Positions 1 through 64,000 of a DNA stretch of 64,000 nt are shown here, one piece after another. The position numbers were made by a program, and so were the translations under genes. Location of the stretch: contig NW_004797280.1 in NCBI RefSeq assembly GCF_000002075.1, positions 2,508,002-2,572,001 of the forward strand, given 5' to 3'. The notes beneath the pieces are model-generated. The model ran no database searches and had not been told where the DNA came from. It saw only the letters and a program-made list of their open reading frames with translations. How positions within the stretch are numbered: position 1 is the first letter of the stretch; each line of letters begins with the position of its first letter. This stretch comes from Aplysia californica. Its lineage: Eukaryota.

Positions 1-13223: not shown

Positions 13224-13745
13224 GAACAGTGGAAGGGTGGCAAGAAGTGGGAAAGGCATACAAAAATACAAGTCAACTTCTTGTTTTTGTTAAGTTTTGT
13301 ACCCCTTGAAAGATAGTGTCATTAAGAAACACTACTTCTAGTAGGATGCAGGGAAAATTGCTTGCTCCTGGGATTGCATTTTCTGCCTTTCACTAAAAGA
13401 AAAAGAAAAGAAAATCCATGAAATGTGGATTCCTGGAGATATATAGTTGTTTCTAACACTAACTGATTGGTGTAATAAGAAAAAAACAACTATATTGATT
13501 TGAATTATAAAGGTTGCTCTGGGAAGAAAGAATATTACTGTGGTAAAGTTAGTCTCTGTACAGTCAGGCACAAATAATTCTCACACCTTAGGGATTGACA
13601 AATGTTTTTGATACTTCCATGGTTCGAGTAAACTGATAGCAACAAATTTAAGCGATATGAGTAAGGGAATGGCAAATTGTACGAGTACCAGCTATCCGTG
13701 ATTTTGAGTTTTCAGTGTTTATATTATCCGAGCCCAACTGTATTT

Positions 13746-14182
13746 GTGAGGCAGCGTGGTGGAATCAGGCTCTCGTCAAAATAAGCAAAGTGAAGAAAAG
13801 CGCATTTTTTCCGCAGGTTTGTGAAGTTTTTATTAAATTTATGTTTTTTGGCCCAACACCTTTAATGCCCATTAAAGAACTCATTTCTGTGTGGATTATT
13901 TTGAAAAACGTAAATTGAAGGCTCAGAAAATATAAATTTTCAGTGACCATGGACTCTTAAACTAAGAAAATAACTAATTTTTGGCGGCCATTTTCTCAAT
14001 AATTACACCTCTGAAAACAGGTGACCCCCAACTCCTTCTTTCACAAATATCTCGACTTGTATTCAAGATAAATGGACATTTTTTTCATTCAAATAAAGCC
14101 AAGTGAACCAGCTTTAAGATGATACCAATAACTCTACATGCCCAAAAAATGACGAGAGCCTGATTCCACCACGCTGCTTCAC
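13746..14182. mobile_element. Unclassified TIR element (GGTGGAATCAGG family)
   Basis: TGTGAGGCAGCGTGGTGGAATCAGGCTCTCGTCA ... TGACGAGAGCCTGATTCCACCACGCTGCTTCACA near-perfect inverted termini. Confidence 0.75.
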
Positions 14183-14299
14183 ATTTGTTTACGGCCCGAT
14201 GATCTGCAGAGCTAGGTCAACCGGTTATCTGTGGTGTCATGATTAGGTTTATTGCACTTTAAAAACTTGAGCTTAATTTGGGCTTGGGGAAGTTATTTC

Positions 14300-14795
14300 A
14301 TTGATTATCTTGGCCTATCTGCTGGGATGCTGTGTCCCACTCAGTCCGGGTTGACACCGACAGGGGGTCAAAGCAGACCACTTTCTCATGCTTCCAAATT
14401 GTGCAAATTGTGTAAAACTTTTACCCTACGCACATTACACAGCACTCATGCTTGCACACAGGACCTCCGAGATTTTTCGGCCTTATCTGAGAAGGCTTAG
14501 TGTTCGAACAGACCTACTCTGAGATCAGGGGTGTGGCTGAAAGACAACGAGCCAAGGAGTAGCAGTAGAAAGGCTGCAGAACGAGTCAGAAGCCCGGGGG
14601 GGGGGGCAAACAAAGGGGGGGGTGCATAAAGTGAAGACTAGAGCAGACGACAGAACATGGTTGGAGAAGAGCAGGAAAGGAGGAGAAAGGATAACATTTT
14701 TTATAAAGAAAATGGTTTCATTGCTCCCAGGTTTCGAACCTGACCTATTGAATGAGAGGCAAACACTGTAAACTGTAGACCAGGAGAGCCCCCTC
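14300..14795 (-). mobile_element. tRNA-headed SINE family 3
   Basis: Minus strand GGGGCTCTCCTGGTCTACAG...GTGTTTGCCTC...GGTTCGAAACCTG followed by a pyrimidine-rich body; second copy at 44670-44917. 3' boundary approximate. Confidence 0.6.
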
Positions 14796-16029
14796 AGCAC
14801 ACACGAAGGATTTTTAATTGATGTAAACCTATGCTGTGCTACTTTGTATAGTAATGTTAAAGTGACAGACACGTAGAATGAAATCAATGTTCTGATATCA
14901 ATGAACTATAGGAATTAGTCAATAAGATACAAATCACAAAGCAAATAGAAAACAAAGACAACTTTATTAGCCTCCCCAGTGGTATTTGTTTTACAACTGG
15001 ATGCAAGTAAAATGCACACAAAATTGTACAAAGCGACACATTTTCGTTATGAATGTATTATATATATATATACACACATAAATATCTTAAATGACTCAAA
15101 CACTACAAACACAACCCAGACATACTATTGCTAGGTCACATGGCACTCTGTTATTCTGAGTTTGGGCCATCATGCTGTGCTCAAGAAGTCTCCACAGTTA
15201 TCATCATGCATGTTTAAAACTGTCACCACTGACTTCATTCTATATATATATATATATCAGCACTTTACCATTGAGCGTCTAGATATATATAAGGAGTTTC
15301 CTTACATCTAACTTACACTTTTTAACTTGCAGGAACACCCCCCCCCCCCCCCCTTTTTTTTTTGCTTACTTTTATTACTTAATTAAGCATTTCAAAAAGA
15401 CTTGAGACCAAGGGCATTGCTGCTGCAAATGATTTTAAAAAACAGCTCCTAGAGGATTGCCACTTCGTTACAGAAACAGTGTGATTACAATACTACAATC
15501 AAACAAATGTAAACTAACTCTCTGAATCTGATAATGTCAAAACTGATGTTATGTTAATAGTCACTCAGATAAGAAGGAAATGAGAAAATGTTGTCATTGT
15601 GGTGTTTACTTACTGCAAGTAGGCCTATTCCTTTTTTTTTTGTTGGAAGAAAAAGATCTTGATGTTATTTTATACTTATACAGTTACCTTTCTGTACAAC
15701 AAGTATATATATGTAATCTCAATATTTAAGGAATAACGCTTAGTTAAGATCACTCCTTTCAGCTGAAACAGAAAAGAAATTTGTAAAATCATTTGTAAGA
15801 ATCTTTATCACTCAATTCATTGTCCTGTGCCATCTCTTGAATTATAATACAAACTTGAAGAACAGCAAAATCACAAAGTCAACAGCACAGCTTGCAAAGA
15901 AAGTGCATAAAGCACTCAAAAAAGCTGTAAAACTAAAACCTGTTTTAAAGGTACAGAACTTTACCAGCTACCAGTAAACAAGTCACGCTAGAAATTTAGA
16001 AAAAGAATGGCCTTTGGCCTTTTGATGTA

Positions 16030-16808
16030 CAGTGGAAACCATATATAACAGGCCCAGTAATAACAGGGATCCGGTAATAATCCCCGTTTTTTCCTACTAT
16101 TTGTCTCTATTAAAAGTTATAGGCAATAACAGGGCCTCATCGGAGCCCAACCGCTTATTTGAGGGACAAAGGCTCGTTAACAATGTGTAAAAAGTGAGTG
16201 TGTGAGAGAGAGAGAGAGAGTAACGCAGTGATGGAGCAAGCCCACGCAAGCGATGCCACAGCAAGCACACGCAGCCTGTGAAGCGAGAGAGGGCTGCGGT
16301 ATGCTGCAGACCTCGATCTAGCCCGAAACCTAAGAACACGTTTGTGTAATGTGTCACCAATGATGTCAATCGCAAGAGAAAATGCCTTTCAATTGACAAA
16401 AAAATACGAAATAATCCAGGCTGTTGACAAAAAGCAAGCTCCACTGGCAGAGATTTGTTGTCAGTTCGACATTCCACAAGGGTCGATTCACACCATTATT
16501 AAGGATAGAGAGAAGATAGTGGCTGCATACTGTAATGGAAAGTTTGCTCTGGATCGAAAGAAGATGAGACTACCCGATGCAGATGCTGTGGACCAAGCTC
16601 TTCTGATGTGGTTTAAGGAGGCAAGGAAAAAGTTTGTGCCTAAACTCCTGTTCGTGGGTACTTGTGGCAAAGGAAACTACCCATGAATAAGTACAGCTGG
16701 ATTAGTCCACAAATGCTTACTTTCCTTGTATTTCTGATTTAACAAGGATCGGATATAACAGGACATTTTCTCTACTCCCACCATCCCTGTTATATCAGGT
16801 TTCCACTG
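16030..16808 (+). mobile_element. Tigger/pogo non-autonomous element (family A) with HTH transposase remnant
   Basis: TA-CAGTGGAAACC...GGTTTCCACTG-TA. Internal frame [12 protein letters not shown]...[22 protein letters not shown]...RKKMR...[13 protein letters not shown] matches the psq HTH plus the start of the CENP-B HTH of pogo/Tigger transposases; truncated. Confidence 0.9.
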
Positions 16809-18980
16809 TATTTATAAGCTCATAACTGATGCATTTTTTAAAGCTTACCATTCTGGTGATCACAAATAAGTCAGGTATCTCAGAGGTCAAAAAAGAAACT
16901 CAAATTCTACAGAGCAAAATTTTACTTTTGCTAGATCTGACTACTGGTCCAGGTATAACATGCCAGCACATTATTGATCAGCTGAAGCTGGGGAAAAGTC
17001 TGGGAACTGCTTTTAGAGAGTATGGGTACATTTGATATATAGAGAGGAATCTTCGGTCAGAAAGTCAACAAAATAGTGGGCAAGAAAGACAGAGAGATTC
17101 TAAGTTATGTTGATTTAGAATAGTTTCTTACGTGGTGATTCTTTGTTTAAAATTGACAACATTCACATTGTAATTGCACAACCCCACTTTATATTATATC
17201 GTAAAGTACGTAGAGCCTAGTAAATGCTACTTTTATTAGCATATGTATTATTAGTATTTGATTAGCTTAAAGTTCGATATAATTCTACCACAGATGAAAG
17301 CCCAAATGTAACAAAATTAGTAAATTTGCTTTGTTTGTACAATTTATTGATAAAAAGTGTGGGAACCTATAGAAAAGTTCACTTTGTATTCCAATAATGC
17401 AGTTTTCTTATTGACAAGACCTGTAGCCTCCTGAACTGAAGCTTGGGCTACATCGATTCAATGCCAAAATTTTGATGGATTTTAAGACTCCTTGGCTTCA
17501 ACATGCGATAAGAAATTCATTTAGAGATTTTGTTTCTTTCAGTAACATGAATTGAACTGTGTTGATAAAGGTGTGAAACACTCAAAATTGAATTTACACG
17601 GCGAATTTAAGAACTTTGTTAAATTTTGATTAAGTCTCTCAAGAACAATTGGTACATTATATTCTAAAATCTAACTGCTGCGCAAATCAGTTATTTTCAC
17701 CACATTCAACTTACCCCAGGCACACATCCTCTTCCTCAGGCACACATACTCTATAAATCCCATTCCACATAAACCTTGTTCTCTAAATGAATTTATTTCT
17801 TCAACAGGCCCTTTGCATACCCTCCTTGCTCTTTCCTGTCTTGCTCTCGCTCTCTCACTCTCTCTCTTTTACTTCCCGTTTTCCTTGCTAGCTTCACCAG
17901 CACATGAAAATATAATAGTATTAATAGATGTCAGAATGTATGGCCAACCTACATTGAAATGCCAGCCTTAGATTTTTTAACAGTGTTTCTTTTCTCCTTG
18001 GTACAAACACATCATTATGAACTTGAAAGGAGAAATTCTTTTTACTTAAATTATACCACCATCTAGTGTCTTACACACTTCTGGCACTTGGTAATTCCCT
18101 CTCCCAATTTTACCACAGCAAAGACAGCCTTGGCACACTGCCTTAGTATTATAAAACAATCTAAAAGGAGCACATAAAGGATTTGCACTCCATTGCCATT
18201 CGTCTTCAAAACTATTTTGAGAAAAATTTTAACACACAGAATTCACTTTCCAATTAGATTTTAAAAATTAGAAGTTAAATGACACATGATAAAGCGCTAA
18301 GGAAATACTTGTGCCAAAATGGCGGGTGGCAAATTTTAACCTTACGCATGTTAGTATTACTGGACAACCACCTCTTGGAGTCATGCAGTCGACTACGGAT
18401 GAATTAATGTTATCATGGGTGTGAAAAAAAGATCAACTAATCCGTAATTCAAACTAAACCATCAAGGTCACAAAATCAAGATATATAACAAAATTTTTCG
18501 TTATCTCATTTGATTTTAGTTTTAGTCCTCTCTATTGAGTCTCTTCATTAAAAGAATGACAAATTTTCTTCCAGCCATCTTTCTTACAAGTTAGGGAAAA
18601 ACTCAAATAAAAATTGACTTTTAATGCAGTTTGAATTAAATTAACCTTACGATAGGATGGACTGAGTGATGTGAATTTAAGAAGTGCTAAAACCAAATAT
18701 AATTTGTTTCAGTAAATCTAATGCTGAATGATTCCACCCATGCAGAAGGCCTATCCACCAAAATAATTCAAATAGCAGTGCATGCAAGAAAAATTATCCA
18801 ACTAGATTCAAATGGCAATGCAACAGGGACCAATTAGTAGGCCTTCTCATTGTCTTGTGGTGCACCATGCCCTTCAACCTTGAGGGGAGGGAGGGGATGG
18901 GGTTGTTGCGTCCTTGTTATGCCACATACACATCCGCTTCTCGTGCTCCCCTCACCATTCTATCAAGGCACTGTGTTGTA

Positions 18981-19935
18981 CAGTAGTCTCCGCCTAAACG
19001 CACGCCATACAAAAGCACGCTCCGCTCAAACGCACGCTTTCGTCATCTGACGGGTTTCTTACTATATAATTTAGACGTACAAACACACGGTCACTCCATC
19101 TAGACGCATGCTCCCATCCGCGAAACACGCTGAAAGGAAAAGCTTGACAAGGGGAAATTTTCACTAACCTGCACGGCCTGCATATAAGACAAGCCTAGAA
19201 AACCGGATTTGGTGAGCGTGCCGAAAAAAGAGACTGATGGACAGCGTTTTCACACCTAACTTTCCACAGACACATAGGTCTAGGACTGGTTGGTGAAAAT
19301 TTGGGGGGGGGGGAGATGGGTGGATTGGGGACTGAAATGTTTTTAGATTGGTCACTGGAATGTATCTTTGAGAGAAGGTTTTTGACTAGTGTTTATGTGA
19401 CTGCATGTAATGTTTAGTTAGACTTTAGACCTAGGCCTGATGCGCAACTCGCGTAAATGCCGTAAAACACTAGACAGGCTCTAGTCTATAGGATTAAAGA
19501 TTAGCAATTAGTAAGCCTAATCAGCTGCGCTCAAAGAACTTAGGACATACTTTTCAACGAATCACAAAAGAAATGTTTTTCTGAAAGTACAGATCTATGA
19601 TTCTGATGTCGTCCAGTTTCCTCTTAGGCTATCTGTTCCCGACATTTATGGTGCATATCATTACATTTAGTCTGTCTTTCTCTCCCCCTCCCCAAATTCA
19701 ACGCCTTTGTATTCTTAACCCCAGTCAGGGAATCCTTCACAAAACAGTCACGTGTCGTCACATTATCGGCCAAAATGCCCTCCACCTCAAAGGGAGGTCA
19801 CTAGAGTAATAAGGAATTGAGATGACTGCGTCCCTTCCTCCCTTTGCAAAGGTTCATGTAAACGCACGCTCTGTATAAACACACACTAAGCTAAGGAGCC
19901 CTCCCGAGCACCGAGCGTTTAGGCGGAGACTACTG
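18981..19935. mobile_element. Tigger-like MITE
   Basis: TA-CAGTAGTCTCCGCCTAAACGC...GCGTTTAGGCGGAGACTACTG-TA (perfect 21-bp TIR). Confidence 0.88.
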
Positions 19936-20666
19936 TAGTGTGCAGTCGAACTGCAAATTCATCATCTCTGCATGTATTCTTAATTGAAGTATCACCTGTG
20001 TCAAAAATTCGCTGCGAAATATTGAACTAATATGACAATATACATGCAGGAACAACTTTTTACATTCAAAAAATTAATTCAGTCATTACATACTTGCAGC
20101 TGGGTAAAAATGCACTTCAATTTAAGCATATATAATACGTCTGAGTTAAACTCAACAGTTTGATTTTAACAAATGTAAATTGTAAAGGAGAAAAGTTGCT
20201 GAGACCCAAGAAAAAGATCAACTTAACTTCAGATTAACTCAAGTGACTTCAACACAAACAGAGTCGACTGTATAATAATAATCATCTAAACACAGTTCAA
20301 GTTTAAAAATTCTCATATGACAAAAATAAAAGAGAGACATGCATCTCTATTTATCTAAATAGATGACCTAATCTTTTACCATTTCAGTTTTGATTTGTAT
20401 CTCTAAACATAAATCAGTGTGTGCAGATTTTTTAAGTTTAAATAGTGATCAAAACATTGCCCTGAGTAATAGTAATTGCACAAAGCAAACTTTTACAGCC
20501 ATAATACTATAAACTCCATTCTATTCCATAAAATTAAGAAAACCTTTTGTAACACCATCCTCATGCTATTGCCATTGTGTTAGGGTACCAGAGCTGAGGA
20601 AATGGGGCTGGACGGTATACAGAAACTTGTCTCCATTTCTTTGAAGAAAATCCAGAAAATTAAGAC

Positions 20667-21390
20667 CTAATAACAGTAGCTTGGTTCATTTGCTTGCACT
20701 TCATTGTTCACAAAAGAATTTGACAGAGAAAGTGGTTCCTTACATTTCAGAAAAACGGCCGATAAAAGTTCACCACTTGATTTCTGTATCAAAACATTGT
20801 TCACATGTTCTCCAACACAGGGAGCTTTACTGGTAGGTCCCACAGTCGTCAAAGACTTTCCGTGACGTTTCATCTGTTTTGACTCAGTAGTAAGTTGAGC
20901 TCCATTTCTTTTTTTCGCCCTTTTTCTTTTACCAAGAGGAACACCCGAGTATTTTCCAAAGGCGTGCAAGGCGCTAAGAAGTGCTGTTTGCGTTGATAGG
21001 TTGTGGAAGGTGGTGCAAAATTCGTTCACAGCAGGTATCATTGATTGGGGGTTTGCATCAAGTTCTTGAGACAGTTTTTGAAGGACCTCTTGCAATTTTC
21101 CTTTTGCTTCTGTTACCATACAGCTGTCTGTGGATGTGCTTTGTGAGGCGGCTTCCCTTACATGGGACACAGCCTCATCACCAGCATCGACAGCTTTGAT
21201 CTCTTCTGTATCTGACGTTGGCACATTGCAAGGAGGAGAGGAAGGATGTTGCAGATCTTCAGTTGTAGTTTTAGGCTTATACACTTGGGTATACAATCTG
21301 TGGGTAGTAAGTGAAGTTTGGTGAACAAAAAGGGACAGATCCACAGATACAAAGTATCAATGAGCTATTCACAGCATAGCTCGAGACATT

Positions 21391-21464
<74 letters not shown>

Positions 21465-24400
21465 GACAAATAGATAAACAAACAGACAGATGATCCAAGG
21501 TCAAAAAGTGCTAGAGTTGAAAAAAAACCTAAATTCACTTTCACTAATATGGGCAAAATTTCCCTCAGTTGTTGATGACATCCAACTTTTGGAAAAATGT
21601 TGGTAAAAGATAGATGCTTGTGATGATCGAATAATTTGATCATTTCATATCCACTAAAATTGTCCATTGTGATGTGTGCTGACAAAAACATAAATACTGA
21701 GATGAGTATATGTATTCAATGGGCCTGATACAGTGCCTTGGTTTAAAAACATTAAAGTTTGAAGGTTGACCTTGGCCACTGCACCATAAAACGACAAAAC
21801 ATTTTCACTCGTATTCATGCCGTTACGTAAGTGTCACAACTGACATTTTCAAAGTGGAAAGTTTTACTCTTGTAATTTTTCGAAACAATATATACATAGA
21901 CATATACACATACAGTGGAGTCCACTTATAACGACTCTTGAAATAACGAGAAGTCTATTATAAAGACACTATTCTAAAACCCTGTTTTTTTCCTTCTTTA
22001 TCTGTGTAAATAAAATACTGCTATAGTGCAATCAGACAAACACGCAAGTCAGTTAAAGCGGAATGTTGCTGCTACTGTGCACAACGCATAGGCCAGTTAT
22101 ACATATAAAACCTCGCCCGTTGAGAAACTTGTTGGTGAAGTAGCGAAACCAAGGACCTTACAACTCCTTGAGCGAAACAAAGAATGGGAGAGCCCACGTG
22201 TGCCAACAATGAAGGCCGGAGCGAATGAGTGGGGAGGGCGTGGCATGCGCAGACAAGCATAACGCATCGAGTGATAGGCCAGCCTAGCCTAGTCTAGATT
22301 ATCTAGGCCTACCACTACCATGCCTCTCACTTCTCCGATGCGGGGAAAGAGAGGTCACAGTGCTGTGATGGATGGAGCGAATGTGTGACGTGAGCAAGCA
22401 GACAGGACACACCACAGGGTGTGGTGGGGTGGGGAACAACACAGCAGGCGAGTTAGCACAGAGCTGTTCCTTTCTGATTGCCAATGCCTAGCTGTCAACA
22501 TTGCTAGCACAAAAGAAAGAAACTTGATTAAATTATTTTAGCAAGACCAAGAAGTCATGTTGAACAAAATCGTCTTCAGGGGAGAGAACAAAAAGAAATT
22601 AACAGAACACCAAACTCATAGATTAGCCCTACAGTATTATTTCCCTTGAGTTTATTACTGGATCCCTTATAACGAGAATACTGCTATAAAACTATAACGG
22701 ACATTTCGCATCAGTCCCCTCCCTCTCGTTATAACAGGATTCCACTATATTTTTATGACCTCTAAAAGCAGTGTTTAAAGCTTGCACCTATGATATGAAT
22801 CCAAGAATATAAGCTTTTCCCTTCCAAACGTGTGAATCTGCATCCTTTGTGACAAAATTCCCTGTGCCAACATAAATTTTTCACCACATGTCAAGAGAGA
22901 CATTGATTTCCTGGAATGTCTCATCCATTCCATGAGGAACTTTTCTTCTTTTCACTGACTGCCACTGACACTGGTAAGGATGCTATTTTGTTTGCTTTTT
23001 CAAACAGAGAAGAAAGGCATATTGTATAACAATTTTGGATGAATGATATGAACAGTAATTCCTTAGAATTAGGAGTACAACAGTTGAAGTCACAGAACCT
23101 TACATTCACCTTTTATGACCTTATGACAGGCAGAAGCAAAACAAAGTGTCTTTTTGATGATACGATCATACTACGGAACACACCACGATCAAGCAGTGTC
23201 GGTATTGTGGAGTTAGGCACTTCGCTGTCGCATGCTGATGAAGGAGACCCAAGTTCAGCCCCAGATTGGGGAGAAATTTTCATGGAGTATCTCCATCTTT
23301 CAACTGGGATGACCTCCCAGCCCGGGTTGGCCATAACAGGCAGGAGTTGGAAGTCTGCCTCTTCAAAGATCCAAATTGTGTTGTGGGGGGGTGTAAAAAC
23401 ACCAGCATTAAGAAAAAAATCACCACGATCCCTACTTTTTTCATACGCCTGATATCAGTTAAAGAATAACAAGTGGGAGCATACAAATATATACTGTGGC
23501 ACCAAACTTTTACTGTACAGGGCTATCTCTAGGTTAGCCCTTCAGGCACCCATGCCAAACATCGACCTATTGATCAGGAAGACATTTATTAAGTTTCATT
23601 ACCAGTTCAGTTTATCTCACCTGTACGCATAATGATAGCTGGGAAAATATGCTCCATCTTCAAAGGCTGCCTGATACTTTTCTTCCCCGAGCTCCACCCT
23701 TTTTAAAGTTTTGTACATATTCACAGCTGTCCCGGGTGTATGGCCACTGCGGAAAAGTTCCATGAGGCGTTCTTTAACCTCTGGCTGTACATCACGATAT
23801 GTCGGACGTGAAGCAGCCTCTACAGGATGGTTGTGGTTCCAGTGCACGATAATTTTTGTTGGAAGCTTGGGCATGTACTCATCTTTGCTTTTACTGAAAA
23901 TTTGAAAATGTGGAAAGGCAAATTCAAAAAACAAATATCTAATTCAATCAATGGCATACATAATGTATTGAAAATCAAAAGTTGAATCTAAAGCCTCGTG
24001 ACTTCTCATTGGTAATAAGGAACAAATGTTTATTCATATATTTTTCATTTTGTATTGTTGTTTCTCCATCAGATTGTTATCAAAACAGATGCAGAATAAT
24101 CAATTATTTTCTTATCTAGTACAGATTTGTCTTTACCACAGAACTATATTTCAACAAAATACTCAAAACAACTAGAGTGCAAAAATTAAAATGTTTACAT
24201 CAGGTTGCTCCCATTTTCTTCCCCACCTATTATTTTGTTTGCTGGGATGCCTCTGAGATTTGGTGAAAATACCTGAAAATTTAAGCAGTTGCATTTACAA
24301 ACAACAAAAAAGACATTTAATAGACACAACTTATACTTATATGGGGTTAAACAGAGGACAAATTAATAACTGCTCTTCTGGTGAAAATAACAAAAATAAA

Positions 24401-27400
24401 ATAAAACAGAAAAAACGGCATCACTGTGTTTTCATTCTCCTTCCCCACTAAATATTCCATCATCTTAGTACCCCCCCCCCCCTCGTCCACACACACATAC
24501 TTTCTAGCTCCCCTCCTACAGCTGAAATTCTCTTTTCTTAAATATGTCTTTGTATTAGTTTGACACTTCCAGTACACAAAAAAGAAGACTGGCTTCTGTA
24601 GTAATAATAATAATAAAAAAAAATAATATGAATTTATAACGCGCCAGAATCCACAAAGAGTGCTCGGTGGCGCTTATCACACACACACACACACACATCA
24701 ACAAAAGCTGTAAAGCTCAGTACCACTACGTCATGAATAAATTTTTTTTTAAAACTAAACAAAAAACAACAACAAGAAAACGACAGATGGCCTATTTCAG
24801 ATACAGAGTTCCAGCATTATAAATATACTTTCCTGAAAAACTTAATAACTGCTCTTCTGGTGAAAATAATAGAAAAAAACGGAATCCCTGTGTTCCCTGT
24901 GTAGAGGTTAGGCGCATCGTTGCCACATGCAAGAAACCCAGTTTCCATTTCAGAGTGAGGAGAACTTTTTTCGAGTATCTCGGTCTTTCTACTGGAATGT
25001 TGTACCCTCTTAGTCCAGGTTGGCCCTGACAGATGGCCTTAAATGATCAAAACGATGTCAACGCGGGAGTAAAAACATCTACATTTAAAAAAAAGAATTA
25101 TTAAATAAAAACAAGGCATTTCGAAATGGGAGGACGAGGAAACAGTAGGCAAGTTCTCGGCAGTTAAGGCAATCTTTATCAATTCAGATTTATTTCTAAA
25201 AAACAACAACCAAGTAAAACCTGCCTTTTTACTAGGTTGAGGAGTATTTTGCTATTAGTAGGCCTACACTAATTTAAAAAATAATACATTCTTGCAACAC
25301 TACACCCTTTTTCCTATGATTCATTTTACTTCCAGTCTCACATCAGCGAATATTCATGAAAAAAAATGTTAAACACTATCAAAAGGTTGAACATATTTCT
25401 GAAGATGAACATTTTTATTTCATTTCAGAAAAATATTTTCCTTTTATCTCAATACTTTATTTTGTCTTTAAAACTTGGAGACATGGCCAACATACAAACT
25501 ACAGCTTGAAACTACCCCCCCCCCCCCCCCCATTTGAAGAAAAGTAACTTACGAGGGAATGTTAAGTACTTTTTTTATGGTAACATGCATTCCAGCTTGG
25601 CATCCTGTCTTCCTTGTTTTGTACCTTTTGCCCCCAGTTCCAGAGTGCTGGCACAAGAACCATTTCTGTTTCAGTGAAGAAATTATGGTTACAATGTTAA
25701 TGATTAAACAGCAACAAAAGTCTGAATATACACCAAAAAAAAGAAAGATTGGAACCAATTCAATTTAGGACATATATATATAGGTTGGGGTTTGGTTTTT
25801 TTATCCTGATGCATCTTAACTAAAAATGTTTAAAATATATGTAAAATCAAGGCTTCTCACTTTTACAGCAAAATAAAATCAATTTCACAAAACTAGTTTA
25901 ACAGATTGTTTACTTTTTTTTTTTTCAGGAGATAGAGTACTGCAAAATATTCTTAGAATATAACTATGAAAATGAAAACTCATAAAACTTTATGTTCTGA
26001 ATTACTACAAGCAACACCCACTCTTAGTTTTCATCAACACTATCTCCTATCCATCAACTCACCTATGAACATTCATGAGCAATGTAAAAAACATAGAAGA
26101 AATGGTATGTTCAAAAAAATCCCAAAGCTTGAAATTACAGCTGAAACCTGATATAACAGGGACAGTGAGACCAGAGAAAAAGTCATGTTATATCAGATCC
26201 CTGTTAAATCAGAAATACAAGAAAAGTAAGCATTTGTGGACTAATCCAGCTGTATTTATTCATGGGTAGTTTCCCATAGCCTGCGCACGACACATTACAC
26301 GTGCGTGTAGCTCTCTAGGCTTAGGGCTAGATCGAGGTTTGCAGCACAATGCAGCCTTCTCTCGTGGCCATGTGGCAGGCCTGCGAATGACACATTACAT
26401 GTTCGTGTAGCACGGCTTAGGGCTAGATCAAAATCTGCAGGATACCGCAGCCCTCTCTTGCTTCACCCGTTGCGTGTGCTTGCAGCGGTGTGGCTTGCGT
26501 GGGCTTGCTCCATCACTATGTTACTCTTTCTCTTAATTTTTACACATTGTTAACGAGCTCTGTCCTTGCTATAAGGGGTTGTTCAAATATAATCTTACAC
26601 TTTTTTTTTGACTTTTTAACCCCCCCCCCCCCCCCCTTTCTTACACTTTTCTTACATTTGCCTTCCTTTTGATGAAAACGATATTCATCTATGCTGAATA
26701 GAAGTCGAAATATTTGCAATTGAAGGAGGTGTGGATCACCTGATTTCAGAGGTAAATTTAGTCAGAAAACGGCTGCCAAAGTTTGATTACTTCAATAGCT
26801 TGAGAGCCTTTAAAACTGAAAAATAACATATTTTGTGCATTTAATGAACGTTTTCCAGTAAAATTTGCATTGAAATGTGTTATTATATGGACGTAAAAGG
26901 TGTTAAGCGGAAAAACAAAAATTCAATAAAAGTTCCCAAACGTGCGGAAAAATGCCATTTTTTTTCACTTTCATTATATTGACGAGCGCCTGATTTCACC
27001 ACGGTGCCTCACAAGAGTAAATCATTTAAGCAAAATATTGCATACACTCTTTCTTACTAATAAGGAAAAAATTGAGACTCCTGTCAATGACAAAAGGGCC
27101 TTAATTACAAATAAAACCAAGTTACAGTAGAATTCTGATAAAGTCAACACCCCGGACAGAAAAAAATGTTGACTTTGAGCAAGGTTGACTTTATCCATTG
27201 TACTTCTGGCCATTGAAAATTGAAGATGACTGCTACAAAATGACAAAGTACCTGGTAATAAGCAAGATGTAATCTCAATTTCAGGGAGTATAATTTTGAA
27301 GTTGTCACCAAAACAGGAGATAATGAAAGAACAAAGTAATTGGTGGTGTGTACACCAGTAGCTCGGGTGAAATATCTCTTCTTAAATTAATTCATTTTGG

Positions 27401-29404
27401 GATTTAGCCCCAAATTGTTGACTTTACGCAAGCTTAACACTCACGCGGTTGACAGTATCAGAAACACAATCAGATCTACTTAAAATTACTTGAACAAAAA
27501 GGTAAAAAATGAGACCACAGTGAGGTGTTGACTGAAAGCAAGAGTTGACTTAAAGTAAGCAAGTTGACTATCAGGATTCCACTGTATCTGTTATTACTGA
27601 TCATTATGCTGAAAACAAATAGTGAAATTAGTTATCATCAATAAAGGCAGTGTTCTTCAGTATGTAAAAAATATTTTTTCACCTCACAAAAGTGTAAGAC
27701 ACCCCCNNNNNNNNNNNNNNNNNNNNNNNNNNNNNNNNNNNNNNNNNNNNNNNNNNNNNNNNNNNNNNNNNNNNNNNNNNNNNNNNNNNNNNNNNNNNNN
27801 NNNNNNNNNNNNNNNNNNNNNNNNNNNNNNNNNNNNNNNNNNNNNNNNNNNNNNNNNNNNNNNNNNNNNNNNNNNNNNNNNNNNNNNNNNNNNNNNNNNN
27901 NNNNNNNNNNNNNNNNNNNNNNNNNNNNNNNNNNNNNNNNNNNNNNNNNNNNNNNNNNNNNNNNNNNNNNNNNNNNNNNNNNNNNNNNNNNNNNNNNNNN
28001 NNNNNNNNNNNNNNNNNNNNNNNNNNNNNNNNNNNNNNNNNNNNNNNNNNNNNNNNNNNNNNNNNNNNNNNNNNNNNNNNNNNNNNNNNNNNNNNNNNNN
28101 NNNNNNNNNNNNNNNNNNNNNNNNNNNNNNNNNNNNNNNNNNNNNNNNNNNNNNNNNNNNNNNNNNNNNNNNNNNNNNNNNNNNNNNNNNNNNNNNNNNN
28201 NNNNNNNNNNNNNNNNNNNNNNNNNNNNNNNNNNNNNNNNNNNNNNNNNNNNNNNNNNNNNNNNNNNNNNNNNNNNNNNNNNNNNNNNNNAAAAGGCACT
28301 CCTATGAGAGTGATAAATATAGTGCGAGTTGCCCCCCCATCCAAATCACATTCTCTCAACCTGCCAGATCCAATGTATCTGACTGAAAGGTGTGCAATTT
28401 CTAATGCTGAGTAAATGAAGTCAATAAATCTAACATTCTTTCTATCTTCCAATACAAAGCAGAAAGACCAACTAACAGTACCGGTACTGATATATGCACA
28501 AACACGTCTGGAACAGATAAAAGGAAACTGTTGGTGATATTCATAGTCATAGGGAAAGTCAGGTGGTTTTCTATGTGACCACTCCCGACTACCTGTCATC
28601 TATTGCAGCTCAGTATGGACGACTCAGACATTTTGAGAGACTTTACTTAAGTAATTCGCTGAACAATTACAAGCTCTTCAAGCCAAACTGAACTTGACTT
28701 ATTATCAATTCTATGGGCTTAAATCTAGTAGTGTTAAGTTCTGACCACAGAAGTTTTTATTTGCGAATACACAGGCGCTCCTTTCTTGTGTCCGCAGACA
28801 ATGAGCAAATAAACAAATCATTTGCTGAATCAAACTGCGGGCAGGCAGAAAATGATTGGTAAACTGCAAGGATTCATTTTATTCACTGCTTGAGACGCTG
28901 CTCGTTTGTGTTTTCATGAACAAGCAAGCGTCCTGAACTGGTGATGTTAATCTTTGCTGGCTCGTTCATGATGTCACAATACAGTCCCGTCTGTGCCTTT
29001 CATTCGATCTGCTAGGCCCAAGATGTAACGCTGATCACAAGAGAGTTTGGTGTATTGGGCACTGCTAGGACCTAAATATTATTTGAAACAAGCATTTTGT
29101 CTTGGAAGGTGTATACACCCCTCCACAACCCCAACCACCCTCCCCACCTACCCCACTTTCTCGCGCAATAATGTACGAGTGGTCCGGTATTCTTCAATCT
29201 TCCCCTTCCAAGATTTCAGAGGGACAGTAGGCCAGGGCTGCCTTTTATTTACAGTTTACAGTAATTTAGGCAGCCTACAGACTACAGTTTAACGGTAGTT
29301 TAACTTTTTTTAAATAAAAGACTGAAATTTAAGGCAGGAAAGAATATAACCCAAAACAAGTGGTCAAAAGATACCTTCACGTGCTGTATTTGCTCTTCCT
29401 TCAT
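20667..29404 (-). CDS. Uncharacterised MULE-transposase-derived protein with WRKY/GCM1-like zinc finger and no DDE core; one exon in assembly gap
   Basis: Exons (minus): 29404-29375 (MKEEQIQHVK); 28301-[gap]-about 27688; 25665-25553 (KWFLCQHSG...KTGCQAGMHVTIK); 23893-23621 (HWNHNHPVEAA...RDV...LFRSGHTP...FPSYHYAYR); 21297-20667 (LYTQVY...LLSALHAFGK...KRKRAKKR, stop). The last three exons join in frame at GT-AG sites. The first exon and the gap-edge boundaries are less certain. Confidence 0.75.
21391..21490. repeat. (GACA)n microsatellite
   Basis: Direct reading; degenerate right end. Confidence 0.95.
21913..22747. mobile_element. Tigger-like MITE family B
   Basis: TA-CAGTGGAGTCCACTTATAACGA...TCGTTATAACAGGATTCCACTA-TA. 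Inverted homologue at 30723-32415. Confidence 0.85.
23195..23420 (+). mobile_element. tRNA-derived SINE family 2 (diverged)
   Basis: Degenerate A/B boxes, shared core GGAGAA...GAGTATCTC.ATCTT and tail GTAAAAACACC...An; relatives at 2025-2245 (-) and 24895-25095 (+). Confidence 0.55.
24895..25095 (+). mobile_element. tRNA-derived SINE family 2 (diverged)
   Basis: GTGTAGAGGTTAGGCGC head, TCGAGTATCTCGGTCTT core, GTAAAAACATC...An tail. Confidence 0.55.
26138..26575 (-). mobile_element. Tigger family A truncated copy
   Basis: CAGCTGAAACCTGATATAACAGGG start, body aligns with 36767-37205, second TIR missing. Confidence 0.75.
26670..27013. mobile_element. Partial copy of GGTGGAATCAGG TIR family
   Basis: Aligns with 45600-45971 and ends TTGACGAGCGCCTGATTTCACCACGGTGCCTCACA. 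Confidence 0.65.
27125..27584. mobile_element. Tigger-like MITE
   Basis: TA-CAGTAGAATTCTGATAAAGTCAAC...GTTGACTATCAGGATTCCACTG-TA; internal GTTGACT repeats. Confidence 0.75.
27707..28290. other. Assembly gap (N run)
   Basis: 584 N. Confidence 1.
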
Positions 29405-29429
29405 TACAGAAATGTGCACCGAGTGTGAA

Positions 29430-29761
29430 CTGAAACACGAGAATCAAAGCCAGCCCAAAAGAAGAATCGTGTAAGAGAAAGGATTCCACTGAGTGGAAGC
29501 TTGTGTGTATTCAAACCGCATAATAATAACACAACCAAGGAAAGACAATTATATCTGTTTCATTTTTTACTGCTATTGACTACTGACTGACTACTGGTAG
29601 ATTCTTTATCCGGAAGTCCAGATTTGGCAGCAAAGTTGTGCACCTGGCTAGTTTCACTTTCTCTTTCTCTTGGACTTGGACGGTCATTGCAGTTTAGATT
29701 TTTAGTGTGTGTTGTGACTTCGTTATTTAAGTACCATTCTGTCACTGTCACTTCTGCTGTT
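29430..29761. promoter_or_regulatory. Probable bidirectional promoter between the MULE-derived gene and the aldo-keto reductase
   Basis: Divergent ATGs at 29404 (-) and 29762 (+). ETS/GABP-type motif CCGGAAGT at 29610-29617. Confidence 0.55.
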
Positions 29762-32700
29762 ATGAAACGTTCGATAGAACTAGTTAGCGCCTGGACAATG
29801 CCATACGTTGGCTGTAAGTTTCTTATTATGGGCATTGATTGATATATATAGAAGAGATAGAATCTAGAATCTTACTTAATTTTAACGCAGTGGCTACGTT
29901 CACGGCGCAGTGAATGTAGTTGGCAGGCTACGTTCACGGCGCCCTGAATGCAGTTTGCAGGCTCTGTTGAGGCTACGTCAAGGAGATTAAAAGTACCTCA
30001 ACAGCGCCTGCAAACTGCATTCAGGGCGCCGTAAACGTAGCCTGCCAACTACATTCACGGCGCCGTGAACCTAGCCTGCAGACTACGTTCACGGCACCGT
30101 GAACGTAGCCACTGCGTAATTTTAATGAATAAGCAATTAAGCAAGGCCTAATAATAATATAATCATATTCATTTATAGATCTAGACTCTAGTCAATAGTC
30201 TAGCCGTACTTAGATCTAGGTTTGGCCCTATCGACTCAAACCTGTTGAGTACACAGGTCTCATTAGATCTAGATCTAGATCTAGATCTATCTCGTAATTA
30301 TTCAAGTTTAAAATACATGCAAGTCAGTAAGACTCCTTTTGGTTTTGTCTGAATACTATTTAGGCATTGCAAACAAACAAAATTCATTTTTACAATTCAG
30401 CCATCATTATTATGTACGGCTAGCCTCTTCCATGAAATAATATCCTATCCGACCTATCATTGTAAAATAAGTCATTGGCCTAAATAATAATATTGAATAC
30501 AATTGAATGATAATATTAGCTGGTTGTTGTGCTGGCAATCTCCGCTTTTGCCACCAAGAGTAATGTAATGTCAATAGTAACTCTATTATCTATATTGGCT
30601 GGGGCATATTATAGGGTCAGGGGGTAGGGATAAGGATTGTAGGCTGTAGGATAGAAGTAAGGGTAGATCTAGCCTAATTATAATAAGCCATCGTTGAGGT
30701 CAAAACCGTGCCGTTACGTGTACAGTGGAATCCTGTTATAACGAGAGGGAGAGGACCGGAGCAAAATACAGTGGAAACCTGATATAACAGGGATGGTGGG
30801 AGTAGAGAAAATGTCCTGTTATATCCGATCCCTGTTAAAACAGAAATGCAAGGAAAGTAAGCATTTGTGGACTAATCCAGCTGTACCTATTCATGGGTAG
30901 TTTCCTTTGCCACAAGTACCCACAAACAGGTATTGGCACCAACTTTCTCCTTCCCTCCTCAAACCACATCAGAAGAGCTTGGTCCTCAGCATCTGCATCG
31001 GGTAGTCTCGTCTTCTTTCGATCCAGAGCAAACTTTCCATTGGAGTATGCTGCCACTATTTTCTCTCTATCCTTGATAATGGTGTGAATCGACCCTTGTG
31101 GAAGGTCGAACTGACGACAAATCTGCTAGTGGAGCTTGCTTCTTTTCAACAGCCTGGATTATTTCGTATTTTTTGTCAATTGAAAGGCATTTTCTCTTGC
31201 GCTTGAATTCGTTGGTGACACATTACGCTTGCGTGTTTCTAGGTTTCGGGCTAGATCGGGGTCTGAAGAGCACACCGCAGCCCTCTCTCGCTTCACATGC
31301 TGCATGTGCTTGCAATGGCATGGCTTGCGTGGGCTTNNNNNNNNNNNNNNNNNNNNNNNNNNNNNNNNNNNNNNNNNNNNNNNNNNNNNNNNNNNNNNNN
31401 NNNNNNNNNNNNNNNNNNNNNNNNNNNNNNNNNNNNNNNNNNNNNNNNNNNNNNNNNNNNNNNNNNNNNNNNNNNNNNNNNNNNNNNNNNNNNNNTGTCC
31501 CTGCTATAACCGGTTGGGCTCCGATGAGGCCTTGTTATTGCCGATAACTTTTAATAGAGACAAAGAGTAGGAAAAACGAGTATTTCAAAAATCCCTGTTA
31601 TTACCGGATCCCTGTTATTACCGGGCCTGTTATATATGGTATCCACTGTATCCGTTATAGCAGGATTCTCACTATAAGGGATCCAGTAATAAATTCAAGA
31701 GAAACTGTAAAGTAGGCCTAATCTATGAGTTTGGTGTTCTGTTTATTTCCTTTTGCTATCTCTCCTGATGATGATTTTGTTTCAACATGACCTCTAGGTC
31801 TTACTTGATAAAAAATCGAATCAGGTTTCTTTCTCTAGCGCTAGATCTAGCAATGTTGACAGACAGCTCGGCGTTGGTGATCAGAAAGAAAGGGCTCTGG
31901 GCTAACTCACCCGCTGTGTTTTCCCCCACACTACCACACCCTGTGGTGCATTCCGTCAGCTTATGCACATCACACATTCACTCCATCCATCACATTTCTT
32001 TGACCTCTCCATCCCCACATCGGAGAAGTGAGAGGCCTGGTAGGCCTTGATAATCTAAACTAGGCTTACGCTGACCTATCACGCGATGCGTTCTGCTTGT
32101 CTGCGCATGTGATACCCTCCCTACTCAGTCGCTCTGGCCTTCGTTGTTGACACACATGGGCTCTCCTATTCTTTGTTTCGCTAGATCACCAACAAGTTTC
32201 TCAACTGGCGAGGTTTTATATTATGCATAATTGGCCCATGCACTGCGCACAGCATCAGCTATATTCCGCTATAACAGACTCGCGTGTTTGTCTGATTGCG
32301 CTATAGCAGTATTTTATTTACAAAGGTAAAGAAGAGAAAAAACCAGGGTTTTAGAATAGTGCCTTTATAATAGACTTCTCGTTTTTTCCGGACTCGTTAT
32401 AAGTGGACTCTACTGTATATAAAATTATGCCTTATAAAATGCGAATGATATGTCAAGTTAATACATGCCATTCAATAGAGCCTTGCCACTGAAATAAAAC
32501 TGATATCACAGGTCACAGTGTCACTTTAATGGTGCACTGGCACACTCATTATTATTACATTTTCTCTATTGAATTATGGTATCATACTGGATTGTGGACT
32601 GCAGATATATAGGTAATAAGAGGGCTCCGGTTTGAATCACTTTAATAATATTCCGAATTTCGGTTACTTTTGGGGGGTGTTAAGGCTCTCCATCCGTCTG

Positions 32701-35700
32701 GCTTGATTCTATCGGACATGATTGTTAAATTCAGAGGTCCTCATGTCTCTTAACCTTATAACACAGTGTTGAAAGAGATGTTAAACCAGCACAGGGGCAA
32801 TGACGATCTACTCCACAGAACGTCATGTTTTGAGGTTGGCTTGCTACATGTATCATGTAAAAGCTGACAAAAATTGACTTAACTTTTGTCTTGAGTATCC
32901 TATAGGCGCCTACTGAAATGAAGTTGCTTTTTTCTTAGAGGCACATTATTAGATCAGCCAAAACACAGCATATAAAAAAATTGAGGGCCAATAAATTGAC
33001 CTGTGATAGCTCCAGAATTTAAGCTGACTCATGGTACACCTACTGCAAACTAAATCATGGCAGGAAAGGAGCATTAATTTAAGTAAGTTTTTTTCTTGAA
33101 TTGTGAGATATTTGTCTCCTGGTTACTCTGATTTTGGATAGGCTGAATATGATACTTTGAATGAGAGGATGAGGAGGCTCACTCAATATTTAAAAAATGG
33201 CTAATTTTCAAAGACTTTTGAAATATAAGCTATATTGATTATGTCCATGTTGACTGTTGTTTTATAAATTCCATTAAAAAAATGCATTCAAGCTTTACTA
33301 AAGCAACTCGTATAAAAAAAATAGTAGCATGCAAATAACGAAATCGACAGGATGCTGTATTCTTTTAATTAAATACGAACTTAGCTCTACTGTATGTAGT
33401 GTTTTGAATACAAAGAATATACACGAATAGGAAAAAATTCAGATCCAAAATATTATATGCGTGTTTAGCTATGTCTGTAATTTTGCATGCTTTTCTTGAC
33501 AGTGGGAACCTTCAAGACACGCGGCTATGATCTCTTGTATACCACACTTGATGCTGCTCTTGCTGCTGGGTACAGATCTTTTGGTAAAGTAAACTGCCCT
33601 TGAGTTAAAAGATTCCTAGAAATTTTAATTAGACTCTTCCAAGATTTAATTTGTAGCACCGTGTGTTCAGTAACCTCACTGCAGTTGGTACTATGGTAGG
33701 TATGAACGAATTTCTATATTCTTTCTGTTCTTGCTTTTTTTATCATTTACTGCGGGTCGATAATTGAAATTCCGATGTCAGTGAGTGGCTATGGTCACTT
33801 AACATTATTTCTACCTTTTTAGAAATTTGCTTTGTGCAGATATTCAAGGCTACTTAGGTCTCTACCAATTGTTCTTGATGCCTTTCTGGTCAACTTGTTT
33901 ATTTTCATGATGTGCTGTCTTCCCAAATTGCTACCATAGCAAGAGATACCAAAATTTATCAGTTTCTCTTGCAGTCATGTAGAATATCTGAAGGATGGAT
34001 GGATTCAGATTGAAAGACCTAAGTTTCCTCAGAAAGTACAGCCTCTGATTTACCTTTTTAACGATATTGTTTACGTGATTTTGCCATGTAAATTTGTTGT
34101 CAATTGAAGACCAAGATATTTGTATGAATCTGTGATTTCAGATTTAAATTGTTTCTTGTTCAATTATGAGTGGTGGGATTGTTGGTTTTTCTCTTCTAAA
34201 ATCAAAAATCATTTCCTTTGGTTTTTTTGAGAGGTTCACTTTCAGAATGTTTGAATTGCACCATTTATAAAAAATATGCTATTGACTGACATTGTGTGCT
34301 GAATAAAATACCCCAACAAGTAACCTGTATTGGTTTCTATGGAAAATGTTTGAATCACTGACCACATACATTTATACAACGTTGAAGATTTGCTTCAGGC
34401 ATGATGAAAATATGAAGTTTTAAAGATTTCATCTCCACGATTGAAAATAAGAGGTCTGAACTGGTCTGTAATAGCAATCGGCCACTAGTCAGACACTCAT
34501 GCACTTTGGAATACTGTACTGAGTACATCATTAATAGCTGCGTCATGGGCATTTGATGTTTCAGTTAGTTTGTAAGATCTTTTGTGATCAAAATATGATT
34601 TGGCAGACTTTCATATTTTATCGCTATGAAATTCAACTGTACAGTGGAGTCTGCTAAACCAAAATGGTTATCTGAAAACAGCAGTAAGCTGAAAGGAAAT
34701 TGAATCCCTGATTTTATTCTTCACTATTTGATCAATTTCTCTAAAGTGAAAACATGGCTAAACTGAAGAAAATCCAATAGTTCTGCAAATTTCGGTTAAA
34801 GCAGACTCCATTGTATGTGCAACAACAACCTTGTTTTTTGGGTTTTTTTCTTTCAGTCTGTGTTTGTCTCAAACTGCATCCCTACCACTGAGTACCTAGA
34901 TTGTCTCACTTTCCTGACTTTAATTTGACTTGTTCCTCACATTCTTGCCAGCTTTTGATTTTCTAATGAAAGAAGTATTGCTTCCTTTTTTTGTCTTTAT
35001 GTAAACTAAATTGATCCAAGTCATATTTTATTCTGATTCTATTTTGTCATGTTTTGTCTGCTGTAATTCTAAGGCTGGATGTTAATGAAAAATACATGCA
35101 ACATTATTGTTGAGCCCCTCTTTCTGTAAAAATTTCCTTTTATCTGCTTGACATTATGGAGACGAACACCCATCTCATTAGCATGATTGTTATTCTGCCT
35201 TTTCAGATACAGCATCTGTGTACAGAAATGAAACAGATATTGGGAAAGCATTAAAAGAACTGCTGCCTAAGTACAATTTGACAAGGAAGGATATATTTAT
35301 TACAAGTAAATTAGGTAAATTTGTAGTTAATGCAACAAGTGTTTTCCTTTCTCAGTAAGAATAATAGTAATAGCTCATCCGTCAATGTCTGATGATGACC
35401 AATACATCCGCAGAGAAGAATTTAATATTTCTCCATTTCTCAGTACCATATTTAAGATACAATGAATAACAGGGCTTGATGTAAATCTGTTAGAAACATG
35501 TACAGCTTTAAAAATGATATGCTACCCATTAGTGTAATTCTAATTATAGCTGATCTTGGCTCTTTTCCATTTGCATGCCCCACTGCCCATACGCCATTGA
35601 AGTCATATATATATGTACATACATTAATATAGACATACATTTACACACCCAAGTGCACATGAAGGCTTTCACTGACACTTGCACTTATAGACATGGAATG

Positions 35701-37094
35701 CTCAAAAGTCAAATATATATAAGTTATGACGAATATTTGGGAAATGTGTGCTTTTTAAAGTTTTCCATAATGATAATGTCTGCCTTTTCAAAATGATTTG
35801 CGCAGTGTATGTCTATTCTTCCTGCTTCTCCCTATCCCCCCAGCCTTTCCCCCTAACCACACACACACACACACACACGCACACACATACACGCATGCTA
35901 TATTCCTCAGCACAGCTTCATTCTTCAGTTGTTGTTTTGTTTTTCTTCACTTTGAAGGCCCAGCAGATCAAGGTGATGGCAAGGCTTCCTCAGCTTTCTC
36001 CAGATCATTGTCAAACCTTGACTGTGAATATCTTGACCTATACCTTATTCACTGGCCAGGAACTCACAAACTTCAACCTGGAGATGAGCAGCATAAAAAA
36101 TTTCGCAGGGAGAGCTGGAAAGCTGTGGAAGAGGCTCATAGACAGGGTATGTGTTACTTGTCAAGACATGGACTTTGATGTTTTCTGAAGATTTGTCAAT
36201 TGACAGATCCCATGGAATTTATTGTTTTCACATACTCATACTGAATTGCAGCTTTCTTTTTTAACCATTACTTGTCAAGGTTTCATTTACAACCTTATAA
36301 TGGGATGCCTTGTATAGCTAGTCCAGTTTTTACTGTCAGACCCTGTTTTTCTGTGTCTTTCTGTTACTGTTATTTGTTCTTTGTTAACCTCAGGCTCAAA
36401 TGATATTTTTGTGTAAACTTGAAAATTTTCTTATTCTGAATTTGGCTTTGGTTTTGCCAGTGCAAAAAAAAAAGAAAAAGAAACCCAAATGTCAGCAACA
36501 AATGCATAAAGTCTTGGCTGCTCGTCATGAGCATTGAAAAAGTACAACCATGAAATCTATGCAGGCGGTTGGAGAAGGTCTCCCCCCCCCCCCCCCTCCC
36601 AGATTTTTCCCCCCATTGTCTTGCTTATTTCCAAAACTGAAAGACTGTTTTATTACATCACAGTGGTTCTATTTACTCAATTCCTGATTTGTTAGAAATT
36701 TGCATCATAAAAATATTTTTGCTATGAATACTGAACTGTTGTAACTGTGGTTGCAGTCTATACTTACAGTGGAAACCTGATAAAAAAGGGATGGTGGGAC
36801 CAGAGAAAAAGTCCTGTTATATCAGACCCTTGTTAAATCAGAAATGCAAGGGAAGTAAGCATTTGTGGACTAATCAAGCTGTATTTACTATTTATTCATG
36901 GGTAGTATCCTTTGCCACAAGTACCCATAAACAGGGGTTTTGGCCATGTGGCAGGCCTGCGCATGACACATAACGCGTGCGTGTAGCTAGGCCTAGGGCT
37001 AGATTGAAGTCTGCAGCATACCGCAGCCCTCTCTCGCTTCACCCGCTGTGTGTGCTTGCAGTGGCCTGGCTTGTGTGGGCTTGCTCCATCACTG

Positions 37095-37136
<42 letters not shown>

Positions 37137-40100
37137 CCTCTCCCTCTCCCCCTCTCTCTCTCTCTCTCTTACTTTTTACACATTGTTAACGAGCCTTTGT
37201 CCCTGCTATAACCATTTGGGCTCTGATGAAGCCCTGTTATTGCCGATAACTTTTAATAGAGTAAGAAAAAATGTGGATTTTAAAAATTCCTTTTGTTACC
37301 GGATCCCTGTTCTTACCGGGCCTGTTATATATGGTTTCCACTGAATGTTTCTCATATATTTCTCTTTCTAGGGAAACTTCGATCACTTGGAGTCTCCAAT
37401 TATTTGCAACATCATTTGGAAGAACTGTTGGAGTATTGCACTGTGAAACCATCTGTCCTTCAAGTGAGACTGCCCATTGAACTGATTGAGAAGTCCTTGA
37501 GTTTTAAAACTACAGTCGAACCTGCCTTAACGGAAACCTGTATAAAACGGAAACCTGTCTTAACGGAATCTCCCCGCTCCCCCCTTGATATATTCCTCTT
37601 TAATTATCTGTATAAAACAGAAACCTGTCCAACGCTGAAACGGAAAGAAAAATCCGCTCCCTTCTGAGGGTTTCACATGTCTAAGACGGAAAATGCTTTG
37701 GCCGCTCAGCCCTGAGTTGAAACCAAGGAGATTAAAAATAAATTCTAAACTCCTTGGTTGAAACAAAACTCGCAAGTTTAGTTCCACTGGCTGTAAACTT
37801 AACGCAATGGCCATGCCGCTGGGCGAGGAAGGGGAGTAGGGGTGCAATTCGGGGGTAGATGTTACACCATCATGTGAGCCCTGAGTGATGCAGATGGTCA
37901 GTGTAGTGTGGGTGTGAAATTTCACGACTGACCGTGAGAGTTCTCGAGTAGCGAGCCACTACGGAAACTTTCCTGGGTAGCCAGAAGCCAGAGGTGTGAA
38001 ATTAGATTGACCAATGCCAGCCGAGGAAAGAGTTCCTCGAATCGTTGTTACAGTGATGGCAGTGAGGGGTGGTCCTGGTGGGTGGGGCTAAGGGTGGAAG
38101 CAAAGGAAATGGTCAAACGTTTCTGTTTTTAATAGGTCAAACAATGGTCCTATGAAAGGCAAGCACTGGTGGTAATTGGATAAGTAAGACTGACGCATGT
38201 CATTATCAGACAGGATAGCAGTTAAGAGGTGTGAAGTTTTGACCACTGCTTGCCGATCGGACAAGCGATCCTTGATCCCACCGGCTGGGCCTTTGAACCC
38301 CCCCCCCCCCCCCTAAATTCCCCTTTCTAAGACGGAATTTTTTCCCCGCTCCCTTGCGATTCCGTCTTACGCAGGTTCGACTGTATTGACTACGGTGAAA
38401 TATAGTAACCAATATATTGTAGTGTATTCTTACTTTTTTTATTTTTGTCTTGGCTCAGTTTACATGTTAGGAAACTGTTGCAAAGAGCATCCTTTCATAT
38501 GATGAATTTGAAATCCTTGCCTCTCTCTCAAATGCAGGACAAGTACTACCCTTTTCAAGGGATGAAGATCTGATTTTTCCTGTCTTTTGTGTCAGGAAAC
38601 TTTTTTTCCCCCTTTTTTCGCTACCTGGGGGGGTTTTTTTTTTTTTTGTTTGTTTAAAGAAGAAGAGTTCCTTCAAAAAGCAGGACACTACTTCCTGACA
38701 GTATTTTACTTTCTTCTAGGGTGTAATTTTTTGGCAGTTTACAAGTTCATGAACTGGGCTGAAAGTACTATTATTAGTATTAAGGCCTCGATTACGCTCG
38801 AAGGATGTGTAGTTACTCTATTCAACACTTTCTTATCAGTTTTGCCATTTGTACTGTATATATGAATGCCTAGTTTCCTCTATCTTTTGGTGCTGATAAT
38901 AGGAGGTAAAATAAATTTCTGTCAATGATATCCAGAATGTTATCAGGAAAGAAAAGAAACATGTTTTACTTTAGCCTGCTATTTATTTGTTATTGTTTCA
39001 GATTGAGTATCATCCTCATCTTGTACAGAAAAGTTTGAAAAAGTTTTGTGATGACCACAGCATTCATTTGCAAGCATATTCCTCTCTTGGAACATCTGCT
39101 TCTGAAAACAAGGTAACATTGAGATTGTTTTTTTCTTTTGCAATGATTCATTTATTCATATCAATGATAGTACATAACAAGATGGGCGACTTCTCTCTTT
39201 GAGCCAATGAAAAAAGTGTCCTCAAAATTTGGTGGCGCCCTCTTTGTGAACAGAGTTACCCTACTTGAGTTTTAAAAAATCAAAGTGAAACTAGCAAGTT
39301 TTGGGATAAATTTCGGAAGAACGCTTTTTTTAAATGGTTACGCTGACAAAAAACCTCTTCCGGAGGAAAGGGTGATGGTTTTCTTCGTTTAATTTGACTT
39401 TAGAATGAAAGGCGAGAGGTCATTAAAATTTTTAAAAACCTAAAACTTAGTAAAACTCCGCACTGAACGTACCCGAACTGCTGATGAACAGCAGTCGATC
39501 TGCGCACGCAAGGAGGTGCCATTCCTATTCTTCTTCTGGAAAAACGAAAGAGAGCTTCAAAACAGAAGCGCCATCTGAAGCAAAGAGCATACTTCCAACG
39601 TACACTTTTTTGGCTGAGTGGCCCATCTTGTTATTTACTATCTTTGTTCATATCCAAAGTAATGAAACTGGCTCTGCACCTCAGCATTTTGCAGCCAGTC
39701 TATGGAAATTTTGATTGATGAAATGTAACTATAGCCATGTTTATTGCCACATTAGACATTTCATACATATTTCTTGGGGGGGGTGGTGTTCTGTTTCTGT
39801 TGTAATGGGCCAGAGACCAGGAATACATATGATTATGGGTACTGCTAAATGAACAAACTTTTTTGCTATATAATAGATAGCACGATGGGCAAAAAGCTGT
39901 GATTTAGTCAAGTGATGGTTTCTCAGCTTCCAGGCTTTTTCAAAAACCATATTTGAATGTACTTTTTTTTTTTCTTTCTCCATTTAGCTTATTTCAGATC
40001 CTGTTGTTGTGGATATTGCTATGAAGTGTGAAAAATCTCCGGCTCAAATTCTTCTGAGATGGGCTGTTCAGCAAGACATAGGTAAAATCCTGTTCAGCTT

Positions 40101-42050
40101 ATTTATAATGTAAATATCCTGCAGCTTTTTCCAATGTAGCATTTATGTCATAAAAATGTTTCAATCAGTGAATCACAGTAGGTGACTCGGAGAGCTATAA
40201 AGAATTCCAAGAGCAACTTCGTTTACACTTTGCTTCTGTAAATGTTTTCATACGTTAATATTATTTTATATGATTTTGTAATATATTTTTTTGTGTGCAA
40301 TCTCTTGTACCAACGGTCACTTTTTACTTTCTCCTTTATGTTTTTTTCTAAATCATAATGACAGTGGGTGGCTCTTTTGGACAATTTTGACTGTACAAGT
40401 GAACCTACTCCTGCTCTAACTACCACCTGTTCAAGACAAGTAGATGAGTGGTTGTCTTGTACAGGACAGGCTCGCATGTATATATATGTGTGTGTGTGTC
40501 ACGATACAGTGGAATCAGGCGCTTGTCAATTTTTGGGTATATAGAATTATTGGTATAATCTTAACCGTTTCGCACTTACAGCGCCCGTATGCGCCCGCGC
40601 CGGTGACCCCCGCTCATCCCTATAGCGCCCAAATGCGCCCGCCACGGGGGTGTTTGTTTCATTGCCGCGGGAGGCTTCTACTTTTTCTATCATCAGAAGT
40701 TTCACTTAGCTATCTTTATAGAGGAAGAGTTCCGGTTTACTATAGTGTTTTTCTTGTTTTGCTAGCACAAAGAGGCACTTTTTGAGCGGGAACAAAAGTC
40801 GGAGGAGATTTTAGTTGTAAACACGCCATCATGTCTGTAGGATGCATGGTCACAAAGCTGCCCGATATGAGTACGGCAGAAACAAAATAAAAACACTCAA
40901 AGAAAAGTCTTTCAGGTGCTTTCAAGTTTCCACCAGAGGCTTCAATCTCTGTGAATGTGTTGTATTTCTTTTGTGTGGATTACCTCTTTGTCAGTAGCAG
41001 AAACTTCGTGAGTTGAAGAAATGTATACAAGAATCCAAGACACGCATCTCAGAAAGACCTCTCATATCATTTCATACTCTTCTATTCCACTTATAATTTT
41101 GTACTAGTAATTTAGCTCATTCATTTTCCTTTCAGAGAATACTATTTTCATCATTTTTGGTTGTGTTTGTGATTTTATACAATTTTTTTAGTAAGGTACC
41201 CCTTCAATTTTCGTGGAGTTATTGTCCTTGTCTTAAGGATGGGGGGCCACAGCTGGCCAAGCCTGCTAAGTGCGAAAGGGTTAAATTCTGTTCATTTGCC
41301 TTTCTTTTGATGAAAAAAATACCCATCTGTCTTGAACAGAAGTGGAGATATTTGCTATTGAAGGAGGTGAAGGTCACCTTGTATCAGAGATAAAGTTAAT
41401 GAAAAGATGGCCTCCAAAGTTTGGTGATATCCATAGCTTGAAGGTCCTTTGAAGCTACAAATCTATATTTTACTGTGCTTTTGATCAAAGTTTTTTCTGT
41501 AAATCCACACAGAAATGTGTTTATAGAGGGACATAAAAAGGAAATCGATAAAAATTGCCCAACGAGCAAAAAAATGTCAATGTAGAGAATTAGACATTTG
41601 ACTATGCAAATGTATTTTTTTACTCGGCTGCAGGGAGCGACACATTCATCACAGTATGAAAGTAGGTAGTATTGATGCGTTTGCCTGATTTTTTTCAACT
41701 ATCGTTCTGTTGAGGTACATATATTTCGTATGTTTATGAAAATGTTTAATGTGTCCTGCGCGCTCATATGACCTTATGCAGTTGCAAGCGCCGTAAAACT
41801 CTTACAAAAAAAAGCCAAACAACCCAGGTTTGTTTAACATTGTCCCATTCTTTCCACTTCTTTTCCCTCTGAATCTGAATATATATATTTTCTTATGTCC
41901 CCAGGTGTTTTGCCGAAGTCCACAAATCCTGCACACATAGTAGAGAACATGGATATATTTTCTTTCTCCTTGTCCACTGAGCAGCTTCAGGCCTTGTCCA
42001 ATTTGGATCAACAAATGCACTATTGTTGGGACCCTGTCCATATTGCTTGA
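29762..42050 (+). CDS. Aldo-keto reductase (YtbE/glyoxal reductase-like), 8 exons, 290 aa
   Basis: Exons 29762-29813, 33503-33583, 35207-35314, 35958-36146, 37372-37463, 39002-39112, 39988-40081, 41905-42050 (873 nt, GT-AG, in phase). Motifs [75 protein letters not shown]. Catalytic tetrad D-Y-K-H intact. AATAAA at 42968-42973. Confidence 0.93.
29886..30116. mobile_element. Foldback (long-TIR) non-autonomous element with 9-bp TSD, probably Mutator superfamily
   Basis: Termini CGCAGTGGCTACGTTCACGG / CCGTGAACGTAGCCACTGCG. Identical TAATTTTAA at 29877-29885 and 30117-30125. Arms are made of 34-bp units. Confidence 0.8.
30769..31648 (-). mobile_element. Tigger family A copy nested inside a family B element
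   Basis: Reverse-complement homologue of 16030-16808, TA on both sides, contains N gap 31337-31495. Confidence 0.9.
31337..31495. other. Assembly gap (N run)
   Basis: 159 N inside a Tigger family A copy. Confidence 1.
34642..34813. mobile_element. Short Tigger-like MITE
   Basis: TA-CAGTGGAGTCTGCTAAACC...GGTTAAAGCAGACTCCATTG-TA. Confidence 0.75.
36767..37343 (-). mobile_element. Tigger family A internally deleted copy
   Basis: Same TIRs and subterminal sequence as 16030-16808, lacks the HTH segment, expanded (CT)n. Confidence 0.85.
37513..38383. mobile_element. Tigger-like MITE
   Basis: TA-CAGTCGAACCTGCCTTAACGGAA...TTCCGTCTTACGCAGGTTCGACTG-TA; subterminal ACGGAA repeats. Confidence 0.85.
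40565..41280. mobile_element. piggyBac-like MITE nested in an older repeat
   Basis: TTAA-CCGTTTCGCACTTA...TAAGTGCGAAAGGG-TTAA. Flanks rejoin to match the uninterrupted repeat at about 45555-45595. Confidence 0.85.
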
Positions 42051-43763
42051 GGATACAGTTCGCCCTGTTCTGACAAGTTCAGTTTTGACTGTAAAATCCA
42101 TGTCATACCTCGTGGCTCATTATGCCATAAAAAAGGGAAAGAAACAAAAAGTGACAATAGATAGAGAAGATTATACAGTGACAATGCTGGTCATAACCTT
42201 GCTATTATTGAAGATTTTGACTGGATACAATGCTGGGTATATGAAAGGACACAGGGCTGAGAGGAAATATTCCAGGAAGAAAAAAACCAAACTATTCAGA
42301 TTCTACTTGGATTTGAATCTTGAAGTTTTCACTTGGCAGAGCAAGTTTGTAACCTTTGAAGACACCATAATCAGTAAATCCTAACCAAAGAAAGGTAGGT
42401 ATGACTCATGACGGACTCTTCATACCAACAGTGCTCTATAGAGATGGACGGTCACACTATACTTTTTTTTTTTTAAGTAGAGGTTTTACGGCGCTCGCAG
42501 CTGCATAACGTGATATGAATGCCAAGCACTATACTTTGTGAGCTAGTATAAAGGCATACTCTTATCTATCTACTCCAAATTACTCTGGTAATTCTAGTAT
42601 TTATTTTTTGCGAAAAAAAAATACACAAAGTATTCTTAGGGGACATAGATAATTTTTTGCTTGTCCCAGTGCTGGCAGTATTAGCAGTCATCTAACATGA
42701 GATCCGTCTGTATGGTCGTAGTACTCGCAGTGGTCTGAACAATGAAGAGTATTCTGACACAAGGACATTTATTAAGACATTGATTTAAGCAAGAAGTATC
42801 ATGAGGTGACACTGCAGTACCTACTTGAGAAATGTTTTAGCTCAAAGAGCACGGCATTGTGGCACACAAAAAGGGCATTTGAAAATGTTTGCACCAAATG
42901 TTTTTCATGTCTTCTTCTGTACCATTATTTACATGTATGTTAAGTACACCGCTGTGACTGTATGACAAATAAAGGGATTTTACTGCAGTCTGGAAGTGTT
43001 TTCTCGTAGTGCATGTTATAAAGTTATTTGTTATTTGTTATTGACCTTTGCCATTCCTAGTGTCCCAGTCTCACTATACCAATGAGGAAGGGGCTTTCCA
43101 GTAAAAAACCATTTTGAAAGGTTTCAATTCAGCTTTGATTTCCCCTTCTCCCTTTCTTTCTTTTATCATAAAACATTTTCCTTGGGTTATTTTTGTAAGA
43201 TGACTCTGGACCCTGGATGTCTATCAGTGTAGCTACTGATTTTTAACGGGAGGAGCAACCCCTGAGGATCATTTTCTATGTTTGTTGCCCGAGATCAAAT
43301 CTAAGCACACATATAAGTTAGGCATAGGAAAATCTCTTGAAACGCAATTTTATTTTGGTACATCTACAGTGATTGCTATGGAAATGGCCGCCATCTTGAA
43401 AATAAACAATGAATTTCAAATCCCTAAGGCTTTCATATTTACTGACCAAATATGGTGAGAGTATACCTGAATCAGACACTATCAGCGTAACAGTGAGTTT
43501 TTTTCAATTAGTGCAAAAGAAAGAAAAAAAGAGAATTTTCCCTCTATGCGTGAAAAACCTTTTCTAAAAAAGTAAATTTAGGTTGCGTAATCGCTTGCCA
43601 ATGGAAAAGTGCTATTTTTTTCGTAAATATCTCCCCGTTACATTGATGGCAGCCATCAATGTTTCCAGAACGTTCCATGTGAAAAGGATGATAACTAAGG
43701 AAGGAGTAGGGAAAAACTGCCAGAAAATGACATTTTGAGAAAAACAATTGAGAAAATTCACTA

Positions 43764-44375
43764 TGTGTGTGCGCCTAGAGAAAGGTACCAAAAGTCGCCC
43801 CAGAATGTTTCAAGCGACAGGCTGATAATTACAAAAATCACTTTTTTGACCAAAATGTGTTTCCATGAAAAAAAAAGATAGATCCGCCATATTTTTACCA
43901 TGTGCTCAAAGGGTTTTCATTGATTTGACTTCTAAATATTTTATTTTGAATTATTTTGAGGGTAGGGGGTACAAAAACAAATAATGAAAACTGCTTTTGA
44001 AAGGTGTTAAATCTACTCTTGAAGCACATTTTCTCTTCCCTGCTATGTTTTACCATTGAATTCCATTCAGGATATTGATGTCAACTGAATGCCAAATTGG
44101 AAATGAATTTTCCATGAATAAATATACATTTAAAAAATCGTTTTTCTTAAGTTTGTATGTGTTCTCACGTTTGTTAAACTAAAAAGCTCATTTTCTCAAA
44201 ATTATATTTTATACCCTACCTTGCAAAATATGCATCTCAAAAACTACTTGAGATATATCTAAAAAATTCAAAGACCCCTGTGTTCAGCATTGCATTTCCT
44301 ATAATGTACAACCATTAAGTCAACATTGTCAAAATCTGACTTTTGGTAGGCTACCTTTCTTTAGGCACACACACA
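43764..44375. mobile_element. Unclassified TIR element
   Basis: TGTGTGTGCGCCTAGAGAAAGGTA ... TACCTTTCTTTAGGCACACACACA imperfect inverted termini. Confidence 0.5.
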
Positions 44376-44669
44376 TATTTTAACCCACTCTCATGTTTTC
44401 AAAAGCAGTTTACGAAGAGAATAAAGACTCTCAATTGTCTCCTTGCTATTTTTAGACAAAGAACAGGTTGATCTTCAAAAATCAGCCAACATCTCAGTTT
44501 GCATAGCTTGTCCCAAAATTGACCAAACTTAAGTTTTTATTGTAAATACTTTTATGCCTCACGTCATAAGCAAATAATACAGTGGAACTTGGATTCTACG
44601 AATTTGGCCCCGTTTTTTTAATCCATAAAAATCAATAAAAATAACTCAGATTCAAAGAACACATAACGA

Positions 44670-44917
44670 TCTTACCTACCCTATGATCAGGGATGAGACT
44701 GAAAGACAGCAGTAAGATTAGTAAGCGAGAGTCAGGAGCAAGGGAGAGGAGAGGGGGCTGGGTGGAGTAACAGGATGGAGAACAGGACAGGACTAGAGAA
44801 GGGAAAAGAGGACAGAACATTTTAGAGAAGAAAATGTTTCCTTTGCTATCAGGTTTCGAATCCCGGACCTTTCAACTAGGAGGCAAACACCTTACCTCTT
44901 GACCATGAGAACCCCCT
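44670..44917 (-). mobile_element. tRNA-headed SINE family 3
   Basis: Minus strand GGGGGTTCTCATGGTCAAGAGGTAAGGTGTTTGCCTCC...GGATTCGAAACCTG; homologous to 14510-14795. Confidence 0.6.
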
Positions 44918-45509
44918 GCAAACTTTGCTCAATCTAAAGATTTTAACACACAAGGCACTCTGGGTAGAAGAAGTGGAAAAATTAACACATAATACCAAGA
45001 TAAACTTTCTTTTATAAATTATTTATTTTTTTAATTCTGTTTTCTTACAACCACACTAGGGTTTGTTGTAAAATAATATTGGCAAACAAGGTTGAATGCA
45101 GCATATGACCACAAGAATTGGAAATGTCCACAGCGGAATAAAAAAAAAAGACAAACAAAATTAACAGGAACAAAACAAATAAAGCAGGGTGTCTGGCACA
45201 TATCATGCACTTATGAAATGTCACATGAATCATAACTTAGGAAGCATGCCCACTGCACAGGGATAAGTATGATAACTGAATTTTTCAGATGCTTCAAGGA
45301 AATGGGTATGCTGAAATCTGCAGAGATCTCCACTGGACATTTATAAGACAAGGGACAGGTGGTGAATACAGTCATTCACTGAATCAGAATATTGTGAAGT
45401 TAGACATTACAACTGTTATTTGTAAAAGTTCCTTATATTCACCTTTAATGAATAACAAATTAATTGAAGAGCAAAAAAAACAACTGATAATACGAAAAGA
45501 TGACATATG

Positions 45510-45971
45510 TCATGACACGGTGGAATCAGGTGCTCGTCAATTTATGGGCATATAGAGTATTGGTATCATTTTAAAGCTTGTTCATTTGTCTTGTGTTCTG
45601 TTAAAAAAACACTCATCTATCATGAATACACATCGAAATATTTGCGATTGAAAGAGGTGGGGCGTTGCCTGGTTTCAGGGGTAAAATAAGCGGGAAAATG
45701 GCCGCCAAAGTTTGTCGACTTCCAAAGCTTGAGAGTCCTTGAAAACTGCAAATTTACATTTGTGTGCCTTAAATCGATATATTTCAGTAAAATCCACACA
45801 GAAATATGTTTTTAAATAAAAATCCACACAGAAATATGTTTTTAAACTGGCCTTAAAGGTGTTGAGTCTAAAAACAAAAATTTCATTAAAATTGCCAAAC
45901 GGACAGGAAAATGCCAGTTTCTTCGATTTCATTATTTTGATGAGCACCTGATTTCACCACGATGCCTCGCA
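45510..45971. mobile_element. Unclassified TIR element (GGTGGAATCAGG family)
   Basis: CGGTGGAATCAGGTGCTCGTCAA ... TTGATGAGCACCTGATTTCACCACGATGCCTCGC. Homologous pieces at about 26670-27013 and at 40497-40560 plus 41285-41600. Confidence 0.7.
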
Positions 45972-48900
45972 AATATTGTATCCTTGCCACAATGATTACA
46001 CATTATATTTTGTCCAGATTCTGAGTACAAATTCAACTACAGCCCCTTCTCAGTTACAAGGCATCTTGTCAGAGAGGTCCCAGAATTTTCACATTATTTT
46101 CAAAGGTGGAACTTCACTTAGCTCAAGAGGATTTGTTGCATAAATTAGTATTAGTATGCCACTAAAAGTTAAGTACGATAAAAACATATCTTATTGTATT
46201 GATTAAACAAACAGGGATTTTCTACAGTTGATAAATGCCTGTAGCCAACAGAAGCAACCAGACATTTCCCCAATGGGATATGCTAATTCAAAGCAGGGTC
46301 TGGGCATAGTTGCTTCATGCAAACTCAGTGAAAGGGCACCAATTCAGTTTAAAAGGAATGTAAATTTTAAAAAATTGGTCACACTGAGCTCTGATTAACC
46401 TTTTCTTTAGCAGCATGATCAGAGCTGTGAAAAGGATTCCAAAAAAACTTGGCTAACAAGCGCAGAAAAAGTTAAATCCACAAAAATTTAGCTTGTAAAT
46501 TATGAGACAGAAAATTTCACATCTGAGATTAGTTTTTTGGAAAAGCATCACAATAAGCCAAACCAGGAAAGTTAATCATACACATACAGTCCTCAAGTTT
46601 TAACACTGATTTTAACACGCATTGCTAAAGCTGGCCAATACAACCTCCACCTTCCTTTCAAATCTTTTGTTAATGGGATGGAATAGACTGGGTCATTTGA
46701 GAAAAGGTAGTCTATTTTAATCAATGATGTGAACACAAGTAAAGGCAGCTGTCTTGTGAGACACAAGCAAGACAATCCAAACTGGAAGACCAAAAACATA
46801 AATTTGTGTTGATGGCAATCAAAAGGCAAAACAGGGATATCAAAATATAATCTACCAAGGGTAGTATTAGGGTGCAGTATGCGGAAAAAACAACATGAAC
46901 AAATGAACAGAATCCTAAAAGTGGGTGGGTGATAGTAATAACTTCATTTGAAAGCCAATTGCTGTGGACATTAATGGGTGTTGTAACATTTCATTTTTAT
47001 CAACACATCCCAGGACAAAAACTGCAAACCTAACGAGATCACTCAAACTAAAACTTAGAGGATACCAAAGCTAGGCATGCACACACTTCTTACAGAACCA
47101 GAAATTACAGTTATAAGAAAAACATAATAATAATAACAACAATCTCAATTGCACACAATTCCATTAAATGTTGGATAATATTCTTTGACATTTAAGTGGT
47201 TATGTCTTTCAAAATCTCCCTGTAGGTATATAGAAATGAAGGGTTGGCCATGGTTTCGAATCAACCAACAAGAACATACAATTTGCAGTACTGGTATACC
47301 AACTACTTAGCACACAGGCATATCGATGCGTTAAGATAACAAATCAATCTAAAATCACGCAGCTCTTTAATAATTCTTGGGGGCAATTCACTCACAACCC
47401 ATGGGCAATTCATTTTATGTACATGTAAGGAATTTCACTCTCAATTTGAGACCTTTGTTCACTAGTTCTGCCACAGTATACTCACTCATACTTTTACATC
47501 AGTGCAACAAATATGTGGATGACCCTGTATGGAGGACCAACCAATGTATAAAATGTCACTGGGCCACAGTGAGAGAGAGAGAGAACCCAGAGGTATATCA
47601 CGGGGGTGTCTGGGACATGCTGTGATCAGACAGTGCCATTCCCAGAGGCAACTCGAAATGTGATCAGAGAAAGCCAGGAATTTTGTCCAGAAAAGGAAAA
47701 GAGCAGTAAACAAATAAACCAACATACCGTACACTAATGAATCCCACAAAAACCCACATGAAAACCCTGTCAACTCAAACCTCAAACAAACAGGTACAAG
47801 AACACAATGTCTGTGGAAAGAGCTAATTTCTTGCACACTTTTTATACACGACAATACCCACTACCTTGTATCATTGTGCCGATTCAACTTTTTGGCTCGA
47901 TAGCAATTTTAAAAATTCAAGGCACCACCTTTGAAGTTATTCCAAAGCACAAACTCTTAAGACAAGGCATATTCATCATTCACACCCACATCTCATTGGC
48001 ATAATCCTACTAGCTATAAAGTTTTCATCTCTTCAGGGGGGTTTCAACTCATAAACTTTCATCAGACTGCAGGCAAACTTTTTCAGAAAGAACACATGTA
48101 GTGGTACATTCTTCACTTCAAGCAGAACACAATGGGAAGTCGACATTTCCCAACGGCTCAAATATACTGCCACACCAAAAAAAAAAAAATGAGAAGAAAC
48201 CAAACAATTGTCAATCAACAGACAAACAGACAACAACCTTACTTCCAACAACACAGCAAAATGCACAGATACAACAGACCTAATTCAAAACATCTGTAAA
48301 TAACTTCAGGGTACTAACCAAACGAAAATTAGTAAGACTGGGTTAATCCATCTTTGCAAATGACTAAAAGTAGCCATCAAAACCCCAAAAGCATACAACG
48401 TAACTATTTCTTATGCCATTCAGAAACCAAAAGACGCAGATCTGGATTTTAGATTTCTCTTTTAAAGCTAAATCAATGAATGGGCCAAGGTCAAAAGATT
48501 ATAAAAAGAGAGAGGTGCAAACCCCCATCCCTCTCAGTCACAAAAATATAGTTACAGCTGAACAGATGAACTATTGGGAATTAAGTTAACAGAGCCTTAC
48601 AAAACAGCAGCAACTTATTTCATGTAAGTTAGAGATTCTTTATCTTTATCTTTCACTAACATCAAAAACTTATTTCCACTCTTACAACAAAAGATAAAGA
48701 ATGACAAAATGATTTTTTAAAAACAGGACGTTCTCATATTAGTGCTAGGTTGCAAATGCTAGTACCACAGTCAAACAGGCAATCTCCTTAACTCATTGGC
48801 TTTGCCACAAACTTTATATAGCACGCTGGAATTTAACCGAGTTCCGAGAAAAAACAAAAAAATATAACACCAATAAACCACACGATAGAAGCATAAATCA

Positions 48901-49858
48901 TCTCCTATAGAAGTGACAATGGGACTCAGTCAAAGTGTTCCGAGTATTCCATTCCTGCAAACATACACTCTTGACAGACCCTTCTTTCATGGTAACATCT
49001 TTGTACATATTTTCTATAAATTTGTGCCAAAAAACAAATTAGCAAAAAGCCACTTGCGGCCCTTAGTATGCACAAAATAGTACCACTACATATTTGTTCC
49101 TTGCAACTATTACCCCTGTGATATTCCTGTTAACTGATCAACAAGACTTCCAGGGCATGTTTCCTCAAGTTCAAACAAAACTGCAGCGAAAGGTACAGCC
49201 AGTGACAACTACAGATTGGTACAACTTGCTCTGAGATCATAGTTTATGCAGGGAGTCATTGACATGACCACAAAGGTGTCACACACACAAACTCGAACAT
49301 TTGGGAACCAAACGAAAGGAAATCCAAGCGTTAAAATGGGCATAGGTGGGGTGTGACGGGCGAGGGGAGTGGGATGGGGAAAAGACTAGGTCAAGAGTGA
49401 ACACCCGATGTGAATGTGAAAAGTGTGTAGGTGGTACACATCAGAGGAGGGCACTTAGCATGGATCTACACTGTTGTCCTGGACACACACACTCGCACAA
49501 ACCCTCTCTGAGTTACCTTCAACTCTTGACTTTCTCAACCCGTTTTGTTCTGAAACTGAAGCTTCACCATAAGACACCCTGAAAGAACGTGGGATGGCTC
49601 AATGCATGGGTCATAAGGGGAGAGACTATGTTAGTGTTAAATGGGACAAAACTCGTTGGTCAGGATGAAATGGGTTGAGGGCGCTGGGTGCTGTCCCGAG
49701 AGAAGCCTACAAAATCACAGATCACAGCAGAGTGGAGCAGTAGCCAGCACACCCAAGTACTGTTGCCGCCACTACCAGGACACACTCGTACACTCAGGCA
49801 CACACCAGACAGGCAGTAGAGAAAGAGGAGACCAGTAAGATGAATTCTTGGTACACTC

Positions 49859-52800
49859 TCATTGTATTCCCAGGGCTGCACGGGTCTGTTTGATGCGCTC
49901 GAGCCGGGTTGTCAGGTGTTTGTTTTGGTTCTGGAGTTCTTCCATTTGGGCACTTGCTTCCCTCAACTGCAGAAGGGGAAAAAAGAAATCACATCATCTA
50001 AGACAATACAAAACAGCGTCATGAGACATGTATTCTTGTTAACTTTTGGTACATTTGTACAACAATTGGACAATTGTTTCTCTACTTTGACAATTTGATC
50101 ATTGGATCTTGTGTTACCTTTACTGGTATAGCATACAGCAAAATTAAATTTTCATCAAGACTCATTTCATCTCTCTATTAAATAGAGTATGTAGAATAAT
50201 ACCGTAGAAATAAATGATAATATTTAAAAAGTTTTAGGAATTTTCCGCGCTGATGTTTGTTTATAATTTTTTTTTCCACTTGGAAAGGTCTTCTGTCATA
50301 TGTGTACACTTCATGTTGAGAAAGATCTTGATTTCTAAAAAAAATTACACACAGCAATCACTCACTTTTATTAACACTTAACACACTTAAGGAATTTACA
50401 GAAAATCCTATTTTCATACCAGCTACTCCAATAATTATCACTGCCACCAGCAAAGTTTTCGAGTCTGTCAGAGTCATCTTTCTTTACAATAGTTGCCATG
50501 ACTAAAATTACATATTTTAATAAGAAATTTCTTACCAAAAGCAGCTACCTCAACTAAAAAAACATACAATTTGTTATAACAGGCATTAGCAGTTGGTGGT
50601 AGAAGTTGCAACAAGTGTCAAGTTACATTTTAGCTCTGGCAATATCGGTACATATAAAATAAGCCTATTGGCAAATTTGGTGCTTAAAGACAAAAACAGA
50701 ACTTCACTTATTGGCAGGTCAAATGTCAGTTTGTGTGCTAAAGCTGTCCACAGTGAGACAACAAAGTGCGAGTCACTGTCCTGACAACAATTCATACCTC
50801 TTTTTGCAATTTCCTCTTCTCCTGTTTGAGTTCATCTTCCATGCCTTCCGCTCTCTCTGCATCACTTTTGTATCTCTTCACCTGGGCTTCTAATCTGGTC
50901 ACCTGGTTACAATAACATTTTTTAACAGATCATTTCATGCAAGAACATTGACCTTGCTCTTTTTGGAAACTTTTGGGACAGTTCGGCACCATAAAAAAAC
51001 AAAAGCAAATACACCACAATAGGATGGTTTACTTTTTCTAATATTGAAAACCTGAGTGCAAAAAGATTACAAACTATAACAATTCCCGGAGCACTTCAGA
51101 AACAGTTATTTTCATACAAGATTCTAATACACCCAAAGAAAAAATGTACGGTAAAATCCAGAATTTCAATGGGTCCCATAAGTAGAATCAGTAGAAAAGT
51201 TCACTTTTGACTTTTCAGAAGATGTCAGGCTTCAAGAAGGAGTTTTCCTTTTTTTTTCCTTGGGGAGGGGGGTTAAACAACTCCAAAAAAATTAACAAAA
51301 CATAATTTGAGTTCCAAGAAAAACACAAAAAAAGCCCATACCATTCCCTCTAACGTCGCTATATCCTGTTCTGCTTTCTGCAACTTGAATTTGTAGTCAT
51401 GAATCTGTTTACTAGCTTCACCTGCAAGGAAGCAACACAACTTGTCAGAAAATGTCTTCAAATAACTAGTAAAACCAGATATCTTTTGTGCCCGTTGCAG
51501 CATTTAAACTGCCTGGCAGATAAAAAGCTAAACATGCACATTTTCAATAAACCCCCTTTAAAAAAACAGAATCCAGGGTGTGAGTATTTGTGTGTGTATG
51601 TGTGAGTCTCTACTGACTGGAAAAATACATTTCCCAGTGAGCCCTGTCAAGTCAAGCTGAGCAGAAAAATCCACTTAGACTCAAAGGCTGGGCTTATCAC
51701 AGCTACACAGCACTGTCATGCATCACAGCGGACAACCAACTTTCTAAATCACTGCCATCTTGAAGCAAGAAATTGCTGGTTTGTTAACATATTGACACAA
51801 GCAGCAGCAAAAGCATTACAAATATCATCCTCCATTCCTAAAATATATTTTTATGATCATGTTCTATAAAAAGATGTGAATAAACCCTTTATCAGGCAAA
51901 CAAATATCTTATCTCTTTTCCAATACAGAAATGTGATTTGAGAATTATACCAGTATGTTCTTAAAACATTTCATACTTTGACACAGAAAACAAAACAATC
52001 CCGTTTTGTATCCGACACAGCTGGAGAAATCCAAACAAGCTGAAAAGATTAATAACATTTTTATCACATTAAATGTGTGCACATACACATGTATCATTTT
52101 TTAGTAATTTGTTAGCCAATGTTAATAATTTGTTGTTGTTGTTTTTTTTAATCCATCCCATTCTGATGTTCAGTTCTAAAGCTTGACTTCTTAATAGTTA
52201 TCTTGAGGAAGTTGTCCCCAAGCACAGCATCCTTTATTGTTTCCTTTTGAATGTAACAAAAATGATACAAACCAATCAAAAATTCCCAATCTTTAACATA
52301 ATGAATTTGTGACTCAAAACTTGTCTTCTGCAATCTTGAGACCTTATTTTAAAAACTGCTTGATTCCCATTCATCTTTTGCCCCTGTTCTGTTCACTCGA
52401 CATTTCTTACTTGTATCTCCTCCTATGAATCATCATCCAGTGCATTGGTGAGAGGATGAGTGCACAGGAAACGCTTCTAAAATCTATCACAACATAAAGA
52501 AACAGAGCAGCCCAGGCAATATTGCACACACAGAAACATTGATACACCTTCATTACGTTGTTCAGAGACATGCACAACAAGATGGTCTTCGGTCACTATG
52601 AGTCACCAAAGGGGAAGACAGAACTCACGGTCACAAAATCTATTTCCTACTTCACAGACTCCCAAACCAAAGCCCCACACCATGCTTTTGTAGTCACCAC
52701 TAGGCAAGGCGAAAAGAACCCTTGAAAGAAATTTTGCCTGGATGTTTAACAAAGAGAAACAAAATATACTGATGTTTGTTCTTTATGCACCAAACCTCTT

Positions 52801-55800
52801 TCGAAAAGTACTGAAAAACAAAAGTGCAGGAATGATTCTCAGAAATTTACCTACAGGATACACAATATAAAAAGGCTTACTTTTTCCAAAAATTATTTCA
52901 TACTGCTATCAACTACAAGAGCCCTTGCATGATGGTTTCATACCAATTTACAATGTTGAATCGACTGAGACAAGAAATGACAACAAAAAGTGGTGCAGAC
53001 GGAAAGACAAGACGGTGTAAGCAAAACACACCCTGAACATCTTGGAAGGTGATTTGGAGATAGAGGAACAGTGTGCTACACAAGATCATGCAAAGGGCTA
53101 CTCAGCCCTTTTTCCTGAAAGAACTAGTTACTTTGACCATCCGGTTCACACACCATTATCACTAAAGCTACTGCTATCTGAAAATCGTTTTACTCAGAAA
53201 TTTACTACGGCATAGGGTGGGATGAACGTTCTATTCAACACAGTACGTCTATGACAAAGAAATATGCGATGAAGGAAAACAAATACTAGGCAACAAAAGA
53301 AAAGACCCCGGCAGCATATTGTGCGATGATGCCCATCAGTCCTTTACCCCAGATAACAGAAAGGGAACAAATAAAAGAAAACAAAGCTCATTTGGTGATT
53401 ACATATAAAAACCTAAAGCAAATGTGGATGGAAGTTGGGGAAACTTTTGGGAGGGGGGTGTCAATGAGGGGTATGGGGATAGAAGAAGCATGGGAAGCTT
53501 AAAAGCACTTCAGCTGAAGCAAATCCAACAACCTGTGGCAATAACTCTTATAAACAGTGCATGGTTTCAGCAGGAATGAAATGTATATAATATATATATA
53601 TGTGTGTGTGTGTGTGGGAAAAGAATCTACAAGTGATGATGAGCGTTCGCAAAGTGAGTAAACCATTCATGTCACCCTTACTCCGACACCCAAAGACAAA
53701 TTTCAAGCTGCCATGTCTAGATTTTAAGAAATTATGAGAAGTGTACCTATCATAAACAGCACATCAGGTTAAGAGTCTTAATTTCTTGAGGTAGTAAATT
53801 TACAATACCAACTCTATAGTATTCCTATATAGAATCATCCTATCTGGAAATGAAATAGCGTACAAATTTCCTTCCCATCATGTGACTCTAGCTAGAAATA
53901 TAGATCACACTGAAAATGTTGCTTTCCCATGATTACTCTTCATTTAAATATGGTTGCAAGCTAAAGGACTTTACCAAAAAACCCTTAACCACTCCAGTCC
54001 CAAGCTTTGTTTCAGATTTCCCCCCTTCCCCGAACCAAGCAATTCTGCATGAAAGATCTTGCACATTTCCACTGAATGTGTCTATCTAGAGAGCACTCCT
54101 GGCATGCCATGCCCCCATCTAACCATCTACCCTTCGTCCACTTCAAACAGGTCCTGTTCAGTCAGTAGCCAATGTAGCAGACAAAATTCGTGGACACCTT
54201 GCTCACTTTTCCAACAATTTGGGCTCTGACACAACATGGCCAAGAAGACAGGACAAACTTAAAAAATTTCATATTCCCAACCTTCGTGGCAAGGAACACA
54301 AATGAAATTAAAAAGAGAGATAAAGAGAGAGGAGGAAACAAAAATTAGGTTGGACCAATTCTACAATGTTGCGCTGCTGCTTCAGCCCATGCCTATTACC
54401 TTGTTCTCGTTGGAACATCCCTGGGAAATGATACAAGGTCAGTTAACAGTTCATCAGCACATGCTCCACATAATTTACATGTGTTTGTATCCAACTGTCC
54501 ACAAGAAAACCAGGGTCTGTCCTGCATGAAAAGACTGCAGTTGAATCTGTAAGTCAAGCTTAGGCACGGTTTTTTAGAAAAATCAACCAAACAGGTAAAA
54601 GCAGTCTGCTAGAAGCCAGTTTCACAGTGGACTAGCTCATAGAAGACACAAGAGCAAGACCAACAGTTCCCATCCGGCGGCTCTTCCAAGATCCTGTGTA
54701 CTAAAGTCCCATCCTGGTGGGGGTGGGGGCAAACTGCTAGATGGACAAACCGGGTGCTGCAGATATCCACACAGACTGATGATCACCTGACACTCAGTCA
54801 GGCCCAAGCTCAGAGGTTCCCAAACACCTTTCCCAAAATCCTCATTGGTACTTTACAGAAAGATAACACTCACCAAAATTTAGTTATTTCAGATTTTTTA
54901 TAGAAAAAACCCATTTACTGTGAAGGAAGAGTTGGGAGAAGGGGACTTAACTGTTGTGTTGTTACACACAGCTCAGACAAACAGTTACATTTAGCAGGGG
55001 CCCAATGATCTTGTAACACGGGAATAACCATTAGAGAAGGCTTGGAAACCTCTGGCCCAGCAGAAGCAGAGCAAGCGGGTCACAAAATAGTCGCTTTACC
55101 TTTGTACTATGTACCTTTCACACCTGTGGTGATGAATACACAAGTCAAGAGATCACATACCACATCTACGTTGAAAAGTAAACATCCACAGCATGGATCT
55201 CAAGCACACAAAAAAAAAGAAAGATGGCTATCAAAAGAACTGTCATCTCTATATGGGTTTTACTTTACGGGATAACCAGTCTTACATTATGCTTGATAAT
55301 CTATGAATGAAGGAGACCTGAATAACTAAATGAAAAAAGCTAGCAAAGATCAAAAGGTTAAATAAACTTTTCAATGACAACCAATCATACAATCACACAC
55401 CAATAAACGACTTACGTTGAATTTCATAGAGTTGCATTTCAGGACCATTCATCTGTGAAACACCAGAACCATTCTCGCCCTTTTTAGCACTGAACTGGTG
55501 GTCTTCTAGTTCATCTTTCAAAGTTTTAATCTGTCAACAAAAGGCAATGAATAAACTTAATATTCAACAAACATTTGTCCTACAATTATAAAAACAATAA
55601 AAAATGTAACCAACACAAGCCGATGGTAAATACAGTGTTGCAGAAAAGGCTGATAAGAGTGAGTCACTCAAGAAGCAAAAATGTGTTATCAAAGTAAAAA
55701 CATTGATCAGAAACCTATATCACAAAATCATTTATTCATGTCGATTTTGCTAAATTTTCACCCATAGCATAATGTGTTTAACTAATTGCGGGCAAGAACC

Positions 55801-56732
55801 AAGTTTAGGAGCATTTTTAGAACTGAATTTCGATTACTCAATTCCATTGAGTGACATGTTGTCACCCTGGTCACTAAAACATGGTCAAACTCCGAGAAGT
55901 CAATCATTTCATGATGTTTATACAAATATTGTTCAAGCAACTTCAGCCTTCACTAAATAACAACCCTGTGTACAACACAACCCACAGCAATCTTCCAAGT
56001 AAGCAATGATAGACACAACTCAAGGTGAGACATTAATTTGGACTCAGTTTTTCAACAAGCATAAAGTTGTACCTGTTGTCATTCAAAAGTGAAAGCTAGT
56101 TCACGGAAAACTGCAGAAACTACTAAAACTGGAAATAACAGCTAATCTATAACATTGGCATTTAAACAAATAATGGGCACAATTTAACAGTAATGAAGGC
56201 CATTAAGAATGAGGACCACACCTTAAGGGACAAACAAAAGCAAAGTAATCAATTGTATTGGGAACCCGTTACGTTTTAGTGACCGTTCTACAGCACTTGC
56301 AATACAAATAGATCATATAAAAGCCGAAGATTATAGAGGTGTTACGAGAGAGTAACAAATACAAAAAAGGAGAGATAAGGAGGATAGATGTTTGATAGGA
56401 AAACCACACAAGAGCACCTGCAAACCGCCCGCTGGAAACCCTTTGAGAACGGATCAAACACAACTCATAATGATTATATCGTCCTAATATCAAGACAGCA
56501 ATAAGAAAAGGAAAGTTTGAACAAAACGTTAAGCACTATAATATGAGCTTCAAGTCCAGTTTTAATAAAAGAGAAGAACACCTACAACTACAAGACAATG
56601 GTCACTTACTAGAGGAGCTAAGAAGAAAAATAAAGAGGACATTCAGAAACAATGACAGATGTAACAAGTGCACATTGTTTACCTCTTTATGCAGTGACTC
56701 TCTTTCAGCAGCAAAACTTTTAATTTTGTCGT
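49859..56732 (-). CDS. LRRFIP2: Leucine-rich repeat flightless-interacting protein (LRRFIP1/2), last five coding exons; 5' part not found in the window
   Basis: Exons (minus) 56732-56683, 55530-55416, 51421-51342, 50902-50798, 49966-49859, in phase. They give ...[101 protein letters not shown]..., the conserved LRRFIP C-terminal coiled coil. Confidence 0.9.
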
Positions 56733-59700
56733 CTGAAAAAAAAAACGTCAACAGAAAATAAAAAATGTGAAGAATAAAATGTAACTTATTCATTAATTGA
56801 ACATATCCAATTTGCATACAAAGCAAAAGAAAATATATATATATCTTAGATATTAAAAGACCAAATATACACTTGTAAGGGAAGGTACCATGGGCAAAAA
56901 CTCAAAGATAAAAAAGGTCATTGTCATCATATAAGTTTAACGCCCCTTCTAACACTTGAATAAAGGGAAAGAAAGAAAGGGGGGGGGGGGGAAAGGACAT
57001 AAGTGAAATCATACTGCTCACTTAGACATCACATATGAACAACGTCAAGGCAAGGCATAGAACTAATAATCAAAGTAACAAGCTTAAAATATGTCTAATG
57101 CAGGGCCCTTTTAAACACTAAATTCCACAGAGAAGCAAACATTTTTCATACTTTATGTGACATAATATAATCTGACCATCTTGTCCCTCCTCAATGTTAA
57201 GACATGTGAAGCTCTCACAAAAATTCTTTATTACAGTAGTTAAAGTGTCACATCAGAAGCTTAAGAGTCACTAACCCCAACAAAAATAATAGCCCGGTCA
57301 TTGTGAATTTTCTTTTATTTTATGCAGTCTCATTCCTTATCATACAATCATTTTGGTAAATATGTTGTTAGCGTTTATCAGTGGGATGAGTTTTCCAAAA
57401 GGGAAAAAGTATGTCTTCGGCTGTAGGTGACTACGCATCAACCAAGACCCAAAAAAAAAATAAATCAATCCACAAGATTTTAAGGAAGCATGTTCAGGAC
57501 CAGCCGCAATCCAATCTCCAGCAGTATTTGACAGCACTCTTGGGGGAGGGGGAGTTGGTGTGTGTATGTACGCAATCAGAAGAAGTGCTAAACCAATAAA
57601 CTGAATCTTCTCATATCTTGATAGATATTCATGAAGCCACATAAAAGAGAATGCCTTCCTTATTTTAAATATCGGTGTGAACAATTTATCACAAAACGCA
57701 TATCTTTTGCGGAATCTATTTCACCCATGAGAACAAAATTGAGTATCAAAACCATTATAACATCTTGTGCAGTTCTTGAGTGTCTCACTTCAAGGACAGC
57801 ATGCCCAACCTTCCACAAATGAAATAGCAGAGGGCTTGCAGCTTGTCTCAAGATCTCAGCTCAAGATAAAATACCCACACAAACCAAGCTTCACTCATTC
57901 TGTAATTACTTAAGAGAAATCTGATATGTAAAAGTCACCGAGCATCAGAGCTGCACACATACATTTGGTCCTTCTCCAAAAACTCATAGCTATGTGAATT
58001 AAATTTTAAAAACCAGTCTATCCTGAAGTCCAATCTCTAAAGTACATAAGAAACACCACCTAAACTAGTAACAGAATAAATTATGAAAGACATTTTCTTT
58101 GGGACTGAGCATCAATATAGGGGATGTACCTAACTTGGGAGAGACCAAATTGCACAGTAATGCTGTACTGGTGTTCATTCACAGAGTCAACAGGAAGTCA
58201 CACATTGTGCTATGTGGTTTAGCAATGGAAGGTATCTAATAGGGAAACGTAATAATAATAATATACATCAAGCACAATTTAGATCTACATGTGAAGATTT
58301 CTCTTATTATTAAGTTCTTCTTCTCATACTCCTTCACCCCCCCCCCCCCAAAAAAAAACCTCCACGATTGACTCTTAATTTATACTGTGTCATTTTGTAT
58401 GATGTAAAGTTGCAAGATAAATTGTTAAGGAAAGGGGCATGCAAGAAAAAAAGTGAGTTTTTTTTATTCAAAGTGTTCTGGGTGTTTGGAAATTGTACTT
58501 GTATACCATGAGAAGATGAATGGTTTCAGGGGGAAAAAGCAGTAGCAACTTACAACTTGACTCTGTGAATATTTCCACCAAAATTCCCAGCTTTACAAAA
58601 GAGTGCATTTAATATTTTCTTTCTTACCATGAAACAATCAAACTGCACACACAATAAATAGTTCAGAGGTGTTAGGAGTAAATAAGGCAGAAAAACTACA
58701 CGTAATAGGAAACAAGAACAACTCGTGCATTTTGATACTTCACAGTTTTAACCACACACACACAAAAAAAACCCAACCAAACAAACAACAAAAAAAAAAC
58801 AACAACATAATGCCAAGACATAATTAAATGTTTTTTCCAAATATGTGAGTGTGACAAATGTTCATATTTCATGCCAGAGTCAAGTTGTATGATGCACTTT
58901 TCAAGAACCATGGTGCCAGTATTAAAGCACTAGAAACAAAAACATATGTATCCACAAAACTTTTATTGATACATTGTATTTCTAAAACATCATTTGTGGA
59001 ATCTGTAGCTTGGTTAAAAGAAGCAGAATATGAATCACACATGGGTACATACTGATAGAAAGAAAAAAAGTTATGAAGATATCAGTGAGACAGCAAAGCA
59101 AAGAATGTCTCAGACATAAAGCAACTCCCATCCCCTTTTCCACCCCGAACGTTTTGCACTTTTAAAGAAAACTAATAATCATATCTCAGTCAGAGTCCAC
59201 CCCCCACCCCCCACTCCTAGTCTAAATTCTGAACACTTTAAGAGGCAAATCATGCAATTGCATAAGAATAAGTTATCAACATTTCAAGAGAATAAATCAT
59301 TTAACAAAGGGTAACTGAACACAAAGAAAATATCCAAAACGGTAATATAGCATTTATACAGATCACTGATTCTCAACAAAATTTATAATATGGCTTTCTT
59401 TAACAGTCCTCTAATATCATCTAGTTTGGTTCACAGCCGGTACTTAAATTCAATGTTCATCCCCATCATGATGAATTTTACAGAAAATAATTATCCACTT
59501 AACATTTAAACCTACACAAAATGAGACTTTAGCTTGTTTTGCTCAGATAGCAAGAAAGACAGCATTCTCCCACAAAGATTCAAAATTAGAAAACACAAGA
59601 CTATGACCACAGTCAGCGCATTAAAAAGTCTGGATTTTGGATGACGAGGAACAAAAATATAAACAGTTTTATGCATTACCATACATAACACTTGAAATTT

Positions 59701-62700
59701 GATTCCATCATTTTGATGAGGTTGCTTTTTGAGTATGGCACACACTGTCCATCTTATTTGAAGGCTTCAATATCTCAAAAGCAGAGATATGAAGATAAAA
59801 ACAGAATCCAAACAAGACTTTCCAACAACACATCACATGTCTATTATTAAACCATCATGTGTAAAACTTGACCCTGTTTGTTTTAGTATGATTTTAATGG
59901 TGCTCGCAACTGCATTATAAAGAACTTGACTCTGACATTTATTTACATGAACAACTTTTTAAGAGCTGACACAATTCATGTAGTGGAGAAAAAAAAGTTG
60001 TGGATTCACAAATCCTTTCTTAACAAAATGTAAAGGGACAGCAAACCACAGAGAGCAACTTCAATCTTTGATGCACATGCTGAGACTTGTTGAGGTCAAA
60101 CTTTACTCCATCCTGACACTGTCTATGGAAACCTCATAAGCATTTTGCAAGGAAAGGTATTGGTGACATATTCATAATATCTCTTGATTATGTCTTATCT
60201 GATTGGAGGAGTTAAAAAGCATATTATCAGCTTGGTAGACAGCAAAAACAAATTATTTGGAACGGACCAAATTCATTCTTTTTTCGTATTATCTGAGGTT
60301 ATATTTAAACCTTATACATTCCCATTGAACAAAAAAAAAAGGAAATACAAAGTATGCGGTTGCAATCAGGGCTGCTACAAGACTCTCACTAAACATAAGG
60401 AAAAAATGAGTGTTGAATAAAGTAAATTAAGTTAAAAAAATGTATACATAACAAAAGCTTCAGTTCCACAATGGAAAGAAATGACAGAATTAAAATTAAG
60501 TAAAAGACATTAAGGAGAGGCAAATTTGATGTTTTCATGCATGAGCTATAGGTTTTTATTAAATGGTAGGATTTTTAAACCCATGAGTGGAAGAAAGGGG
60601 TAAACTGGTGAAGTAGAATAGAAAGGTTTCATTGAAACTCATGGAATTTATGTGTAAAGAGACTGTAAAAAGTCATCAAAATTCGCACTATTCCTTACGA
60701 AGTTAGTGCTTTTTATATTAAAAATGTAAATATATGAGAAAAGGATATGCACATGTCTGGAATGTCAGCATGCCTTCATGTATAACAGGTTGAGAAATTT
60801 CCAAAAACACACAATACAAATGGGAAAATTTGTTAACACTTTCTAGAGTGCAAAGTCACAGGCAAATGAACCCAATTCAAAAGCACTTTTCACTTCGAAA
60901 TGATTGAAAATTATGCAGCTCAATCAATTCAGTTCATTATGTATATAGCAGCAAAACAAGTCCTTCAAGCTATGTTGTCTATCTGACACTTGAATATTAT
61001 TGCGCCAAACAATAATCCCTCTCATCGTCCACTTTATTTTCTCCAAACTACAAGTCAAAACATGCCTGAAACAATCTATTTTTCAAAACAGATAAAGAAT
61101 GGGTTTTATGGACAAAGGGAATAGAGTAATAAAAACGGCAACAGCTTTAACTGAGACTTAAGCTGCTATACTTTAATCTAAGACGTCAACCAAGAGACAG
61201 CTGGGATCTAATCTGTTCCCCAATATTGTTTTGGTCTAATCACTATATCATAATATATATCATAATAAAAAATCATTTACATGCATAAAAATCAGCATTG
61301 CCATAAAATGTTCTAATAATATTGTGATTATCTGCACTTTCAGTAAATAGCTGTCAACTTTTTAAAGTTAAATTATGTTCAATGGAGTTGACGTTGCCTG
61401 AGAAGTTTCACTTTCATTTGATGACTAGTCAAAACATCTATGGTTACAGTTAAAACCGAAGACTGTTGCCATATTATACACATTGTGAGCGCGACTGTCC
61501 AGTTCATAAAGGATTTTATTGTCAGAAATTCCAACTTACGCATCAATTTGAGGTGTTTCAAGCTATGAACCAAGGCAGAAGTTCTTTACATAATAAAGTG
61601 TAAAAGTGAAGGATAATATGACAGAATAAAACCCCTTACAATATAACAACAAATAATTAAATATATGAAAGTGGGCTCCTGGATTAATGCAATCTAGGAT
61701 AATATTGGTGAGGTTAAGTAAGACAGACTTTTGTGGTTTGAGAATTAATTTTAATTTTTTTTTTAAAGAAAGAAAGAAAAGCTGCAAACAAAAATCTTTA
61801 AAATACAAGAGGGATATGTTTTAAATTTGGCAAGTCTTTAAGTACACTGTATGGCAACTTCAGGATAATTTAAAATTTTAAAAAAAGTACTCCACAGGTA
61901 AATCCCTTGTATGACAGAAACCAAGAGCAATGTGTAAGATATGTGAACTTGCTGGAAGCAAAAATAAAATCAGCGATAACTAATTACTGCTACAAAATAT
62001 GGCAATGTCTCAAAAAGAACAGCCATATTCATGGTAGGAAAATAAAAAAGAATCATGTTAGTAGAAGAACACATTCTCAGTGTATGCTCATTCAATGACA
62101 AAACAAAACATCAAAGTCAGTGTTGAGAACTGAGAAAAAGAGCAATCAAAATTGCTAGAGCACCTGTACATTTTTCTTGCAATCATTCAACTGCATTTGT
62201 TCTCTTTTTCACTAAACATCATACACAAAAGGTGTGAAAAAGTTTGGATTTTTTGGGGGGTTTTTTAATAATCGAGGGTTTTACGGCGCTCGCAACTGCA
62301 TAAGGTCATATAACAACCAAGGGGTGGGTTTCAACAGAGAAGTCTTTACAGGGAATCAGACTTAGACTGCTCACCTCTCTAGCTTCAACAGTACAAGGTC
62401 TGCTTCGACTATCAAGGCCCCCCCGAAAATAGCAGGTCACAAGAGAGTGACAAACATACAAAAGAAGTAGAGGAAAATGACAATAGTAAGGATCAGGAGA
62501 GAAAAAGCAGCAGTTCCCTGTTGTAGATCAGGCACAGTTATGAGCGTGACATGAGTCAGCCCATTTACAATTCTACTATCCTTGAACGAGAAATGTCCCC
62601 CCTTTTGGAATGGCCTAAAGACACTACAGTCAGTGGCACTGCCCCGGAAGGTATGTGTGAGAAAGTAAAGGCAACAAAAATAAGACCCTTCACTAAATGA

Positions 62701-63201
62701 CCAACTTAATTTACCCCCCCCCCCCTAAAATAATGCATTTTTTAGGACCCGGAGAAGTAATACCTTCTAGAACCTCTTGCATTTCTCATACACCAAATAA
62801 TAACAAAAAGGTAAACTAAGAACAAGAAAAAAACCAAAACAGGAATAAGGATACACTTACAAAACAATCAGTTTGAATTCATGAAATAAAAATAAGCTAA
62901 GAGAAAATTAAGTGAACAACAAAACATTTAGTCCTATTCTACAACCATAAAAATGTAACAGTAAATTTTGTACATGACATGCAGAAGACCAGACACTGTT
63001 ATCTAAATCTAGCATTGGACATACAGAGTACAACTGAAAAGTTGATGAACTATAGTTACAAAAACTAAATTGCCTTCAATCTTCAACATGGCCTATTTCT
63101 CATCAATAAAATTTGGTTGCCCTCAAGATAAATTCAGGCACCTTTCATAGTAACAGGATAGAACAGGCAAAGAATAGATAAAACACATGCACGCACGCGC
63201 T

Positions 63202-63203
<2 letters not shown>

Positions 63204-63238
<35 letters not shown>

Positions 63239-63240
63239 AC
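63204..63240. repeat. (CA)n microsatellite
   Basis: Direct reading. Confidence 0.95.
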
Positions 63241-64000
63241 ATGCAACAAAAGTCACATCGCTGCCAACTACTACGTGTAACAAACTTCTGAGTCTTACAT
63301 GAAAATTATACAGTATTTTTTTTTTATCACAACACGACTTCCTGCCTTTTCTATCATGATTTTAGACTCAAGTATTGTTATGAAAGTAAACAATAGGTAT
63401 AAATGATACAATTCAAACCTGACCGAATTCTTTCATTTAATTTTTCTTTCAGATAACTTCTGCAAGTGCAAACCAAATGTATTTCATAAAAACAAAAATA
63501 TAGGCCAAAGTATCAACTCAATTCTTATGAAAGTCAAGGTGACTCTTCATTATATTTTCAGAATAAAAATGAAAGTAGTAGCTAGCATGCAAAAAGTCAA
63601 TAATTACAAAATACGCAGGCCTTTGATAACAAAAATCAGTCACAGAAGTATTAAACGCTTCTATCACACTGGTCATAAAATCATGCAAATGATTATCAAT
63701 TGTAAATTTGATTGTTTTGGGGGTTTTCCTTTTCATAAAAAAAAAAAATCACTTTTAAATATTAAATAAGAACAATAAGCATGGTGTAACCAGAGGTTTT
63801 GATAAAAGTTTTCCCACAAACTTCAATAACTTATAAATAAATAAATACCCAAGGCACTATCATCTTTGGTGCACACTGAAGTTCACCATCGAATAACAGC
63901 AACGTATACATAATGTACACGTAGTAGTTAACAAATTTCTAAGATGACTAGCTGAAAACATAACATGTCAAGTAGAAATCGTAATTCTGGAAATACATTA

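What the first reader, a model, noticed from the sequence alone, without database searches (positions are those of the whole stretch)
20667..29404. Candidate domesticated Mutator-transposase gene that kept the DNA-binding finger and lost the catalytic core
Seen: a spliced reading frame with no stops or frameshifts in the visible exons, carrying C-Q-H...C...H-N-H, then RDV...LFxSGHxPxxA...YRLY, a low-complexity linker, LLSALHAFGK and a basic KRKRAKKR patch. It has no TIRs of its own and shares a promoter region with a metabolic gene. Known: C..C..HxH fingers of the WRKY/GCM1/FAR1 fold are the DNA-binding modules of MULE transposases and have been domesticated repeatedly (FAR1/FHY3, Aft1). From memory, the motifs resemble uncharacterised invertebrate and fish proteins that normally continue into a MULE DDE and SWIM region after YRLY; I have not verified this by search. 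Inference: the intron at 21298-23620 sits where the catalytic core would be, leaving a nuclear DNA-binding protein that may be an undescribed transcription factor or transposon repressor.
Basis: partly seen in the sequence, partly recalled or inferred. Interest (0 to 1): 0.8.

Follow-up and report, generated by a model that had tools for sequence, protein, structure and literature searches.

The report
Core-less Mutator-transposase-derived gene in Aplysia
This is a real, spliced and expressed sea-hare gene (LOC101862154) that descends from a Mutator-type transposase, keeps its DNA-binding front end and a short tail module, and has lost the cutting enzyme.

Summary
On the minus strand, exons at 29404-29375, 25665-25553, 23893-23621 and 21297-20667 encode NCBI's 415-aa "uncharacterized protein LOC101862154" of Aplysia californica. 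Both visible internal splice junctions occur in transcript contigs of three runs. Residues 11-77 (67 codons) match nothing visible in the window and probably lie in the N gap, which I did not fill.

The protein belongs to a large animal family (590 hits) built as:
- an N-terminal domain of about 185 aa (C..C..HxH finger plus helix-turn-helix),
- a core of about 410 aa (MULE, RNase-H-like, SWIM),
- a C-terminal helical module ending in "FGK".

LOC101862154 has the N and C parts but no core. So do at least 28 of the 78 relatives that could be classed, and they are interleaved with full-length ones on the tree.

All four introns match, in position and phase, those of a full-length octopus gene whose core lies in its last exon. 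The YR|LY intron is therefore ancestral, and the core was deleted inside exon 4.

Host maintenance is likely but unproven. The Aplysia genome has three family loci, all core-less. There are no flanking inverted repeats. The frame is intact although an old repeat sits in intron 3. No orthologue was found, so no dN/dS could be computed. The shared promoter with the AKR gene is not shown. This is a new member of a known kind. The scan had not noted this gene on other DNA.

The parts
29375..29404 (-). Coding exon 1 (residues 1-10, MKEEQIQHVK). Ends in phase 0, donor GTATCT.
   Evidence: 100% to P0002 residues 1-10. The intron after it aligns with the urchin and octopus intron 1.
27707..28290 (.). 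Assembly gap. Probable site of the unseen exon of 67 codons (P0002 residues 11-77, first strands and helix of the finger domain). Not filled.
   Evidence: No visible match for residues 11-77. The X8 transcript contig has 307 nt upstream of 25665. The homologous urchin exon is also 67 codons, phase 0 to 0.
25553..25665 (-). Exon with residues 78-115. Holds Zn ligands C82 (25653-25651) and C99 (25602-25600). Ends TC|GTAAGT, phase 2.
   Evidence: Joint 23893|25553 in X8, X6 and X9.
23621..23893 (-). Exon with residues 115-206. Holds H135 (23835-23833) and H137 (23829-23827) of the HxH, and most of the helix-turn-helix subdomain (from about 23796). Ends AG|GTGAGA, phase 2, inside R206 of YRLY.
21298..23620 (-). 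Intron 3 (2323 nt). An ancestral family intron, not the site of the lost core.
   Evidence: Joint 21297|23621 in three runs. Same position and phase in the urchin and octopus genes. No core relic.
21910..22750 (.). Copy of a high-copy repeat of about 842 nt inserted in intron 3 (at least 1813 candidate copies in the genome, 81-89% identical to this one). Used as a rough clock.
20667..21297 (-). Last coding exon (residues 206-415 plus TAG). The 3' UTR runs on below 20600.
21135..21278 (-). Disordered Ser/Thr/Pro/acidic linker (residues 213-260). Stands where relatives have the core of about 410 aa (MULE, RNase-H-like, SWIM).
   Evidence: pLDDT under 50 for residues 222-260. Domain mapping of relatives.
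20937..21134 (-). C-terminal three-helix module (residues 261-326, ...LLSALHAFGK). Also found at the C-terminus of full-length family members.
   Evidence: 84 of 150 hits carry it; E 5e-20; pLDDT above 90.
20907..20930 (-). Basic patch KRKRAKKR (residues 329-336), a likely nuclear localisation signal (inference). One synonymous variant at 20916 (GCG>GCA) in run X8.

Best explanation
**What it is.** LOC101862154 is an expressed gene of at least five exons. It descends from an intron-bearing animal Mutator-like (MULE) transposase gene.

**What it keeps**
- A two-part DNA-binding N-terminus. Residues about 20-140 form a WRKY/GCM1-type zinc finger with ligands C82, C99, H135 and H137. Residues 148-212 form a three-helix helix-turn-helix of the kind transposases use on their terminal repeats.
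- The family's C-terminal three-helix module (261-326).
- A basic nuclear-signal-like patch.

**What it lost.** The core of about 410 aa (RNase-H-like DDE plus SWIM) went through an in-frame deletion inside the last exon. This is shown by comparison with relatives. Without it the protein cannot cut or join DNA.

**How it most likely works (inferred).** The host keeps it as a nuclear, sequence-specific DNA-binding protein. That could be a transcription regulator, or a binder and repressor of MULE-like repeats. The C module probably provides self-association or partner contacts.

**Shown:** gene structure, splicing, family membership, absence of the core, low copy number, absence of TIRs.
**Inferred:** zinc and DNA binding, nuclear location, host-level selection, function.
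For: - **Gene and transcripts:**
- **Family and architecture:** 590 hits. Long members carry MULE, ZSWIM1-3 RNase-H-like and SWIM. My HMMs class the 78 hits used for the tree as 42 full, 28 short and 8 long-linker.
- **Conserved residues:** the window protein keeps the invariant C82, C99, H135 and H137 and the near-invariant positions of a 70-sequence alignment.
- **Predicted structure:** pLDDT above 90 for residues 1-215 and 261-320. Residues 33-149 match Aft2-DNA 4lmg (Z 6.5, rmsd 2.7, 76 aligned). WRKY domains score 0.87-0.97 Foldseek probability. Residues 148-222 match the HTH domains of TnsB, Mos1, SETMAR and Tc3 (Z 4.7-6.7). The ESM Atlas gives si:dkey-75a21.2 (0.94), FAR1/ZSWIM3_N (0.89) and MULE clusters by structure.
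- **Deletion inside the last exon:** four introns are shared in position and phase with the octopus full-length gene, whose last exon holds core and C module. The urchin short protein equals the octopus protein minus residues 280-711.
- **Host maintenance:** only three family loci in 927 Mb, all core-less. No TIRs. No core relic. Intron 3 carries a repeat copy 81-89% identical to its kin. At 4-8% neutral change, the 346 visible codons would stay intact with probability of about 0.006 down to 4e-5. All visible splice sites are canonical. The one exonic variant seen is synonymous.
Against: - No orthologue in any other species. The nearest relatives are 27-35% identical, and the protein sits on a long branch (1.43) in an unresolved polytomy. 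So there is no dN/dS and no synteny.
- The long branch could reflect relaxed constraint.
- Short N+C forms arise repeatedly from full-length ones: at least 7 changes are forced by well-supported branches. This is what ordinary internal-deletion derivatives of DNA transposons look like.
- The clock argument is rough. It assumes star-like repeat history, an indel rate of 0.1 per substitution, and that the repeat landed after the gene settled at this locus.
- Structural matches are middling (Z under 8, Foldseek E above 0.01).
- Expression is low in the one raw-read poly(A) run (depth 0.1-0.4).
- Pfam FAR1 and ZSWIM3_N models do not hit the protein.
Confidence: 0.65

Rival explanations
1. It is a stranded internal-deletion derivative of a MULE: a dead non-autonomous copy that happens still to be transcribed and open, with no host function.
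For: - Short and full forms are interleaved on the tree, and breakpoints differ between lineages.
- The urchin short gene is 79% identical to an octopus full-length gene, which points to recent mobility of the family.
- No orthologue was found for the Aplysia gene.
- The gene sits on a long terminal branch.
Against: - Single locus with no TIRs.
- No full-length family member in the genome that could have mobilised it.
- The frame is intact over at least five exons with canonical splice sites, although intron 3 holds an old repeat.
- All invariant family residues are kept, and the domains are modelled with confidence.
Confidence: 0.25
2. It is the vertically inherited Aplysia orthologue of an ancient bilaterian core-less gene, the same gene as fish si:dkey-75a21.2, urchin LOC100891206 and Priapulus LOC106805740.
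For: - Same N+C architecture, aligned end to end at 27-30% identity.
- Intron positions shared with the urchin gene.
- The top ESM Atlas cluster is si:dkey-75a21.2.
Against: - The same introns occur in the full-length octopus gene, so they do not mark a core-less ancestor.
- Short forms are not one clade. Several sit next to full-length ones with strong support.
- A killifish protein named Si:dkey-75a21.2 is full length, 744 aa.
- Deletion breakpoints differ between short forms.
Confidence: 0.08
3. It is a member of another known family with a similar finger (CARF/ALS2CR8, GCM, FLYWCH), or an annotation artefact.
For: ESM Atlas rows for ALS2CR8 and GCM at 0.79-0.86, which count as leads only.
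Against: - PF15299 hits a different Aplysia locus (C942), not this one.
- There are no Pfam hits to these families.
- Spliced transcripts exist.
- The relatives carry MULE cores.
Confidence: 0.02

Closest known systems
Fish 'si:dkey-75a21.2' and other uncharacterised short animal proteins (S. purpuratus LOC100891206, Priapulus LOC106805740, Macrosteles LOC128996731)
   Same: Same three-part layout: finger plus HTH domain, short linker, C-terminal FGK module, no core. Aligned end to end at 27-30% identity. The urchin gene has the same four introns.
   Different: Not demonstrably orthologous. The short forms are scattered among full-length ones on the tree. None is characterised, and no paper in the held library mentions the fish or the Aplysia gene.
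Full-length animal MULE-type genes of the same family (e.g. Octopus bimaculoides LOC106873077, 795 aa; Lineus, Antedon and lamprey proteins)
   Same: Homologous N domain and C module, and identical intron positions and phases.
   Different: They carry the core of about 410 aa (MULE, RNase-H-like, SWIM) in the last exon. The Aplysia gene lacks it.
Yeast Aft1/Aft2 (Rcs1) and plant FAR1/FHY3, the classic MULE-derived transcription factors (Babu et al. 2006, PMC1702500)
   Same: WRKY-GCM1-type finger of transposase origin. Aft2 bound to DNA (4lmg) is the best structural match to residues 33-149. Babu et al. already noted animal members of this finger family without transposase domains.
   Different: FHY3/FAR1 keep the MULE core and SWIM. 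Aft proteins have no HTH or FGK module of this kind. Pfam FAR1 and AFT models do not hit this protein.
Aplysia 'FHY3A-C' of Mukherjee and Moroz 2023 (PMC10027918)
   Same: MULE-derived candidate transcription factors catalogued in the same genome.
   Different: Different genes. FHY3A is LOC106012298 and has a transposase core. LOC101862154 is not in their text or in the held supplements, three of which were cut when stored.
Truncated transposase repressors such as the P-element KP protein (comparison from my own knowledge)
   Same: An internal deletion leaves the DNA-binding N-terminus, giving a protein that can occupy transposase sites without cutting. This is a model for how the gene may work.
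   Different: Different superfamily. KP acts on co-resident P elements, whereas no cognate full-length element was found in Aplysia.

Membership tests
WRKY-GCM1 zinc-finger superfamily | C-x(n)-C ... H-x-H zinc-ligand pattern on a four-stranded sheet | tested here: met
   C82, C99, H135 and H137 are invariant across 70 family members. The AF2 model has strands at 61-66, 74-82, 102-108 and 127-133.
WRKY-GCM1 zinc-finger superfamily | Significant structural similarity to solved WRKY, GCM or Aft domains | tested here: inconclusive
   Aft2 4lmg scores Z 6.5 (rmsd 2.7, 76 residues) and WRKY33 scores Z 5.1. Foldseek probability is 0.87-0.97 for WRKY and Aft2, but E is 0.08 or more. These are the best-fitting folds, yet Z is under 8.
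MULE (Mutator-like) transposase | RNase-H-like DDE catalytic core (Pfam PF10551 / PF21056) | tested here: not met
   No Pfam hit on the exons. My core HMM does not hit P0002 or any frame of the window. Relatives do have the core.
MULE (Mutator-like) transposase | SWIM zinc finger after the core | tested here: not met
   Absent from P0002. Present in some long relatives.
Mobile MULE element | Terminal inverted repeats, target-site duplication, multiple copies | tested here: not met
   No flanking inverted repeats of 24 nt or more. One copy of these exons in 927 Mb, and three family loci in all.
Pfam FAR1 (PF03101) / ZSWIM3_N (PF21599) DNA-binding domain | Match to the curated profile | tested here: not met
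   No hit at E up to 1 on the exons, and none at 0.001 in 70 relatives. Only language-model leads at 0.81-0.89.
Domesticated (exapted) transposase gene | Immobile, low copy, expressed, intact frame | tested here: met
Domesticated (exapted) transposase gene | Syntenic orthologues in other species under purifying selection (dN/dS well below 1) | not testable with these tools
   No orthologue in 5.8 billion or 1.84 billion protein sets. No eukaryote genome collection is on hand. Contigs labelled organism B are identical in the exons.
CARF / ALS2CR8 (PF15299) | Match to the ALS2CR8 profile | tested here: not met
   The profile finds another locus (C942) in this genome and not the window gene.

The most novel reading that the evidence does not exclude
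The N-plus-C 'mini-transposase' is a repeatedly selected product, not debris. On this reading, an in-frame deletion inside the last exon of this intron-bearing MULE lineage has, many times across Metazoa, produced a DNA-binding protein that hosts keep. Aplysia holds three such core-less genes and no autonomous copy. One of the other two has kin in Biomphalaria and Plakobranchus. LOC101862154 would then be an undescribed lineage-specific transcription regulator or transposon guard.
Probability: 0.3. Interest if true: 0.6.

Novelty: new member of a known kind. Interest (0 to 1): 0.42.

Why it matters
- **A concrete, testable example.** It adds an animal transposase-derived DNA-binding gene to a short list. 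The gene is absent from the published catalogue of transposon-derived transcription factors in Aplysia, a neuroscience model.
- **The route of core loss is visible.** An in-frame deletion occurred inside one large exon while four ancestral introns were retained. The same N+C outcome recurs in fish, urchins, priapulids and insects.
- **If the short forms are functional**, they would be a general way for hosts or elements to make site-specific binders or repressors.
- **If they are not**, the gene is an ordinary transposon relic.

Tried and rejected
**Searches that came back blank**
- Pfam on single exons and on the paralogue.
- PDB sequence search with the paralogue's N-terminal region.
- Word search with exon 4 alone: nothing. 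With P0002: only itself.

**Leads rejected**
- CARF/ALS2CR8 from the ESM Atlas: the profile hits another locus.
- Relics of the catalytic core in intron 3 or anywhere in the window: none, best E 0.44.
- TIRs around the gene: none. The long inverted pairs are two copies of a dispersed repeat.
- TIRs around the octopus and urchin genes: only weak collinear 38-39 nt pairs in octopus, not convincing.
- My first splice guesses for the 25.6 kb exon were two bases off. The reads corrected them.

**Steps that could not be done**
- dN/dS: no orthologue. Contigs labelled organism B are identical in the exons, apart from two single-T homopolymer insertions in one low-depth run.
- The Priapulus locus is not on record.

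They were searched exon by exon by reference. The full-length sequence used for alignment, folding and the ESM Atlas is the database protein P0002, which the search itself returned.
- I built no consensus of the intron repeat.
- In some searches a script joined neighbouring exon parts of the urchin and octopus loci only to locate their junctions. Nothing joined was printed or searched.
Full report
**1. What is in the sequence**

The region is animal DNA (GC about 0.32-0.43). Translated exon by exon:
- 25665-25553 gives ...KWFLCQH...GCQAG...
- 23893-23621 gives ...HWNHNHP...RDV...LFRSGHTPGTA...YHYAY(R).
- 21297-20670 gives LYTQVY..., a low-complexity stretch, ...LLSALHAFGK, KRKRAKKR and a tail, ending at TAG 20669-20667.

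The word search names it NCBI "uncharacterized protein LOC101862154 [Aplysia californica]". The window is contig C10 of a 927-Mb assembly.

**2. The gap, tested first**

P0002 residues 11-77 (67 codons) match nothing in the visible window. Neither tblastn nor a family HMM run over all six frames finds them. The N gap 27707-28290 lies between exon 1 and the 25665 exon. A transcript contig of run X8 has 307 nt upstream of 25665, which fits 201 + 30 coding nt plus 76 nt of leader. Exon 1 ends in phase 0 and the 25665 exon starts in phase 0. The homologous exon of the sea-urchin relative is also 67 codons, phase 0 to 0.

One exon is therefore unseen, probably inside the gap. Continuity across the gap cannot be shown from the window. 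I did not look its letters up, and for that reason did not fetch P0002's own locus from other records.

**3. Transcripts**

I laid four runs on 20600-26000.
- Contigs of X8 (organism A), X6 and X9 (labelled organism B) join 21297|23621 and 23893|25553. The skipped parts begin GT and end AG on the minus strand.
- Intron bins free of repeats have no depth. The exon share of the stretch (about 0.19) equals the share of words these runs hold.
My first guesses for the 25.6-kb exon were two bases off.
- The raw poly(A) run X21 has only 0.1-0.4-fold depth on the last exon, so expression there is low.
- Differences inside exons: 20916 C>T in X8, which is GCG>GCA, synonymous (Ala333). Two single-T insertions in homopolymers occur in the low-depth X6 contigs only, and are probably assembly errors.

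**4. The family**

A profile of exon 3 plus a distant paralogue found 590 proteins at E up to 0.001 among 1.84 billion. Seventy of them share the consensus ...RCQHNT...SKNTxCPA...HNH...RDVS...LFxxGHxPxxAL...CYRLYY..., and a C-terminal ...LxSALxxFGK. C82, C99, H135 and H137 (P0002 numbering) are invariant. Of those 70, 18 match Pfam MULE, 6 ZSWIM1-3 RNase-H-like and 3 SWIM. In long members these domains lie directly after the N domain.

With my own HMMs for the three parts, 78 of the 150 listed hits had a complete N domain and an assignable layout:
- 42 full (N, core of about 410 aa, C).
- 28 short (N, short linker, C).
- 8 with a long non-homologous linker.

P0002 is short: N at 31-208, C at 269-326, no core. 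Named members include:
- Fish si:dkey-75a21.2, S. purpuratus LOC100891206, Priapulus LOC106805740 and a leafhopper protein (short).
- Octopus LOC106873077, Lineus, Antedon, Diadema and lamprey proteins (full).

**5. Fold**

AlphaFold2, run on a 67-sequence family alignment, gives pLDDT above 90 for residues 1-215 and 261-320. It predicts disorder at 222-260 and 329-415.
- Foldseek against the PDB finds nothing at E up to 0.001. Its highest-probability rows are WRKY domains (7p8k_B 0.97, 2ayd 0.87) and Aft2-DNA (4lmg_B 0.91).
- VIA-align puts residues 33-149 on Aft2 (Z 6.5, rmsd 2.7, 76 residues).
- VIA-align puts residues 148-222 on transposase and homeodomain-type helix-turn-helix domains: TnsB Z 6.7, Mos1 Z 6.1, SETMAR DNA-binding domain on its TIR Z 5.9, Tc3 Z 4.7.

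These Z values are middling, so the fold assignment is supported but not proven. It agrees with the ligand pattern and with the ESM Atlas (si:dkey-75a21.2 at 0.94, FAR1/ZSWIM3_N at 0.89, and MULE, FAR1 and AFT clusters by structure). The RDV...LFxSGHxPxxA...YRLY stretch is thus a second, HTH-type DNA-binding subdomain.

**6. Where the core went**

I mapped the exon junctions of two relatives.

| Gene | Intron 1 | Intron 2 | Intron 3 | Intron 4 |
|---|---|---|---|---|
| Urchin short gene | after residue 34, phase 0 | after 101, phase 0 | inside codon 152, phase 2 | inside R241 of YRLY, phase 2 |
| Octopus full-length gene | after residue 35, phase 0 | after 101, phase 0 | inside codon 152, phase 2 | inside R241 of YRLY, phase 2 |
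| Aplysia | after K10, phase 0 | after N77, phase 0 | inside S115, phase 2 | inside R206 of YRLY, phase 2 |

Aplysia introns 1, 2 and 4 fall in the same alignment columns as the others. Intron 3 sits within one residue of the others, beside a variable loop.

In octopus the last exon encodes everything after YR|LY: core, SWIM and C module. So the YR|LY intron is ancestral to the family. The Aplysia core was lost by an in-frame deletion inside exon 4, where the disordered linker (residues 213-260) now stands. Neither the intron nor any other part of the window contains a trace of the core.

The urchin short protein is 79% identical over 279 residues to the octopus protein. It lacks octopus residues 280-711, then resumes at 65% identity in the C module. 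Other short forms retain 31-57 residues of the core. The breakpoints therefore differ between lineages.

**7. Transposon relic or host gene?**

On a tree of the N domain, short and full forms are interleaved. The tree needs 16-19 changes, and well-supported branches force at least 6-7. P0002 sits alone on a long branch (1.43) in a basal polytomy. Short forms therefore arise repeatedly, as internal-deletion derivatives of DNA transposons do. The architecture alone does not prove domestication.

Evidence for host maintenance in Aplysia:
- **Copy number.** The exons are single copy. A four-species profile finds only three family loci in the genome: the window, an intronless 1158-aa gene on C709, and a multi-exon paralogue on C181. 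All three have the C module and none has a core. More than 44 unrelated Pfam-MULE matches occur elsewhere.
- **No termini.** No inverted repeats flank the gene.
- **Intact frame over time.** Intron 3 holds a copy of a repeat of about 842 nt, with at least 1813 candidate copies that are 81-89% identical to it. If that copy has taken 4-8% neutral change since insertion, the 346 visible codons would be expected to carry 2-4 nonsense changes and 3-7 frameshifts. The chance of staying intact would then be about 0.006 down to 4e-5. This is a rough estimate. It assumes a star-like repeat history, 0.1 indels per substitution, and insertion after the gene settled here.
- **Conserved features.** All invariant family residues and all visible splice sites are kept.

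Evidence against:
- No orthologue was found, so no dN/dS or synteny test was possible.
- The branch is long.

The C709 paralogue does have kin in Biomphalaria (LOC106051836, 42% identity, clade support 99) and Plakobranchus. All of them lack the core. At least that lineage is therefore a conserved heterobranch gene.

**8. Surroundings**

AKR exons on the plus strand are recognisable at 33481-33600, 35182-35355, about 36.0 kb, 37.4 kb and 39.0 kb. The stretch between them and exon 1 holds a foldback element, pogo-like fragments, a second N gap and a copy of the intron repeat. A shared promoter is not shown.

**9. Comparison with what is known**

- Babu et al. 2006 (PMC1702500) defined the MULE finger families. 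They noted animal members without transposase domains as possible recruited transcription factors.
- Mukherjee and Moroz 2023 (PMC10027918) list three "FHY3" genes in Aplysia, but these are other loci with cores. LOC101862154 is not in their text or in the held supplements, three of which were cut when stored.
- No paper in the held library mentions LOC101862154 or dkey-75a21.2.
- Dupeyron et al. 2019 (PMC6446971) describe non-TIR MULEs and frequent horizontal transfer. This fits the octopus-urchin pair.

**10. Verdict**

The MULE origin and the loss of the core are supported. Domestication is likely (about 0.65) but unproven. This is a new member of a known kind, of moderate interest.

Noticed in passing
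L011 (S. purpuratus) and L012 (Octopus bimaculoides): The urchin short gene LOC100891206 and the octopus full-length gene LOC106873077 are 79% identical over 279 aa and share all four introns. Other cross-phylum pairs in the family are 25-35% identical. This looks like horizontal transfer of an intron-bearing MULE between marine phyla, followed by a 432-aa deletion.
   Followed up: partly
G000:C181:484410-491526 (-) (L016/L017) and G000:C709 (L006:5492-8968): Two further core-less family genes in Aplysia. One is multi-exon, with the family's intron positions plus one extra. The other is an intronless 1158-aa ORF, possibly a retrocopy. The C709 gene has core-less kin in Biomphalaria (LOC106051836) and Plakobranchus.
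   Followed up: partly
window 21910-22750 and 31655-32418: Two inverted copies of a dispersed repeat of about 842 nt (at least 1813 candidate copies, 81-89% identical). It is very abundant in transcript contigs, with depths in the thousands. Its class was not determined.
   Followed up: partly
window 29885-30117: Nested palindromes (81-84 nt arms, 87-95% complementary) about 480 nt upstream of the ATG. This is the foldback element already noted by the scan. I did not check its target-site duplication or any link to the gene.
   Followed up: no
window 16342-16686 (+) and 30835-31056 (-): Open frames resembling the N-terminal HTH (psq/CENP-B type) of pogo/Tigger transposases. They are fragments of another repeat family.
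   Followed up: no
window about 31330-31500: A second run of N lies between this gene and the AKR gene. The AKR first exon was not located.
   Followed up: no
window 20908 and 23852: Contigs of run X6 carry single-T insertions in A/T homopolymers inside exons. They are absent from X8 and X9, so they are probably low-depth assembly errors rather than frameshift alleles.
   Followed up: no
G000:C942:221746-224264 (-): The Aplysia homologue of CARF/ALS2CR8 (PF15299). It is multi-exon and unrelated to the window gene.
   Followed up: no
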